DNA from: an uncultured bacterium
Lineage (GTDB): Bacteria > Hydrothermota > UBA3073 > NMUJ01 > CBEVQO01
Length of the DNA stretch: 64,000 bases
NCBI GenBank assembly: GCA_965552055.1
Contig: CBEVQO010000001.1
Span: forward strand, 288,001 to 352,000
Reading direction: 5' to 3'
Shown: piece by piece, positions 1 to 64,000 of the stretch
Position numbering within the stretch: position 1 is the first letter of the stretch
How the letters are laid out: each line of letters opens with the position of its first letter
The notes under the pieces: generated by a model
Seen by the model: the letters and a program-made list of their open reading frames with translations, nothing else
What the model was told of the DNA's origin: nothing
The model's database searches: none
Program-made: the position numbers and the translations under genes

Positions 1-1431
1 GAAATAAACAAAATCCTCGAAAAATCTGAAAAATTGAAAAATCTGAAATTAAAAGAGTTAAGAGAAATTTATGAATTGATAGATAGAGCAATAGTGGAAA
101 ATCCACCCCAAACAATAACAGAAGGCGGTATTCTGAAAAAGGGATATATAAAAGAACTCGATGAATTGCGGGAAATTTCTTTAAACAGCAAAAAATTGAT
201 TTCTGAAATGGAAGAGAGAGAAAGAAGAAGGACAGGAATACAATCACTGAAAATAGGTTATAATACAGTTTTTGGATATTACATTGAAGTTACGAAAGCA
301 AATCTTAAATATGTGCCAAAAGATTATATAAGGAAGCAAACACTTGTGAATGCAGAGCGCTTTGTAACAGAAGAACTGAAAAGATTAGAAGAAAAAATTT
401 TATCATGCGAAGAAAAGATAAAACAGATTGAATATGAAGAATTTTGCAAAATAAGAAGGGAAATAAAAGAAAAAATTGAAGATTTGCAGGAAGTATCCGA
501 AAAATTGGGCTTCATAGATTTAATCTCAAATTTCGCCTATATTTCTATAAAGAATAACTACAGGAAACCCGAAATCCATGATGGTTATGAAATTGTGATA
601 AAAAGAGGAAGGCATCCCGTTGTTGAAAAGTTAATAGAGGAAGAATTTATACCGAATGATACTGTTCTGAATGATAATCAGCAAATTTTGATAATAACAG
701 GCCCCAATATGTCTGGCAAATCCACCTATTTGCGTCAGGTAGCACTCATTGTGATAATGGCACAGATGGGCTGCTTTGTACCAGCAGATTACGCAAAGAT
801 AGGAATTGTAGATAGAGTATTTACAAGGATTGGTGCATCAGATGACTTATCCCGTGGAGTAAGCACATTTCTCGCAGAAATGATAGAAACATCTAACATT
901 TTGAACAACGCTACAAAGAGGAGCTTGGTTTTACTTGATGAAATCGGCAGAGGTACATCAACCTTTGATGGTATGGCAATAGCATGGGCTACAACTGAGT
1001 ATCTCCTGAAAAATGTGGGATGTAAAACTCTTTTTGCAACACATTATCATGAACTCGTTGATTTGCAAACAATATCTTCAAAGATTAAGAATTTTCATTT
1101 TTCTGCAAAACGCTACAAAGACAGGTTAATTTTCATGAGAGAATTAAGAGCAGGTGGATGCGATGACAGCTTCGGGATAGATGTTGCAAAGATGGCAGGA
1201 ATACCCGATGATGTTGTAAAAAGGGCAAGGAAATTATTGAGCGAGATGGAAAAATTACACAGAAAATGGCGGGAAGATAGGGCAAAATCAAGACAAAAAG
1301 AATTATTCTTTGAAAAAGAAGAGAAAAAAGAACACCCGGTTATAGAAGAATTGAGAAAAATAGATATAAATAACATGACACCCATAGAAGCCCTCCTTAA
1401 ACTAAAAGAATTAAAAGAAAAATTTGCTTGA
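1..1431 (+). CDS. mutS: DNA mismatch repair protein MutS (5' truncated by window edge)
   Basis: Frame open from base 1; MutS motifs GYYIEVT, RHPVVE, Walker A ITGPNMSGKSTYLRQ, STFLAEM, DEIGRGTST, FATHYHEL. Confidence 0.97.
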   Translation, partial: EINKILEKSEKLKNLKLKELREIYELIDRAIVENPPQTITEGGILKKGYIKELDELREISLNSKKLISEMEERERRRTGIQSLKIGYNTVFGYYIEVTKANLKYVPKDYIRKQTLVNAERFVTEELKRLEEKILSCEEKIKQIEYEEFCKIRREIKEKIEDLQEVSEKLGFIDLISNFAYISIKNNYRKPEIHDGYEIVIKRGRHPVVEKLIEEEFIPNDTVLNDNQQILIITGPNMSGKSTYLRQVALIVIMAQMGCFVPADYAKIGIVDRVFTRIGASDDLSRGVSTFLAEMIETSNILNNATKRSLVLLDEIGRGTSTFDGMAIAWATTEYLLKNVGCKTLFATHYHELVDLQTISSKIKNFHFSAKRYKDRLIFMRELRAGGCDDSFGIDVAKMAGIPDDVVKRARKLLSEMEKLHRKWREDRAKSRQKELFFEKEEKKEHPVIEELRKIDINNMTPIEALLKLKELKEKFA

Positions 1432-1519
1432 CATTTTTATGTAGAGATTAGAAAATCTCATCTTTAATTTATTTGCGGGCTTTTGATGCATTAGAATCTG
1501 AAAGATAAGCAAGATTTTA

Positions 1520-1633
1520 TAATTTTTAGCCCCTCCTCCCTGTCCCCACCGCCCTCTTGCACACCCCTCCTTTCAGTCGGGGTGTTGACCTACAACCCAT
1601 ATGTAATAAGCTCGCTTACGCTCGCATTAAAAA
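1520..1633. repeat. ~115-bp dispersed intergenic element, copy 1
   Basis: Aligns end to end with 3788-3900; 7-bp stem ACACCCC(1561-1567)/GGGGTGT(1579-1585); C-run tract; CTCGCTTACGCTCG motif. Confidence 0.85.
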
Positions 1634-1766
1634 ATTTAATGAAGGCTATAGGTTATAATCCTATACTCCCGGAAGAAAACCAATTGCATCACTATCATCT
1701 ATGGAAGATGGTGGGACGGAGTATTGCTTTTTCTTTTAAAAATCAACTGTAAATTAGCTTGACTAC

Positions 1767-2006
1767 ATGAAAATAGAGTTAAATTTAGTGATGGATAATA
1801 GCAAAGAAGTCCAGAGGTTATTTAAAGAAGCTCAGGAAGACCTGCTTCGTAGCAAAAAAACTTTTGAAATAAATGATTTTGTGGACGCAGTCCATAATGC
1901 TCAATTATCAATTGAAAAATTAGCAAAATCTGTAATAGCAGAAGAACTCATAAAAAGAGCAGAAGAAAATTTAATTCTGTGTGAAAAATTTTTAAAAAAA
2001 GATTGA
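1767..2006 (+). pseudogene. HEPN-domain protein with apparent in-frame internal deletion
   Basis: N-terminal HEPN-like helices (AQEDL...AVHNAQLSIEKLAKS) joined directly to the terminal helix; only 79 aa; adjacent to an MNT gene. Confidence 0.6.
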
Positions 2007-2009
2007 ACA

Positions 2010-2486
2010 ATGAGATGGAATAAAAGAATAATGTTATTGGAGAAAAAAAGAATTTTGAAAAGGTTAAAAGAGATTTCAAAAGATTTGCCAGATAATTTCA
2101 AGGAAGAAATATTAGCTTATGGATTGATTGGCTCTTTCGCACGCAATACAGCAAAAAAACACAGTGATATTGATATTTTTGTAATAACAAAAGAAGATAA
2201 AATTAACGAATTCGAATTTTATAAATTTTTTAAAGAAAAATTTAAAAATTTTCAACGCGATATTACCATAATCACATATTCTTTATTCGCATTAAAGAAA
2301 ATACCCTGCTGGCATACGCTTATTATGTGTAAAGAAGGCATTTTTACCTATGATAAAGGAAACATAAAGAAAATTTTCAAAGAGATATTAAAACTCGCTA
2401 AAAAACATGGAGTAATTTGGGACAACAAAAAGAAAGTATTTGTGATAAAAGATGCACCAAGGATTGTCAAATTTGAATTAGAATGA
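2010..2486 (+). CDS. Minimal nucleotidyltransferase (MNT) domain protein
   Basis: GSFARN...SDIDIFVI Pol-beta superfamily motif. Confidence 0.85.
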   Translation: MRWNKRIMLLEKKRILKRLKEISKDLPDNFKEEILAYGLIGSFARNTAKKHSDIDIFVITKEDKINEFEFYKFFKEKFKNFQRDITIITYSLFALKKIPCWHTLIMCKEGIFTYDKGNIKKIFKEILKLAKKHGVIWDNKKKVFVIKDAPRIVKFELE

Positions 2487-3410
2487 ATATTTTATGCCAA
2501 AAGTCAGCGGACTCAAATCAGGATAAAGGACATACATTATCACAGATAAAAGTGTATCGTAAAGGAAATGAAAAGTGATTGATGGAGCAAGGTCATACCC
2601 ACTGCTTTTATACAACCAGCCCATATAAAGGCCTGCAAGTGTAGCCCACGATATTCTTATAAGGCAGTGCAATGGGTTTTCAGATCTTGCATGCAACAAA
2701 CCAAATATAAGCGCCTGCGATATAAGAGCAAAAATTTCAGAGTCACTTAAGCGGGCAATCTCTGTTTGCAAAAAGCCACGAAATAATGATTCTTCAGCAA
2801 GTGCAACATTGCTAAATAAAAAACCATAATACAAAGAATTTAATAGCAAAGCATATTCAGGAGATAAACCCATGCCCCAAACTCTCACCTCGTCTTTTCC
2901 AAAAATCGGGGAAGGTTTAGGAGCATCTGACAAACAGATGGAGAGTGCAATACCCCCGCCAAGAAAGAACATAAGCGGTAATATAACTTTCAAATTAGAA
3001 AGATTTTTACCAAATGCAGAAAAATATAAATTCCAGAAAGAGTTTTTTGTCCATTTATAGGATATTTTTTCCTCCAAAAGAGCAGTTTTATATGCGGAGA
3101 ATATTGAATAAAAGTACATCTCCTGTGAAATTAATAACCCTGTGCCCAAACACACAAACGCTTTCTTTGAAGGCACATCATCAAGGTCACCATCGTCATC
3201 ATCATAATAAATAAAACCACCGATTCCCATCGTCAAAGGAAGAAGTACTCTTATCAAATCCCATCCCGCTTCCTCACTTTTGCCGTTCAAAAAGTTACCA
3301 AGACCAGGAGTAGTGTTCACAAGAGCACATAAAAGTGGTTTCAAAGAGATAGATTCAGGAATGCTATCAGATAAATTCAAACTTATTAACAAAAAATAAA
3401 CATCATTCAA
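2478..3410 (-). CDS. CPBP (Abi/CAAX type II) intramembrane metalloprotease
   Basis: EESLFRG, FGLLH and HFLYD motifs; multiple hydrophobic segments. Confidence 0.85.
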   Translation of the reverse strand: MNDVYFLLISLNLSDSIPESISLKPLLCALVNTTPGLGNFLNGKSEEAGWDLIRVLLPLTMGIGGFIYYDDDDGDLDDVPSKKAFVCLGTGLLISQEMYFYSIFSAYKTALLEEKISYKWTKNSFWNLYFSAFGKNLSNLKVILPLMFFLGGGIALSICLSDAPKPSPIFGKDEVRVWGMGLSPEYALLLNSLYYGFLFSNVALAEESLFRGFLQTEIARLSDSEIFALISQALIFGLLHARSENPLHCLIRISWATLAGLYMGWLYKSSGYDLAPSITFHFLYDTLLSVIMYVLYPDLSPLTFGIKYSF

Positions 3411-3539
3411 GGTGTTCCATTAACATAATGTATTGGAGAATCAATAAAGCAACATTCACCATCAAATTACAGATACATCCAATTACACAGCCTTTTGTTG
3501 ACGCTTTTATCCTCTCGTTAGAGATTACTTTTTTGTAAG

Positions 3540-3755
3540 TTATCTCATATTTATAAACGAATTCAGGGCTTTTACCAATAATTCTGTATCTCGGTGGCGA
3601 AGCAGGTACAATTGCTGCAACAAATATCCCATTGGTCCAAAAGCAGCACTAGCAAGATACCACAACTCCTTATCAAAATCACGAAGAGCATCTTGCTTTG
3701 CAAGCAAAGCAGGGTCTTCTGTAACAAGAATAAGAGAAAATAAAATCACCTTCAC
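3540..3755 (-). CDS. Small hypothetical protein or gene remnant (GTG start, MKVILFSLILV...)
   Basis: 3' part of ORF 3540-3833; GTG lies 5 nt after a TTGACA-N15-TAAAAT promoter match. Confidence 0.4.
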   Translation of the reverse strand: MKVILFSLILVTEDPALLAKQDALRDFDKELWYLASAAFGPMGYLLQQLYLLRHRDTELLVKALNSFINMR

Positions 3756-3787
3756 ATAAAATTTTAAAAAAATAATAGTTTTGTCAA

Positions 3788-3900
3788 TAATTTTTAGCCC
3801 CTCCTCCCAGTCCCCTCCTTCCCATTTGCACACCCCTCCTTACACTCGGGGTGTGACAAAAAACCCTTATGTAATATACTCGCTTCGCTCGTATTAAAAA
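3788..3900. repeat. ~115-bp dispersed intergenic element, copy 2
   Basis: Same orientation as 1520-1633; stem ACACCCC(3830-3836)/GGGGTGT(3848-3854) conserved, loop differs. Confidence 0.85.
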
Positions 3901-3910
3901 TCTTATTCTC

Positions 3911-3937
3911 TTGACATACTGATATAGAAATTAAAAT
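3911..3937 (+). promoter_or_regulatory. sigma70-like promoter TTGACA-N15-TAAAAT
   Basis: Exact hexamers; ATG at 3943. Confidence 0.65.
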
Positions 3938-3942
3938 TGGAG

Positions 3943-4815
3943 ATGAAAACGATAATCGTTCACGGCGGAGCAGGCATTATAACTGAATTTATCGAAGAAA
4001 GATTAAAAGGACTGGAGAAAGCAGTCGATAAGGGCTTTGAGATACTTGAAAAGGAAGATGACCCTGTAAAAGCTGTAATTGAAGCGATTAAAGTTCTCGA
4101 AAATGATGAACATTTCAATGCAGGTTTTGGCTCTGCATTAAATTTATGCGGAGATGTTGAAATGGATGCTTCTATAATGACAAGTGATGGCAGGTGTGGA
4201 GCAGTTGGATGTATAAAAGGTGTTAAAAATCCAATCGAAATCGCCTATCTTGTTATGGAAAAGACAGACCATATATTGCTTTGCGGTGAAGGTGCAACGC
4301 AATTTGCACGCCTATACGGTGTAAAATATTTCAACCCAATAAGTGAAAAAGCATTGAGATTCTGGAGAGAATATTTCGATAAAAAGGATAGGTATTTTAA
4401 GCATTATAAAGAGTTTTATTCAACTGTGGGAGCTGTTGCAATCAATTCATCAGGTAGATTATGTGCGGGCACATCAACAGGCGGTATCTTACACAAACTA
4501 CCGGGAAGGGTGGGCGATAGTGCAATAATAGGTGCAGGAACTTATTGCTCAAAAGAAGGAGCTGCTTCTGCAACAGGGCACGGCGAAGGCATAATCAAAA
4601 ATTTTATAACAAAGTATGCAGTGGATATGCTGAAAAAATACTCCGCAAAAGAAACAGCAGAATTATGTAAAAAAATAAATTGCAAATTCGGAATCATAAT
4701 CGTTGATAAAAACGGAGAAATCGGATTTTCCTTTACAACACCACAATTTTTGGTCGGATATAAAAATGAAAAAGAGGAAAAAATTTTATTTCTTAATAGT
4801 AAAAATACAGGTTGA
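3943..4815 (+). CDS. iaaA: Isoaspartyl peptidase / L-asparaginase (Ntn hydrolase)
   Basis: IIVHGGAG, FNAGFGS, EMDASIM, nucleophile TVGAVA, STGG, GRVGDS, TGHGE. Confidence 0.9.
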   Translation: MKTIIVHGGAGIITEFIEERLKGLEKAVDKGFEILEKEDDPVKAVIEAIKVLENDEHFNAGFGSALNLCGDVEMDASIMTSDGRCGAVGCIKGVKNPIEIAYLVMEKTDHILLCGEGATQFARLYGVKYFNPISEKALRFWREYFDKKDRYFKHYKEFYSTVGAVAINSSGRLCAGTSTGGILHKLPGRVGDSAIIGAGTYCSKEGAASATGHGEGIIKNFITKYAVDMLKKYSAKETAELCKKINCKFGIIIVDKNGEIGFSFTTPQFLVGYKNEKEEKILFLNSKNTG

Positions 4816-6168
4816 TGTCAAATAAGGTGCAACGGTAACTTCTTGCTTAAATTCTTTGCCATTTAGCCTTGCTATCATAGTATATGTGCCAGCAGGCACA
4901 TCTTTAAATAAAAACTCACCGTTTATATCTGAATACACTTTTATATTTAATTCTTTTATAAGAATTTCAACATTCGGAATTCTTTGCTTTGTCTCGATAT
5001 CTATTACTGTGCCCATAATCTTTCCGAGTGGAGAATAAATTTCAACAGCAGATGCTATTTTACCACCAGATATTTTCCACATCTCATAAGTGCCAAGCAC
5101 ATCACCATTTTCATCGAAGTCAACAGGACCTGATGCTCCTTCGTAATTTATATCCTCACCTATTTCTATTAATTTCTTTCCACGCTCAAATTCACCCGGA
5201 GTAACGGTTATACCGGGAGGATTTGAAACTTCAACTAATGCTGATTTTAACTTTGAAGGTTCAATTGATTTTGCTTTCAGCATAGCAAAAGCAAGTAACA
5301 TCATAAGGTCATAATGAGTATCACACCACACATAATTTGATGGATTTTCACCATATTTCTTCATAAACATTTTGGCAAATTTATCATAGTTAGGACCGCC
5401 TACATAAGGAGCAGTACCTACCATGCCTTCAAGATTCGCATCACCCGCTCCTTTAATAAAAGCTTCGTTCTTCAAACCTTCTGAGAAAATGAAAAAGCCA
5501 CCATAACCTTCTTTAAGCCATTCTCTAACAATTGCAGAACCACTCTGGGGATAACCTATTAAAACACATAACATTGGATTTTTAGAAAATGCCTTTATAA
5601 CCTCTTCCTTATATGAAGATTTACCCGGTTTATAAGGGACTTTTGCTATTATTCTGCCTCCTCCTTTTTTGAACTCTTCTTCAAATTTATTTGCCAAACC
5701 TTTACCATACGAGTTATCTATATAAAGGATACTTGCAGTCTTAAAGCCTTTATTCCTCGCTATTATCGCCATGACTATCCCCTGAAGCTCATCAGATGGA
5801 CATGTCCTGAAAAACACATTGTTAGGGTCATTATAGGTGAAATAAGGAGAAGTTGAACCTCCATTTAAAATAATGACATCTTTATCTTTTACATAGTTGA
5901 GAATTGCCCTTGTAACAGAACTAGACATGGCTCCTATTATAACTTTTACTCCTTGTGATATTAATTCCTTTGCACATTTTACGCCTTCAGCAGGTGAAGT
6001 TTTTGAATCTTTTATTATCAATGCGATTGTATCCCCGAGAATTCCTGCTCTATTTATCTCCTCAACTGCCAATCTCAAACCCTTTTCTGCAGGAGGACCG
6101 TAAGATGCAAGGTCACCCGAATAAGGAAGGATAACCCCGATTTTTATGGCGAAGATTAAAAACAGCAT
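4786..6168 (-). CDS. Branched-chain amino acid type ABC substrate-binding protein with C-terminal carboxypeptidase-regulatory-like (Ig) domain
   Basis: IKIGVILPYSG, AVEEIN, FFRTCPSD, YEGASGPVDFDENGD; last ~80 aa GKIMGTVID...SDINGEF..VPAGTY; RBS AGGAGG. Confidence 0.85.
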   Translation of the reverse strand: MLFLIFAIKIGVILPYSGDLASYGPPAEKGLRLAVEEINRAGILGDTIALIIKDSKTSPAEGVKCAKELISQGVKVIIGAMSSSVTRAILNYVKDKDVIILNGGSTSPYFTYNDPNNVFFRTCPSDELQGIVMAIIARNKGFKTASILYIDNSYGKGLANKFEEEFKKGGGRIIAKVPYKPGKSSYKEEVIKAFSKNPMLCVLIGYPQSGSAIVREWLKEGYGGFFIFSEGLKNEAFIKGAGDANLEGMVGTAPYVGGPNYDKFAKMFMKKYGENPSNYVWCDTHYDLMMLLAFAMLKAKSIEPSKLKSALVEVSNPPGITVTPGEFERGKKLIEIGEDINYEGASGPVDFDENGDVLGTYEMWKISGGKIASAVEIYSPLGKIMGTVIDIETKQRIPNVEILIKELNIKVYSDINGEFLFKDVPAGTYTMIARLNGKEFKQEVTVAPYLTSTCIFTIKK

Positions 6169-6185
6169 CGCGCCTCCTTTTTAAT

Positions 6186-6216
6186 AAAAAAGGGGAGGGA
6201 GCTCAGCTCCCTCCCC
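6186..6216 (-). terminator. Rho-independent terminator
   Basis: 11-bp stem GGGGAGGGAGC/GCTCCCTCCCC with 3-nt loop, followed by T6 on the minus strand. Confidence 0.85.
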
Positions 6217-6226
6217 CGCCATCCCA

Positions 6227-7480
6227 TCAGAACCCTATACACATGAAAGCATAGCCCGCAAACATGGGGTCTTCGCCTGCAAAGTATTTACCGGGTAGAT
6301 AATAGCCGAAAGTAGCTCCCATATCCAGTGTCTTTGAATATTTGTAGAGAAGCAGTAAGTCGAACTCCATTCCCTTATCCTTATCGGTACCAGTGGGTGC
6401 CCATACCGCCTGATACTTGAAGAAGTCAAGTCTTATTGAAAGGTCACCCATCTTATATCCAGCATTCACATCTATAACGATATTGTTTGTAACATCATCT
6501 GTCCATGGTGCAAGCAGTGAGAAACCATATTGTGAGCGTAATGTCTGACACACACCAAATCCAGGCCACCATTTATAGAAGCCAAAGGTATAAGGTCCCC
6601 ATGTGGGAGACTCATAAGCCTCGTTTTTATCGGTAGTTGTTCCATCATCACCTGAGAAGTAGAGACCTGCAAAGCCAAATGAAATTGGTCCCGTGCTATA
6701 TGAAACCTTACCCATGCCATGCATACCAGCATAGCTAACACCTGCTCCATTATCACCCATCATCATGGCAAATTCAAGAGCTAAATCAAGACCAGAAATA
6801 GGTGCACCTGCTATCCTCAGGCCTCCCCACATCGGCTTATCATCCTTCAGCACCCTGTAAAATGCATAAGGACTTATATTTAGACCCGCAACCTTGGCTG
6901 TTATCCATGTGCCAAAGAGATTCCAGTCAGGAGTAGGATAGCGCGTAGTATCTCCAGCAGGATAAGCACCTACACCAGCACATCCTCCGCCTTCTCTAAG
7001 GTCATAGTAGAATATATCGGCATCAATCATTTCACTCCTGTAAAAGAGCTTTGCACCAAGGAAACCATCTTCTCCGCCATCAAAAATCTGGTCACCATAG
7101 AGAATATGCTCCTTACCAAATCTAAAGGATAAAGGAGTGCCTCCTATATTTTCAAGAGTTATATAACCTTCTCTGACCGCAACTGCATCACCCGGACTAC
7201 CACCCTGTATGGGTGTTTCACCTGTAATCGCATGTGTGCCAAATGTTCCCCAGCAACCAAATGTAGTGTGAAGCTTTATACCTTTGCCGAAATCTGTATT
7301 AACAGTGAAATCAAAATGTAGATAATGGAACAGGTCGCTGTCCTTCGTATTCTTATCGAAATCCGAATTGTTCCAGTAGAAGCTGTAGTCGTAGAACAGT
7401 CCATGATACTCCACCTTTGGCTGTCCCCACAGATATCCTGCGAGTAACATTACCCCCATAATACTCAACACTCTACGCAT
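6227..7480 (-). CDS. Outer-membrane beta-barrel protein (alginate-export-like porin)
   Basis: Signal peptide, alternating aromatic strands, REGYITL..RFGKE, GMEFDL, C-terminal Phe. Confidence 0.65.
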   Translation of the reverse strand: MRRVLSIMGVMLLAGYLWGQPKVEYHGLFYDYSFYWNNSDFDKNTKDSDLFHYLHFDFTVNTDFGKGIKLHTTFGCWGTFGTHAITGETPIQGGSPGDAVAVREGYITLENIGGTPLSFRFGKEHILYGDQIFDGGEDGFLGAKLFYRSEMIDADIFYYDLREGGGCAGVGAYPAGDTTRYPTPDWNLFGTWITAKVAGLNISPYAFYRVLKDDKPMWGGLRIAGAPISGLDLALEFAMMMGDNGAGVSYAGMHGMGKVSYSTGPISFGFAGLYFSGDDGTTTDKNEAYESPTWGPYTFGFYKWWPGFGVCQTLRSQYGFSLLAPWTDDVTNNIVIDVNAGYKMGDLSIRLDFFKYQAVWAPTGTDKDKGMEFDLLLLYKYSKTLDMGATFGYYLPGKYFAGEDPMFAGYAFMCIGF

Positions 7481-7500
7481 AGCCCCTCCTTTTTAAAAGA

Positions 7501-7515
7501 GGGGGCAAAGCCCCC
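7501..7515 (-). terminator. Short intercistronic hairpin
   Basis: GGGGGC-AAA-GCCCCC, followed by TCTTTT on the minus strand. Confidence 0.45.
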
Positions 7516-7522
7516 AGAAACA

Positions 7523-8359
7523 TCACTTAGGACATATAGCAAACGCCCTGCACGGAAAACCACTACCATCTTTGGGCTTCGGCCACGCAACCACGATTAT
7601 AGCACCAACAGGTGGTACCTTATCGAGATTCGTCATAACCTCAACCTGGAAATGATCATGATGGAGTAGCCAGGTTTCACCTTCCAGATTATGCGTTGTA
7701 TCTGTATCCATCGTTTCATGACCTATTGCAAGAATCTTTCTCTCGGTAAACAGCCATTTGACAGCCTCCGGGTCCCATGCAGGGAAAGGACTGCTCTTAA
7801 ACTTATCAAAATTACCTTCCTCCCAGTATTTTGACCAGTCAGTCCTCAAAGCAACAAATGCACCTTCTGGAATCTTACCATATTTCTTCTCCCATTCTTT
7901 AATGTCTTCCACACTGCACTGATGATAGGGCTCCTTCTTCAACTTCGGTGTAATATCTATCACACAAAGAGGAGCAATCATCCATTCAACCGGCATCTTA
8001 TCAAGTGTCATTCCACCTTTCTTAAAGTGACAGGGCGGATCAACATGCGTACCATATTGCCCTACATGAGTATAAATATGGGCGATGAAGCCATGCTTAT
8101 CGTAGGTGTAAACCTCTCCTTTCTTAGCATAACCAGGAATATCAACGGGCGCCCTCGCTCTTTCAAACTTTGCCTGTCCAAAGCCATACCACACAGGCGT
8201 ATTCTCAGCAAATGTGTGCGTCAGATCAACGAACTTCGCACCCTTTATATACTTGTAATAAACCTTCCACAGTCCAGGAGGTCCCCAGCCCCAGCTGCTG
8301 ACTCCTGCCAGCAAACCGACTCCAAATATTATTGCATATAGACACTTGCTCCTACGCAT
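7523..8359 (-). CDS. Cyclase-family metal-dependent hydrolase (kynurenine formamidase/isatin hydrolase-like), with signal peptide
   Basis: VDLTH, QYGTHVDPPCHF, GSGFPCRAFA. Confidence 0.88.
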   Translation of the reverse strand: MRRSKCLYAIIFGVGLLAGVSSWGWGPPGLWKVYYKYIKGAKFVDLTHTFAENTPVWYGFGQAKFERARAPVDIPGYAKKGEVYTYDKHGFIAHIYTHVGQYGTHVDPPCHFKKGGMTLDKMPVEWMIAPLCVIDITPKLKKEPYHQCSVEDIKEWEKKYGKIPEGAFVALRTDWSKYWEEGNFDKFKSSPFPAWDPEAVKWLFTERKILAIGHETMDTDTTHNLEGETWLLHHDHFQVEVMTNLDKVPPVGAIIVVAWPKPKDGSGFPCRAFAICPK

Positions 8360-8456
8360 GACCCCTCCTTTTTGATGCTATCAATAGACAAATTATAAGA
8401 CCACCATAAAGAATCAATATACCTATCCCTAACATAATCCAGGCAGAAACAGGCAT
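8352..8456 (-). CDS. MetS-like small subunit of NSS transporter (34 aa)
   Basis: MPVSAWIMLGIGILILYGGLIICLLIA; start overlaps the NSS transporter stop (TAATG). Confidence 0.8.
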   Translation of the reverse strand: MPVSAWIMLGIGILILYGGLIICLLIASKRRGHA

Positions 8457-9913
8457 TAAGCCCTCCTTACTCTCATAAGCAGGAAAGAAGCTATTAAAAT
8501 CGCACAAACAACACCAAAACCAACCCATAAACATGAAGAAGGATAACCTCCATAACCATTTTTAATCGTATTTATAACCTGCAATATAAATAACACACCA
8601 AGGATCACAGGAGTTATTATCTTTATACAAATATCCCACCATACACCAATTTTTATCTCCGAAACTTCATTTATATATTTGCGCCACTCAGAAGGCTTCG
8701 AAACATAACCTATCACAATACACTCAATTAAACCAACAAGCGTTATCACAAAGAAACACACAAAATAATCAATTATATCAAGCCAGTAAAAACCTCCCTG
8801 ACGAGAAAATACTGCACTAGCTATAAGAAAAGCACTACCACACGCCAAAGCAAGAACTTTATTTTTATTGTAACCAAAACGATCCGAGAAACCAGCAGTA
8901 AAAGGCTCAACCTGAGAAACAGCCGATGTTAAACCCGCTATAAACAAAAGCAGGAAAAATAAAACACCGAAAACAGGCGCACCAAAAGGTAATTTGCTTA
9001 TAGCAGAAGGATAAGTAACAAAAGCCAAACCAAAACCCCCAGAAACAACATCCTTAACTTCACACCCTCTCAAAGTAGCAAGATATCCAAGAGTAGAAAA
9101 TACAGCAAAACCAGCAAAGAAACTAAATCCACAATTGCCAAGCGAAACTATAAAAGCATTATTGGTAATATCAGAACGCTCAGGCAAATAAGAAGAATAA
9201 ACTATCATAGAACCCATAGCAAGCGACAATGTGAAGAAAATCTGACCATAAGCTGCAAGCCATACCTTCGGATCCTTAAGAACACTGAATCTCGGGGTAA
9301 GATAAAATTTCAAACCCTCAATCGACCCCCTCAATGTAAGACCCCTTATCACCATTATCGTAATGAGTATCCACATCACAACCATTAAGTAAGTCACTAT
9401 CTGTCCGAGACGCTTTATCCCCTTAAACAAACTCAAATAAATAAGACCCCACGAAATTATCAACGCTATAAAAACCTGAGGCCTCAAACCACCAAGTATA
9501 AGAGGATGGGTCTTGCGTAAAAACGACCAGTTGAAAAAGTTCTCAGGGTCCGCACCCCATTGCAACTTTATCGAATAGAACAGATAATCAAGACACCATG
9601 CCATTATCACAGGATAATAGAAGAAAATTAACATCACTCCAAAATTGGCAAACCAGCCAAGCCACTCTGTTTTCGGATTCACTTTGTAATAAGCAAGAGG
9701 GGGACTACCCTGGGTCTTCCTTCCTACCGCAAACTCAAGTATCATCAGAGGAATACCTGCTGTTAAAAGCGCAATAAAATAGGGGATAAGAAAAGCACCG
9801 CCACCATTTGTATAGCACATATAAGGGAAACGCCAGATGTTACCGAGACCTACCGCACAACCAAGGGAAGCCATTATAAATGCCAACCTGCTTCCCCAGC
9901 GCTCCCTCATCAC
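8456..9913 (-). CDS. Sodium-dependent transporter, NSS (SLC6) family
   Basis: RERWGSR, AVGLGNIWRFPY, GGGAFLIPY, AYGQIFFTLS. Confidence 0.95.
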   Translation of the reverse strand: MMRERWGSRLAFIMASLGCAVGLGNIWRFPYMCYTNGGGAFLIPYFIALLTAGIPLMILEFAVGRKTQGSPPLAYYKVNPKTEWLGWFANFGVMLIFFYYPVIMAWCLDYLFYSIKLQWGADPENFFNWSFLRKTHPLILGGLRPQVFIALIISWGLIYLSLFKGIKRLGQIVTYLMVVMWILITIMVIRGLTLRGSIEGLKFYLTPRFSVLKDPKVWLAAYGQIFFTLSLAMGSMIVYSSYLPERSDITNNAFIVSLGNCGFSFFAGFAVFSTLGYLATLRGCEVKDVVSGGFGLAFVTYPSAISKLPFGAPVFGVLFFLLLFIAGLTSAVSQVEPFTAGFSDRFGYNKNKVLALACGSAFLIASAVFSRQGGFYWLDIIDYFVCFFVITLVGLIECIVIGYVSKPSEWRKYINEVSEIKIGVWWDICIKIITPVILGVLFILQVINTIKNGYGGYPSSCLWVGFGVVCAILIASFLLMRVRRA

Positions 9914-9918
9914 TACCT

Positions 9919-9945
9919 ATTATAATCATTTTATGCCTTTGTCAA
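9919..9945 (-). promoter_or_regulatory. sigma70-like promoter TTGACA-N15-TATAAT
   Basis: TGTCAA 9940-9945 and ATTATA 9919-9924 on the plus strand; GTG start 5 nt downstream. Confidence 0.7.
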
Positions 9946-10013
9946 GAAAAAATTTCAAAATTTTTTGACTTGACAAATCAGTATTTTCTTAAAATTAAGA
10001 TAAAGGAGGGGGT

Positions 10014-10739
10014 ATGAGTAAAAAGGTTGCTTATGCAGTGGGGCTGTTATCGGCATTAACCATACTCGCCATAGTGCTACTGCTGAATACGGTAATAGGG
10101 GTAGTGCCAAACCTCGTGGGGATAGACAGGGAAACAGCTGAAAAAATCGCACTATCAAGGGGATTCAAAATCAGCGTCACAGGAGAAAAAAGGGACAGCG
10201 CTTACCCGGCAGGAGTAATATGCGAACAGATAACAAAACCTTATCTGCCAAAGTTAAGAGGCTCGGCAATAAATGTAATAGTAAGTGCAGGAATAAGGTT
10301 AACGATACCGGATGTAACAGGAAAACCATTTGATGAAGCAAAAGCACAGATTGAGAAAATTGGATTAAAAGTGGGCAAAGTAACAAAGGAATATTCATCC
10401 GAAATACCCGCAGGATATGTGATAGCTATTAGCCCATCTGCAGGAACCCAGGTGGAACCCGGTACCGAAATCGCATTTATAGTAAGTAAGGGTGAAAAAC
10501 CAAAAGCCAAACCTTCAAAACCAAAAGTAGTTTATGTAAGAGTACCGAATTTAAAAGACAAATCATTAATGCAGGCAAGAGAAATTCTTGAAAGCAGGGG
10601 ATTAAGACTCGGAAAAGTACAAAAAGTAACAAATCCCGATGAACTATTCGATGTTATAATAGACCAGAATCCAAAACCCGGAACAAAAGTGAAAAGAGGA
10701 ACAGCTGTAAATGTAATCTATAACACTGAATTAGAATAG
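10014..10739 (+). CDS. Membrane-anchored protein with three PASTA domains
   Basis: N-terminal TM; repeats VPNLVG, IPDVTG, VPNLKD with Q.P.PG motifs; RBS AGGAGG. Confidence 0.9.
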   Translation: MSKKVAYAVGLLSALTILAIVLLLNTVIGVVPNLVGIDRETAEKIALSRGFKISVTGEKRDSAYPAGVICEQITKPYLPKLRGSAINVIVSAGIRLTIPDVTGKPFDEAKAQIEKIGLKVGKVTKEYSSEIPAGYVIAISPSAGTQVEPGTEIAFIVSKGEKPKAKPSKPKVVYVRVPNLKDKSLMQAREILESRGLRLGKVQKVTNPDELFDVIIDQNPKPGTKVKRGTAVNVIYNTELE

Positions 10740-10740
10740 T

Positions 10741-11349
10741 ATGCTCTTAATTCCTCTTTTAATGGGAGGACTGATGGAGATAAAGTTACCTCCACCGAAA
10801 CTCGATGGTAAAATGAGCGTCGAAAAAGCAATTTACCTGCGAAGGTCAATAAGAAGTTATAAGAAAAGGGAATTAACATGGGAAGAAATAGGACAATTAC
10901 TATGGGCTGGTCAGGGCATAACAGATAAGAAAAGGAGCTTTAGAGCAGCACCTTCCGCTGGCGCAACTTATCCACTCGAACTCTACATCATAATAAAAGA
11001 TGGAATTTACCATTACATCCCAAATGAACATAAATTGGTAAAAATAAAAGACGGAAATTTTAAAAAAGATTTGTATGAAGCATGCCTCCATCAGGACTGG
11101 GTATTTGAAGCTCCCCTGAATATCATAATTACTGCTAATTTTGAGCGAACAACGAGATATTACGGCGAAAGAGGGATAAGGTATGTGTGGATTGAAGCAG
11201 GTCATGTGGCTGAAAATATTCATTTACAGGCGGTAGCACTTGGACTCGGCTCTGTACCCATTGGTGCTTTTTACGATAATAAAATAAAGGAAATTCTGGG
11301 AGTGAAAGAAGCGCCCCTATATGTAATACCTGTTGGTGAACCAAAATAA
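10741..11349 (+). CDS. SagB/ThcOx-family nitroreductase-like dehydrogenase
   Basis: RRSIRSY, LLWAGQG, APSAGATYPLE, EAGHVAENIHLQA. Confidence 0.9.
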   Translation: MLLIPLLMGGLMEIKLPPPKLDGKMSVEKAIYLRRSIRSYKKRELTWEEIGQLLWAGQGITDKKRSFRAAPSAGATYPLELYIIIKDGIYHYIPNEHKLVKIKDGNFKKDLYEACLHQDWVFEAPLNIIITANFERTTRYYGERGIRYVWIEAGHVAENIHLQAVALGLGSVPIGAFYDNKIKEILGVKEAPLYVIPVGEPK

Positions 11350-11350
11350 A

Positions 11351-11752
11351 ATGGGCTTTACCTACATAAATGTAAAGGTAAAAGGTGAAAAATCTTCAAA
11401 AAATATAAAAATGCTGGTAGATACAGGTTCTATGTATATAATACTTAGCAAAGAAACCATTCAAAAGCTCGGATTGTTCGAAACACCTTATACTGTGAAA
11501 TTAACTCTTGCAGACAAAAGACTAATCGAAGCAAAGTTATTTCTGGCGGAAGTAGAAGTAAAAGGCAGAAAAGGTCCAGCATTTGTTGCCTGTGTTGACA
11601 CACCTGTACCTCTTCTTGGTGTTTACGCCCTTGAAACTCTTGGTTTTAAAGTTAATGTCACAAAAGGCGAACTTGAAGAAATTTCTCCTGAAGGTGGATA
11701 TTTATTAATCGCAAGAAGGAGGGGGTATGAAGATAAAATTTGTGAAAGGTGA
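11351..11752 (+). CDS. Retropepsin-like (clan AA) aspartic protease
   Basis: LVDTGS catalytic motif, LADKR flap, PLLGVYALE. Confidence 0.8.
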   Translation: MGFTYINVKVKGEKSSKNIKMLVDTGSMYIILSKETIQKLGLFETPYTVKLTLADKRLIEAKLFLAEVEVKGRKGPAFVACVDTPVPLLGVYALETLGFKVNVTKGELEEISPEGGYLLIARRRGYEDKICER

Positions 11753-12239
11753 TATAACCGATATGGAAGTTGATGCCATTGTAAATGCAGCAAATAATGA
11801 ATTGTGGATGGGTGGAGGTGTTGCAGGCGCTATTAAGCGCAAAGGAGGGATTGAAATCGAAGAAGAAGCAGTAAAAAAGGGACCGATACCCGTAGGCGAG
11901 GCAATAGTTACAGGAGCAGGCAAATTAAAAGCAAAATATGTGATTCATGGAGCAGTTATGGGAAGGGACCTCCAGACAGACGCCGAAAAAATAAAGAATG
12001 CAACGATAAACTCACTCAAAAGGGCAGAAGAACTGGGACTAAAATCAATAGCATTCCCTGCATTCGGAACAGGAGTGGGAGGTTTCCCAATGGATATCTG
12101 TGCAAAAATTATGATTGATACTGTCAAAAACTTCAAAGCAAATTCACTTGAAGAAGTTTATTTTGTGCTTTATACAGATTCCGCATATTACACATTTAAA
12201 AATTATTACGAAAAAAATTACGGAAAAGTTGAAGAATAA
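11727..12239 (+). CDS. Macro domain protein (ADP-ribose binding/hydrolase)
   Basis: GDIT, DAIVNAAN, GGGVAGAI, SIAFPAFGTGVGG. Confidence 0.93.
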   Translation: MKIKFVKGDITDMEVDAIVNAANNELWMGGGVAGAIKRKGGIEIEEEAVKKGPIPVGEAIVTGAGKLKAKYVIHGAVMGRDLQTDAEKIKNATINSLKRAEELGLKSIAFPAFGTGVGGFPMDICAKIMIDTVKNFKANSLEEVYFVLYTDSAYYTFKNYYEKNYGKVEE

Positions 12240-12480
12240 TTTTTTAAGCAAAAACATCTGCTGGTGGCTTTCTGATAAATCTTTAAAAGAATTTGAAGAA
12301 AAAATAGAAAAAGGCGATAAACTCGCAAGAAAACAATGGATCGAATGGACATTATCTTACGGCAAACTTGAAGACATCTTAAAACTAAATTTTGACGAAG
12401 TCAGAAAAATTTTTAAAGAATTAAATTTACCAGATAAAAAGATAGAATTTTTAAAATGGTTCTTCAGGGTAAAGGAATAA
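12229..12480 (+). CDS. Small hypothetical protein, likely partner of the downstream AbiEii-type gene
   Basis: 3' part of ORF 12115-12480; overlaps the start of the AbiEii-like remnant; start codon uncertain. Confidence 0.45.
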   Translation: MKNNFLSKNICWWLSDKSLKEFEEKIEKGDKLARKQWIEWTLSYGKLEDILKLNFDEVRKIFKELNLPDKKIEFLKWFFRVKE

Positions 12481-12931
12481 TCACACAAGAGCAAAAAGAA
12501 ATATTGAAAAAATTTGCAAAAATAGAAGGAGCAGTAGATTTTGTATTGACAGGAGGCACAGCGCTATCAGAATTTTATCTCGCACGGGATATGGTGTAAA
12601 AGTGAGCACTTTTTTGGACATAGCTTCACGAAAATTGATGGCATTACAGGAAAGAGCATCAGAAAGAGATTTTTTTGACCTTTACTTTATCCTTCAAAAA
12701 ATAGATTTTAAAGAACTTTTAAAAATAACGGAAAAAAATTTCAAATACTTTGACAAATTTAGATTGCTCGAAAAAATGTTTAGAATAAAAAAATTACCCG
12801 ACGATATAAAAGACTGGAGAATAGAAATTGTGAAAGAAACATCAGCCATACAAATAAAAGACAAATTTTATGAATTAATGGAAAAATTGAGAGAAGAAAT
12901 AGAAGATGAAAACAAAAGATTTCGATTATAG
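12456..12931 (+). pseudogene. AbiEii/AbiGii-family nucleotidyltransferase, internally deleted and frameshifted
   Basis: ATG 12456 gives FVLTGGTALSEFYLA then a stop near 12599; a second frame carries DIASRKLMAL..R..RDFFDLYFI; the HRxSxDLD core is missing. Confidence 0.75.
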
Positions 12932-13907
12932 TTTGCCAGAAGAATTAATCGCACAACATCCGGCAGAAAGGGGGAAATCACGGCTTTTAGTTTTGTATAA
13001 AGATACAGGAAAAATAGAACATACGATTTTTGAAAGAATAACAGATTTCTTAAATGAAAAGCATATTCTTGTGCTGAATGAAACAAAAGTTATAAAAGCA
13101 AGATTTTTTGGCAAAAGAAAAACCGGGGGCAAAGTAGAAATATTTTTATTACATAAATTAAATAATAAAAGATGGAGAGCACTAGCAAGACCTTCAAAGA
13201 AATTGAAAGAAGGAGAAAGAATAAAAATAGCAGATGGATTTGAAATCGAAATAAAAGGCGAAGAAGAAGGCAAAAAAATAGTGGAATTTTTAACAGAATT
13301 GGATGAGAAAGAAGCAATTGAGAGATATGGGAAAGTGCCTTTGCCACCCTATATAAGAAGGGAAGCAGAAAAAGATGATGAAGAGCGTTATCAAACTGTT
13401 TATGCAAAAGAAGAAGGCTCTGTAGCAGCACCAACAGCAGGATTGCACTTCACACAGGAAATTTTAAAAAAATTGGAAGAAAAAGGAGTAAAAATTTTAA
13501 AAATCACACTGCATATTGGATTGGGAACTTTTAAACCCATAAAAACAGAAAATGTGGAAAATCACAAAATGGAAGAAGAATTTTATAAAATTAAAAAAGA
13601 AGTTTGGGATGAAATCATGAAATCCAGAGATAAAAAAATAATAGCGGTAGGGACATCAACAGTCAGGGCGCTGGAGAGCTGTATCAGAACAGGCAAATTA
13701 GAATCTTGGACGGATTTATTCATTTATCCTGGATTTGAATTCAGGATAATAGATGGCATGGTGACGAATTTTCATCTTCCGTGTTCAACGCCACTTCTCC
13801 TTGTATGTGCACTCGCAGGAAAGGACAAAATAATGAGAGCATACAAAGAAGCAATCAAAAGAAAATACAGATTTTATTCCTACGGAGACGCAATGCTGAT
13901 ATTATGA
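12906..13907 (+). CDS. queA: S-adenosylmethionine:tRNA ribosyltransferase-isomerase
   Basis: FDYSLPEELIAQ, PLPPYI, YQTVYA, GSVAAPTAGLHF, TNFHLP, YSYGDAMLI. Confidence 0.97.
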   Translation: MKTKDFDYSLPEELIAQHPAERGKSRLLVLYKDTGKIEHTIFERITDFLNEKHILVLNETKVIKARFFGKRKTGGKVEIFLLHKLNNKRWRALARPSKKLKEGERIKIADGFEIEIKGEEEGKKIVEFLTELDEKEAIERYGKVPLPPYIRREAEKDDEERYQTVYAKEEGSVAAPTAGLHFTQEILKKLEEKGVKILKITLHIGLGTFKPIKTENVENHKMEEEFYKIKKEVWDEIMKSRDKKIIAVGTSTVRALESCIRTGKLESWTDLFIYPGFEFRIIDGMVTNFHLPCSTPLLLVCALAGKDKIMRAYKEAIKRKYRFYSYGDAMLIL

Positions 13908-14904
13908 GAACCAGAATTTTAATATCAATTTTAAGTGTAATAATTGGAGTCGGTATATTAATAAGTTGTAAGCAGAAGAAAGAGGGCTGTGAATGTGGTG
14001 CACCGCTTGAGGCACTCGCTGATAGTGGTAAAACTCTGCCAAAAGTCCCGCTTTCACCATGCCCTGAAGAATTCAAAAGATATGAAGAAGCTCTAACTGC
14101 AATTGATAAATTATTACAGAATCCTGCTATTCAAACAGGACTCGAATACTTCCAGAATAAAGGTTACACTTTGTTGAAGACGGACTACAGTGGCTTAATA
14201 AAAAGAGATATAGAAGGTCAATGTGTAACAGTAACGATGGCAACTTATGAGAATGAGATTTCAGCGTGGGTGAGGAAGATATAAAAATAGAAGATAGTTT
14301 GACTGTCTCTGGAGGAACTTACACTTATAAGGATGTGAAGGTTACAGACGGTGCAATAGTAACCTTAAGTGATTCTGTAACATTGCTATGCGATAAATTT
14401 GAGGTAACTGGTAACTCTCGCGTTTCAATAAATGGCAAACTGGTCGTTTATTGCAATGAAATGAAAGTATCGGGAGATGCTGAGATAAATGTGACAGGAG
14501 AATCTCGTAATCTGATATTTTTTGTAAAAGATAAAGCCGAGATAGAGGGGAGTGCTAATCTTATCTGCATTTTGTATTCTCCCGAAGGAGAAATAGAAAT
14601 TAAGGGAACATCAAATGTAACGGGTCAAATCGTAGCAAAAGAAGTGGAGATAAAAGGAAATGCGGAGATAGAGCAAAGGATTTACACGGACTTTTCCTAT
14701 ATTTTGACATTCGGTCCAGGTGGCGTGTGGATACTACCTGTAGGGCCAGAGAGCGAAACTCAGCTTAGCTTTTGGGATTTTCTCAAGTGCTTAGGAGTAG
14801 TGATAGGGGCATGCAAGGCTATTTGTAAAAATGACGCAACTTGTGGTTATATTTGCACTGCTGGTGGAGCAGCGTTATGTATATGGCAGTATTTTCTTAA
14901 ATAA
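13904..14904 (+). pseudogene. Putative lipoprotein with beta-solenoid region and Cys-rich C-terminal tail, split by a probable frameshift near 14265
   Basis: ATG 13904 gives a lipoprotein-type signal (ILIS-C); ORF ends at 14284 overlapping ORF 14266-14904, which has no RBS or signal of its own. Confidence 0.5.
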
Positions 14905-14933
14905 TTAATAGCTGCTGAACAAAAGGAGGGGAT

Positions 14934-15455
14934 ATGTTTTTGACATGCTGGTTTTTGCTTCCTTTTGTGTGGGACTATCTGTTCATAACGGATTTCGGGT
15001 GTAATTTTAAGAAAATGGAAGGTGAGAGATGTTCCTTACCAGTAGTGGCATTTTGGTTTACGAAAGAAAGTAAAGGTATTTTACCTGATGGAGCAAAAAT
15101 CGATATACCTCTCAGGAGAATTAAAATTGCATTTGAGAACGAAGATTACGAGGTGGATTTCTATTCCGAATGTTTATTTTATAAATTTTCCTTTAAGAGA
15201 TTTCTCTTTTTCCCTACTCTCGAATTTAATTATTTTATTTTTAATGGTGATAAAAATTCAGATTCATTTCTGGTTTCCACTGCTAATTTAGCATTTTTTA
15301 TCTGTTATATTTATCGTATTAAAAATACTGGCATATCTGCTTCTGTGGGCATTTCTTATCCAATCGGGCAAAAATATTTGTTAGGTAACAGAACAAAGAA
15401 TATCTCTGGATTAAAATCTCCAATTATAAGAATTGGGTTGGGTGCAAGAAGGTGA
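14934..15455 (+). CDS. Hypothetical protein (possible small beta-barrel)
   Basis: RBS AGGAGG; hydrophobic N-terminus; aromatic strand pattern. Confidence 0.55.
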   Translation: MFLTCWFLLPFVWDYLFITDFGCNFKKMEGERCSLPVVAFWFTKESKGILPDGAKIDIPLRRIKIAFENEDYEVDFYSECLFYKFSFKRFLFFPTLEFNYFIFNGDKNSDSFLVSTANLAFFICYIYRIKNTGISASVGISYPIGQKYLLGNRTKNISGLKSPIIRIGLGARR

Positions 15456-16060
15456 CAATGTGGGTGTATCTTTCCTTTTTTCTATTACCTTTCATTTATT
15501 TCAATAAGCAGTTTACTGCTTATGAATTTCTCCTCGCGTATCCATACAGAATTGATGTGGGTGGAAATCAATCTAACCTCGAATTTCTTGAAATTAGATG
15601 TTTAAAGCAAGGTAAAGTGCTGATTTCAGGACTAACTGGCAGTATTGGGCATGGAGAATGCACTTTTACAAAAAATTATGATATAGATTATGAAAGTGCT
15701 GGCATTTTAACTGGTTATCTCTATAAGAAAGGAAAAGCATCACTGGAACTTGCTTTGGCAACTGAATTGTGCCAATTAATGCTGAGCACGGAGCCTCCTT
15801 TTGAAAGTATAGAATGGGACAGTGCATTTACGGGATTTAATTTTAAAGCCACAAAATTATTAAAAGACTTCATGATAACTTCTATTTCGGTAAGTGGATA
15901 CTATCAATTAACTTCTAATCTATCTTTATCAATATCTGTGGGATTTACTCATAAATTGTTTTCCTGGACTTGGCAATTCGAAGGAGTTAAAATAAGAAAT
16001 GCTCCGGATGTAAGTCTGCCTCGCTTATATTGGGCAATCGGATTGAGATACTTGCAATAA
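15452..16060 (+). CDS. Hypothetical protein (possible outer-membrane beta-barrel)
   Basis: Coupled to upstream ORF; ends LYWAIGLRY. Confidence 0.55.
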   Translation: MTMWVYLSFFLLPFIYFNKQFTAYEFLLAYPYRIDVGGNQSNLEFLEIRCLKQGKVLISGLTGSIGHGECTFTKNYDIDYESAGILTGYLYKKGKASLELALATELCQLMLSTEPPFESIEWDSAFTGFNFKATKLLKDFMITSISVSGYYQLTSNLSLSISVGFTHKLFSWTWQFEGVKIRNAPDVSLPRLYWAIGLRYLQ

Positions 16061-16267
16061 GCAGTGATATATGGAACTTGCCAAGGAATGAAAAAAGAAT
16101 TTTTAGTTGCAATTTTCTCAAAGACAGATGACAATGTGGGTGTATCTTTCTCTTTTCCTGCTATTTCAAAAAGGAGGAGTGAGAAAATGAAATACCTGTG
16201 GGCTGTCATTTTAATAATATTTTTCTATCTTGCATTGAATTTTGTGCAAAAGATTAAATTTGCATGA

Positions 16268-16621
16268 TTGATGATTAAAAAATTATATGTTGCACTTGTA
16301 ACTTTTTTCGTGCTTTTGCATAATATTTTTATGTTACTTAAACATGTATATTTACCTTCGAACAGATTGCGTTTACTTATTATCATCTGTTGTATTTTTA
16401 TTTTGTTTTTAATTATTAAAAATCGAAAACAATGGAGAATATTCGCTCTGTGCCTTTATATCTTTCTATTGGGAAAAATTATTCCGCTAATTCTTAATAT
16501 GGATTTCAAAAAGATGTCTAAAAATGAGTTTTTTATATTTATTTACTCAGCGCTATTACTTTTGGCATTTGTTTATTCTTTATCTATTTTTGCTTCTATT
16601 TTATCTGTGCGGGAAAAATGA
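16268..16621 (+). CDS. Hypothetical four-TM membrane protein
   Basis: 117-aa hydrophobic ORF. Confidence 0.45.
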   Translation: MMIKKLYVALVTFFVLLHNIFMLLKHVYLPSNRLRLLIIICCIFILFLIIKNRKQWRIFALCLYIFLLGKIIPLILNMDFKKMSKNEFFIFIYSALLLLAFVYSLSIFASILSVREK

Positions 16622-16800
16622 AAACTTATATTATATTTCTCACAACTTTCACAATTGCAGATTCCTTGCTTTATTTATTGTTAAAATATACAAATTTAAT
16701 CTGGATGCAAATTTTCATAATGCTTTTTTGTATCAATTTTCTGTGCGATAAAAAGAATAACTTGACAAATTCATAATTTTTATTAAAATTTATCCTGGAG

Positions 16801-17832
16801 ATGTTGATGATGCTTCTTACTCTGGTTATGCGTGAGGCGATGTTTTATGAGCGCTTACCCGATGATTTTATTCGTTGTGGTATATGTTTTCGCAGATGTG
16901 TTGTTGCACCCGGTAAAGTGGGTTTCTGTCGAGTTCGTAAAAATATCAATGGCAAATATTTTTTGCTCGTGTATTCTTTGCCTTCGGCGGTGCATATTGA
17001 CCCGATTGAAAAAGAGCCACAATATCATTTTTTACCCGGTTCTGATATTCTTTGCATTGGAACTGTTGGATGTAATTTTGTTTGCAGGCATTGTCATAAC
17101 TGGCATCTATCACAGGCAAAATTCGGCGACCTTGAGATGTATAACCTGCCACCTGAAGAAGTAATAAAAATAGCGAAAGAAAGAAAAATACCAACAATAT
17201 CTTTTACCTACAATGAACCTCTTGTCTTTTACGAATATGTTTATGATATTGCAAGATTGGCTAAAAAAGAAGGGATAAGAATAATATGGCATTCAAATGG
17301 CTCTATAAATCCAGAACCTTTAAAAGAGCTTTTAAAATACACAGATGGTGTTACAATTGACCTTAAAGGTTTCAGTAAAAAGGCATACGATAATTCATCT
17401 GCGGAATTAGAACCTGTACTCCAAACTTTGAAGATTATAAAGGAATCAGGTAAATGGCTCGAGATAGTAAATCTCATTGTCACAACGATAAACGATGATA
17501 CAGGTGAAATAAGACGGATGTGCAGATGGATAAGAGAAAATTTAGGTGTTGATGTACCTTTGCATTTTACCAGATTTTTCCCGAATTATAAATTGACGAA
17601 TGTGCCACCTACTCCTATAAGCACTCTTGAAAAGGCTTATGAAATAGCAAAAGAAGAAGGTATAAAATTTGTTTATATCGGGAATGTCCCGGGACACAAA
17701 TACAACTCAACTTATTGTCCGAAATGTGGCAAAAGATTAATTTACAGAGTGCATTTCAATGTCCTTGAAAACAATATCGTTAATGGCAGATGTAAATTCT
17801 GTGGTTGCGAGATACCGGGTGTCTGGAGATAG
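16801..17832 (+). CDS. amrS: AmmeMemoRadiSam system radical SAM enzyme, paralogue 1
   Basis: CGICFRRC, DPIEKEP, CNFVCRHCHNW, FTYNEP, VPLHFTRF, YIGNVPG, CPKC. Confidence 0.9.
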   Translation: MLMMLLTLVMREAMFYERLPDDFIRCGICFRRCVVAPGKVGFCRVRKNINGKYFLLVYSLPSAVHIDPIEKEPQYHFLPGSDILCIGTVGCNFVCRHCHNWHLSQAKFGDLEMYNLPPEEVIKIAKERKIPTISFTYNEPLVFYEYVYDIARLAKKEGIRIIWHSNGSINPEPLKELLKYTDGVTIDLKGFSKKAYDNSSAELEPVLQTLKIIKESGKWLEIVNLIVTTINDDTGEIRRMCRWIRENLGVDVPLHFTRFFPNYKLTNVPPTPISTLEKAYEIAKEEGIKFVYIGNVPGHKYNSTYCPKCGKRLIYRVHFNVLENNIVNGRCKFCGCEIPGVWR

Positions 17833-17843
17833 TTAAATAATAT

Positions 17844-18236
17844 TTAAAGTTCTGTAATTTCTCCTTTTCTTAAAAGGTAAAAGTCAACTTCAGGTGGCTT
17901 TACGCTGTTATTTATTATTGCTCCCCATTTTTCCTGTAATATTGCTCCGATTATTGCATCTATTTTTTTATCTTTTTCAGTTCCAAGATTTTCAACTTCA
18001 AAAAATAATTCGCTGAATTGATATTTTTTGCCTTTTGAATCACAAATTTCTCCAGAAATCAAAACAGCCTCTTTGAAATACAAAGATTTACCCCCTAATT
18101 CAATTTTTAATGGTTGCACAGGTACTCTGAGACAATCTTTTGTAAATTCCGAGCGAATATAAGAATGCATTGCTCCAGTGTCAATAACTGCGTTTAATAC
18201 TTTGTCGTTTAAGATTATTTTTACAAATGGTCTCAT
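17844..18236 (-). CDS. Retropepsin-like aspartic protease
   Basis: AVIDTGA motif, DAIIGA; own promoter match upstream. Confidence 0.75.
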   Translation of the reverse strand: MRPFVKIILNDKVLNAVIDTGAMHSYIRSEFTKDCLRVPVQPLKIELGGKSLYFKEAVLISGEICDSKGKKYQFSELFFEVENLGTEKDKKIDAIIGAILQEKWGAIINNSVKPPEVDFYLLRKGEITEL

Positions 18237-18242
18237 CGGTAA

Positions 18243-18269
18243 ATTATAATCATCAATGTGTTATGTCAA
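18243..18269 (-). promoter_or_regulatory. sigma70-like promoter TTGACA-N15-TATAAT
   Basis: TGTCAA 18264-18269, ATTATA 18243-18248; ATG 6 nt downstream. Confidence 0.7.
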
Positions 18270-18304
18270 GCTTGACATTTGCATAATTGTTATAAAAAAT
18301 AAAG

Positions 18305-18892
18305 ATGAGGAAGTTTTTGTTGATTTTTTTTGCTATCGTTATAGTTATCGTCTGGAATTTGTGTAAAAAATCGAAAGTTTATCGTATTGGAGAAATTTGT
18401 GTTGATACATTGAAAAAGGAAATAAGGTTTAAAGGCGAAGTTCTTCGTGATACCGGTTATTTTTATTTTCTTATTTATGTTTCTGGTTATAAATGGTTGC
18501 GGGAAAAATGTGCCATCATATCCGATGTTAAGCTTTCTGACCTGCAAAATGCTATTGCTTTGCTCAACTGGATGCTGTGGGATAGTTTGTGGACAGGCAA
18601 AGAAAGAGACCGCTTTGATATTTTTATAAAATGTGGAGGGAAAGAGATAAATGCGAAAGAAATCGTTGATGCAGATTTGGAATTTGCCGATATGATTTTT
18701 CTTGGCTCTCCCTATTTTGACCCTGTTGTGCTTGAAGAGAGTGCCACAAATTGCACAGATTGTCCACTGCTTCCACGGGAAATTGAATTCATAGAAAAAG
18801 AAATATTAAAGGGTAAAAAGGGCTTTAAAATAAAAGGTGATTTTCTGAAAAGAGGCAAAAAAGTGGAAATAAGGATAAAATTGCATGGTTGA
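18305..18892 (+). CDS. Exported hypothetical protein with CxxC motif (YdjY-like)
   Basis: Signal/TM N-terminus; CTDCP; family assignment tentative. Confidence 0.5.
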   Translation: MRKFLLIFFAIVIVIVWNLCKKSKVYRIGEICVDTLKKEIRFKGEVLRDTGYFYFLIYVSGYKWLREKCAIISDVKLSDLQNAIALLNWMLWDSLWTGKERDRFDIFIKCGGKEINAKEIVDADLEFADMIFLGSPYFDPVVLEESATNCTDCPLLPREIEFIEKEILKGKKGFKIKGDFLKRGKKVEIRIKLHG

Positions 18893-19490
18893 GATGTTTT
18901 TACTCGGGGTTACTTCTTCTTTCTCGCAGTGTCTTTTGTGTTACTTCCCTGTGATATTTCCCTATTTGATTGCCACAAAGAGAGATTTAAAAAGCACATT
19001 GAAATCTATTTCAATATTTTTATTCACTGGTTTAGTTTGTTATACTTTGCTTGGTGCTTTTACTTCGCTTTTTTCTCAAAAACTTTTTTCTATTCTAAAA
19101 TCTTATAAAGTCTGGATATATATAGCGGGAGGTGGTTTTATAACTTTTCTTTCTTTGCTTTTGATTTTTGGTAAAGAGATTAAAATCTGCAAAATAAAGT
19201 TAAGGCAAAAAGAATTTAGCAATCTGGATTTTGTATTACTTGGCATTTTTTTCAGTATTTTACCATGTATCCCTCTTTTTTGTCTTCTGACTTATATTCT
19301 TTTGAAGGGTAAATCTTTTCTTGATGGTGCTTTGCTTGGATTTTTGTTTGGTTCAGGGAGATTTATCTCTCCTCTTTTTGTTTTTTCATTTGTTCCTCGC
19401 CTTTTGAAGAAGACATTACTTTTGTCGAGAATCTGTGGTTTTGTTATGCTGGTGATAGGTTTGAATTTGATATTTTCGCAGTTGCTATGA
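18885..19490 (+). CDS. DsbD/CcdA-like (TauE/SafE-related) membrane protein
   Basis: Six TM segments; CLLC..P in TM1 and LPCIP in TM4. Confidence 0.7.
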   Translation: MVEMFLLGVTSSFSQCLLCYFPVIFPYLIATKRDLKSTLKSISIFLFTGLVCYTLLGAFTSLFSQKLFSILKSYKVWIYIAGGGFITFLSLLLIFGKEIKICKIKLRQKEFSNLDFVLLGIFFSILPCIPLFCLLTYILLKGKSFLDGALLGFLFGSGRFISPLFVFSFVPRLLKKTLLLSRICGFVMLVIGLNLIFSQLL

Positions 19491-20563
19491 GGTATTTAGG
19501 GGTTATATTTTTGCTTTTGGTAAATGGTTTATCGTCGCAATATGCTCCCTGGATTCGTGAAGCAAAGTATTATAAAAAGCTGGATGATAATTATGTTCAG
19601 TGTTTGCTCTGTCCACGCAAATGCATGTTGCCACCGGGAGCTACCGGTTTCTGTCGCAATCGCAAAAATATTGATGGCAAATTGTATACTCTTGTTTATG
19701 GTAGATTGTGTTCGGTTAACATTGATATTATTGAGAAAGCTCCTTTTTATCATGTTTTGCCGGGTAGTAAGCGTCTTGCATGTGCTGCTGTCTCATGCAA
19801 TCTCCGCTGTAAATACTGTCAGAACTGGCACATATCACAGGTGGGTCCCGGCGAGGTACCAGAATATTATATACCACCGGAGGAACTCGTAAAAATAGCA
19901 AAGAAATATGGATTGAAAATTATATGTTTCACTTACACTGAGCCAACAGTTTGCTACGAATACATGCTGGATGTTTTTAAAATTGCGAAAAAAGAAGGTC
20001 TTATTACAACTATAGTTTCAAATGGCTACATAAATCCAGAACCTTTAAAGGAACTGTTAAAATATACAGATGCTATAAAGATTGATTTAAAGGGGTTTAC
20101 AGAAGATTTTTATAGAGAAGTATCGATGGGTGATTTAAAAAGTGTTTTGAGGACTTTAAAAATCATAAAAAAATCTGGTGTGTGGCTTGAGATTGTTAAT
20201 TTAGTTGTTCCTACTTTGAATGATAACCCGGAGGATATAAGGAGGATGTGCGAGTGGATAAGGGATAGTTTGGGTCCTGATGTGCCCGTGCATTTTACCC
20301 GATTTCATCCGGATTATAAGCTTACAAATCTGCCAGCAACTCCCATAAAAACACTTGAGCGTGCAGTAAAAATAGCAAAAGAAGTTGGCTTACATTATGT
20401 ATATATAGGGAATGTGCCGGGGCATCCTTATAACAATACTTATTGTCCTTATTGTGGTAAATTATTGATAAGAAGGGTTGGTTTAACTGTTCTTGAAAAT
20501 CACATTAAGGATGGAAAATGCCCATATTGCGGTCATAAAATACCTGGTTTATGGAGTTTTTGA
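19487..20563 (+). CDS. amrS: AmmeMemoRadiSam system radical SAM enzyme, paralogue 2
   Basis: CLLCPRKC, IEKAPFYH, CNLRCKYCQNW, FTYTEP, VHFTRFHP. Confidence 0.9.
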   Translation: MRYLGVIFLLLVNGLSSQYAPWIREAKYYKKLDDNYVQCLLCPRKCMLPPGATGFCRNRKNIDGKLYTLVYGRLCSVNIDIIEKAPFYHVLPGSKRLACAAVSCNLRCKYCQNWHISQVGPGEVPEYYIPPEELVKIAKKYGLKIICFTYTEPTVCYEYMLDVFKIAKKEGLITTIVSNGYINPEPLKELLKYTDAIKIDLKGFTEDFYREVSMGDLKSVLRTLKIIKKSGVWLEIVNLVVPTLNDNPEDIRRMCEWIRDSLGPDVPVHFTRFHPDYKLTNLPATPIKTLERAVKIAKEVGLHYVYIGNVPGHPYNNTYCPYCGKLLIRRVGLTVLENHIKDGKCPYCGHKIPGLWSF

Positions 20564-21238
20564 TAGTTTGATTTTTATAAAAGCAATTGTTTTCAAAGTG
20601 CATAGTATTCCATAGAAAACGATGAAGAATCTAAATCCCCATATTACGAATTTAAAGATGGGTGAGAAGAAAAACAAAACATGAGTTGCTTCTATTGTAG
20701 AGGGTATAGGAATCATTCTTCTTTCTCGCAGAAAATTAACGAATTTCTGCGGTAAAATGTATTCTCTTTCTTCAAGATAATGTTTTGCTTCTGCTCTCCT
20801 GAAATCGTAAAAGTCGTTTAATAAAATTAAAAAGATAGATATGAGTGGATAAGCCAAATTTATTTTTTGCCCTAGGGCAAGGCAGATTGAAAGAAATATG
20901 TAGGAGAGATGGTCTTCAAATATATCGAATATTTTACCGAATTTTGTTATTTTGCCAGTAACTCTTGCGAGTTTGCCGTCAACACAATCAAAAATAAAAG
21001 CAATCTCATAAAGAAAGGCGCCTATCAATAGATACTTATAATCTCCTTTTAAAAATAAATATGCACTGCAAAGTTTTATCAGGAATTTTAAGATGCTTAT
21101 TTGATTTGGTGTAATTTTTGTATAATTTGCGAAGAAATAGGTAAGTGGCAAAGCGAACTTATCTGCTACGAGCACAGTCCACCATGCATCATACTTCTTT
21201 AAACCCTTCTCCTTTACTTCCTGATAAGTATATTTCAT
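20549..21238 (-). CDS. CDP-alcohol phosphatidyltransferase family protein
   Basis: ITPNQIS and DCVDGKLAR...G..FD..D signature. Confidence 0.9.
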   Translation of the reverse strand: MKYTYQEVKEKGLKKYDAWWTVLVADKFALPLTYFFANYTKITPNQISILKFLIKLCSAYLFLKGDYKYLLIGAFLYEIAFIFDCVDGKLARVTGKITKFGKIFDIFEDHLSYIFLSICLALGQKINLAYPLISIFLILLNDFYDFRRAEAKHYLEEREYILPQKFVNFLRERRMIPIPSTIEATHVLFFFSPIFKFVIWGFRFFIVFYGILCTLKTIAFIKIKLSKTP

Positions 21239-22263
21239 TTAATCTCCTTTATTGCGTTCAATTTTTCTGTTTCTCCTTTTATATCAAGAATTGTGAATCT
21301 TCCTTTTCTCATTTGTGGAGCAATTCTCACTGCTTCCATAAATATATTTTCGTCTATTCCGATTTGCGATAATTTTGTTGGAAAACTTATTTTGTTATAT
21401 ACTTTTTTGATGATAGAAGAGTTCTTTTTTCTTAATTTTTGTGTATATAATGTTGCTATACCTACCTGTATTCCGTGTGGTTTAGATTTTTTTAGTAGTT
21501 TATCGAGTGCGTGGCTTATAAGGTGTTCTGCTCCGCTACATGGTCTGCTGCTTCCAGCTATATTCATCGCTATACCACTGAGTGCAAGACATCTTGCGAG
21601 TTCATATAAAAATTCGTCCTCTCTTATATTTATTTTTCTATTTTTAAGTACGAACCTTATGAATTCCTCTGCTGCGTTTCTTGCAATCATTTCGCTTAGA
21701 GGGTCGAATTTTTCGCCCTTCAGTTTATGTGCGAGAATCCAGTCTTCAACGGCTGATAGGTTTGAAAGGAGGTCACCTGCTCCTGCTTTTATCTGTTCGT
21801 CTCTTGCCCTTTTTACAATATCTATATCAATTATTATGCAAACAGGTGCATGTGTTGCTATGCTGCGGAAATTATCTTTCTGCTTCAAAACTGCTACTAC
21901 AGAGGATATACCATCATGAGATAAAGTGGTTGGGCACACTATTAATTTTTTTCCTGTTTTGTTACTAACATATTTTGCAACATCGAGTACTTTTCCTCCT
22001 CCTATAGCAAGCAAGACATCGATTCCATTTTCTTTAACAAGAGTGGAAATTCTATTGCCTTCATCGAAAGAATTTGTCGCAACAGTAAAATGGCTTAATG
22101 CACAGTTGAAATGTTTTTTTATGTCGTTTGCAACTTCAAAAGTAAAAGTTTTTCCAGAAATTATCCCGAGATGTGAAAATTTTATATTACTTTCGATTAT
22201 CTCTTTTATCTTTTCGGACATCCTATTTCCTATATGAAAATATGGGAAGAAAGATTCTCTCAA
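21235..22263 (-). CDS. Glycerol-1-phosphate dehydrogenase-like (DHQS/Fe-ADH superfamily)
   Basis: IGGGKVLDVAK, PTTLSHDGISS, SSRPCSGAEHLISHA, HGIQV. Confidence 0.85.
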   Translation of the reverse strand: MRESFFPYFHIGNRMSEKIKEIIESNIKFSHLGIISGKTFTFEVANDIKKHFNCALSHFTVATNSFDEGNRISTLVKENGIDVLLAIGGGKVLDVAKYVSNKTGKKLIVCPTTLSHDGISSVVAVLKQKDNFRSIATHAPVCIIIDIDIVKRARDEQIKAGAGDLLSNLSAVEDWILAHKLKGEKFDPLSEMIARNAAEEFIRFVLKNRKINIREDEFLYELARCLALSGIAMNIAGSSRPCSGAEHLISHALDKLLKKSKPHGIQVGIATLYTQKLRKKNSSIIKKVYNKISFPTKLSQIGIDENIFMEAVRIAPQMRKGRFTILDIKGETEKLNAIKEIK

Positions 22264-22967
22264 GTTATCTCCTTTTTGTAAATTTCCTTTGCATATACAT
22301 AATCTTCAAAAGTATCCACTTCTGTCCATGGCAATCCATCCGTAAATACAGGTATTATATCTATATCACGGGTTATTTCGTTAAATGCTTCTTCATACCA
22401 TTCATTTACCTTTCCTTCATTTACCATTTCAAAAACTTTTTCCCGTAATATTTTTAAACCCTTTCCGGAAAATTTAGCAATGCCTATATATTCACCAGCA
22501 GAAAATTCAATACTCAAATTTTTGCGAAAAAGTAAAACTTTACCATTTTCGATTTTTACCTTCATTTCTTCTTCTCCGAGTTTTTTAACATTGTCGACAC
22601 ATACTGCATTTTCATAATCGCAATTTAAAATTTTATCGAGTATTCTGGGATGAAAGATTACATCAGAATTTACTATGAGGATACTATCGGCATTTTGCAA
22701 GTATGTTAGTGCATATTTTAGCGAAACAATATTATTTTTTTCATATTCCGGATTGTAAATAAAATTTACATTCTCATTTATACTGCTTTTTACTTTGTCA
22801 GCACCGTGTCCGATCACTATATTTATTTTAAGGTTATATTTCTTGAGGATTTTTATCTGAAATGATATGAAATTATCACCATTTAGAGGTAGCAAGCATT
22901 TAGGTATTTTTTCTGTAAGTGGTCTCAATCTTTTGCTCTCACCTGCTGCCAAAATTACTGCATCCAT
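22260..22967 (-). CDS. NTP transferase (phosphocholine cytidylyltransferase-like)
   Basis: ILAAGESKRLRPLT..PKCLL, EEEMKV, GEYIG, WTEVDT..D. Confidence 0.88.
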   Translation of the reverse strand: MDAVILAAGESKRLRPLTEKIPKCLLPLNGDNFISFQIKILKKYNLKINIVIGHGADKVKSSINENVNFIYNPEYEKNNIVSLKYALTYLQNADSILIVNSDVIFHPRILDKILNCDYENAVCVDNVKKLGEEEMKVKIENGKVLLFRKNLSIEFSAGEYIGIAKFSGKGLKILREKVFEMVNEGKVNEWYEEAFNEITRDIDIIPVFTDGLPWTEVDTFEDYVYAKEIYKKEIT

Positions 22968-22988
22968 CTTTATATTAAAATCAAAATA

Positions 22989-25211
22989 CTATTTTGTCAA
23001 CCTTATTTGTAATATGCTTAAAATTTTCAAAAGGATTAGTAGCATACATGTATTTTTAAGTCCCAGCAATGGGAATATAATCACACCGCCGGTTAATCCT
23101 CCGAGCCAGCCACCTATTAGGTCAGCAGCATAAAGCAAACCAGCAGACTCAGATATTGATTCACTGCCTCTGAGATAAATTTTGTTACACAGAGGAAATT
23201 CAAGCCCAAGTAAGAAGCCCGAAATTAAATTTAGCAAAATAAAGAGAGGCAAATTTAAAATACCGTGAATCGAAATCAGAAGCAGAGCGAAAATCAAAAT
23301 TAGAAATTCAATTGCGGTTAATATTTTAAAATCATTTTTTATCGTTCTTAAATTTTTTGTAGAAAAATATCCCCCTGTCGCTGTGCCCGCCATAAATGAA
23401 GAAGTCAGAATGCCAATCCAGTAATAAAGATATCCGTAAGTTATTTGAAATAAAAAACTGAGAATTAAACTAAAAATCATCCCACAAAATCCGGAAGATG
23501 CTATTACGAAAAACATAACCCATTTTTTGTCCTTCTTAAAAGATTTTATAATGAAAATCAAACTCAGTGCAAGAATCATTAAAAGAATTTGCCATAGTTT
23601 TATTTTTTCGATAGTTTTAAAGATTTTACAGAGATAAGGAGCAAACTGTGCATCCCAGTATCTCAAAGTATGCCACACAGAAATCGGATGGTAATCGGAA
23701 TTTATGCCCTTTATGTAACCTTTGAGAGAACCGTAAAACCAGTCGAACCACCTTTTCGAAAGTTTATACTCGATATAAAACGGTGTGATAAAATTCGTCT
23801 TCAAATCATATTTTTTTAAATTTTTGATTAAAAACTGAGGTGAAAGGTTTATTTCTTCGTCTGATGCAAGATAAATATTTACATCGCCCGGTATTACTTT
23901 CACGAAGTTGAAAGATTTTTGAAGGGTGTTCAGGATGCAACCTATTAAAGATTTCAGTTCTCTTGATAAATAAACAGAAGAGCCGGGTGTATGGAGGACC
24001 AGAATTCCTTTTTTGTTTAATTTTTGTTTTGCAAGTTCAAAGAATTCTTTTGAGAAGAATCTATTTATTTGCAATTCAGAAGGTGTTGAGAATCCCACGA
24101 ATATTATGTCGTATTTTTCTTTGGTTTCTTTAAGGAAAAATCTTGCGTCTGTGTATTTTATATTAACTCTATTATCTTTTAATTCCTTTTCGGTCAATGT
24201 TGTTTTGTATTTATGCAGCATTTTCATTACTTCTGGGTCGAGTTCAGCGTAATCTATTTTTTCGACAGGATATTTTAATATTTCTGCGATGATACCCCCT
24301 GCTCCGCCACTTAGTATTAAAATTTTCCGGGGCATAGGATGTGCAAGCATGGGGAAATGTGTTATTTCTTCTACAAACGCAATATCGGGTATCGGTGTGG
24401 TGATAAAGGGAGTGCCATCATAATAAAATGTATATTGCTCTTCTTCTTTTATGACAGCGATGTTGCCAAAGATAGAATTCCTGTAATCTATGACATTGTA
24501 AGGGGAAAATTGCTTTTTTATAGAATTCCAGTGAATTTTCAATGTGACACCGAAAAATATACAAAATGAAAAAAGAAAAAGTATAAAGGTCATCAGGTAA
24601 AATAAAGGTTTTTTAAAATTTTTATCCTGCGTGATAAAGAAAATAAGGCAAAGGAAGAGGTTTAATGCGGATATTATGAAAGATGTATTGAAGGAATTTG
24701 TTAGTGGGATAAAGAGGTATGTTATCAAAATACCGCCCGCAATGGTACCAGCTGTTTCGAATACATAAACTTTCCCGATGGATTCCGCTTTATCTTCACC
24801 TGCAATTTCTGCAAGTATTTTGCATGAATAAGTAAAAAGAGCACCATGCGAGAAGCTCACAGGGAACAAAATAAAGAGAGAAGAATAGATAACCGGCAAT
24901 AAACCGATTACTTCGCCCGGCATCACCCCTAATATATGGCGTAAAATCCTGGTTAAATAAATCGAAAGAGGAAAGGTTAAAGAGAAAATGATTTGAGTAA
25001 TTAAGAAAATTTTTATCTTATCTTTTTGCTTTTCAATTGTTTTACCGAGAAAATATGCTCCGGCTGCTTCTGCTATTAGCCAGTTGGCAAGTATTATCCC
25101 GATAGTTAATTCATTACCCGAGAAAATTACAAGTAGTTCGCGGATAAGAAGAGTTTCTGCAATCATTCCACTTATTCCTATGAGAAAAATTAATGAGACG
25201 AAAAGGTTCAT
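22989..25211 (-). CDS. Fused multi-TM / spermidine synthase-like protein
   Basis: N- and C-terminal TM bundles around a methyltransferase-fold domain (ILILSGGAGG, ELDPEV, DARFFL). Confidence 0.85.
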   Translation of the reverse strand: MNLFVSLIFLIGISGMIAETLLIRELLVIFSGNELTIGIILANWLIAEAAGAYFLGKTIEKQKDKIKIFLITQIIFSLTFPLSIYLTRILRHILGVMPGEVIGLLPVIYSSLFILFPVSFSHGALFTYSCKILAEIAGEDKAESIGKVYVFETAGTIAGGILITYLFIPLTNSFNTSFIISALNLFLCLIFFITQDKNFKKPLFYLMTFILFLFSFCIFFGVTLKIHWNSIKKQFSPYNVIDYRNSIFGNIAVIKEEEQYTFYYDGTPFITTPIPDIAFVEEITHFPMLAHPMPRKILILSGGAGGIIAEILKYPVEKIDYAELDPEVMKMLHKYKTTLTEKELKDNRVNIKYTDARFFLKETKEKYDIIFVGFSTPSELQINRFFSKEFFELAKQKLNKKGILVLHTPGSSVYLSRELKSLIGCILNTLQKSFNFVKVIPGDVNIYLASDEEINLSPQFLIKNLKKYDLKTNFITPFYIEYKLSKRWFDWFYGSLKGYIKGINSDYHPISVWHTLRYWDAQFAPYLCKIFKTIEKIKLWQILLMILALSLIFIIKSFKKDKKWVMFFVIASSGFCGMIFSLILSFLFQITYGYLYYWIGILTSSFMAGTATGGYFSTKNLRTIKNDFKILTAIEFLILIFALLLISIHGILNLPLFILLNLISGFLLGLEFPLCNKIYLRGSESISESAGLLYAADLIGGWLGGLTGGVIIFPLLGLKNTCMLLILLKILSILQIRLTK

Positions 25212-27590
25212 CTATTCTCTTACAAGTTCCCTTTCTATTTTCAGTCTTTTGGCAGCTGACTCAGATATTCCGAGAAGTGCGCAAACAACATCCCAGAGTT
25301 TTACTTTTCCGAGTTGCATTAAAATTTCAATATGGTCTTCTTTTTTGGTTATCATGAGTACGGATTTTCTTACATTTTTTCCTTTGAAAATGACTTCTTT
25401 CCTTTTCATAAAATCGTCAATTTCTCTCTGTGATATTCTGGCGCCATAAATTTTATAGATCACTTTCTGGAAGGTTTCAAATAATGATTTTGCTTCCTCG
25501 TAAAATGGTTGAGCTTCCAGCACTCTTATTCCTTTTGGTAATGCTTTGTTTAAAAGATATACAACATCGCTTCTCACAGGGTATTCCATTTCCATATCGA
25601 AATAATCCGATTTGCTTATCACACCCACTGGTATGGGAGGAGAGAAAGAAAGTTGAGGTCTTGGTGTAAATCCTTTTGAATATGCCACAGGTAGCCCTGT
25701 GCGCCTTACTGCTCTCGTTATAGCCCTAACAAGGTCAAGATGAGAAAGATAGCGGGCTCCTTCACCTTTTTCAAACCTCACTCTAAAATTCAGTTTCACA
25801 GAAGAAAGGGGTTTCACCCTTCTTACTCTGTCACCATAACTTATAACATCTTCTTTTTGCTCTCTATCATAAGGGATTAAGAAGTCACCTTTACACACAC
25901 CGCATCCAATACATCCCGTTATTCTGCAATCCCTTGTGAAATCTTTTTCTCTCCTTTCTTTTTTCAAAAATTCTTTTGATACACCTGTATCTATTATGTC
26001 CCATGGTAGCTCTTTATCTTCGTCTAATTCTTTTGTGTATTCTTTTGGGTCTATTCCTGCTTCTTCGAAACTTTCTCTCCATTTTTTGAAATTGAAATAT
26101 TCTGACCATTCATCGAATCTCTGTCCTTTTCTGTAAGCCAGTTCTATTACTTTTGCTATCTTTCTGTCGCCCCTTGCAATTACACACTCTAAGAAAGATG
26201 CTCTTGCATCCCTGTAATCTACTTTTATTTTTTTGAATTCTCTCAAACTTCTCTTTATGTATTTTTCGATGTTGAATAATTCTCCTGTTTCTTTTTGTTT
26301 TTCCCACTGGAATGGGGTGTGGGGTCGGGGGACGAAGGGGGAAATTGATACATTCAAATTTTTATCCTTTAAAATTTTTGATATCCTTTTGCATAAGTCA
26401 ATAATAGCTTCAATATCATCCTGTTCTTCATCTGGCAATCCTATCATGAAATAAAGTTTTAAGTGGGTGAAATTGTATTTTCTTACATTTTCGGCAGATT
26501 TAAAAATTCCATCTTCCGATATTTCTTTGTTTATTCTTCTTCTCAATCTATCTGTGCCTGCCTCAGGTGCAAGGGTAACCCCTCCTTTCCCCAAAAAGCG
26601 CGCAAGTTCATCATCCAGACTATCGCCTCTCATAGAAGGGAATGCAAAATTCACTTTTAAATCGAGTTTCTGAAGCATTTTGCAGAGAGTATGAATCTGG
26701 GAATGGTCAGATGCCGACAGGGATAAAAATGATACTTCTTCGTAGCCTGTATTTTTAAGTCCAATTTTCATCAAGTTTATTATCTGTTCTGCTGTTCTTT
26801 CTCTATAAGGTCTGAAGCAATATCCTGGCTGGCAGAATCTGCATCCACGGGTACATCCCCGTGCTATCTCCACAACGAGTCTGTCCTGTATCACCTCTGT
26901 AAGGGGGACAAGTGGAGCATTTGGGAAAAATTCATCGGTTAACTCAGGGAGCCATTGCCTCTCTGCTCTGTTATTGATGGAAGGCACATATACTCCTTTA
27001 ACTTTTGATAATTCTTCAAGTATTTTATATCTTTTCATTCCTTTGCATTCTTTTAATACATCTATAAACTGTGGCAAAACTGCTTCTGCTTCGCCAACAA
27101 TGAAGCAATCGAAGAAGTCAGCAATTGGTACGGGATTAAATGCACCGAGTCCACCACCTAAAATTATAGGATGACCTTCTTTTCTATCTTCTGCATAAAT
27201 GGGGATTCCTCCGAGTTCCAGAATATTTAAAACATTTGTGTAATTCAATTCATATTGCAATGAAAATCCAATGCAGTCGAATTTTTTAATTTCTGTTTGA
27301 GATTCAAGTGAAAAAAGGGGTATTTTTCTGCTCCTTAATTTTCTTTCAAAATCAGGTAATGGTGCAAAAACTCTTTCGCAAAGAACATCATCCATTTTGT
27401 TTAGTAAGTAATAAATTAATTTTAAGCCGTAAGAGCTCATACCAGTTGCATAAGCATCCGGGAAAGCAAGCAGAAAATGAACTTTTACATCTTCCCAATT
27501 TTTATGAAAGCTTCCTATTTCATGGTTCAAATACTGAGCCGGTCTTTTTATCGTTGGCAAAATATTTTCAAATTCTTTTCTCCAATCCAT
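25212..27590 (-). CDS. TIGR03960-family radical SAM protein fused to TIGR03936-family radical-SAM-linked domain
   Basis: FPDAY..GMS, RGCTRGCRFCQ, APEAG, PRPHTPFQW; C-terminal YLSHLDL...YSKGFTPRP; start placed at ATG 27590. Confidence 0.9.
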   Translation of the reverse strand: MDWRKEFENILPTIKRPAQYLNHEIGSFHKNWEDVKVHFLLAFPDAYATGMSSYGLKLIYYLLNKMDDVLCERVFAPLPDFERKLRSRKIPLFSLESQTEIKKFDCIGFSLQYELNYTNVLNILELGGIPIYAEDRKEGHPIILGGGLGAFNPVPIADFFDCFIVGEAEAVLPQFIDVLKECKGMKRYKILEELSKVKGVYVPSINNRAERQWLPELTDEFFPNAPLVPLTEVIQDRLVVEIARGCTRGCRFCQPGYCFRPYRERTAEQIINLMKIGLKNTGYEEVSFLSLSASDHSQIHTLCKMLQKLDLKVNFAFPSMRGDSLDDELARFLGKGGVTLAPEAGTDRLRRRINKEISEDGIFKSAENVRKYNFTHLKLYFMIGLPDEEQDDIEAIIDLCKRISKILKDKNLNVSISPFVPRPHTPFQWEKQKETGELFNIEKYIKRSLREFKKIKVDYRDARASFLECVIARGDRKIAKVIELAYRKGQRFDEWSEYFNFKKWRESFEEAGIDPKEYTKELDEDKELPWDIIDTGVSKEFLKKERREKDFTRDCRITGCIGCGVCKGDFLIPYDREQKEDVISYGDRVRRVKPLSSVKLNFRVRFEKGEGARYLSHLDLVRAITRAVRRTGLPVAYSKGFTPRPQLSFSPPIPVGVISKSDYFDMEMEYPVRSDVVYLLNKALPKGIRVLEAQPFYEEAKSLFETFQKVIYKIYGARISQREIDDFMKRKEVIFKGKNVRKSVLMITKKEDHIEILMQLGKVKLWDVVCALLGISESAAKRLKIERELVRE

Positions 27591-27658
27591 CAAATATAAA
27601 TTTACTCTAAAATCCAAAATGTCAATATTTATTGATAAAAAATTTCGAAAAAATAAGC

Positions 27659-27685
27659 TTGACAAATTGAAATTTTGAATATAAT
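27659..27685 (+). promoter_or_regulatory. sigma70-like promoter TTGACA-N15-TATAAT (speD-speE)
   Basis: Perfect hexamers at 27659-27664 and 27680-27685. Confidence 0.7.
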
Positions 27686-27740
27686 AGGCAGTCGGATGGG
27701 GGGTGTATGGGTGAAGGAGATGAAGCTAACAGGTTGAGAA

Positions 27741-28094
27741 ATGGAAAGGTACCTTGGCAAGCACATAATTTTAGAATTTTACGAGTGCCCAAGGGAATGC
27801 ATTCAGGATTCTCGCAAAGTAGAAGAAGCCTTCATGGAAGCAGCCCGTGTTTCCCGTGCTAACATTGTAAAAACAGTTTTCCATTATTTCAATCCACATG
27901 GAGTTTCCGGCGTTGTTGTAATAGCAGAATCTCATTTTTCAATCCATACCTGGCCCGAACATGGATATTGTGCAATTGACCTGTTTACATGCAGTGAAGA
28001 CCTCGACCTTAAGAAAGCGATAGAAGTTTTAAAAGAAAGATTAAAACCCAAATATGTGAGTGCATTTGAATTTAAGAGGGGGACATTTATATGA
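27741..28094 (+). CDS. speD: S-adenosylmethionine decarboxylase proenzyme
   Basis: GVSGVVVIAESHFSIHTWPE, DLFTC; adjacent to speE. Confidence 0.93.
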   Translation: MERYLGKHIILEFYECPRECIQDSRKVEEAFMEAARVSRANIVKTVFHYFNPHGVSGVVVIAESHFSIHTWPEHGYCAIDLFTCSEDLDLKKAIEVLKERLKPKYVSAFEFKRGTFI

Positions 28095-28927
28095 CTCAAC
28101 AATTTCCAGAACTCTGGTATACCGAAAAATACACACAGCACTTTAATTCCAGCATACGCATAAAAGAAAAATTATTCTCAAAAAAGTCAAAATTTCAGCT
28201 GATTGAAGTTTTTGATACTTATGAATTTGGTAAAGTTTTATATTTGAACAATGCTTTGATGGTTACGGAGCGTGATGAATTTTTCTATCATGAGCTAATA
28301 GTTCATACTGCTATGACTGCATGTGCTGAAGCGAAGAATGTATTGATAATAGGTGGGGGTGATGGTGGAGTGGCTCGTGAAGTATGCAAATATCCCGTTG
28401 AAAAAGTAAAAGTTATAGAAATTGACCCCGAAGTTATTGAGGTATGTAAAAAATATTTCCCTGAAATTGCAAAAGGATTTGAAGATAAAAGGGTTGAAGT
28501 TTTAAATCAGGATGGTTTTGAGTATGTTAAAAATTGTAAAGAGACTTATGATGTTATCATAATAGATTCTTCCGATATGGTTGGACCTCCTCCTATTGGA
28601 CCTGCTGAAATTCTATCGTCACGGGAATTTATGGAAAATTGCAAAAAGATTTTGTCAGAAGAAGGGATTTTCGTTGCCCAATCTGAGACACCTATTTTTT
28701 ACTTTGAGTTTATAAAAGAGTACTTAAAGAGGGTGAAATCCGTTTTTCCTGTTGTAAAATATGCTGTTATTCCTGCGCCTTCTTATGGCGGGATATGGTC
28801 TTTGACTTTTGCTTCCAAAGGTAATGACCCATCGGAACCCAAGAGAGAAGCACCATCAGGTTTAAAATGTTACAATAAAGAACTTCATAAAGCAATTTTC
28901 TCCCTCCCGAATATCTGGAGAATTTAA
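28091..28927 (+). CDS. speE: Polyamine aminopropyltransferase (spermidine synthase)
   Basis: DEFFYHE, LIIGGGDGG, EIDPEV, IIDSSD. Confidence 0.93.
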   Translation: MTQQFPELWYTEKYTQHFNSSIRIKEKLFSKKSKFQLIEVFDTYEFGKVLYLNNALMVTERDEFFYHELIVHTAMTACAEAKNVLIIGGGDGGVAREVCKYPVEKVKVIEIDPEVIEVCKKYFPEIAKGFEDKRVEVLNQDGFEYVKNCKETYDVIIIDSSDMVGPPPIGPAEILSSREFMENCKKILSEEGIFVAQSETPIFYFEFIKEYLKRVKSVFPVVKYAVIPAPSYGGIWSLTFASKGNDPSEPKREAPSGLKCYNKELHKAIFSLPNIWRI

Positions 28928-29670
28928 GGTAAAGTTAAAATTTCGGGATTATCTTCTCTTATTACAATGGTATGTTCAAAGAGTGCAGAAGGTTTTCTAT
29001 CTACGGTTATTGCTGTCCATCCGTCTTTTAATGTTTTTGACTCGCCTTTGCCTGCGTTTATCATTGCCTCTATTGCTAGTGTCATTCCTTTGCGCAAAAG
29101 CGGTCCCTTTCCAGGTGGTCCATAGGTTGGAACAGGTGGGTCTTCGTGCAATGCCCTGCCGATACCGTGACCAGTGTAATCCCTTGCAGGAGAAAAGCCG
29201 TATTTTCTGGCTGTCAATTCAATAGCATGTGAAATATCAAGCACCCTATTTCCTTCCTTTGCCATTTTGATTGCATTTTTTAAAGCCTCTTCTGCTGCCT
29301 GAATCAATCTTTTTTTGAGTTTTGAAACCTCTCCAACAGGAAATGTTTTCGCAGCATCAGCATGATAACCTTTGTAGCAGGCACCTGCATCTATTCCAAT
29401 AATGTCCCCCTCTCTTAAAACCTTTGTTGATGGCATTTCGTGGACAATCGATTCGTTAACACAGGTGCAAAGAGTAAAAGGATAACCCTTATATCCTTTA
29501 AATGAAGGCACAGCTCCATATTTCCTTATAAATTCTTCTGCAAATTTATCCAGTTCTATTGTTTTCACACCCGGTTTTATTAATTTCTCGATTTCGAGTA
29601 ATAAATTTCCAACGATTTTTCCAGCTTCTCTCATCAATTTTATCTCTGATTCTGATTTTATAAAAATCAT
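28924..29670 (-). CDS. map: Methionine aminopeptidase type I
   Basis: GDIIGID, ADAAKT, GHGIGRALHEDP, AIEAMI, FEHT. Confidence 0.95.
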   Translation of the reverse strand: MIFIKSESEIKLMREAGKIVGNLLLEIEKLIKPGVKTIELDKFAEEFIRKYGAVPSFKGYKGYPFTLCTCVNESIVHEMPSTKVLREGDIIGIDAGACYKGYHADAAKTFPVGEVSKLKKRLIQAAEEALKNAIKMAKEGNRVLDISHAIELTARKYGFSPARDYTGHGIGRALHEDPPVPTYGPPGKGPLLRKGMTLAIEAMINAGKGESKTLKDGWTAITVDRKPSALFEHTIVIREDNPEILTLP

Positions 29671-29677
29671 AGATTAA

Positions 29678-30484
29678 TTATATGTGAGCATCCAGTATGT
29701 CAAGATAATGTAAAACTTTTGCCTCTGGCAAGCGTGGTTCAACAGGTGAACCCCATTTTCTTTCCCCATGATGACTTAAAATCAGATGCAATAATTTTTG
29801 TGCCAAATCATCAGGAAAATCTTTTATCTCTTTGATTTTTTCTTTCACCATCTCATAACCTGCGACAATATGCGAAATCATTAACTCTTCTTCATTTATT
29901 TTTATTTCAGGTAGTAAATCGTAAGTTTTAATCTTCCCGATATCATGTAATATTGCACCTGTTAGCAATAAATCTTTATCAAGTTTTGGATAGAGCTCTG
30001 CGATTTTAAGGCATGCTTTACAAACATTTAAAGTGTGTTCAAGTAGTCCGCCCATCCACTGGTGATGCATTTTTGAAGCACCGGGTGACTTTTTAAATTT
30101 ATCAACGATTTCTTTATCTTTAAAAATTCTGGATAAAAGTTCACGCAAATAAGGATTTTTAACCTCGCCAGCTATCTTCCTGAATTCTTCCCACATTCCA
30201 TCAATTGACTTTTCTGTTACCTTTATAAAATCTTTGATATCAACTTCTTTTTCCGTAACTTTTTTGAATTCCTCAACTTCGATTTTTAATTTGTTATTTT
30301 CTTTAAAAACCTTGCCTCTTATTTTTACGAAATCGCCCCTTTTAAGTTCTTCTTTTTCTTTAAAAAGGGCGGGTATTTTTCCTGATTTATCACCCAAAAT
30401 AACTTCATCTTTAACATCAAAAATTACAAAAATATCTTCAAAGTTTTCGCCTTCTTTTAAATTGTTAACGAATTTCTCTTTCAT
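29678..30484 (-). CDS. OB-fold + HD domain protein (YhaM-like 3'-5' exoribonuclease)
   Basis: DKSGKI, HH..GGLLEHT, LHDIGK, SHHG...GSP. Confidence 0.88.
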   Translation of the reverse strand: MKEKFVNNLKEGENFEDIFVIFDVKDEVILGDKSGKIPALFKEKEELKRGDFVKIRGKVFKENNKLKIEVEEFKKVTEKEVDIKDFIKVTEKSIDGMWEEFRKIAGEVKNPYLRELLSRIFKDKEIVDKFKKSPGASKMHHQWMGGLLEHTLNVCKACLKIAELYPKLDKDLLLTGAILHDIGKIKTYDLLPEIKINEEELMISHIVAGYEMVKEKIKEIKDFPDDLAQKLLHLILSHHGERKWGSPVEPRLPEAKVLHYLDILDAHI

Positions 30485-31433
30485 ATTTTTCAACTTCTTC
30501 TATTTTTTCTTTTATTCTTTTTAAAAGTTCATCTATCCCTGTCACTTTGAGAGCAGAAATAGGTATTGCTTCATCGAATTTGATAATTTCTTTTACTAAA
30601 TCTATTTTATTCAATGCGATGATGTATGGTTTTTTCAGAATCATTGGATTGTATTCTCTTATTTCATTTTGAAGGATTGCGAAATCCCTTGCTGGGTCGG
30701 AAGTTATATCAAGCAGATATAAAAGCACTTTTGTTCTTTCAATGTGTCTTAAAAAATCGAGTCCGAGTCCTTTCCCTTCATGTGCTCCTTCGATTATCCC
30801 CGGTATATCTGCAAAAGTTATTCTCTTGTGGTCAATTTCCACTACACCGAGGTTTGGTGAGAGCGTTGTAAACGGGTAATCTGCGATTTTGGGTTCAGCA
30901 TTTGATATGCATTTTAAAAGTGTTGATTTTCCGGCATTCGGTAAGCCAACGATTCCAACATCTGCTATCAATTTTAACTCAAATGTAAGCCATTTTTCTT
31001 CTCCCGGTTTTCCCCTTTCTCTTATCCTCGGTGCCTGACGGGTTGGTGATTTGAAATGGGTGTTGCCCCTCCCTCCTTTGCCACCTTTTGCAACGATTAT
31101 CTCCTGTCCATCGTATAAAATTTCCCCAATTAGTTTATCTCCCTCATAAATGACGGTACCTGTCGGCACTTCGATTATGCAATCTTCACCTTTTGCACCA
31201 TGTTGATTTTTACCCCTTCCGTGTTCCCCATCTCCAGCGAACCAGTGTTTTTTGAAGAATAAATGATTTAAATTGTTTAAGTGTTTGTTTCCTCTTACTA
31301 TGACATTCCCGCCGTTGCCTCCATCTCCTCCGTCAGGTCCTCCCTTTGGCACGAATTTTTCTCTGCGAAAACTTATGCAACCATCACCTCCACGACCTGC
31401 TTTCACAAAAACTTTTACTTTATCTACAAACAT
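30465..31433 (-). CDS. obgE: GTPase ObgE/CgtA
   Basis: FRREKFVPKGGPDGGDGG, GLPNAGKST, YPFTT, DIPG, NKID. Confidence 0.97.
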   Translation of the reverse strand: MFVDKVKVFVKAGRGGDGCISFRREKFVPKGGPDGGDGGNGGNVIVRGNKHLNNLNHLFFKKHWFAGDGEHGRGKNQHGAKGEDCIIEVPTGTVIYEGDKLIGEILYDGQEIIVAKGGKGGRGNTHFKSPTRQAPRIRERGKPGEEKWLTFELKLIADVGIVGLPNAGKSTLLKCISNAEPKIADYPFTTLSPNLGVVEIDHKRITFADIPGIIEGAHEGKGLGLDFLRHIERTKVLLYLLDITSDPARDFAILQNEIREYNPMILKKPYIIALNKIDLVKEIIKFDEAIPISALKVTGIDELLKRIKEKIEEVEKYEREIR

Positions 31434-31880
31434 TTATAAGAGAATATTCAAACCCAAAAGTCCTTTATAATGGCTGTAAAATCCTGCTTCTCCGCTTAAA
31501 CTTATATAAAATTTTAACTGTCTGATTTGTATTATTTTAAGATTTAAAAAGAAAGATGCTGTTAGCAACTTTTGTGAGTTTGTTTCAAGTTCTATATCCT
31601 CATATTTTGCCCTTAAAGGCGTTACAAAGATTGCATTTATTTTTAGCCCTGTTGTAAATAGAAAAAAATCAAAAAGAGTCCCGAGAGAAATTCCCCTTTC
31701 ATACATGCTCAGCTGTATTTTATCTTTTTCGATATCATATTTTGAAAATACGCTTCCTATTGTCCAGTAATCTTTTTGATAAACAAAGGACAAATGCATT
31801 CCATTTCCCGAATATCCTTCCCAATTTATTTTTATATAAGATAAGTTTAACGATATCATACTTAAAATCATCAAAATCAT
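31434..31880 (-). CDS. Hypothetical protein (possible small beta-barrel)
   Basis: RBS AGGAGG; short hydrophobic N-terminus. Confidence 0.55.
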   Translation of the reverse strand: MILMILSMISLNLSYIKINWEGYSGNGMHLSFVYQKDYWTIGSVFSKYDIEKDKIQLSMYERGISLGTLFDFFLFTTGLKINAIFVTPLRAKYEDIELETNSQKLLTASFFLNLKIIQIRQLKFYISLSGEAGFYSHYKGLLGLNILL

Positions 31881-31923
31881 GATACCTCCTTTATTGTTGA
31901 ATTATAAGAAACTAATTCAAAAA

Positions 31924-33060
31924 TTAGGATTTTTGACATAATTCGATTGCTTTCTTTGCTCCTTCTACCATTTCTTTAACAGGTGTTATACCTGCTTTTT
32001 TCAAAATTTCGTAAGCTATTTCTTCGTTTGTGCCTGTTAATCTTACCACTATTGGCAGTTTAATATCAAGCTGTTTCAATGCCTGAACAATTCCATTTGC
32101 CACATCGTCGCATCTTGTAATGCCACCAAAAATGTTGAAAAATATTACTTTTACATTTTTATCTTCAAGTAATAATTTCAGTGCGTTTATAACCTTTTCG
32201 GGATTCGAACTTCCTCCGATATCCAAGAAGTTTGCAGGTTCGCCTCCGTATTTTTTAATCAAGTCCATAGTTGCCATTGCAAGACCTGCTCCATTCACGA
32301 TACACCCTATATTTCCCGTTAACTTCACATAAGATAAGCCTTTTTCTTTTGCTTCCAGTTCCTTCTTCTCATCGGGTGTTACATCTCTCATCTTCTCAAG
32401 TTCTGGGTGTTTAAAAAGTGCATTATCGTCTATTATTATTTTAGCATCGAGTGCAAAAACTTCTTTTTCAGATGTTACAACAAAGGGATTTATTTCTGCA
32501 AGCTGGGCATCGTTTTCTGAATATACTTTCCACAATTTTTTAATAACATCGAAGGTTTTCTTTTGCAATTCTTTATCGTTATAGAGTTTCATTGCCATTT
32601 TCCTTGCCTGAAAATCTTTTAATCCCGTTAATGGGTTAATCCATTCTTTATAAATTGCTTCGGGTTTGGTGCGGGCAACCTCTTCGATATCAACTCCGCC
32701 TTCAGGGCTACATATTAAGACAGGTTCTTTCTCTCTCCTGTCAAGAGTTATGCCGATGTATGCTTCTGATTCAACATCTATCTTCTTTGTTACCAGTACT
32801 TTTTCCACTTTTATACCTTTCAGTTCCATTCCGAGTATGCTTTTTGCGACATCATAAGCCTCTTCCTCTGATTGTGCGAATTTTATTCCTCCTGCTTTGC
32901 CTCTTCCTCCTACCAGCACCTGTGCTTTTATGACAACAGGAAAACCTATTTCTTTTGCTATTCTTACAGCTTCATCAGGAGTTTGAGCAACTTTGCCTTC
33001 GGGTATCGGTATCCCGTATTTTTTGAAGATTTCCTTTGAGCGATATTCCTGAAGCTTCAT
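31924..33060 (-). CDS. sucC: Succinate-CoA ligase (ADP-forming) beta subunit
   Basis: KAQVLVGGRGKAGG, EINP, NGAGLAMATMD, NFLDIGG, NIFGGITRCD. Confidence 0.95.
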   Translation of the reverse strand: MKLQEYRSKEIFKKYGIPIPEGKVAQTPDEAVRIAKEIGFPVVIKAQVLVGGRGKAGGIKFAQSEEEAYDVAKSILGMELKGIKVEKVLVTKKIDVESEAYIGITLDRREKEPVLICSPEGGVDIEEVARTKPEAIYKEWINPLTGLKDFQARKMAMKLYNDKELQKKTFDVIKKLWKVYSENDAQLAEINPFVVTSEKEVFALDAKIIIDDNALFKHPELEKMRDVTPDEKKELEAKEKGLSYVKLTGNIGCIVNGAGLAMATMDLIKKYGGEPANFLDIGGSSNPEKVINALKLLLEDKNVKVIFFNIFGGITRCDDVANGIVQALKQLDIKLPIVVRLTGTNEEIAYEILKKAGITPVKEMVEGAKKAIELCQKS

Positions 33061-33087
33061 TTTACCTCCCCTTTATAAACCACATTA

Positions 33088-33114
33088 ATTTTATTCATAA
33101 AATCGGAATGTCAA
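33088..33114 (-). promoter_or_regulatory. sigma70-like promoter TTGACA-N15-TAAAAT (sucC)
   Basis: TGTCAA 33109-33114, ATTTTA 33088-33093. Confidence 0.65.
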
Positions 33115-33156
33115 TGATTTTTTCTTGACAAAAAAAGAAAAAAATTATTATAAAAT

Positions 33157-34071
33157 ATGATGTTTGTGCTGTCACTGATACTGGTGGTAATCAAAATTGA
33201 GTCCGGAGAGCCTTTTTCTGTTACTCTAGATAAGCTTTACAATGCAGGTGTTATTCGTCATAAAACTTGGACAAAATTCTGGGCTATTCTCACAGGTGCA
33301 GATAGAAGGATAAAAGCAGGCAGGTATAAGTTGAGAGAAAATATGGGAACTTTTGAGTTATTGAGAATTCTGACAAAGGGTCAAAATTTGCTTGTTACAA
33401 TACCAGAAGGAGTAACACTTAGAGAAATAGCTCATATTTTGAAGAGGGAAGCAGGTGTTGATTCCTTGCTGTTTATGGAGCTCGCAAAGGATACAATTTT
33501 CATAAGGCAACTCGGTATAAAAGAGGCAAAAACACTGGAGGGCTTCCTTTTCCCGGATACTTATTGCCTTTACTGGGGGATAGCGCCCGAAAAAGTTATT
33601 AAACTTATGGTTAAAAGGTTTTTTGAAATTTTTACAGATAGTTTGCAAAAAAGAGCAAGGGAAATAGGTTTTTCTCTTTATCAGGCAGTAATTTTTGCAT
33701 CGCTTGTTCAGGCAGAAGCAAAAGTAACAGAGGAGATGCCGATAATATCTTCTGTGTATCACAACAGGTTAAAGAAAAATTTGCCTTTGCAATGTGACCC
33801 CACAATACAATACATCCTGCCAAAAAGGAAGCCCAATCTAACTTATAAGGATTTGAAAATAAATTCACCTTATAACACTTACATCCACAGAGGGTTGCCT
33901 CCCGGACCCATATGCTCTCCCGGTAAAGATGCGATAATAGCAGCACTTTATCCTGCCGAAACCGATTACTTATATTTTGTGGCAAAAGGAGATGGAACAC
34001 ACATATTTTCAAAAACACATAAAGAACATTTGAGGGCAAAGAGATGGGTGAGAAAATTCAGAAAATATTAA
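33157..34071 (+). CDS. mltG: Endolytic transglycosylase MltG
   Basis: TIPEG, LEGFLFPDTY, ASLVQAE, LQCDPT, SPYNTY..GLPPGPI, YLYFVA. Confidence 0.93.
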   Translation: MMFVLSLILVVIKIESGEPFSVTLDKLYNAGVIRHKTWTKFWAILTGADRRIKAGRYKLRENMGTFELLRILTKGQNLLVTIPEGVTLREIAHILKREAGVDSLLFMELAKDTIFIRQLGIKEAKTLEGFLFPDTYCLYWGIAPEKVIKLMVKRFFEIFTDSLQKRAREIGFSLYQAVIFASLVQAEAKVTEEMPIISSVYHNRLKKNLPLQCDPTIQYILPKRKPNLTYKDLKINSPYNTYIHRGLPPGPICSPGKDAIIAALYPAETDYLYFVAKGDGTHIFSKTHKEHLRAKRWVRKFRKY

Positions 34072-36284
34072 TTTTCTTATTTATAACATCGCTTGCATAT
34101 TCACAGGAAATGCCTGAAATCATTGATATACAGATAACAGGCAATAAGTACATTGAAGATGGATTCATTTATTCTTTAATCGGTGTGGATATAGGTGATA
34201 AATTGTCTCCTACGCTTACTTCTGATATCCTGAAAAAATTGTATAAAACAGGATTGTTTAAAGATGTAAAAGTAACTGCAACTCAAACAGAATACGGGGT
34301 TTCTCTGTTGATAAAAGTTATGGAAAATCCCATTCTGGATAGCGTTATCATTTATAAAAGGGATAAAAGATTATCTAGGAAAAAGACGAATAAAATTCTT
34401 GAAAAACTGGAAATTGACCTTGGACAATTTCTTTCGGATAAAGATATTTTTGATATAAAGAAAAAGTTAGAAGAGAAATACAAAAAGTATAAAGTGGATA
34501 TAGATAAGTTTGAGGAAAATGGCAGGGTTTATCTTGTTATAAGGATGTCGAAGAAGAAAATTTATCGTTTCGGTAAAATTACAATATATGGCGAAAAGAG
34601 ATTGAAAGAGAAGGATTTAAAGAAAGCATTAAAGCTTACAAAAAGGAAGTGGCTGCTTTTCAAGGAGAAAAAGAAATTTTCGGAATTCGAACTTGATAAT
34701 GCATTATTAAGATTGGATGAGTATTTCAAGAAACATGGATTTATGGAAGCAGAAGTAAAGAGTGTAAAACTTGACACTAATAAAAATAGGGTAGATTTAT
34801 CCCTGGAAATTTTTGAGGGGAAAAGGTATTATTTTGGTGATTTTAGCATAGAAGGAGCAAAGGCTATTCCTGAAAAGGTTTTGTCAAAGCAAATAAAAAT
34901 TAAAAAAAGTAAACCATACAATCCCTTTAAGATTCAGAAGTCAATTCAAAATATCGCTGTTTTGTATGCCGACCTCGGGTATATGCGCGCAAATATCCGT
35001 CCAGAAGAGGAAATAAAAGATACAATTGTAAACATAAAATTTAAAATAAACGAGGGAAATAAAATGAGAGTAAGGAAAATTTTGATAGTAAATAATACAA
35101 AGACATTCGATAAAGTGATAAGAAGGGAACTTGTGATATTTCCTGGTGATGTTTTGAGCCGTGACAAAATAATAATGAGTCAAAGGAAAATATTCAGTTT
35201 AAATTATTTTGACAATGTGGAGGTTCAAATGAGGGAGACCGAGAATGAAGATGAAGTTGACCTTATTTTTAAAGTATATGAGAAAAAATTTATGGGTAAT
35301 TTTTCCGTAGGTGCTTCATATTCCAAGGAACAGGGTATCGCTGGTTATGCTACCGTTACAATGCCCAATTTCAGAGGTAGGGGCGAGGAAATACGCTTTA
35401 CCGCTACCAAGGGCGAGAAAATAAATGACCTTACACTCGGATATACAAAGCCATGGATTTTCGATACACCTTTAACCGTTGGACTCGACTTCTTTATAAC
35501 CACAAGAAGGTATATAGATTTTACGAAAAGAAGAAGAGGAATAGGTTTATCTCTAAGCAGACCTTTGCCATGGAATCCTTATACAAAGATATTTTACTAT
35601 CACAATATTGAAATGGTAAAAGTGAATCTTTATGATACAACGAATATTTCACCTTATATGCGTGAGCAATTACAGAATAGGTTACAAAATTTGATGCGCT
35701 TTGTTATAAAAAGGGATTCAAGGGATAATCCTTTTAATCCCCGTGTCGGCACATTGAATTTATTCTCTTTTGATTTTGCTGGTATCTTTGGTGATGTCTA
35801 TTACAGGAAAATTGAATTTGAGAATTGTTGTTACAATAGGTTATATCGTGATTTTTACATTATGTTGCGTTATCGTTTTGGTGCAGCTTTTGGTGATGTG
35901 CCGATTTACGAGCGCTTTCTGCTCGGAGGAGCAGGTGTATGGGGAGTGAGAGGATACAGAGATTATTCTATAGGAATTCCTACAGGTACCATTATAATGG
36001 GTGGAAGATATGCTGTTTGTGCCACAATAGAGATAAAATATGCACCGAAAACACAGAAAATGCAAACATTTTATCCTTTAATATTCTTTGATGCTGGAAA
36101 CACTTCTGAAAATCTTTTTGATTTATCTCTGACTAAAATGAAAATAGGAGCAGGAATCGGCATAAGGATGGAGTTGCCGATGATAGGTGTTATTGGGATT
36201 GATTATGGATACGGCTTTAACAGACCTGAGAAGAGATGGCGTGATAGGTGGGAGTTGCATTTCCAGGGAATGAGGATGTTCTAA
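34044..36284 (+). CDS. bamA: Outer membrane protein assembly factor BamA
   Basis: POTRA repeats (NNTKTFDKVIRRE), VRGY motif, C-terminal barrel ending in Phe. Confidence 0.9.
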   Translation: MGEKIQKILIFLFITSLAYSQEMPEIIDIQITGNKYIEDGFIYSLIGVDIGDKLSPTLTSDILKKLYKTGLFKDVKVTATQTEYGVSLLIKVMENPILDSVIIYKRDKRLSRKKTNKILEKLEIDLGQFLSDKDIFDIKKKLEEKYKKYKVDIDKFEENGRVYLVIRMSKKKIYRFGKITIYGEKRLKEKDLKKALKLTKRKWLLFKEKKKFSEFELDNALLRLDEYFKKHGFMEAEVKSVKLDTNKNRVDLSLEIFEGKRYYFGDFSIEGAKAIPEKVLSKQIKIKKSKPYNPFKIQKSIQNIAVLYADLGYMRANIRPEEEIKDTIVNIKFKINEGNKMRVRKILIVNNTKTFDKVIRRELVIFPGDVLSRDKIIMSQRKIFSLNYFDNVEVQMRETENEDEVDLIFKVYEKKFMGNFSVGASYSKEQGIAGYATVTMPNFRGRGEEIRFTATKGEKINDLTLGYTKPWIFDTPLTVGLDFFITTRRYIDFTKRRRGIGLSLSRPLPWNPYTKIFYYHNIEMVKVNLYDTTNISPYMREQLQNRLQNLMRFVIKRDSRDNPFNPRVGTLNLFSFDFAGIFGDVYYRKIEFENCCYNRLYRDFYIMLRYRFGAAFGDVPIYERFLLGGAGVWGVRGYRDYSIGIPTGTIIMGGRYAVCATIEIKYAPKTQKMQTFYPLIFFDAGNTSENLFDLSLTKMKIGAGIGIRMELPMIGVIGIDYGYGFNRPEKRWRDRWELHFQGMRMF

Positions 36285-36285
36285 A

Positions 36286-37101
36286 ATGAAAGAATTATTA
36301 ACAATTTTGAAGGAAGATTTAGACACGCAAAGGAAAATATTCGGATTGTTGCAGAAGATGACAAAACTGATGGAAGATAAGGTGAAAAATGTATACGCAA
36401 TCGAAAAGTCGCTATCAGAAATGGAGAAATTGGTGAAAAAGATGAGAGAAAGCGAGATTAAGAAAAAATTACAGGAATTTATCGAAAAAGAAGGAGAAAA
36501 ATTGCGAAGTTTAAAGAATGAATTAAAATTGAAGCTGTTTACACAGTTAAAGGAAAAATTGCAAAAGGGAGGATTAAATTTAAAAGGCCAATATCCCAAT
36601 TTGTACTGTGGGATTTTTACATTGAAAATAGATTTTGAGAGAGGGGCTGTGAGATTGCTAATAGGACCCGAAGAAGTATCGAAATTGCAGTTAAATCCCG
36701 ATAATGTTGCTGATTATATTTTGAAATATATGAAGGAATTAAAGGAAAGGGAATTTGATGCATCTAAATTTTATAATCTTTTGCGTCAGGCATACAGGAG
36801 ATATGTTTTGTTGAATAATATGCAGGATGGTGATAGAGCACCCATTGTTGGTGTGTATAATGAATTTGTGTTATTAAACCAGCCAAAAAGTTTCTTTATA
36901 GAGCCAAAGAGGGAGAACTTTAAGCCTTATCCCCGTTTATTTTTCGCATATGACCTTTATAGACTCAGACGGACACAGTTTAAAGATAAGATAAATTTGA
37001 TAGTCGCTACATTGCAGGCAACATCCGATCAGACAAAGTATATGTATATTTTTGATACAGAAGAGTCAGGTACAAGGTATTCTTACATTATCGTAAGATG
37101 A
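36286..37101 (+). CDS. Hypothetical protein
   Basis: 271-aa ORF coupled between bamA and tsaD. Confidence 0.7.
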   Translation: MKELLTILKEDLDTQRKIFGLLQKMTKLMEDKVKNVYAIEKSLSEMEKLVKKMRESEIKKKLQEFIEKEGEKLRSLKNELKLKLFTQLKEKLQKGGLNLKGQYPNLYCGIFTLKIDFERGAVRLLIGPEEVSKLQLNPDNVADYILKYMKELKEREFDASKFYNLLRQAYRRYVLLNNMQDGDRAPIVGVYNEFVLLNQPKSFFIEPKRENFKPYPRLFFAYDLYRLRRTQFKDKINLIVATLQATSDQTKYMYIFDTEESGTRYSYIIVR

Positions 37102-38090
37102 TAATCCTCGGTATAGAGACATCATGTGATGATACATCGTGTGGGATAATAAGGAGAGAAGATGAAGAAATAGAAGTTTTATCAAATGTTACGCATACTC
37201 AGTTAATCCATGCAGAATATGGTGGGGTTGTTCCTGAGCTTGCTGCTCGTGCTCATGTGAAAAATATTTTGCCTGTTTTACAAAAAGCACTTGAAGAAGC
37301 CAAAATTGATTTGAGTGAAATTGATGGAATAGGGGTTACTTATGGACCTGGTCTTATAGGGTCTTTGCTCTGTGGAGTGGAATTCGCAAAAGCTTTTTCG
37401 TATGCATTGAAGAAACCCCTTTGCGGTGTAAACCATCTGGAAGCCCATATTTATTCACTTTTTCTGGAGAACAAGATAAATTTTCCTTTTATTTGCTTAA
37501 TCGTTTCGGGAGGACACACTGACTTATTGATATTTTATGAGCATTTCAACTATAAACTCCTTGGTACAACGGTTGATGATGCAGCGGGAGAGGCTTTGGA
37601 TAAGGTTGGAAGATTACTCGGACTCGAATATCCCGGAGGTCCTGCAATAGATAGAATATCAAAAAAGGGAAATCCAAAAAGGATAGATTTTCCGAGGATG
37701 AATGTAAAAGGCTTAGATTTTAGTTTTAGTGGTATAAAGACATCTGCTCTCTATTATATTAAAAGGATAGGCAAATGGCGAGAGATACCCGTTTATCCTG
37801 TTGAAGATATAGCAGCGAGTTTTCAGGAAGCAGTTGTTGACTCTTTGATAATGAGGATAATGGAAGCGGTGGAGCTTACAGGGGTTAAGCGTGTTGGTGT
37901 ATGCGGGGGGGTGGCGCGCAATTCGAGACTCAGGGAGAAGTTAAGAGAAATGGATATAGAAGTTTTTTATCCTTCAGGTAAATTCTGTACGGATAACGGT
38001 GCAATGGTAGCGCTTTGTGCTTCTTATTATATTGAACGGGGAATAATCTCCGACATAAATTTAACATCCAATCCCTCTTTGCATTTATAG
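37098..38090 (+). CDS. tsaD: tRNA N6-threonylcarbamoyladenosine synthesis protein TsaD
   Basis: GIETSCDDT, GGVVPELAARAH, NHLEAH, VSGGHT, DDAAGEA, TDNGAM. Confidence 0.97.
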   Translation: MIILGIETSCDDTSCGIIRREDEEIEVLSNVTHTQLIHAEYGGVVPELAARAHVKNILPVLQKALEEAKIDLSEIDGIGVTYGPGLIGSLLCGVEFAKAFSYALKKPLCGVNHLEAHIYSLFLENKINFPFICLIVSGGHTDLLIFYEHFNYKLLGTTVDDAAGEALDKVGRLLGLEYPGGPAIDRISKKGNPKRIDFPRMNVKGLDFSFSGIKTSALYYIKRIGKWREIPVYPVEDIAASFQEAVVDSLIMRIMEAVELTGVKRVGVCGGVARNSRLREKLREMDIEVFYPSGKFCTDNGAMVALCASYYIERGIISDINLTSNPSLHL

Positions 38091-38135
38091 ATGAAAAAAT
38101 CTTGACAAATCAAATAATTGTGTTATAATAATATA

Positions 38136-39164
38136 ATGTTGATGATAAGTTTTTTAGTTGGAATTAGTTTATTTTATAACCCTCTGAAGATAACTATGGG
38201 CTATAATTTTTATAACCACAGACCGTTGGGTGAAGTATATCTTAATACCGTGGGTTTCAAAGTAAAGAATGTATCTGTGGGAGTAAGTTTTCATTATTTT
38301 TCTTATGTCCAGACAACTAAATATATAGAATTTGGGAAAAAGGTGCAAACAACTGTGGGAGAGTATGAGCGTGCCCGTGTAATCTATGAAAACATTGACC
38401 ATTTTGGTGTAATGAATATAGGATTTTCTTTTAAACGCATAAATTTTCGGCTCACGATACCACTATGGGTTATAAACGATGACTGGTATATGTGGGGGTT
38501 GATTCGTTATTTTGATTCCGATTCGAGTTTAAGCTTCCTTGATTGCCAAAGTGAGCCTCTCTTTTTTATAAAACCTTCTCTTTGTTATCAATTCAAGGGA
38601 AATAAATATGGATTATTGAAGCTTGAGGCAGGATTATTTTTATTAAAATTTCCAAGTCTAAGGGGTTATGACTATTCTACTTCATTGGAACCTTCTCCTT
38701 TATCAAATAAAATAAAAACTTTCTTTATTTCTCCTTATGTTCAGGCAAATTGTGATTTTTCCAAAATAGAAATTTCGAGGCACAATACTCTTACGGATAT
38801 GGCATTAAATATAGGTATTTGTACTGAATTAACATTGTGTTTTTTCTTTTACGCTCCTTACATAGATGAAGTTCCACTGAGTACAAGGCTTTTTACTGCC
38901 TCTTTATGGACTATGAATACTTTAGTAACTTCCTTCTTGGAACATAAAGTAAAAGAGAAGTATGGAAATAAATGGTTTATTAAGTTGTTGTCCGGTGCAT
39001 CCACAGGGCTTATATGGGGAGCGGGAAACCTTTTATTTGCTGGATTGACGGATGCGGAAATTTATTTAGGAAGTGGAGATTATCTTGCAACTACTTACAG
39101 TTGTGTGACGGTACTGGGAATAGGGATGCTTTCGCATGTACTAACATCTTTAATTTTTGATTAA
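38136..39164 (+). CDS. Hypothetical membrane protein
   Basis: Long ORF with C-terminal TM segments; TTGACA-N16-TATAAT just upstream. Confidence 0.6.
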   Translation: MLMISFLVGISLFYNPLKITMGYNFYNHRPLGEVYLNTVGFKVKNVSVGVSFHYFSYVQTTKYIEFGKKVQTTVGEYERARVIYENIDHFGVMNIGFSFKRINFRLTIPLWVINDDWYMWGLIRYFDSDSSLSFLDCQSEPLFFIKPSLCYQFKGNKYGLLKLEAGLFLLKFPSLRGYDYSTSLEPSPLSNKIKTFFISPYVQANCDFSKIEISRHNTLTDMALNIGICTELTLCFFFYAPYIDEVPLSTRLFTASLWTMNTLVTSFLEHKVKEKYGNKWFIKLLSGASTGLIWGAGNLLFAGLTDAEIYLGSGDYLATTYSCVTVLGIGMLSHVLTSLIFD

Positions 39165-39168
39165 TTTA

Positions 39169-41862
39169 TTATGAATGGAAAAGTTCTTCTCGAAGTATTT
39201 TTACACTTTCTTTGAATATATTGGGCATCTGTATTCCGAAATATTTCTTTATATATTCATCTATTTCTTTGTGTGCACTCTTTATCAGTGCGATGTCTTT
39301 TGAAGTTATATGCCATGTCCCGTGTGTCAGCCTTCCTAAGTTTCTTATGTCTCGGAGAGGTTCTAATACATCTTTTTCTATTTTTAAAAATTCCTTGATT
39401 TTTTCCGTTCTTTCATCGTCAGGATGCTCCGCGCACCATTTTTCTAATTTTTCTATTTTTTTAGGAAATCTTTTTTCTTCTTTGGTAAGCTTTATTCCTA
39501 TTTCTTCCAGAAAGCATTTTATTATATTTTCGTTTATAGCGAACAGCTCCATAACTGCTTCTGTGTTTTCATCTCTATCTATGTAAATCTCTGCAATGTC
39601 TTTCATCAATTTTATCAATACTTTTTTATTTTCATTAGATGCTGTTAATGTTTCTTCAAGGTTTTCGAATTTCTGTGCGATTTCAGGCTCTTTTTCTTTC
39701 AACCTTTCGAATCTTTCCAATGCTGCCCTTATGTTGAAGTCCCATAATATCTGTAATATCATGAGTATTTCTTTTGCCCATTTCTGATGTCTGAATGGTG
39801 AATTGTCTATCTCTTCTTTTGCTGGTGCGAACAGGCATTTATCAAGTAATCTTTCTATTCTTTCTTTTGCTCTATTTTGCAATATTTCTCTGAAATAATT
39901 TATCTCCCTTGGTTCCCCATCTTCACCTTCTTTTGGTTTTTCTCTTGATATATAATAAAATCTTGTATTTTCGTCCAGGAATTCCATTGCAAGGGTGAAG
40001 TAAGTTGCTGGTGCTCCTGCTGCTACCTGAATGCATTTGCACGGGTATTTTTTTAATTCTTTTGCATGTTCTTTGCTGAATTTCTTCATCCATTCTGACA
40101 TTTTATCGTAATCCGCTGGATTTTCCCTTATTTTTATTATTTCCGTTTCTATGTTAAAATTCTTCTCTATAAAGTTCTTAGTGATATTTGCAAGAAATAT
40201 CGTATCCTGTCTGTTTTTCTCTCTATCTTTTTGATCCGTTGCAAGGAGAAATATCTTTTTAAGAGTGAACTTATCATTCAGCAGTTTTATAAGTGGGGTT
40301 ATCAGCGGGAATTTTATTCTTTTTACGAGAAATCTTTCTCTTTCTCTGGTATCCCGTTTTACGAGTTCCACTTCTATTCCATCTGTGATTATCATATTGT
40401 TTTCGATTTTTGTTTCTCTTTCTATTTCCCGCTGGAGTATTTCTGTTGCTTCTCTGAAATTTATGAATTTTCTACTCAATTCTCTCACCTCTGTATCTGA
40501 GAAAAGGACTATATCCGAGTTTCCGAGTGTGTAAAGCAGGCATGCTTCTTCTTTTGCTGGCTTTGCATATATTTCTCCTGCTTCATTGATTTTTGTAATC
40601 ACTACATCCATTTCTTCCCCCTTTTTATATTTTAGACGCGAATATAAATTAGCTTCTTTCCCATTTATATCGATTATTGTTTCTCTGTATTCTGAAAATT
40701 TTACTTTTGCCTTATAAATTTTACTTTTCCCTTCTTTTAGTTCTTTTATCATTTGTGCCTTTTCAATCGATACTATTGCGGTATTGTTATTTTCATTGAT
40801 TCTTTCCACGAACACATCTATTTTTTCTTTATTTTCAAACTTATCTGCTTCCCAGTTTTTTTCTATCACCTTGCATACATATCCTCCATTGAGTAACAGG
40901 ATTGTTTTTTTATCTTTTTTACATACGATTGCTTTGTTTATTGATTTTGGCAGTGGGAATGTTTCATCTTCGAAATATTTTTCCACACAATATTTTGGCA
41001 TTTTAAGGTACAGCGATGTTCCTCTTTTCTCCAGTATTTGCACCGTTAATGTGTCGCCATTTTCCGGTCTGTCACATACTTTCTCTTTGCTTCTCGGCAA
41101 AAAGCAATCGACTCCCATTATCTGCACAATTGAGCCTGCTTCCTTTACCTCTTTAACTATACCGGTAAAAATGGCATCGCGGTTATCCTGCCATGTCTGA
41201 ATTATCTTTGCTTTGTTTACAGATACCTTTGCCCTCTTATTCCTGTAATCAATATAATCTATGAAAACAGGGATATGATCATATGGTGTTGATTCTAATT
41301 CTTCGTATGTTTCTCCTATTATTCCTGTTGGCAATTCGACTTCGCACAAATGTCCTGTTTTTATTATCCTTCCATAGACAATAATTCCCTCGCGGATTCG
41401 CGGAATCTTTTCAATTTCTTCCTTTATCCGGGGTAATTCTTCAATTGATGTTATTGAGCGTTTTTTCATCTCAAACTCATTTATTAATACCGAGTATCTG
41501 TATATATCTGCTCTGAGCAAATTGATGGCTTCCTTTGTCTCCTCCATGCTTCTTTTAAACTCCATTTTTCTTTCTCGATCAAGTGTATAGCCCTCTCTCT
41601 TATAAAATTCCAGTTCCTTCCTGAAAGCTTGCCTTATTTCTATGAGGTCTTCTATCATCTTTTTTCTTTCTTCTTTCAATTCTCTTATGAGCTCGTTGTA
41701 TCCCCTTATTAATTCTGCTCTTTTTGCTTTTCTTCTATAATAATATGCTTCTCTTTGTTTAATCCTGTAATATGTTCTTCTTCTTTTTTCTTCTTCCTTT
41801 TTTCTTTCGAGTATCTTTTTTGCTATAAATGCACCTACGCCTATTGCAATCCATATCCACAT
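39169..41862 (-). CDS. CRISPR-associated fusion: TM anchor, coiled coil, tandem S1-like OB folds, Csm6-like CARF/HEPN
   Basis: MWIWIAIGVGAFIA; K/E/R heptads; S1-like GIVKEVKEAGSIVQIMGVDCFLPRS; C-terminal ~460 aa colinear with 42726-44078 (LGNSDI, LATDQ, DTIF, NPADYD, AGAPA, RNLGRLTHG). Confidence 0.8.
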   Translation of the reverse strand: MWIWIAIGVGAFIAKKILERKKEEEKRRRTYYRIKQREAYYYRRKAKRAELIRGYNELIRELKEERKKMIEDLIEIRQAFRKELEFYKREGYTLDRERKMEFKRSMEETKEAINLLRADIYRYSVLINEFEMKKRSITSIEELPRIKEEIEKIPRIREGIIVYGRIIKTGHLCEVELPTGIIGETYEELESTPYDHIPVFIDYIDYRNKRAKVSVNKAKIIQTWQDNRDAIFTGIVKEVKEAGSIVQIMGVDCFLPRSKEKVCDRPENGDTLTVQILEKRGTSLYLKMPKYCVEKYFEDETFPLPKSINKAIVCKKDKKTILLLNGGYVCKVIEKNWEADKFENKEKIDVFVERINENNNTAIVSIEKAQMIKELKEGKSKIYKAKVKFSEYRETIIDINGKEANLYSRLKYKKGEEMDVVITKINEAGEIYAKPAKEEACLLYTLGNSDIVLFSDTEVRELSRKFINFREATEILQREIERETKIENNMIITDGIEVELVKRDTRERERFLVKRIKFPLITPLIKLLNDKFTLKKIFLLATDQKDREKNRQDTIFLANITKNFIEKNFNIETEIIKIRENPADYDKMSEWMKKFSKEHAKELKKYPCKCIQVAAGAPATYFTLAMEFLDENTRFYYISREKPKEGEDGEPREINYFREILQNRAKERIERLLDKCLFAPAKEEIDNSPFRHQKWAKEILMILQILWDFNIRAALERFERLKEKEPEIAQKFENLEETLTASNENKKVLIKLMKDIAEIYIDRDENTEAVMELFAINENIIKCFLEEIGIKLTKEEKRFPKKIEKLEKWCAEHPDDERTEKIKEFLKIEKDVLEPLRDIRNLGRLTHGTWHITSKDIALIKSAHKEIDEYIKKYFGIQMPNIFKESVKILREELFHS

Positions 41863-42275
41863 TATTTTTCCGGAATTAATTTAATTACTTCGTTGATGTT
41901 AATGTAAAATTCGGCTATTTTATCATTTATTTCTTTCAATTTATCATCGGTTAATGCGTTCATTTCTCTTAGTTCCTCTTTTACTTTTTCATATTTGCTT
42001 ATGAATTTTTCCAGTTCCTTTATCTGATTGATGAGTTCTTTTCTTCTTTCTCTTTTTTCCTCGAGATATGCTTTAGCCATCTTTACCACTGCATCTACTT
42101 TTTCTTTCCATATTTCTTTTTCTATTTCGGCTTTTTCATAGATGTGTCTTATTTTTAATCTTTCTCTTTCGGTTAGTTCTTTTTCTTTTCTATAAGCGAA
42201 ATATTCTGCAGCAGCTCTGCATGCCTCTATTATTGCCAGTCCCATTGCTCCTATTGTCGTTAGTATCGGTATCAT
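41862..42275 (-). CDS. Small coiled-coil protein with hydrophobic N-terminal helix (CRISPR-linked, unknown)
   Basis: 137 aa; start and stop each overlap a neighbour by one base. Confidence 0.8.
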   Translation of the reverse strand: MIPILTTIGAMGLAIIEACRAAAEYFAYRKEKELTERERLKIRHIYEKAEIEKEIWKEKVDAVVKMAKAYLEEKRERRKELINQIKELEKFISKYEKVKEELREMNALTDDKLKEINDKIAEFYININEVIKLIPEK

Positions 42276-42742
42276 CAGCCTGTTTTTAAAGCAAAAGGAG
42301 TATATGTTAATTGCCTTGAAATTTCAAGTCTATGACCCAATATCTCTGTTATTTTTTCGCCCACCTCTTTTATCTTATCTAATTCATAACCGTTTTTAAT
42401 CATTTCGAGATGCACAGATGTGTATTTATGTAGTATTTCGTCTATTGACTGTATTGTCTTTAAAATTGCTTCTCTTGTTTCCTTTGCATCTTCTCTCTGC
42501 ATTTTCAGATATTTCAGATTGAACTCTATTTGTTCTCGCAAAGCCGTGAGCTCTGTTCTCATTTTTTCTCTCTCTGCCTCAAGTCGCATTTTCAGCTGAT
42601 TTGTCCTTTCCTGTTCAATCTTCCACTCCATGAATTTAACAGCGCAATCTTTCATGGCATCTATCAGTTCGGTAATTATGAAAATTCGGCTCAAAATTTT
42701 ACCGGTTACAACCTTGACAGGGGGTTTAGGAGATTTCTTCAT
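42275..42742 (-). CDS. Small coiled-coil protein (CRISPR-linked, unknown)
   Basis: 155 aa; RBS GGAGGT inside the csm6-like gene end; overlapping start and stop. Confidence 0.8.
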   Translation of the reverse strand: MKKSPKPPVKVVTGKILSRIFIITELIDAMKDCAVKFMEWKIEQERTNQLKMRLEAEREKMRTELTALREQIEFNLKYLKMQREDAKETREAILKTIQSIDEILHKYTSVHLEMIKNGYELDKIKEVGEKITEILGHRLEISRQLTYTPFALKTG

Positions 42743-44078
42743 AGCACCTCCTTATTTCATAAAAGGGATTTTCACCCGTTGAAACATCAACATGCGAAAG
42801 AAGTATTTTTATATCTTTAAACAACTCTTTTATGCCCTTTCCGTAATGCTTTTCAATATCCTCCTTATCTATTCCCTCATATCCATGTGCACCTATTGAT
42901 TTATGCCTTAATGACACCAGTTTATGTAGATTATCAAGAATAGATTCGACTTCCGGATTTACTTTGCCTTCGGTATTTAAGTTCTTAAAAATACATTTCA
43001 GTAGATAAAGGGAAATCGTTTCCAGCCTTAATTTTTCCTTTTCTATTATCTCTTTACATTTTTCCTTGCATTCTTCGATAAATTTATCGTCCTCCAATGG
43101 CAATCCCCAGTATTTATACATTATCAGCCTGTATATCATCTGTATGAATGTGTAAAGTCGTGTTAACATGTCGATATATTCTCCTTTCTTCTCTTTTAGT
43201 TGCATATTGTAATATAATTCAGTCAGTTTCTTTTTAAAACCTGTTATGTCTTTTTTCAACAATTCATCTATTTCTACCTTGTGTCTTATGAGGATATCCT
43301 GAAGATGTCCTTTTTCGTCCTTTATTGCCATTTCCAGATATTCCTTTGCTTTTTCAAACAGGAATAATTCTCTATAGTAAAGGTAATTATAAACATTACT
43401 TTTATCAATATGCATTGCTCCATAAAAATCATAATGTTCGATTAGTGCTTTTGTATTCATTTTTGCGAATGTCTGAGAAATCTCTTTCCCCAACCTTAAA
43501 TTTATGGGTATTGATTCACCTTTTGTATCTATTTCTTTTGAGTAATAAATTTCGACCTTTTCTCCGAAGTATTTTACTGCCTGAAAAGCGAGAGCAAAAT
43601 TACATGCAGGTGTGCCACCTGTAATCGATACAAAAATTCTATCATAAGATTTATGCAATCCTTTCTCCATAAATTTTTTCATCCTGCCGTCATAATAATC
43701 TAGCATCAAATCATAAATGTTGGGTTGAAGTGTGATACAATCAGAAATATGAATTGTCCCCAATTTTCTAAACCCTTTTTCTTTTCTCTTTTTTTCATCC
43801 AAAAATTTTTTGATTATCTGTGCATAAAATATCGTATCTTTCTTTTTAAACTTTTCATCTTCCTGATCCGTTGCAAACATTACGATATCAAGAATCTCCG
43901 TACGCTTGAAAATTTCTTTAAGTACAGGTTCTATAATTGGTAATTTTATTTTAGTTTTGAACTTCTCATAGTTAAGTAATAAATATTCGCCTTTTTCCCT
44001 TGGTACCTGAGGCAAAGAAGGGATATCTATTAAGATATCATTATTACCTATATTTATGAATAAGACATCTTTACCCAT
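42726..44078 (-). CDS. csm6: Csm6-like CARF-HEPN ancillary ribonuclease
   Basis: CARF-type IGNNDI, FATDQ, SITGGTPA; HEPN-type RHKSIGAHG; directly after csm5. Confidence 0.75.
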   Translation of the reverse strand: MGKDVLFINIGNNDILIDIPSLPQVPREKGEYLLLNYEKFKTKIKLPIIEPVLKEIFKRTEILDIVMFATDQEDEKFKKKDTIFYAQIIKKFLDEKKRKEKGFRKLGTIHISDCITLQPNIYDLMLDYYDGRMKKFMEKGLHKSYDRIFVSITGGTPACNFALAFQAVKYFGEKVEIYYSKEIDTKGESIPINLRLGKEISQTFAKMNTKALIEHYDFYGAMHIDKSNVYNYLYYRELFLFEKAKEYLEMAIKDEKGHLQDILIRHKVEIDELLKKDITGFKKKLTELYYNMQLKEKKGEYIDMLTRLYTFIQMIYRLIMYKYWGLPLEDDKFIEECKEKCKEIIEKEKLRLETISLYLLKCIFKNLNTEGKVNPEVESILDNLHKLVSLRHKSIGAHGYEGIDKEDIEKHYGKGIKELFKDIKILLSHVDVSTGENPFYEIRRCYEEIS

Positions 44079-45130
44079 CCCGGTGGTATTACATTTTCTC
44101 CTTTCATGATGACTGCACGGGTATCGGGCAGATATTTTTTCAATCTCCTTTTAGTCCAGTATTTTGTATTTTGATAATTTTCCCACTGCCTTAAAATATC
44201 CTTATCATCTTTTATCAACATAATAACCGTTTGACACCAGAATGTTTTACCAAATCCTATTCTACCTATGCATTCGTTTTGCTTTAAACTTTTCATCTTA
44301 TATAAGAGGTCTTCATAAAAATCTATCAAACTTCTTATAGGATTATCTTCTTTTGCTTTCTTTATCTCATTTATTTCCATTTTTATGAATTCTTCGAAGA
44401 ATTCGTTTACTATTTTAAAAATGTTCTTCAAGTCTGTGAACACATCTTTTAAATTTTTGTTTAATATCGGTATATTTAAAAGATTTATTTCGGAATTGAT
44501 TTTTGTATTTTCAACTATTGCTTCGCATGGCTGTGGTACTCCTTTCACCCTCTTTGCAATGTATAATCTTCTTACATTGAAAATTTTAATATTTTTTTCT
44601 TCGATAAATTCACTATCTTTTATAAGCAAATTTTTAAATGGGTCTCTATGAGGGTCGCCAAAAATTCTTCTATTGAGCTCAGAAAATTCATATTTTGCTC
44701 TTTTCTTCCATATATTCCTGATTTCCTTTTTTAACAATGAGATATTGTTTTTCAAATAATGATATGCAACGCATGTTCTTATCATTCCTTTTATGGAAGT
44801 TCCGGGCATATAATATTTTCCGTCGGTCTTTATATACGATGAAATTTCACCACTTATTTCATCATCTGCAGGTATCTCCCTTTCTATAACATCATCAAAT
44901 CTTACCCCATGCTTCCGGGCAAATCTTTTGATATCTTTCCCAGATTTTATCTCCCCTGTTTTTACTTCTGATATATATTCCTCGATAATTCCCTTTTCCG
45001 AAAGTTTTTCCATGAGTTTACTCTCGGATATTATTCTCACCTTTCCGCTTTCACAAATGTAATCTATGGAGTGATATTTCTGTTCACTTCCTATATGTAC
45101 AGGGCTTAATGTTTCGATAACCAGTTTCAT
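44054..45130 (-). CDS. csm5: Type III-A RAMP Csm5
   Basis: TLSPVHIGS, YMPGTSIKGMIRT, DPFKNL.IKDS, RIGFG, PGWV. Confidence 0.9.
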   Translation of the reverse strand: MKLVIETLSPVHIGSEQKYHSIDYICESGKVRIISESKLMEKLSEKGIIEEYISEVKTGEIKSGKDIKRFARKHGVRFDDVIEREIPADDEISGEISSYIKTDGKYYMPGTSIKGMIRTCVAYHYLKNNISLLKKEIRNIWKKRAKYEFSELNRRIFGDPHRDPFKNLLIKDSEFIEEKNIKIFNVRRLYIAKRVKGVPQPCEAIVENTKINSEINLLNIPILNKNLKDVFTDLKNIFKIVNEFFEEFIKMEINEIKKAKEDNPIRSLIDFYEDLLYKMKSLKQNECIGRIGFGKTFWCQTVIMLIKDDKDILRQWENYQNTKYWTKRRLKKYLPDTRAVIMKGENVIPPGWVKMSYS

Positions 45131-46104
45131 TTTACACCGAATTTTATTCCAAAATTTATACCATAATGATAGACAGGATGCTCCAGTTTCCCTGTATCTA
45201 TTTTATACAATTCGCCATGGGGGATGTTTTTAATAACGCTTCCTTCCTTTATCATCATTATTCTTGGTTTCAAATATCCAGTGCCTCCTATTGATGTTAT
45301 CCATCCTCCTCTTGGTATTATCTGATATGATATGAAATCGCAATTCTTAAGGTCAGCGTCAGATGGATATACGAGTGATAGATTTACACAATATTCCCCA
45401 TCTTTTATATTTAACTCAATTTCTCCTTCTTCAATTTCAAACCTTCCTGCTCCTGATGAGCGCTCAGCACCTATTCCCTCTTCAGCCATAAGCTCAAAAT
45501 AGTAAGTTTCGTCACCCAGATAAAGGAAATAAAAGAAAGGTCTAACATCTTTGTAATTTATACCATAAAGAAATGTCTGATAAAAAGGAACAGAACCCCT
45601 CTGTAGCCTGTCAATTCCGACACTTACTTCATCGTGGAATACAAAAATCTCAATCCCGTATTCGGGTAGCTCATCTTCCATAACACCAAACTTACCAAAG
45701 GTTACCCTGCCAAAAGGTGCGGAAGTAAGAAGTGTATCATCAAGTAATTTGACATTGTTCAATATTTCTTCAAAAAGTTTCAGAGATACATATTTTACTC
45801 TTCTTAATCTTTTTTTCATCTCTTCTTCATCATCTGTTTTTTCTGGTTTTATAAAAGGTCTTGGTAAGAAATAAATTTCCTTATCGTTGATTTGAATTCC
45901 GAGGAAAGCCGAAGAGAGCAAGAACTTGCCTTTTAGCGTTTTTTCTATTATTTCCTCTGCTTTATTTTTGTCCAATTTTGCAACAGAATTTATGAGTGCA
46001 GAATAAAGTGTATCCGAAGGGATATAATCGATTTCGTATTTCGGCATACCTATTTTTAGTTTGATACCTGTTTTACTCTTTAATTTTATCGCTTTAAACT
46101 TCAT
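45127..46104 (-). CDS. csm4: Type III-A RAMP Csm4
   Basis: PSDTLYSAL, LSSAF, IDR, GIGAERSSGAGRF, EGSV, HPVYHYG. Confidence 0.9.
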   Translation of the reverse strand: MKFKAIKLKSKTGIKLKIGMPKYEIDYIPSDTLYSALINSVAKLDKNKAEEIIEKTLKGKFLLSSAFLGIQINDKEIYFLPRPFIKPEKTDDEEEMKKRLRRVKYVSLKLFEEILNNVKLLDDTLLTSAPFGRVTFGKFGVMEDELPEYGIEIFVFHDEVSVGIDRLQRGSVPFYQTFLYGINYKDVRPFFYFLYLGDETYYFELMAEEGIGAERSSGAGRFEIEEGEIELNIKDGEYCVNLSLVYPSDADLKNCDFISYQIIPRGGWITSIGGTGYLKPRIMMIKEGSVIKNIPHGELYKIDTGKLEHPVYHYGINFGIKFGVK

Positions 46105-47038
46105 TTTTGAATCTCTCCCATATTTCATCTATCTTTTCTTTTAACTCTTCAACACTCTTTAATGTGTCGATTTCGACTGGTTTTTCTTTTGTTCTATAAT
46201 GTTTTTGTGTTTTGATTTTTACTTTTATTTCTTTGAATTTAACCTTTCCATATCCTCTTGAGCCCGAGCCTCCCAGATAATCGTCTTCCAGCAATCCCAT
46301 TGCTGTTATAAATGCGGTGAAGAAATTTTTGTCTCTATCGGTGTCATAGACATTAAAAACGAAATCTCCTTTAAATTCTGCACCTGCAGGTACTCTCTCG
46401 AAGTGCCTTGGATTTGCAGCAGATGTCAATCTATCAATTGTGTTTTCGAATTTCGCCTCGGTATAAAGGTTGTCTTCCGCTAGCTCGGGGAAGTCCTTTT
46501 TGAACTTCTCTTCATCGAGCAAAGCATCCCTAGCATATAGGCGTGTTGGCTCAGAAGAAGAATGCTCAGCAGGTCTACCAAAAGTTACGCATATTTCACA
46601 ATCATCCCTCGGGCAAATATGTATAAATACACCTCCCTGCTCATGCCAGTTATACTTTTCTTTCAATTCTTTTTTTATATTTTCTAATTCTTTTTCAATT
46701 TTCTCTTTTTCTCTTTCTTTGCTTTTTCTCTCTTCTGATTTTCTTGGGTCATTTTTTTCTTGTTGTTTAAGCATTTTTATTTCTTTCTCTAATTTTTTCT
46801 TTTCTTCTTCCTTTTCCCTGTAAGGTTTAAGAGGCTTTAAATCTTTTTCTTTTCTTTCGAGCAGGCATCTCATTTTACCTTTTATTGAGCTACCAGGGAT
46901 AAAGGGCACTCCTCTTGGATCTTTTATAACAGGATTATCGAGTCCTCCTATTTCCAGTGTCTCTTTTCCAGCCCCTATTGACAAACCCGTTTTCGCCTCT
47001 AAAACATACTCTATTATTATCTTGCCCAATAAACGCAT
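46094..47038 (-). CDS. csm3: Type III-A backbone Csm3 (with charged insertion)
   Basis: TGLSIG, GGLDNPV, IPGSSIKGKMR, KFENTIDR, NPR..ERVPAG, YLGGSGSRGYG. Confidence 0.95.
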   Translation of the reverse strand: MRLLGKIIIEYVLEAKTGLSIGAGKETLEIGGLDNPVIKDPRGVPFIPGSSIKGKMRCLLERKEKDLKPLKPYREKEEEKKKLEKEIKMLKQQEKNDPRKSEERKSKEREKEKIEKELENIKKELKEKYNWHEQGGVFIHICPRDDCEICVTFGRPAEHSSSEPTRLYARDALLDEEKFKKDFPELAEDNLYTEAKFENTIDRLTSAANPRHFERVPAGAEFKGDFVFNVYDTDRDKNFFTAFITAMGLLEDDYLGGSGSRGYGKVKFKEIKVKIKTQKHYRTKEKPVEIDTLKSVEELKEKIDEIWERFKNEV

Positions 47039-47039
47039 A

Positions 47040-47405
47040 TCACCCCCTTGAGTTAAAATATTTGTGATAGGCTATTATGCCCTCAAATAGCTGTTTGAAT
47101 TTTTCCACATTTGATTCTGTTTTGATACTTTGTATTACTTCTTCAAGCGCTTCGCAGAAATCTCCAAGTTCTTTCTGTCTGGCTCCTGCGTATGCCAATC
47201 TATATCTCATTAAAGCGAGTTCCTCGGGTTTATTAATCGTCATTATTTTGCTATAAATGCTTCTTAATTGATGCATTGAAACTTTTTTCAGCTTTTCTGC
47301 GCACTTCCTTATCCTGTCTACAAATTCATTTCCTTCTAATGAGAGAATATCAGCGAGAATTTGTTTATAGGGATTTTTGTCCTTACTTGCTTTTCTCTCA
47401 TTCAT
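47040..47405 (-). CDS. csm2: Type III-A small subunit Csm2
   Basis: QLRSIY, LAYAGAR, FEGIIAYHKY. Confidence 0.92.
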   Translation of the reverse strand: MNERKASKDKNPYKQILADILSLEGNEFVDRIRKCAEKLKKVSMHQLRSIYSKIMTINKPEELALMRYRLAYAGARQKELGDFCEALEEVIQSIKTESNVEKFKQLFEGIIAYHKYFNSRG

Positions 47406-49558
47406 GGCTCCCTCCTTCTTAATTTAAAATCTACCAATCTTGCTGCAACAGCAAGCAAATGTTTATTCTCTACTTTCATATCTTCTATCATATTTCTGAT
47501 GATTATATCCTGATTTATCTTTACTAGTTTTTCTATCGAATCTTTTATATTTTTCTTTTTTGCTTCGTGTCGCAAATAATATGCGAATCTCCATACCTTT
47601 TTCACATTTATCTTGTTGTGAAGCGAGTCCTCAAGCAATGCTCCGAAGCCCTTTGTTGCCTTTATAATTTTGCGACAAATACGCAATGCATCCTCTTTGC
47701 TTTCAATATCGGAGAGTTTCTCAAGCTCATCTTTTATCTCGTTAAGATACATAAATTCATCGCTGTTAAATATTTCACCCATAACATTTATGTTGTTCTT
47801 CATCTCTATGCTTACACCATTAACTTTTTCGATTTTCTTCTTCCCCTTTGCTTTCTCGAGGCGTTCTTCAGCTATCCTTACTGCTCTTATCACAGGAAAT
47901 TTCTCATCTATAATAGTATAACTGCCACTCATTGTTACATATTTGTTTTTTGCAACAAATTCTTTAAATGTATGTCTCATCTCACACAGTAAATTATAAA
48001 CTTTATCCCATGCACCGAAAAGAAGGGTATCGTCTCCACCGGAGAATACAAGATAAATATTTTCGCTGTATCCCTTATTTTCTCTGATTAATTTCGGGAA
48101 ATATAATGAAAAGAATAAGTGCATCATATTGCTCAATCTCATTCTTTCGAGGAAAGTTGCATCTTTTATTCCTTTAGAGAATATTTTGCCAAGATTATCC
48201 ACATCGCATTTCAATATTCCAAGTGCCTTTATGCCTTCGCTTCCCTGTGCTATTTCATCAAAGTCTTTAATATTGTTATTTGTCATCGGCAAATTCAAAG
48301 GTATGAATTTAAAACCATCGACATCCATCTTTGTATCGTTTATCTCATAATAAATCCCATCTGGACCTTTGCTTTCTGCAAATCCGATATCAAATCCCAA
48401 TTTTTCGAATATCATTTTGTAATTCTGTGCTTCAACATTATTGCACTCTTTTTCGTAAAAATATTTCGCAGTTTTTAATTCATTCGTAAGTTGTTGGAAA
48501 CTTTCGCAGTATTCGCAAATGCCATTTTCTTCTTTCGCTTCCCTGAAATTACATATTTTACATGGCTTTCCCTTAATTTCAACAGAATTAAATATTTCTG
48601 GCAAAATGTCTTTAAACTTCCTGTTCTTATCGCGATTTACTTTTGAGAAAAGTATTTTGTATTTTTCATTTAATTTATCTGGCTGTGATATATCCATTGC
48701 ATTTAATTTTTCCCATGCTATTGCGATATAAATTTCGCCCCGATGCACCTCCCATAATATTTCGTGAATTTGCTTTTTTAAATCTTTTAGCCTATCTTCG
48801 TCCTTTAATCTGGCTATCATCTGGAAATTTGCGCCACCGCAATACAATAGATTGCTGATAGGTAAATTTAAGTTCTTCAGGATGAATTTTGCAATAAACT
48901 CGCATAATAAATCGAGATAAAGTGAGCGTCCTCTTAACGATTTTGCAGCTCCTTTTGATGGAATATCAAAGATAAAATTTTGCACCCCGGAGATATCACC
49001 TGCGATTATTAAACATACATCTTTTTCGGGATTACTTTCAATTTCGTTCAAAACAGATTCGTCTGCACCATACTGGTCGAATATCGCGAGCGCAAGCGAT
49101 GACAAAAGCTTAGATGCTTCAAAAATGGAAACAGATTCAAGGGAAGAATATTGAAGCGGATAAAAGAAGAAATATTTTTCTATAAGGTGCAACAATTTTA
49201 TGAAAGGTTTGTTATAATAAAGGTCTGTATTTTTGATAGCGTTTTGTAAATTATTCCATTCTTTTTGCAATTCCTTTTTGAATTCATCGATGCAATTTAT
49301 TTTTGCTGGATTATTACAAGGTATATTTAATTTAGTTGCGAGGAGTGGTTCTTTATTATGAAATTTTTTGGTATCCTGTTTAAATATTTTTGAGAAGATG
49401 GAGAGGCAATTTTCGATTTGTGTTTTTTGTTTATTTTTGAAAATAAGGTTATATGCTATTTTAACGGGAGGAGCATTGAAAGGCAGATTGAGGTTCAAAT
49501 TGGAGATTTCATTTACGGGATACAAAAGAGCACCGAGATATAGCTCGGTTCTCCTCAT
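47402..49558 (-). CDS. cas10: Cas10/Csm1 with degenerate HD domain
   Basis: GDISGVQNFIF, KSLRGRS, CKIC/CEYC zinc finger, DVDNLG, SGGDD; GALLYP where GALLHD is expected. Confidence 0.95.
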   Translation of the reverse strand: MRRTELYLGALLYPVNEISNLNLNLPFNAPPVKIAYNLIFKNKQKTQIENCLSIFSKIFKQDTKKFHNKEPLLATKLNIPCNNPAKINCIDEFKKELQKEWNNLQNAIKNTDLYYNKPFIKLLHLIEKYFFFYPLQYSSLESVSIFEASKLLSSLALAIFDQYGADESVLNEIESNPEKDVCLIIAGDISGVQNFIFDIPSKGAAKSLRGRSLYLDLLCEFIAKFILKNLNLPISNLLYCGGANFQMIARLKDEDRLKDLKKQIHEILWEVHRGEIYIAIAWEKLNAMDISQPDKLNEKYKILFSKVNRDKNRKFKDILPEIFNSVEIKGKPCKICNFREAKEENGICEYCESFQQLTNELKTAKYFYEKECNNVEAQNYKMIFEKLGFDIGFAESKGPDGIYYEINDTKMDVDGFKFIPLNLPMTNNNIKDFDEIAQGSEGIKALGILKCDVDNLGKIFSKGIKDATFLERMRLSNMMHLFFSLYFPKLIRENKGYSENIYLVFSGGDDTLLFGAWDKVYNLLCEMRHTFKEFVAKNKYVTMSGSYTIIDEKFPVIRAVRIAEERLEKAKGKKKIEKVNGVSIEMKNNINVMGEIFNSDEFMYLNEIKDELEKLSDIESKEDALRICRKIIKATKGFGALLEDSLHNKINVKKVWRFAYYLRHEAKKKNIKDSIEKLVKINQDIIIRNMIEDMKVENKHLLAVAARLVDFKLRRREP

Positions 49559-49563
49559 TATAA

Positions 49564-49590
49564 ATTATACCTCCTTTTCCAGCATGTCAA
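49564..49590 (-). promoter_or_regulatory. cas operon promoter TTGACA-N15-TATAAT
   Basis: TGTCAA 49585-49590, ATTATA 49564-49569; cas10 ATG 5 nt downstream. Confidence 0.7.
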
Positions 49591-49703
49591 GAATTTTTTC
49601 AAAAAATTTTTCATCTCATTATTATATACGAGTGAGAGTGCAAAAATGTGACAAAAAATTTTCAAAAATTTCAAAAGAACAGGATTCGATGACAAAACTT
49701 AAA

Positions 49704-49733
49704 GTCCCAATCCCTTATAAATGGACTCAAAAC
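49704..49733 (-). repeat. Highly degenerate trailer CRISPR repeat
   Basis: GTCCCAATCCCTTATAAATGGACTCAAAAC, 23/30 identical to consensus; only 8 nt from the next repeat. Confidence 0.75.
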
Positions 49734-49741
49734 CTAAACAA

Positions 49742-52266
49742 GTTTCAATCCCTTATAGCAGGCTCGAAACTATCCGAGAGATTGCTTGGAAGTGTGGTGG
49801 TATGCTTTAAAGTTTCAATCCCTTATAGGTAGGCTCGAAACAGGTAAATAAAAGGAGGCGACTATGAACTTAAAAAATTTGTTTCAATCCCTTATAGGTA
49901 GGCTCGAAACATATTCGATTGGATATGATGTTGTCATAGCTCGACAAAGTTTCAATCCCTTATAGGTAGGCTCGAAACTTTCTTATCGGATTATTGGTTT
50001 ATTGGCTTTTATCAAGTTTCAATCCCTTATAGGTAGGCTCGAAACTTTTACTCGCCTCGCCAATTCGCAGTCGATTTAGATGTTTCAATCCCTTATAGGT
50101 AGGCTCGAAACTACCCATCTGGGAGAGGAAACGCTTGAAGAAGATTTGTTTCAATCCCTTATAGGTAGGCTCGAAACCAAGACCAAGTTGTCCTCGCCAC
50201 GCTCCACACTTCTTAGTTTCAATCCCTTATAGGTAGGCTCGAAACTTTGACATCGATTTCTGCCTTTTTGATGATTTTGTCGTTTCAATCCCTTATAGGT
50301 AGGCTCGAAACGAGATACTCAGGGAAGAATAATAGGAGCAAAGTCTCGTTTCAATCCCTTATAGGTAGGCTCGAAACCTTAAATTTAATGGTAGGAACAT
50401 TAAGAAGTATATAAGTTTCAATCCCTTATAGGTAGGCTCGAAACCGGCCGTGAAGCGTATCATGGATGACCTCGTGCCTTACGTTTCAATCCCTTATAGG
50501 TAGGCTCGAAACGCTGAAAAGCCCCGTTGAAGGTGACATCAGAGAAGGTGTGTTTCAATCCCTTATAGGTAGGCTCGAAACCTAAATGGAGCAAAGCCAG
50601 CCTCGTAATCGGGCTGTGGTTTCAATCCCTTATAGGTAGGCTCGAAACTCTTGTGGCGTGAATGTATCTCTGACATAATATTCATCGTTTCAATCCCTTA
50701 TAGGTAGGCTCGAAACTATGCTTGTGACGAGTTTGAAAGACAATTCCCTTACAGGTGTTTCAATCCCTTATAGGTAGGCTCGAAACGAATTACTATACAG
50801 GCGGAATACAGAATAATGCATTAGTTTCAATCCCTTATAGGTAGGCTCGAAACTTAGCAGGTGCAACGGCAACAGGCACCGCAGGTGTTATAGTTTCAAT
50901 CCCTTATAGGTAGGCTCGAAACTCCGTTAGTCTGCAAAGGCATGAACGCAGATTTTGAGTTTCAATCCCTTATAGGTAGGCTCGAAACTCGCTTTTTCGA
51001 CATTTACCAGGTCAAAATTTTCGATGTTTCAATCCCTTATAGGTAGGCTCGAAACTTTTATATTAAAAAGTATAATTTAAATATTAATCCTGTGTTTCAA
51101 TCCCTTATAGGTAGGCTCGAAACGGGATAGGTATATAGCCACACTTCCTTATTTCCCCATGTTTCAATCCCTTATAGGTAGGCTCGAAACGGATAGGAAA
51201 GCGGCGCCGTTGATTTTCAAAAAGGAGTTTCAATCCCTTATAGGTAGGCTCGAAACGATCCTCGATTCGATCATTTTCGTGTCCGCAAATGGTTTCAATC
51301 CCTTATAGGTAGGCTCGAAACTGGAGGTGGTATGTTGAAGTTGTTTTTAAAAGAACAATGTTTCAATCCCTTATAGGTAGGCTCGAAACGTTAATGAGGA
51401 GGATTGATGTATCGATTGTTGACATATGTTTCAATCCCTTATAGGTAGGCTCGAAACATCAATTTTAAGAGATTTGCCTGGTGGTCCAATAGGCCTTTCA
51501 ATCCCTTATAGGTAGGCTCGAAACGAGTTTTATATTAAATGCACAAAATGCAATAAAATACTTTCAATCCCTTATAGGTAGGCTCGAAACTGTCGAAGCC
51601 TCTTCTTCTTGTTGAAGTTGATGAAATTTCTTTCAATCCCTTATAGGTAGGCTCGAAACGGGAAAAATATCGTCAGTATTTGCGTGCTAATGTCGTTCTT
51701 TCAATCCCTTATAGGTAGGCTCGAAACAAAATTTTCAAAAGAAGAAATTGAACTTGCTAAAAACTTTCAATCCCTTATAGGTAGGCTCGAAACTAGATTT
51801 GCCATCATCTTCGGGCAGGGGACTCAATGTCTTTCAATCCCTTATAGGTAGGCTCGAAACGAAAATTGAGGAGATTGAATGGAGTGAGAAAGAATTCTTT
51901 CAATCCCTTATAGGTAGGCTCGAAACCTATTAAGAGGTTTAGGTAGTTTGGTTTGTAATCGTTCTTTCAATCCCTTATAGGTAGGCTCGAAACATTCCAT
52001 GCGTCTGCTTCTTCACGAGTAGTGTTGCCAACTTTCAATCCCTTATAGGTAGGCTCGAAACGTGGTTTTACAGGTGGAATACATGATATAATCGAAGCTT
52101 TCAATCCCTTATAGGTAGGCTCGAAACAGAGTGGATAGAGGAATTCTTTGCCGAACCTGTATTAACTTTCAATCCCTTATAGGTAGGCTCGAAACGAAAC
52201 AGCGAAGAATTGTATTACGATGGGCATAGGATAACGCTTTCAATCCCTTATAGGTAGGCTCGAAAC
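49742..52266 (-). CRISPR. CRISPR array, 38 repeats and 37 spacers; repeat in crRNA sense GTTTCGAGCCTACCTATAAGGGATTGAAAC/G
   Basis: 30-bp direct repeats with ~35-41 bp unique spacers; degenerate copies at left end, leader at right, ATTGAAAN 3' end indicates minus-strand transcription. Confidence 0.98.
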
Positions 52267-52400
52267 CCGTTTTTCAAAGAGCTCTTTTTCATTATTTTAT
52301 AATGATTTTCGTAGATTGTCAAGCTCATTTTTTGAAAAAATTCTGTGTCGACCCCCGATAGCCCCGGAACCCCAGGGGATCGACAATCCGCTTCACTACA
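52267..52400 (-). promoter_or_regulatory. CRISPR leader with promoter match and inverted repeat
   Basis: AT-rich; TTGACA on minus at 52317-52322 with -10 candidates at 52294-52301; inverted repeat GTCGACCCCC...GGGGATCGAC 52347-52384. Confidence 0.7.
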
Positions 52401-52610
52401 TTATTTCCTATCCCTTTCCGGGTATCCCTCCGAGACGATAAATCACCTCTTCTTTCACACCACATTCTTTACAAACTTTTAAATCCCTTTTTAACTCATC
52501 GAAACTCAATTGCGGCTCCAACCTTGAAATATTTCTTAAATTATGTAATGTAAGAATGTCAAGGGTAAAATGAAAAAAGTGGATTTTTATGAATTCAATA
52601 ATTTTTCAGC

Positions 52611-52637
52611 TTGACAATTTGGGATTTGGGATAAAAT
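52611..52637 (+). promoter_or_regulatory. tRNA promoter TTGACA-N15-TAAAAT
   Basis: Hexamers 52611-52616 and 52632-52637, 8 nt before tRNA-Phe. Confidence 0.7.
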
Positions 52638-52645
52638 ATAGGAGA

Positions 52646-52717
52646 GCCGAGGTAGCTCAGTGGTAGAGCGTGGGACTGAAAATCCCAGCGTCGGTGGTTC
52701 GATTCCACCCCTCGGCA
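52646..52717 (+). tRNA. tRNA-Phe(GAA)
   Basis: Acceptor GCCGAGG/CCTCGGC, anticodon loop CTGAAAA, T-loop GGTTCGATTCC; no encoded CCA. Confidence 0.95.
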
Positions 52718-52718
52718 T

Positions 52719-52790
52719 GCCGGCGTAGCTCAGCGGTAGAGCGGCGGTTTCGTAAACCGCAGGCCAGGGGTTCGAATCCCCTCGTCGGCT
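52719..52790 (+). tRNA. tRNA-Thr(CGT)
   Basis: Acceptor GCCGGCG/CGTCGGC, anticodon arm GCGGT-TTCGTAA-ACCGC, GGTTCGAATCC; no encoded CCA. Confidence 0.95.
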
Positions 52791-52802
52791 AATTTTTATT
52801 TT

Positions 52803-53561
52803 ATGAAAGCATTTGCACTTATTGGAAGTCCGAGAGTAGGCAATACCTTTAAATTGTGTGAAATTTTCCTTAAAAAATTACAAGAAAAAATCCCAATAGA
52901 ATACGAGATTAAAAGGATTGAGGACTTTAAAATTGAGTATTGTAAAGGTTGCGGCAACTGCATAGCGGGTAAAAATTGTCCTATTAACGACGATTTCAAA
53001 GAAGTCATTAATAAAATCAAATCTTCGGATTTATTTATATTTGCATCTCCTGTTTATGCTGAAAATGTAAGTGCTCAGACGAAAACTTTTATTGATAGAA
53101 ATTGTGGCAATTTCCATTTTCCTCCTTTTTGCGGTAAATACGCGATTGTGGCGTCAACCACAGCTGCTCATGGCTTATCCACTGTTTTGAAAATATTAAG
53201 AGCAAGTGTTGTGTGTTGGGGGATGAGTTGCATAGGTGAATTATCTGCAATATTTTGGGGAAATAAAATGAAAGACGAAGAAAAAGTTAAAAGAGAGATA
53301 GACAAATTGGCAAATAAAGTTGCGAGGATTTTAAAAGGAGAAGAAATATTTTCACCATCTTCATTTGACCTTATGATTTTTGAATCAATGAAAAAAGAAG
53401 CGTTTTATTCAAAATACTGGAATAAAGCAGAGTATAATTTCTGGAAAGAGAAAGGATTATTTAACCAAAAATATTATTCAAAGGATGTAAAAATAAATTT
53501 CCACAGGGTTTTACTTGCGAAATTTTTAATCTCTCTTTATTATAGCTTTGGGAGGATATAA
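52803..53561 (+). CDS. Flavodoxin-fold iron-sulfur flavoprotein / NADPH-dependent FMN reductase family
   Basis: GSPR.GNT, CKGCGNC....C, ASPVY, KTFIDR. Confidence 0.85.
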   Translation: MKAFALIGSPRVGNTFKLCEIFLKKLQEKIPIEYEIKRIEDFKIEYCKGCGNCIAGKNCPINDDFKEVINKIKSSDLFIFASPVYAENVSAQTKTFIDRNCGNFHFPPFCGKYAIVASTTAAHGLSTVLKILRASVVCWGMSCIGELSAIFWGNKMKDEEKVKREIDKLANKVARILKGEEIFSPSSFDLMIFESMKKEAFYSKYWNKAEYNFWKEKGLFNQKYYSKDVKINFHRVLLAKFLISLYYSFGRI

Positions 53562-53587
53562 ATATGCCATGGTGATAAAAAAGGGGG

Positions 53588-56500
53588 ATGATGCGTGTGT
53601 TGTTGTTATTTTTTATTATAGGCGGGTTATATTCGGTTGGTTCAGCGGATACTATTACGGTAATAGACGGCGGTAAGGAGGCAAATTATCATGTCTCCGA
53701 TAATTTCTACAATTACAGCCTGCTCGAATACATATATCCCAAGGATTCTCTTACATCTGGTATCATAACTCGAATATGGTTTAAGCATAATGATTTTACT
53801 TACACGAAAACCAATCAGGTGATTTATATGGGGCATACGAATAAAAGTCATTTTGAGAGTAAGACCGACTGGATACCTTCAACCGAGTTAACACAGGTTT
53901 ACAGTGGCTCTTTTAATATAACAAATGGATGGGTTGAAATTACTCTGGATAATCCATTTACATATTATGGCTCAAAGAATCTTGTTATTATGATTGATAA
54001 CAATCAGGGGTCTTACCCTGGTAGTGACCGCAGATGGTATTATGAGAGCGGTTATAGTGCTCGATGCCTTGATTATCGCAGTGACGGAACCAACCCTGAC
54101 CCTGCGAATCCACCTGAAGCAAACTATTTACGCGATGAACTGGCGAACTTAAGAATAGAAATCAGTTACCCTGATACAAACATAGGAGTAATTGGATTTG
54201 TTTTCGCATCTTATTATCAAAAAAATTCCACAGATTCTATTGGACTTATTGTAAAGAATTTCGGAAATCATTCTCAAACTAATTTTTATGTATATTATGA
54301 CTTCAAAAGCGACCCGGGACGAGATTCCATGCAATATACATCGACACTGGCTCCTCAATCGGTTGATACAGTATTTATAGAATGGACTCCACAAACAGCA
54401 GGTGAGGACACTGTTTTTGGCTGGACTGAACTCGATGGCGATACATGGGTTCATGATGATACTTCAAAGAGCTGGATAAAGATTTTAGATGAAGGCGTAT
54501 TTGTGGATGAAGGATTTGAGAGAACGACTTTCCCGCCCACTGGCTGGACAACCCAAATAGTGAATAACACTGGATGGACCGACCCGGAATGGACAAGGGA
54601 AACATCAGGCAGTAGTCCATCCTGTTCGCCTCATAGTGGTGTAGCTATGGCAAAATTTAACTCCTATTCCTGTGACGATGGCGATGAAATGAGACTCATT
54701 ACTTATAGTTTTGATTTAAGCAGTGTATCCAGTTGTAGTCTGACTTTCTGGTGGTTTCACTGGTATAGCAATTCATTTTACAGAGATTCATTAATCATTG
54801 AGATTGACACAAATTCCAGTGGTAGTTGGATATGTTTAGATAGATTTCAGGCAGGAACTAAAGGTTCTGGTACAAACAGCTGGAAGAAGCGAGGAATTGA
54901 CATCAGCTCTTATTGGACACAAGAAAGTGCGTATCGCGATAACAGGTAAAAGCGATTACGATTATAACATCTATATTGATGATGTTAAGGTATTTAAGGT
55001 AGAAGTATTTAATAATGATGTTGGTATCATAGGATTTGTTAAGTCACAAAATTACATGGTGGGCAAATCCGATTCAATTGGACTTATAATAAAGAACTTC
55101 GGGAATAATTCCCAAAATGATTTCTGGGTGCACTACGATTTAAAAATTGACCCAGGTAGGGATTCTCTTCATTACACATCTACATTGAATTCTCAACAAA
55201 TTGATACAGTATTTATTGACTGGACGCCTCAGACTGCTGGTAGCGATTCTATTATAGGCTGGACAGTATTATCCGGGGATGAAAATACAGGGAATGATAC
55301 ATCAAAAACTTCTGTCAATATCCTTGAATCGGGAACTATACTGACAGAAGGATTTGAGAGCTCCACCTTTCCACCTGAAGGCTGGTGTATGTTTGGCTGG
55401 GATGAAGGAGTAGAGGTTGATGACCCCTGGCAGCGCTCTGATTTTAATCCACATGGTGGTGGATGGTGTGCCCGCACCAAATATGATATGAGTGGTGGCA
55501 CAGATTACTGGCTTGTATCTAAAAGAATTGACCTATCTGGATATGACATTATAACACTTAAATTCTACCATATACCGAAATATAACGATAACGCAAATTA
55601 TCTTAAAATAACAACACAGGCTGACTCAATGGATACAAGTGCATACACTATTCTACATACATTCTATGATAAAGGTACTGATTGGGAGTTATTTGAAATC
55701 GACTTATCAGATTATGCTGGTTGCACAATCTTTATTGCATGGAATGCAAAAGAAGAAAATGATTACGAGTACTGGTATCTTGATGATATTACGATAATTG
55801 CAGAGACAAGCCTTACTCATGATATAAAAATGGTTTCGATAATATCGCCACCTAAATTTGTAATGGAGCAAACTCCTTATATCCCGCGTGCAAAAATCAA
55901 AAATATAGGGAAAAATACAGAGACATTCAAAATCTTTTGTAAAGTTGACTCTTCAGGACATACGATTTTCAAAGACAGCGTTCAGGTCAATAATCTCAAA
56001 CCAGATTCCACAAAGGTTGTGAATTTCAGTTCATGGACACCTGCATCCGATGGAAATACTTATACACTTACTTTCTATACTGCATTATCAAATGACGGCG
56101 ATAAAAGCGATGATACTCTTACTTTGTCGGTTAAAGTTGTTAAACGACTACCTGTTGAGGCAATTAATCCTCTTCACTGGCCAAGTTTTATGCGTGATAT
56201 CGCAAATACAGGGAGAACAGATTGCGTTGGACCCGACACAATAGAATCGTATGCCTCATATTCAACTGGTGGAGCCATTCATTCCTCACCTGTTATAGAT
56301 AGTGATGGTACAGTATATTTTGGCTCTGATGACGGATACCTTTATGCGATGCATCCTGACTTATCGGGATATAAATGGAGATACGAGACACCCGGAGAAG
56401 CCATACGCTCAACCCCAGCAATAGACACAAATGGTAATATTTACTTTGGTTCAAACGATAATTACTTTTATTCTTTAGATTCAAATGGTAACTTCCGATG

Positions 56501-57545
56501 GCGTCATCTTTTAGCCAATCTTTATAATGTAGTTCATCCAGCGGTTATAGGAGATGACCAGAAAATATACATTGGAGCTGGCTCTAATTTTTATGCATTT
56601 AATCCAGATGGCTCAATCGCATGGCAACTTACTGCTCCAACAATAGCAGGAGATATCTCTACAGGAGCAGCACTCCGGGATAGCATCGTATATTTTGGCA
56701 CAACCAATGACCACTATCTTTATGCTGTGTGTAATGGCGTAGTCCTGTGGAAAAAACCATTACCAAGAGGAATAAATTCAACTCCTACTCTCAAAGGCGA
56801 TACAATATTTTTTGCATTGAATGATGGCAAACTTTATGCGATAAGGGACACAGGTGAGGGTTACAAGGATTTATGGGCAGTTCGCATAGACCCGCCTAAA
56901 TCTGGCTGGAGCGATGTCTATTATTCTTCACCTGCTGTTGGGTTTGACCACACAATTTATGTTGGAACGCCTTTCAATCATCTTGTGGCTGTATATCCCG
57001 ATGGTGAAATAAAATGGAAATTTAAAGTTCACGGCAAAGTATGGTCGTCACCTGTAGTTGACAGCAACGGCATAATCTATTTTGGCTCTCATGACGATAC
57101 ACTTTATGCCCTTGAAGATTTGGGCTCATGTGCACAGGTAGTATGGAAATTCGGAACAGGAGGCTCAATACGGAGTGCAGCAGCAATAAGAAACCCACTT
57201 TACTTTACATCCTTAGATGGTAAAATCTATTGTATAAATCCACCCAGTGCTGTTAAATTGAAAGAGAAAACCACACAAAAATTGAACGCTTTCTCACTTC
57301 AAGTTTATCCAAATCCTTCCAATAAAGAAATAATCATTCGATATTCCTGTCCTTACTCCTGTGAAGTTTCACTTAAGATATACGATGTATCAGGGAGATT
57401 GGTGAAAACTCTTGTGAATAGCAAAAAGAAGCCTGGCTCTTATATCATAAAATGCGATAATAAGGAATTTCCGTGCGGAATTTATTTTATCAGAATGCAA
57501 GCAGGAGAATTTCGTGCCACCAAAAAATTACTGCTAATACAATAA
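53588..57545 (+). pseudogene. Large secreted multidomain protein (Ig-like and cleaved-adhesin-like repeats, PQQ-like beta-propeller, T9SS-like C-terminal domain), frameshifted near 54910
   Basis: Signal peptide in 53588-54949; EGFE..FPP.GW repeats in both ORFs; SSP..D.DG.VYFGS.D propeller repeats; VYPNP...KIYDVSGRLV...GIYFI tail. Confidence 0.75.
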
Positions 57546-57650
57546 GCATAGAATTGGAATTACTTCGCTCTTTAACAAATTAAGGGGTAAGATGCGAGAA
57601 ACTATTATTATCTTTAAACTTGTGAGTATGTCAATGGTAGTTAAATAACC

Positions 57651-58415
57651 ATGGAGTGGTGGCAAAATTATTTTGATGAGATTTATCTCAAATTATACTC
57701 ACCAAAGGTGGACAATCCCAAAAGGATAAAAAGGGAAGTAGATTTCATAGAAAAAGCATTAAATCTTAAAAAAGATATGAAAATACTTGATTTGGCATGT
57801 GGACAGGGCAGACACGCAATTGAGCTCGCAAAAAGAGGATACAATGTTATTGGATTGGATTATTCTGATTATCTTTTAAATGTGGCAAAGGAGAGAACAA
57901 GGGAAGAAAAAGTAAAAGTAAAATTTGTAAAAGGAGATATGAGAAATTTACCTTTTGAAAATGAATTCGATGCAATCTATAATATGTTTACATCTTTTGG
58001 ATATTTTTCGGATGAGGATAACTTTAAAGTGTTAAAAAGTGTGCACCGGGCACTCAAACCGGGTGGCAAATTCCTTCTCGATATAGTAAACATATTTTGG
58101 CTGATTAAAAATTTTCAGCATAAAATGTGGTTAAAAACTGAAGATTTGATTTGTCTGGAGCAAAATGAATTCAATCCCGTTAATATGCGTTGTACAAACA
58201 AAAGAATAGTATTTGAGAAAGGAAAAGAAATAGACCAAAAGGAACATACAGTAAGATGTTACACTGCTGGCGAAATATCTTTCCTCATGAAACTTGCAAG
58301 ATTAGAGGTCGAAAAAATTTACGGAGATTACGATTTAAATGAATATTCTCTGGATAAAACCAGAATGATTGTCATAGCAAAGAAGAAGAGAAGCGATGAG
58401 AGAAATCGAAATTGA
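57651..58415 (+). CDS. Class I SAM-dependent methyltransferase
   Basis: ILDLACGQGRH, GLDYS, GDMR, FTSFGYF, LKPGG. Confidence 0.92.
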   Translation: MEWWQNYFDEIYLKLYSPKVDNPKRIKREVDFIEKALNLKKDMKILDLACGQGRHAIELAKRGYNVIGLDYSDYLLNVAKERTREEKVKVKFVKGDMRNLPFENEFDAIYNMFTSFGYFSDEDNFKVLKSVHRALKPGGKFLLDIVNIFWLIKNFQHKMWLKTEDLICLEQNEFNPVNMRCTNKRIVFEKGKEIDQKEHTVRCYTAGEISFLMKLARLEVEKIYGDYDLNEYSLDKTRMIVIAKKKRSDERNRN

Positions 58416-58647
58416 TAAATTACAACCATCTCAACTTTATATAGAGAAGGAAAGATTTCAAAAAATTTTTGATGAATTTGACCCTGAAAACTATGAACCT
58501 GTGCCTGTAAATAAAAAAGTTACTTTACATAAAAATAAATGGATTATAATTGACTGGGATATTTCTCATGAGTTTCTTGTACATGAAGATATCATTTTCT
58601 TTTCGTTTCACACTTCAAAAGCGCCAGATAAGAAAATGCTGTGTTAA
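58396..58647 (+). pseudogene. Chimeric gene remnant
   Basis: N-terminal LQPSQLYI..EPVPV (ParB-like start) joined to a segment paralogous to 61769-61850. Confidence 0.45.
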
Positions 58648-58686
58648 AAATGATATAAGGGATACCGGGAATAATTGGAGGTAAAA

Positions 58687-59250
58687 ATGAAGGAAGAAAA
58701 AATCAAAATGATAGGACCTTTTGAAATTGAACTGAAGCCGATTGATACGCAGGGATTTATTCTGGATATAGGAGGCGGAGGCGAAGGCATAATCGGTAAA
58801 TTGAACGGCAAACAGGTTGTTGCGATTGATATAAAAGAAGAAGAGTTGCTTGAAACGAAAAACGAAGCTCTAAAAATAGTGATGGATGCAAGGAAACTGC
58901 AATTTTTACCTGAATCCTTTGATGTATGTACCGCTTTCTTCACATTCATGTATATCAAGAAAAAAGACCATTATACGGTATTCAAAGAAATAAAAAGAGT
59001 TTTGAAAAGAGATGGCAGATTTTTACTGTGGGATGTTGTGATACCCGAAAGGGAAGAAGATTATAATATCTTTGCGGTGCATCTTAAAATAAAGATTAAA
59101 AATGAAATCATTGAAACGGGTTACGGAGTGAAATGGGATGATACACAGGATATAAATCATTTTAAAGAACTTGCAAAAGAAACAAACTTTGATGTAATAA
59201 AGGAATGGCAAAAAGATGAAATATTTTATCTGGAGATGATAAAGAAGTAG
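58687..59250 (+). CDS. Class I SAM-dependent methyltransferase
   Basis: ILDIGGGGEG, MDARKL.F..ESFD, RVLK..GRF; RBS GGAGG. Confidence 0.85.
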   Translation: MKEEKIKMIGPFEIELKPIDTQGFILDIGGGGEGIIGKLNGKQVVAIDIKEEELLETKNEALKIVMDARKLQFLPESFDVCTAFFTFMYIKKKDHYTVFKEIKRVLKRDGRFLLWDVVIPEREEDYNIFAVHLKIKIKNEIIETGYGVKWDDTQDINHFKELAKETNFDVIKEWQKDEIFYLEMIKK

Positions 59251-59262
59251 AAAGGGGGTAAA

Positions 59263-61119
59263 ATGGCGTTACCTAAGTTGATACCCCGTGAGGTGCTTTT
59301 GGGACTACCCGAGGTAACAAACCCAAAGATTTCGCCCGATGGCAGGAAAATAGCGTATCTCAAGCGAACCGACGATGTGCTTAACATATGGTTGAAAGAC
59401 GAGAAAGGCGAAAGACAGTTAACTTTTGAAAAAGAAAGAAGTATAGTCAATTACATCTGGGCTGAAAACAGCAGACACATAATATACATGAAAGATTACG
59501 ATGGTGATGAAAACTGGCACATATACAGGATAGATACTTTAACAGGCAAGATAAAAGACCTTACACCTTTTGAAGGCGTCCAGGCAAGTATCCTTCGTGC
59601 TCATCCTTCAAAACCTGATGAAATACTCATACAGATGAACAAAAGAGACCCTTCGGTGCATGATGTTTATAGATTGAATCTTCAAACAGGTGAGATGAAC
59701 CTTGAAATGGAAAATCCAGGCAATTTAATGACAGCACTGGGACTACATGGCTGGGTTACAGATAGGAACTTAAAAATAAGAGCAGGACATTTTATTTGCG
59801 ATGATGGGAGCGTTGAATTAAGAATACTTGAAAAGGGTGAATGGAAGCCAGTTCTGAAATGGTCTCCAGAAGAAAGTTTATTCTCAACCTGTATTGAAGC
59901 ATTATCAGAAGATGAATTTTATATACTGGATGCGATAAATTCACCTACATACAGGATTTCTGTTTTGAATGTGAAAACAGGAGAAAAGAAAGAAGTAATA
60001 TCAGACCCTGATTATGATTGTACATGGTGGATGTTATTCCATCCTTATACTGATGAACTACTTGCTGTTTGCATTTATAAAGAAAAAGCTAATTGGGTAG
60101 CTGTCTCAGAGAAGGTAAAGGAAGACATCGAATTTCTAAATAATGAATTAAAAGGTGACTACGCCATAATCAGTCAGAACACCGATAATAATATATGGGT
60201 CATAGAATTTACAAAAGATGATACACCAACGGAATTTTATCTTTATCGAAGAGATAATAAGAAGCTGGAGTTTTTGTTCTCAACCCAGCCCGAACTTAAA
60301 AAATACACCCTTTCTAACAAAATGCCGGTATTTATACGAACAAGAGACGGCTACAAAATGTTATGTTATCTCACATTTCCTGAAGGCTTACCCAGAAAAA
60401 ATCTGCCGATGGTACTCAAAGTGCATGGTGGTCCTTGGAGCAGGGATTTTTGGAGATTTGACCCTGTGGTGCAATGGCTCGCAAATAGGGGTTATTTATG
60501 TCTGCAAGTTAATTTCCGTGGCTCAATGGGATTTGGCAAAGAGTTTCTGAACGCAGGTGATAGGGAATGGGGTGGCAAGATGCAAGACGACCTTGTTGAT
60601 TCAGTTAAATGGTGTATTGAAAATGGCTATGCAGACCCTGAAAGAATAGCAATTATGGGAGCTTCATACGGTGGATATGCTGCACTTTGCGGAGCTACAT
60701 TCACACCTGATTTATTCAAATGTGCAATCTCCGTATGTGGACCGAGCAATTTAATCACATTTTTGAAGTCAATTCCTCCTTACTGGAAAACATACTGGGC
60801 GATATTCAGGAAAAGAATAGGTGACCCCGATAAAGAAGCAGAATTCCTAAAGTCAAGGTCACCCTATTTCCATGCAGACAAAATCAAAATACCATTACTT
60901 ATAGCTCAGGGAGCAAATGACCCAAGAGTAAATAGAGAGGAGAGCGAACAAATCGTTAAAGCACTCAGAGAAAGAGGCAAAGAAGTGGAATATTTGCTTT
61001 TCGAAAACGAAGGACATGGACTTTTAATTCAGGAAAATAGATTAAAGTTTTACGAATCTGCTGAAAAATTCCTGGCAAAGCATCTTGGTGGTAGATGTGA
61101 GGAAATTCATGGGATTTAA
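59263..61119 (+). CDS. S9 family peptidase (dipeptidyl aminopeptidase/acylaminoacyl peptidase)
   Basis: VHGGPW, NFRGS.G.G, GASYGGY, QGANDPRV, EGHG. Confidence 0.93.
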   Translation: MALPKLIPREVLLGLPEVTNPKISPDGRKIAYLKRTDDVLNIWLKDEKGERQLTFEKERSIVNYIWAENSRHIIYMKDYDGDENWHIYRIDTLTGKIKDLTPFEGVQASILRAHPSKPDEILIQMNKRDPSVHDVYRLNLQTGEMNLEMENPGNLMTALGLHGWVTDRNLKIRAGHFICDDGSVELRILEKGEWKPVLKWSPEESLFSTCIEALSEDEFYILDAINSPTYRISVLNVKTGEKKEVISDPDYDCTWWMLFHPYTDELLAVCIYKEKANWVAVSEKVKEDIEFLNNELKGDYAIISQNTDNNIWVIEFTKDDTPTEFYLYRRDNKKLEFLFSTQPELKKYTLSNKMPVFIRTRDGYKMLCYLTFPEGLPRKNLPMVLKVHGGPWSRDFWRFDPVVQWLANRGYLCLQVNFRGSMGFGKEFLNAGDREWGGKMQDDLVDSVKWCIENGYADPERIAIMGASYGGYAALCGATFTPDLFKCAISVCGPSNLITFLKSIPPYWKTYWAIFRKRIGDPDKEAEFLKSRSPYFHADKIKIPLLIAQGANDPRVNREESEQIVKALRERGKEVEYLLFENEGHGLLIQENRLKFYESAEKFLAKHLGGRCEEIHGI

Positions 61120-61759
61120 AGATTATGTAGATTCTTCAAAAGAGCTTATTGATTTTGTGGATAAGGTGAAGAGTTTATCGCCCAATAATATTGATGTTGC
61201 CCAATATATATTTGATTTTGTAAAAGAAATTAAGTGGGGTGCTTCTCCAATTTACAAAGCTTCTCAAGCCTTTCGTAAAAGGAATAGACCCCAGATATGC
61301 GTTTCAAAAGCTATCCTGCAGGTGGCTCTTTGCAGAATAGCTGGAATCCCAGCGAGATTTCATTGCTGGAAAATTAAGTTTTCGCAAAGTGTAGTTGATG
61401 CGATAAATGAGCTCTTATTTAAAGATTCAACTCGAAAGTTTAGGAATTTAGAGCTCTATCATGTGGCGGCTGAGGTATATTTGAACTCTTGGCTGGTCGC
61501 CGATGCAACTGTTGATAAAGCTTTACATCCGGTTTTCCCCATAAACACATGGGATGGCAAATCAAATGCTTATCAGAAAGGTTTTGAAATCATAGAAGAT
61601 TATGGAAGCTTTATTGATGTTCCGGAAATCGTATTAAAAGCAAATAAACTAAAAGTTCCATTCTACTTAAAACCATTTTCGCCACTAATAGTTTTTTTAA
61701 TAAATAGACAAATTAACAGCTTACTCGAAAAAATAAGACAGATATTATTAACAAAGTAA
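61109..61759 (+). CDS. Transglutaminase-like protein
   Basis: CVSKAIL..ALCRIAGIPAR, HVAAEVYL..W..ADAT triad pattern. Confidence 0.8.
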   Translation: MGFKDYVDSSKELIDFVDKVKSLSPNNIDVAQYIFDFVKEIKWGASPIYKASQAFRKRNRPQICVSKAILQVALCRIAGIPARFHCWKIKFSQSVVDAINELLFKDSTRKFRNLELYHVAAEVYLNSWLVADATVDKALHPVFPINTWDGKSNAYQKGFEIIEDYGSFIDVPEIVLKANKLKVPFYLKPFSPLIVFLINRQINSLLEKIRQILLTK

Positions 61760-61860
61760 CATCATGGTGTGGATCATAATCGACTGGGATATATCGCACA
61801 AATTTGACAGGGAAAATACAACTTTCCTAATTTCATTCCATACTTCAAAAATCAAAGAAG

Positions 61861-62588
61861 ATGTATAAATCCAAATATTCTTGGAATATCTTATGGAAAT
61901 GGCAGTGGTTTACAAGGGAAATATGGATTAAAAAATACTGGATAGAAACAGAAAGAGCAGTTAAGCCAATTTTAAAGATACTGCAAAAACTAAATGTAGA
62001 ATATCTACTCGATGCCACATGTGGCTTGGGATTCAAAACAATATTATTCGCAAAGGCAGGTTATAAGGTAGCAGGTAGCGATTACAGTGAAATTGCAATA
62101 AAATACGCAAAGAAATTAGCAAAGGAAGAAAAAGTAAATATTCAATTTTTTGTTTCGGAATTTCATAAATTACCACAAAATACAGAAGAAAAATACGATT
62201 GCGTATATACTGACTATTTCGATGAATTGCCAACTTATAAAGAGCTCTTATCATCCGCAAAAGGAATATATTCGGTTTTAAAATAAAATGGCAAATTTAT
62301 ATTCTCTGCTCCTTCTCCTGAGATAAAGAAAGAAGACCTCAAAAATATTATAGAAAAGGTCTATGAAAAGCGAAAGGTTATCGTTTATCCTTCTGTAAAG
62401 AAAAAGCAAAAAGAGGTTATGTTATAAAAAATGGCAAAAGAATAGGTGTGGAAATAGCTTCTATAATGAATTCAAGAATCAAATGGACTTTTGATGATTT
62501 TGTTAAAATATTGAAAGAAGTGGGATTCAGCAAAATACAAACGAAAAAGCGAGCAAAAGATGAGGTATTTGTTATAGCAATAAAATGA
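61861..62588 (+). pseudogene. Class I methyltransferase pseudogene
   Basis: LLDATCGLG motif; in-frame TAA at 62284 within VLK*NGKFIF; further frame change near 62415. Confidence 0.7.
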
Positions 62589-62709
62589 GGACTGAAAAAT
62601 AGTTTATATGATATAAGCTTGTAGAAATGAGTCAGGTAATTTTTATAAATATAAAAGAACTTTTTATCTCGCAATATACGATACCATTCACAATGATACT
62701 TTAAAATAT

Positions 62710-63351
62710 TTGGTCACGAATATCGTTTACGAAAAATATGATGATATAGACACAATATCGAGCTGGTTTTCAAGCTGGTCTTGCTACAAAATTCTTCGCA
62801 CAATTTATGGAGAAAATGATACTTCCACCGAGATTTGGTGGTATTCTCAAACTGAAACTGCTTTGCTATGGATTGCTTACACATTAAATTATAAAGATAT
62901 TCCGAAAGTGAAAAGCAAAATAAAATTTTGTATAGGTAAAAAGATTTTTAGCTCACTTGAAGAGCTTTCATCCTATCTTTATTTTCTTAGACATGGCATT
63001 ATGTTTCGAAAATCGGATACTATTTTGTGGTCTCCTCCTAAAAAATTGTTTGCCCTGCCTTTGAAAATAGGAGTCCAATGGATTGCGATGACAGATCCAT
63101 GGCTCGAAGGGAGGAAAGTAATAGCAAAAGAAAATGTAAATGTGCCTGCCGGTAAATTTCTTTGTTTAAAAATACAGATTAACTCTGAATGGATGCAAGA
63201 AAAAGATTCATGGTATTTATGGGTCAAGAATATAGGAATTATAAAAGACTCCTTGCATTTCGGGGTAGAAGCATACGATACTTCGGGAAATCTCATAGGT
63301 CACGGTGAAGGATATGATGTATATAATCTCGAAGATTATCACATTGAATAG
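62710..63351 (+). CDS. Hypothetical protein (possibly 5' truncated)
   Basis: 213-aa ORF with LPLKIG..W, VPAGKF.C, W...IGIIK pattern of exported beta-rich proteins. Confidence 0.55.
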   Translation: MVTNIVYEKYDDIDTISSWFSSWSCYKILRTIYGENDTSTEIWWYSQTETALLWIAYTLNYKDIPKVKSKIKFCIGKKIFSSLEELSSYLYFLRHGIMFRKSDTILWSPPKKLFALPLKIGVQWIAMTDPWLEGRKVIAKENVNVPAGKFLCLKIQINSEWMQEKDSWYLWVKNIGIIKDSLHFGVEAYDTSGNLIGHGEGYDVYNLEDYHIE

Positions 63352-63405
63352 AAAAAATGATAAAACAAAAACTTGACAATATGAGAAAATAATTACATTA
63401 ATCAA

Positions 63406-64000
63406 ATGAAAACCATAATTCTCAAAAATCCCTGTAAAAAACTTGTTAATGTATTAATAGGTATAAAAGTCGGCTGGAGACATGAACCAGAAGGTAAAAA
63501 AGGCATTAGCCATTTTACAGAGCACCTCATATTCGAAGGAAACGAAAATTATCCAGAGCCCGATAATTTTGCAAAAAGTTATGGGATAGAAATCGATGGA
63601 ATGACTCTTTTTGAAAACACACTTTTCTATTTCACAGCAAAAAAGGAAAACTGGAAAGATATTTTTGAAATGCTTTTATCAATTATTTTTTATCCTTCCC
63701 TATCAAAGAAATTTAAAGAAATCAAAGAAAATGAAATACTAACAGCGATAATTCAGGAGTCAGATTATACTCCATGGGAACTCGCATACGAATGGGCGCA
63801 TAATCTTGTATTTGAAACGGATTTCAGAAAAAGTCTGGGAACAAAAGAAAATCTTAACTTAATCGAAGTTAATGATGTGAAAGAGTGGCATAAAAAATAT
63901 TATCACACAGAAAATAGTTTTATCGTTGTAAATGGTGATGTAGAAAAAGAAGAAGTTAAAAATCTAATATCAAAAATGAACTTACCGGATAAAGGAGAGA
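63406..64000 (+). CDS. M16 (insulinase/pitrilysin) family peptidase, 3' truncated by window edge
   Basis: Frame from ATG 63406 contains GISHFTEHLIFEG (HxxEH); TTGACA-N15-TACATT upstream. Confidence 0.85.
   Translation, partial: MKTIILKNPCKKLVNVLIGIKVGWRHEPEGKKGISHFTEHLIFEGNENYPEPDNFAKSYGIEIDGMTLFENTLFYFTAKKENWKDIFEMLLSIIFYPSLSKKFKEIKENEILTAIIQESDYTPWELAYEWAHNLVFETDFRKSLGTKENLNLIEVNDVKEWHKKYYHTENSFIVVNGDVEKEEVKNLISKMNLPDKGE

Follow-up and report, generated by a model that had tools for sequence, protein, structure and literature searches.

Described effectors and the present locus

Csx1 and Csm6 RNases are described as diffusible and non-specific. Cam1 combines membrane helices with a CARF domain and has no nuclease domain. 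The R-X6-H motif is required for the activity of TtCsm6 (available part of PMC10897365), and the operational rule given for Csx1/Csm6 in the available part of PMC11229360 is the absence of a transmembrane segment. The window analysed here (the whole stretch of DNA, 64,000 nucleotides) carries a confirmed type III-A CRISPR operon that ends in a gene for a CARF-HEPN fusion protein (Table 1). The succession of tip, stalk, S1 array and CARF-HEPN in this protein is a new variant found in one species and absent among the described CRISPR effectors searched. A reading of the DNA made before any search (hereafter the sequence-only reading) had already put the module forward as a candidate new effector, in agreement with the absence of the architecture from the effector lists in the available parts of PMC11229360 and PMC12669027.

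Table 1. Features of the type III-A locus, in window coordinates.
Feature	Position	Strand	Basis or remark
CRISPR array, upstream of cas10	49699..52266	-	exact and degenerate repeat copies
Cas10/Csm1, 718 aa	47402..49558	-	TIGR02578, E 3.4e-131, over cut-off
Csm2	47040..47405	-	family profile matches
Csm3	46094..47038	-	family profile matches
Csm4	45127..46128	-	family profile match
csm5 (Csm5)	44054-45130	-	family profile match
Csx1/Csm6-type CARF-HEPN gene, 450 aa	42726-44078	-	
Helical gene, 155 aa	42275-42742	-	
Helical gene, 137 aa	41862-42275	-	
Fusion gene, 897 aa	39169-41862	-	
Fusion: hydrophobic tip, residues 1-14	41821..41862	-	uncharged, then basic residues
Fusion: helical hairpin, residues 15-135	41458..41820	-	AlphaFold2 pLDDT 82-94 by block
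Fusion: first tandem S1/OB pair, residues about 146-292	40987..41427	-	most like bS1 domains 1-2
Fusion: second tandem S1/OB pair, residues about 293-437	40552..40986	-	internal duplicate of first
Fusion: Csx1-type CARF-HEPN, residues 441-897	39172..40542	-	PDLC01795, E 1.8e-20 at 442-834
Fusion: strain-variable HEPN tail, residues 743-897	39169..39636	-	comparison with P0002

Organisation of the operon

The CRISPR array contains 37 exact repeat copies at 49813-52266 with spacers of 35-41 nt, and degenerate copies at its cas10 end. The repeat ends on the - strand in ATTGAAAC, presumably the crRNA 5′ tag, and the orientation of the array was deduced from this ending. The cyclase motif GGDD of Cas10 is found at residue 507. 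LLYP occupies the expected site of the HD motif, whose usual form is LLHD, and no HD dipeptide occurs in the whole protein, which bears out the earlier description of a Cas10 with GGDD and without HD. Retention of GGDD together with loss of HD implies that defence must depend on signalling effectors; both CARF-HEPN genes are encoded alongside this Cas10 of the cyclase-competent type.

The genes for the 450-aa, 155-aa and 137-aa proteins and for the 897-aa fusion follow csm5 on its 3′ side in this order, with overlaps of 25, 17, 1 and 1 nt, and every ORF of the sequence-only reading was present on the - strand at the positions it gave. That reading took the overlaps as a sign of a single coupled unit. 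They are evidence for one operon and not for one complex, because overlaps are frequent in this genome: by crude ORF calls starting at the first ATG, among the 1412 pairs of same-strand neighbours separated by less than 300 nt, 720 share 1-40 nt, and runs of at least four successive overlaps make up 36 of 401.

The 450-aa protein matches the PADLOC Csx1 profile PDLC01509 (E 1.2e-72, residues 5-445), with CARF and HEPN over its whole length, as well as PF09670. Its score of 55 bits against TIGR02672 (Csm6) is below the 150-bit cut-off, and it is thus of Csx1 type in the broad sense. The HEPN motif is R391-H398 (RHKSIGAH) and the CARF motif II segment TGGTP. The protein is classed as an ordinary csm5-adjacent Csx1. 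Three of the three other type III-A loci found with this Csx1 family do not have the other three genes, a distribution that speaks against the four-gene membrane complex proposed earlier.

The 155-aa and 137-aa proteins are paralogs (26% identity over 109 aa, E 6e-8), each with at most one, short, hydrophobic segment, found at residues 1-19 of the 137-aa protein. Profile searches assigned the 155-aa protein to no family over cut-off; its feature look-alikes in the Atlas are unnamed bacterial clusters (score 0.93). Homologs of the small genes outside this species were found in none of the searches, which included 271 other genomes of the phylum, and accordingly no co-occurrence of these genes with cas10 elsewhere was found.

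Anatomy of the fusion protein

The domain order of the fusion, the intact HEPN motifs and the bS1 D1-D2 likeness are read from the sequence itself. The N-terminal tip has 14 uncharged residues, with a Kyte-Doolittle mean of 1.41 over 19 residues and 1.66 over 17. It is likely a membrane-contact segment, is shorter than membrane spans usually are and is marginal as a membrane-spanning helix, so that the anchor put forward in the sequence-only reading stands as a hydrophobic N-terminus and is marginal as a span. In the AlphaFold2 model the hairpin helices comprise residues 2-93 and 96-135, and its structure matches are generic helical bundles only. The two S1 pairs that follow match each other with a BLASTP E of 4e-8.

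The HEPN motif of the fusion is R840-H847 (RNLGRLTH) at 39322-39345; both CARF-HEPN proteins thus have intact R-X6-H motifs, which bears out their earlier description as Csm6-like. All eight columns invariant across six family members (T, Q, D, T, G, P, R, H) are kept. In the CARF domain motif I (GNSD) is kept, while motif II reads AAGAP, without the Thr present in three of five other members; this segment varies among unfused family members too. Its degradation relative to TGGTP suggests that cOA binding may be weaker or lost. Sequence comparison gave no match of this CARF-HEPN family to a solved structure. The Csx1 part of the fusion clusters (96/96) not with its 450-aa neighbour but with a Csx1 that belongs to a different family of the phylum, and it is 25% identical to the nearest Csx1. 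It is accordingly placed in a second, distinct Csx1 lineage with an origin separate from that of the 450-aa protein.

Faulty assembly of this genome does not account for the fusion, since contigs of two studies, from run X1 (39431-41227) and run X2 (40377-41857), read across the boundary between its S1 and CARF parts near 40542, although the sample the genome came from may be one of the two runs. Another X1 contig (41270-42883) covers the end of the 450-aa gene, both small genes and the start of the fusion. A second assembly, of a sister strain, has a 903-aa copy (P0002) that shares 739 of 742 residues before residue 743 and 64 of 151 after it, and whose tail has its own HEPN motif, RNKGRMAH. 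A tail swapped between strains with the catalytic motif kept in both fits a maintained nuclease function. Database searches found the full fusion in this species only, so there is no comparative signal linking its N-terminal module to CRISPR function.

A stand-alone family resembling bS1 domains 1 and 2

Residues 1-292 of the fusion match a rare stand-alone family of about 310 aa, from which its N-terminal half derives; the family, a hairpin followed by a bS1 D1-D2-like part, is undescribed. A search of 1.84 billion representatives yielded 11 proteins: nine stand-alone relatives, the fusion itself and a bS1-like fragment. Eight of the nine relatives have a hydrophobic N-terminal segment (P0009 is the exception). 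The second S1 pair of the fusion also matches the family profile (E 8e-20). Profile searches found no RNase Y family match for the fusion or its stand-alone relatives. The four bS1 D1-D2-like S1/OB domains, this family and the strain-variable HEPN tail had been missed in the sequence-only reading.

The family profile, built without bS1 rows, matches bS1 in the PDB at residues 23-170 (D1-D2), and bS1 proteins make up 11 of its 12 matches. Its top scores fall on the first two domains in all 17 bS1 proteins listed, and likewise in the host's own bS1, which the genome carries separately from the fusion. The family remains far from bS1 proper: against the rpsA model P0007 reaches 37 bits (cut-off 524), the best E among 10 members is 6e-12, and the S1 pairs are 20-28% identical to bS1. 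Since the model's alignment contained bS1 rows, the agreement in fold with bS1 is in part circular. F254, which is invariant, lines up with F130 of bS1, a residue of the OB2 patch that contacts mRNA, and the bS1 loop LGLKSEG, whose Lys43 enters the uS2 zinc pocket (PMC10123108), aligns with LPTGIIG in pair 1; pair 2 has no Lys there either. A leader with F precedes pair 2 (VEKYF) and is likewise kept in most stand-alone relatives, in a register ambiguous relative to F5/F9 of bS1, and pair 1 has no Phe at these positions. RNA capture is not the best-known role of bS1 D1-D2, as these are mainly protein-binding domains (available part of PMC10931766). PADLOC gave weak matches only, each in one of 10 family members; the Csx21 profile (type III-D associated) matched one member over one S1 domain (E 4e-4) and not the fusion.

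Proposed mechanism and alternatives

The best explanation of the whole, which we put forward tentatively, is an HD-less III-A complex with a soluble Csx1 and a membrane-held, mRNA-fed, S1-armed RNase with small partners. The HD-less Cas10 would likely make cyclic oligoadenylate (cOA) upon target recognition, and cOA would switch on two predicted CARF-HEPN RNases, the soluble 450-aa Csx1 and the fusion. From knowledge of the family, cOA activation is probable; dimeric RNase activity and, as outcome, dormancy or death of the infected cell are predicted on the same basis. The tip, the stalk and the four S1 domains would likely hold the fusion at the inner membrane face and supply it with single-stranded mRNA, and the stalk would likely have the two small helical proteins as its partner subunits. 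Judged by anatomy alone, membrane contact is slightly favoured, as is RNA capture by the S1 domains, and binding of the small proteins is nearly an even matter. The fusion is best read as a cOA-activated RNase of RNase Y-like layout that likely captures mRNA near the membrane or the ribosome. A broader proposal is unlikely: a class of localised type III effectors with a heteromeric stalk (155 aa, 137 aa and hairpin), a bS1-mimicking array and a cOA-gated HEPN at the membrane, which would dock on the translating 30S and cut mRNA selectively, strains retuning the target by HEPN-tail swap and the stand-alone family being a bS1-mimic defence protein.

Two alternatives build on the bS1 likeness. 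As the best match is specifically to D1-D2, the ribosome-anchoring part of bS1 (PMC10123108), the pairs might bind the 30S at the uS2 site and place the HEPN dimer at the mRNA channel, as a 30S counterpart of Cami1, a CARF effector acting on the ribosome (available part of PMC11229360). The hydrophobic pattern of the family aligns with the bS1 N-terminal helix, and the VEKYF of pair 2 is in line with this. Such docking is rather improbable, as the Lys43 loop is kept in neither pair, Phe is missing from pair 1 at F5/F9, the fold match is partly circular and a 120-residue stalk ahead of D1 would have to be accommodated. The pairs could also lure phage proteins that target bS1 D1-D2 by binding or modification, which would make the stand-alone family an innate defence protein and give the HEPN a CRISPR-independent trigger: bS1 is held on Qbeta replicase through D1-D2, and D2 is a target of modification by T4 ModB (available part of PMC10931766), the matches include the Qbeta replicase complexes 4q7j and 4r71, and CARF motif II of the fusion is degraded. 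The weak, isolated PADLOC matches and an identity to bS1 that is low for a decoy make this very unlikely.

It is also improbable that the N-terminal part is a passenger on an ordinary Csx1, left by an unrelated three-gene cassette (two helical genes and an S1 protein) that became inserted between two csx1 genes and, in a single lineage, joined to the second of them. Its occurrence in one species, the lack of the cassette in the three other loci, stand-alone relatives without CARF and the genome-wide frequency of gene overlaps would be explained. However, two assemblies and the contigs of two studies all show the fusion in frame and undamaged, the S1-pair duplication is missing from the nine stand-alone relatives, and the low identity to the nearest Csx1 points to a possibly old junction, although none of the reading frames has decayed. 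Assembly of all four products into a complex that damages the membrane upon cOA binding, the small helical proteins acting as pore or scaffold subunits, would agree with the hydrophobic N-terminus that the 137-aa protein and the fusion each have and with the paralogy of the small proteins within one operon. We give it little credence: the 155-aa and 897-aa proteins have no clear 19-residue span, the RNase motifs are retained in both CARF proteins, other loci have the 450-aa protein by itself and the structure matches are generic helical bundles with Z below the ~13 deemed meaningful for helices.

If the anchor and capture arm of the preferred membrane-held RNase work as proposed, cOA-triggered RNA decay could be directed to a place or to a substrate, as Cami1 achieves in another way. 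One species is known to have the arrangement, which is described from its genes only, with function predicted. It offers a built-in comparison, since a single operon encodes both a plain and an armed Csx1, and the two HEPN tails that occur naturally on a protein otherwise the same make HEPN specificity directly testable. It also exposes the undescribed hairpin and bS1 D1-D2-like family.

Comparison with known systems

The fusion shares with Csx1/Csm6 (PDLC01509, PDLC01795; TtCsm6) the CARF followed by HEPN with R-X6-H and the position after csm5 beside a cyclase-type Cas10; it adds 440 N-terminal residues (tip, hairpin and four S1 domains) and is preceded by the two helical genes. The motif II Lys of TtCsm6 appears, by motif analogy and not alignment, as Pro across this subfamily, making self-inactivation by cOA cleavage doubtful. 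Csm6-2 is a CARF-HEPN-CARF-HEPN chain, whereas here one CARF-HEPN unit follows an S1-type N-terminal half. Like the fusion, Cam1, Cam2 and Csx23 are type III ancillary proteins with a hydrophobic segment at the N-terminus. These act on the membrane without a nuclease (available part of PMC11229360), unlike the fusion, which has a short tip and an intact HEPN motif.

With Cami1 (CARF-RelE) the fusion would share a cOA-activated RNase aimed at translation, proposed here from genes alone; its C-terminal domain is a HEPN without RelE match, and any targeting would run via the bS1-like domains. Cami1/Cam3 also provide a precedent for a non-CARF accessory gene directly adjoining an effector (both points from the available part of PMC11229360). 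Cam3, next to cami1, has six predicted membrane helices, in contrast to the small proteins of this operon, where no cami1 is found. Each S1 pair, with its linker helix, is matched best by domains D1-D2 of bS1 in both sequence and fold, though the fusion falls far below the rpsA cut-offs, has the D1-D2 unit duplicated and lacks D3-D6. RNase Y (Rny) with RicA/RicF/RicT presents the same order of anchor, coiled coil, RNA-binding domain and nuclease, also with small partners (available part of PMC11321564). This is an analogy between unrelated parts, S1 standing in place of KH and CARF-HEPN in place of HD.

Effector operon of the type III-A locus

The 897-aa protein is of the Csx1/Csm6 kind and carries a real, unusual targeting arm, found in one species only. 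Its gene closes a minus-strand series with the order cas10-csm2-csm3-csm4-csm5-(450 aa)-(155 aa)-(137 aa)-(897 aa), and a CRISPR array of 37 exact repeats lies upstream of the cas10 operon. The coordinates of the five ORFs from csm5 onward and their overlaps, as read from sequence only, were reproduced, and Cas10 does keep GGDD (residue 507) while having zero HD dipeptides. That reading also took the overlaps to mark one coupled unit. They do indicate one operon rather than a complex, because overlaps of 1-40 nt occur in 720 of 1412 same-strand neighbour pairs of the genome (crude ORF calls). Scans for promoters (45 versus 42.1) and terminators (6 versus 5.6) were at chance level.

Neither cas6 nor cas1 is present at the III-A locus. 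Cas6 and a type I-B Cas1 are encoded ~30 kb past the window on the same contig, beside an array of identical repeat; type III systems usually use Cas6 in trans, according to excerpts of PMC12669027. Since a complete III-B locus is also found, the host genome combines I-B, III-A and III-B, and its second Cas10 (III-B) could also activate the III-A effectors studied here.

Location of the genes, arrays and loci discussed (G000, host genome; G027, another genome; L004, L032 and L037, extracted loci with their own coordinates)
Feature	Coordinates	Strand	Description
897-aa fusion	window:39169-41862	-	Hydrophobic tip, helical hairpin, two S1 pairs, CARF-HEPN (residues 441-897)
137-aa gene	window:41862-42275	-	
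155-aa gene	window:42275-42742	-	
450-aa gene	window:42726-44078	-	Adjacent to csm5
csm3	window:46094-47038	-	Profile match interrupted by a long charged insert at about residues 65-130
Coiled-coil gene	window:36286-37101		271 aa, no Pfam match, coupled; between BamA-like and tsaD-like genes (labels by eye)
Surface-protein-type ORFs	window:53588-57545		Overlapping, 453 and 882 aa, 194-nt repeat in common; possibly a single gene with a frameshift near 54900-54950
Type III-B (Cmr) locus	L037:6236-14387 (G000:C1, ~50 kb before window)		Complete, with its own TIGR02710 CARF protein
Type I-B locus	L004:5908-15000 (G000:C1 369900-379000)		Cas6, Cas3, Cas4, Cas1; Cas8-like subunit apparently split into ORFs of 626 aa (no NCBIfam match) and 117 aa
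Tandem gene pair	L004:3244-4118		Near-identical, 141 and 150 aa; presumably resembling aspartyl-protease-type small proteins
Third array	G000:C6:20638-25027		Same repeat, 64 copies; no cas gene by eye in surrounding 16 kb
csm2 (G027)	L032:5717-6268		~90 extra N-terminal residues resembling a cold-shock/OB domain (by eye); Pfam matches only Csm2, at 97-180
DUF3800-domain gene (G027)	L032:10524-12551		675 aa, immediately downstream of csx1 at a type III-A locus

A full-length Csx1-type CARF-HEPN protein (PDLC01509, E 1.2e-72) with the HEPN motif RHKSIGAH at 391, the 450-aa protein is the locus's ordinary effector. PDLC01509 matches were found in three of the 271 other phylum genomes, all at type III-A loci, and none of the three has the small helical genes or the S1 fusion beside csx1. 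A search of genome contigs with the 450-aa protein for genomic context returned nothing. The extra N-terminus of the G027 Csm2 is another possible OB-fold addition at a type III-A locus.

The S1 arm and its stand-alone relatives

Residues 1-441 of the fusion, searched against 1.84 billion representatives, recovered 11 proteins: the fusion itself, nine stand-alone proteins (303-336 aa) and a fragment of 220 aa resembling ribosomal protein bS1, which was excluded from the family alignment. In the stand-alone proteins a charged helical stretch precedes two S1 domains, at which the chain ends, and eight of the nine have a hydrophobic N-terminus. This family without a name (P0006-P0013, P0015), which shares the layout of tip, helical hairpin and bS1 D1-D2-like pair, is metagenomic and mostly on short contigs, and merits its own study. 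A profile built from its nine members and fusion residues 1-292, free of bS1 rows, matches two stretches of the fusion, 1-292 and 287-437; the fusion thus carries its S1 pair in duplicate.

The same profile points to the first two domains of bS1 (D1-D2). Eleven of its 12 PDB matches are to bS1 and the other to a single-S1 protein, and most align at residues 23-170, which are bS1 domains 1-2; among the matches listed, the first two domains of the phylum bS1 proteins scored highest every time. Matches occur in 239 of 272 phylum genomes. The 150 listed outside the window (93 further) cover the S1 part only, and 17 ORFs from 19 loci examined resemble bS1. AlphaFold2 modelled residues 1-441 (pLDDT 78; 19 alignment rows, nine of them bS1 fragments) as a helical hairpin (residues 2-93 and 96-135) leading into OB folds, the third of them poorly resolved, with pLDDT below 50 at residues 280-347. 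Foldseek ranked bS1 first for this model, a partly circular result given the bS1 rows in its alignment. A single-sequence model of the entire fusion (pLDDT 40.6) was too poor for use.

Likeness to ESCRT-III, LXG/Lap or a translocator was dropped, as a wide fold search returned generic helical bundles only (best Z 10.8). PDC-M01B was likewise rejected: it matches weakly and in one of 10 members, the phylum matches fall at the opposite end of that profile, and the name is absent from the main text of the PADLOC preprint. The Atlas gave no usable match to residues 1-440. No genomic context came from metagenome, genome or viral contigs queried with an alignment of four of the nine stand-alone relatives, nor from metagenome contigs searched with the 897-aa protein. 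By tblastn, plasmids (897-aa protein, P0007, P0011) yielded bS1-type partial matches only and phages (P0011) partial S1 matches only.

The fused CARF-HEPN half and strain variation

A CARF-HEPN model covers residues 442-834 (E 1.8e-20), and all eight invariant columns of a six-member alignment are present in the fusion, R840 and H847 among them. CARF motif I is intact (GNSD), while motif II reads AAGAP versus TGGTP in the 450-aa protein. No solved structure matched this half by sequence, so the motifs of TtCsm6 (part of PMC10897365) are mapped onto it only by analogy. A seven-row tree places the fused domain with the Csx1 of another phylum genome, G254 (96/96), and apart from its 450-aa neighbour. 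The domain is therefore not the product of a recent local duplication of that neighbour's gene.

The S1/CARF junction is bridged by contigs from runs of two studies, and a further contig spans the small genes; one of the runs may be the source sample. A 903-aa copy in a second assembly (P0002) is identical to the fusion at 739 of 742 residues and thereafter at just 64 of 151, with its own motif RNKGRMAH; a copy of the 450-aa protein, on a contig of equal length, differs by just four residues. The host genome holds no second copy of the alternative tail. We read this as a nuclease tail probably swapped between strains by recombination. Independent support for the alternative tail is one short contig end: in a 227-nt contig of sequencing run X4 the fit ends at 39640, at most one codon from the swap point 39639, with 29 letters unaligned. 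The 3-nt insertion of P0002 recurs in the junction-bridging contig of run X2, which is perhaps not independent of P0002.

The small helical proteins

The products of the two small genes, of 155 and 137 aa, are paralogous, with 26% identity over 109 aa (E 6e-8). Neither matched a family over the cut-off, and homology to the fusion hairpin is unsupported (probability 4.7% and 3.2%). The genes were not found in 60 relatives or in plasmids (tblastn with both), nor was the 155-aa protein, the sole query, in a 5.8-billion collection. Two weak matches in the 271 other phylum genomes fall within long reading frames of 727 and 430 aa and were discarded as coiled-coil noise. Atlas feature look-alikes, a lead only, are unnamed bacterial clusters of 162-180 aa (0.93). 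Prediction of a complex of both proteins with fusion residues 1-300 scored 0.78 in three runs, 0.00 in two partner-replaced controls and 0.76 with the 155-aa protein replaced, a result that does not count towards binding. From position and composition alone we infer that they may be stalk partners.

Proposed mechanism and alternatives

Recognition of target RNA would switch on the Cas10 cyclase, as known for the family. Cyclic oligoadenylate (cOA) binds CARF dimers and lines up HEPN motifs (PMC10897365, in part), and its binding would align those of the effectors here. The 450-aa protein would act as a broad RNA-degrading enzyme. In the 897-aa protein, the short tip with its basic flank probably provides the hold on the membrane, and the S1 domains would enrich single-stranded mRNA locally around the HEPN site. 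A membrane-held, mRNA-capturing, cOA-activated RNase beside an ordinary Csx1 is our best explanation as a whole, adopted tentatively and at somewhat under an even chance. Acquisition of the arm by chance capture is unlikely, and an effector acting through membrane damage is a long shot.

The bS1 likeness bears on two further alternatives. Excerpts of PMC10123108 describe bS1 binding to uS2 through F5, F9, K43 and F79, and contact of its OB2 with mRNA through K117, F120 and F130. The F130 equivalent is present in the fusion and invariant in the family, but the K43 loop is not conserved in the fusion; docking on the ribosome is thus possible, though not favoured over plain RNA capture, and we consider it unlikely. 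Qbeta replicase is a further binding partner of D1-D2, and T4 ModB modifies them (PMC10931766, in part); this raises the idea of the bS1-like pairs as a decoy, a quite improbable one.

Comparison with described systems

The sequence-only reading had not recognised the module among described effectors. This stands for the portions of PMC11229360, PMC12669027 and PMC6546367 consulted and for the listings of literature searches, where no S1-bearing CARF-HEPN protein appears, and the main text of the PADLOC preprint has no relevant term; supplementary architecture tables may bear on this. In layout the fusion parallels RNase Y, whose parts follow the same order (PMC11321564, in part), by analogy only.
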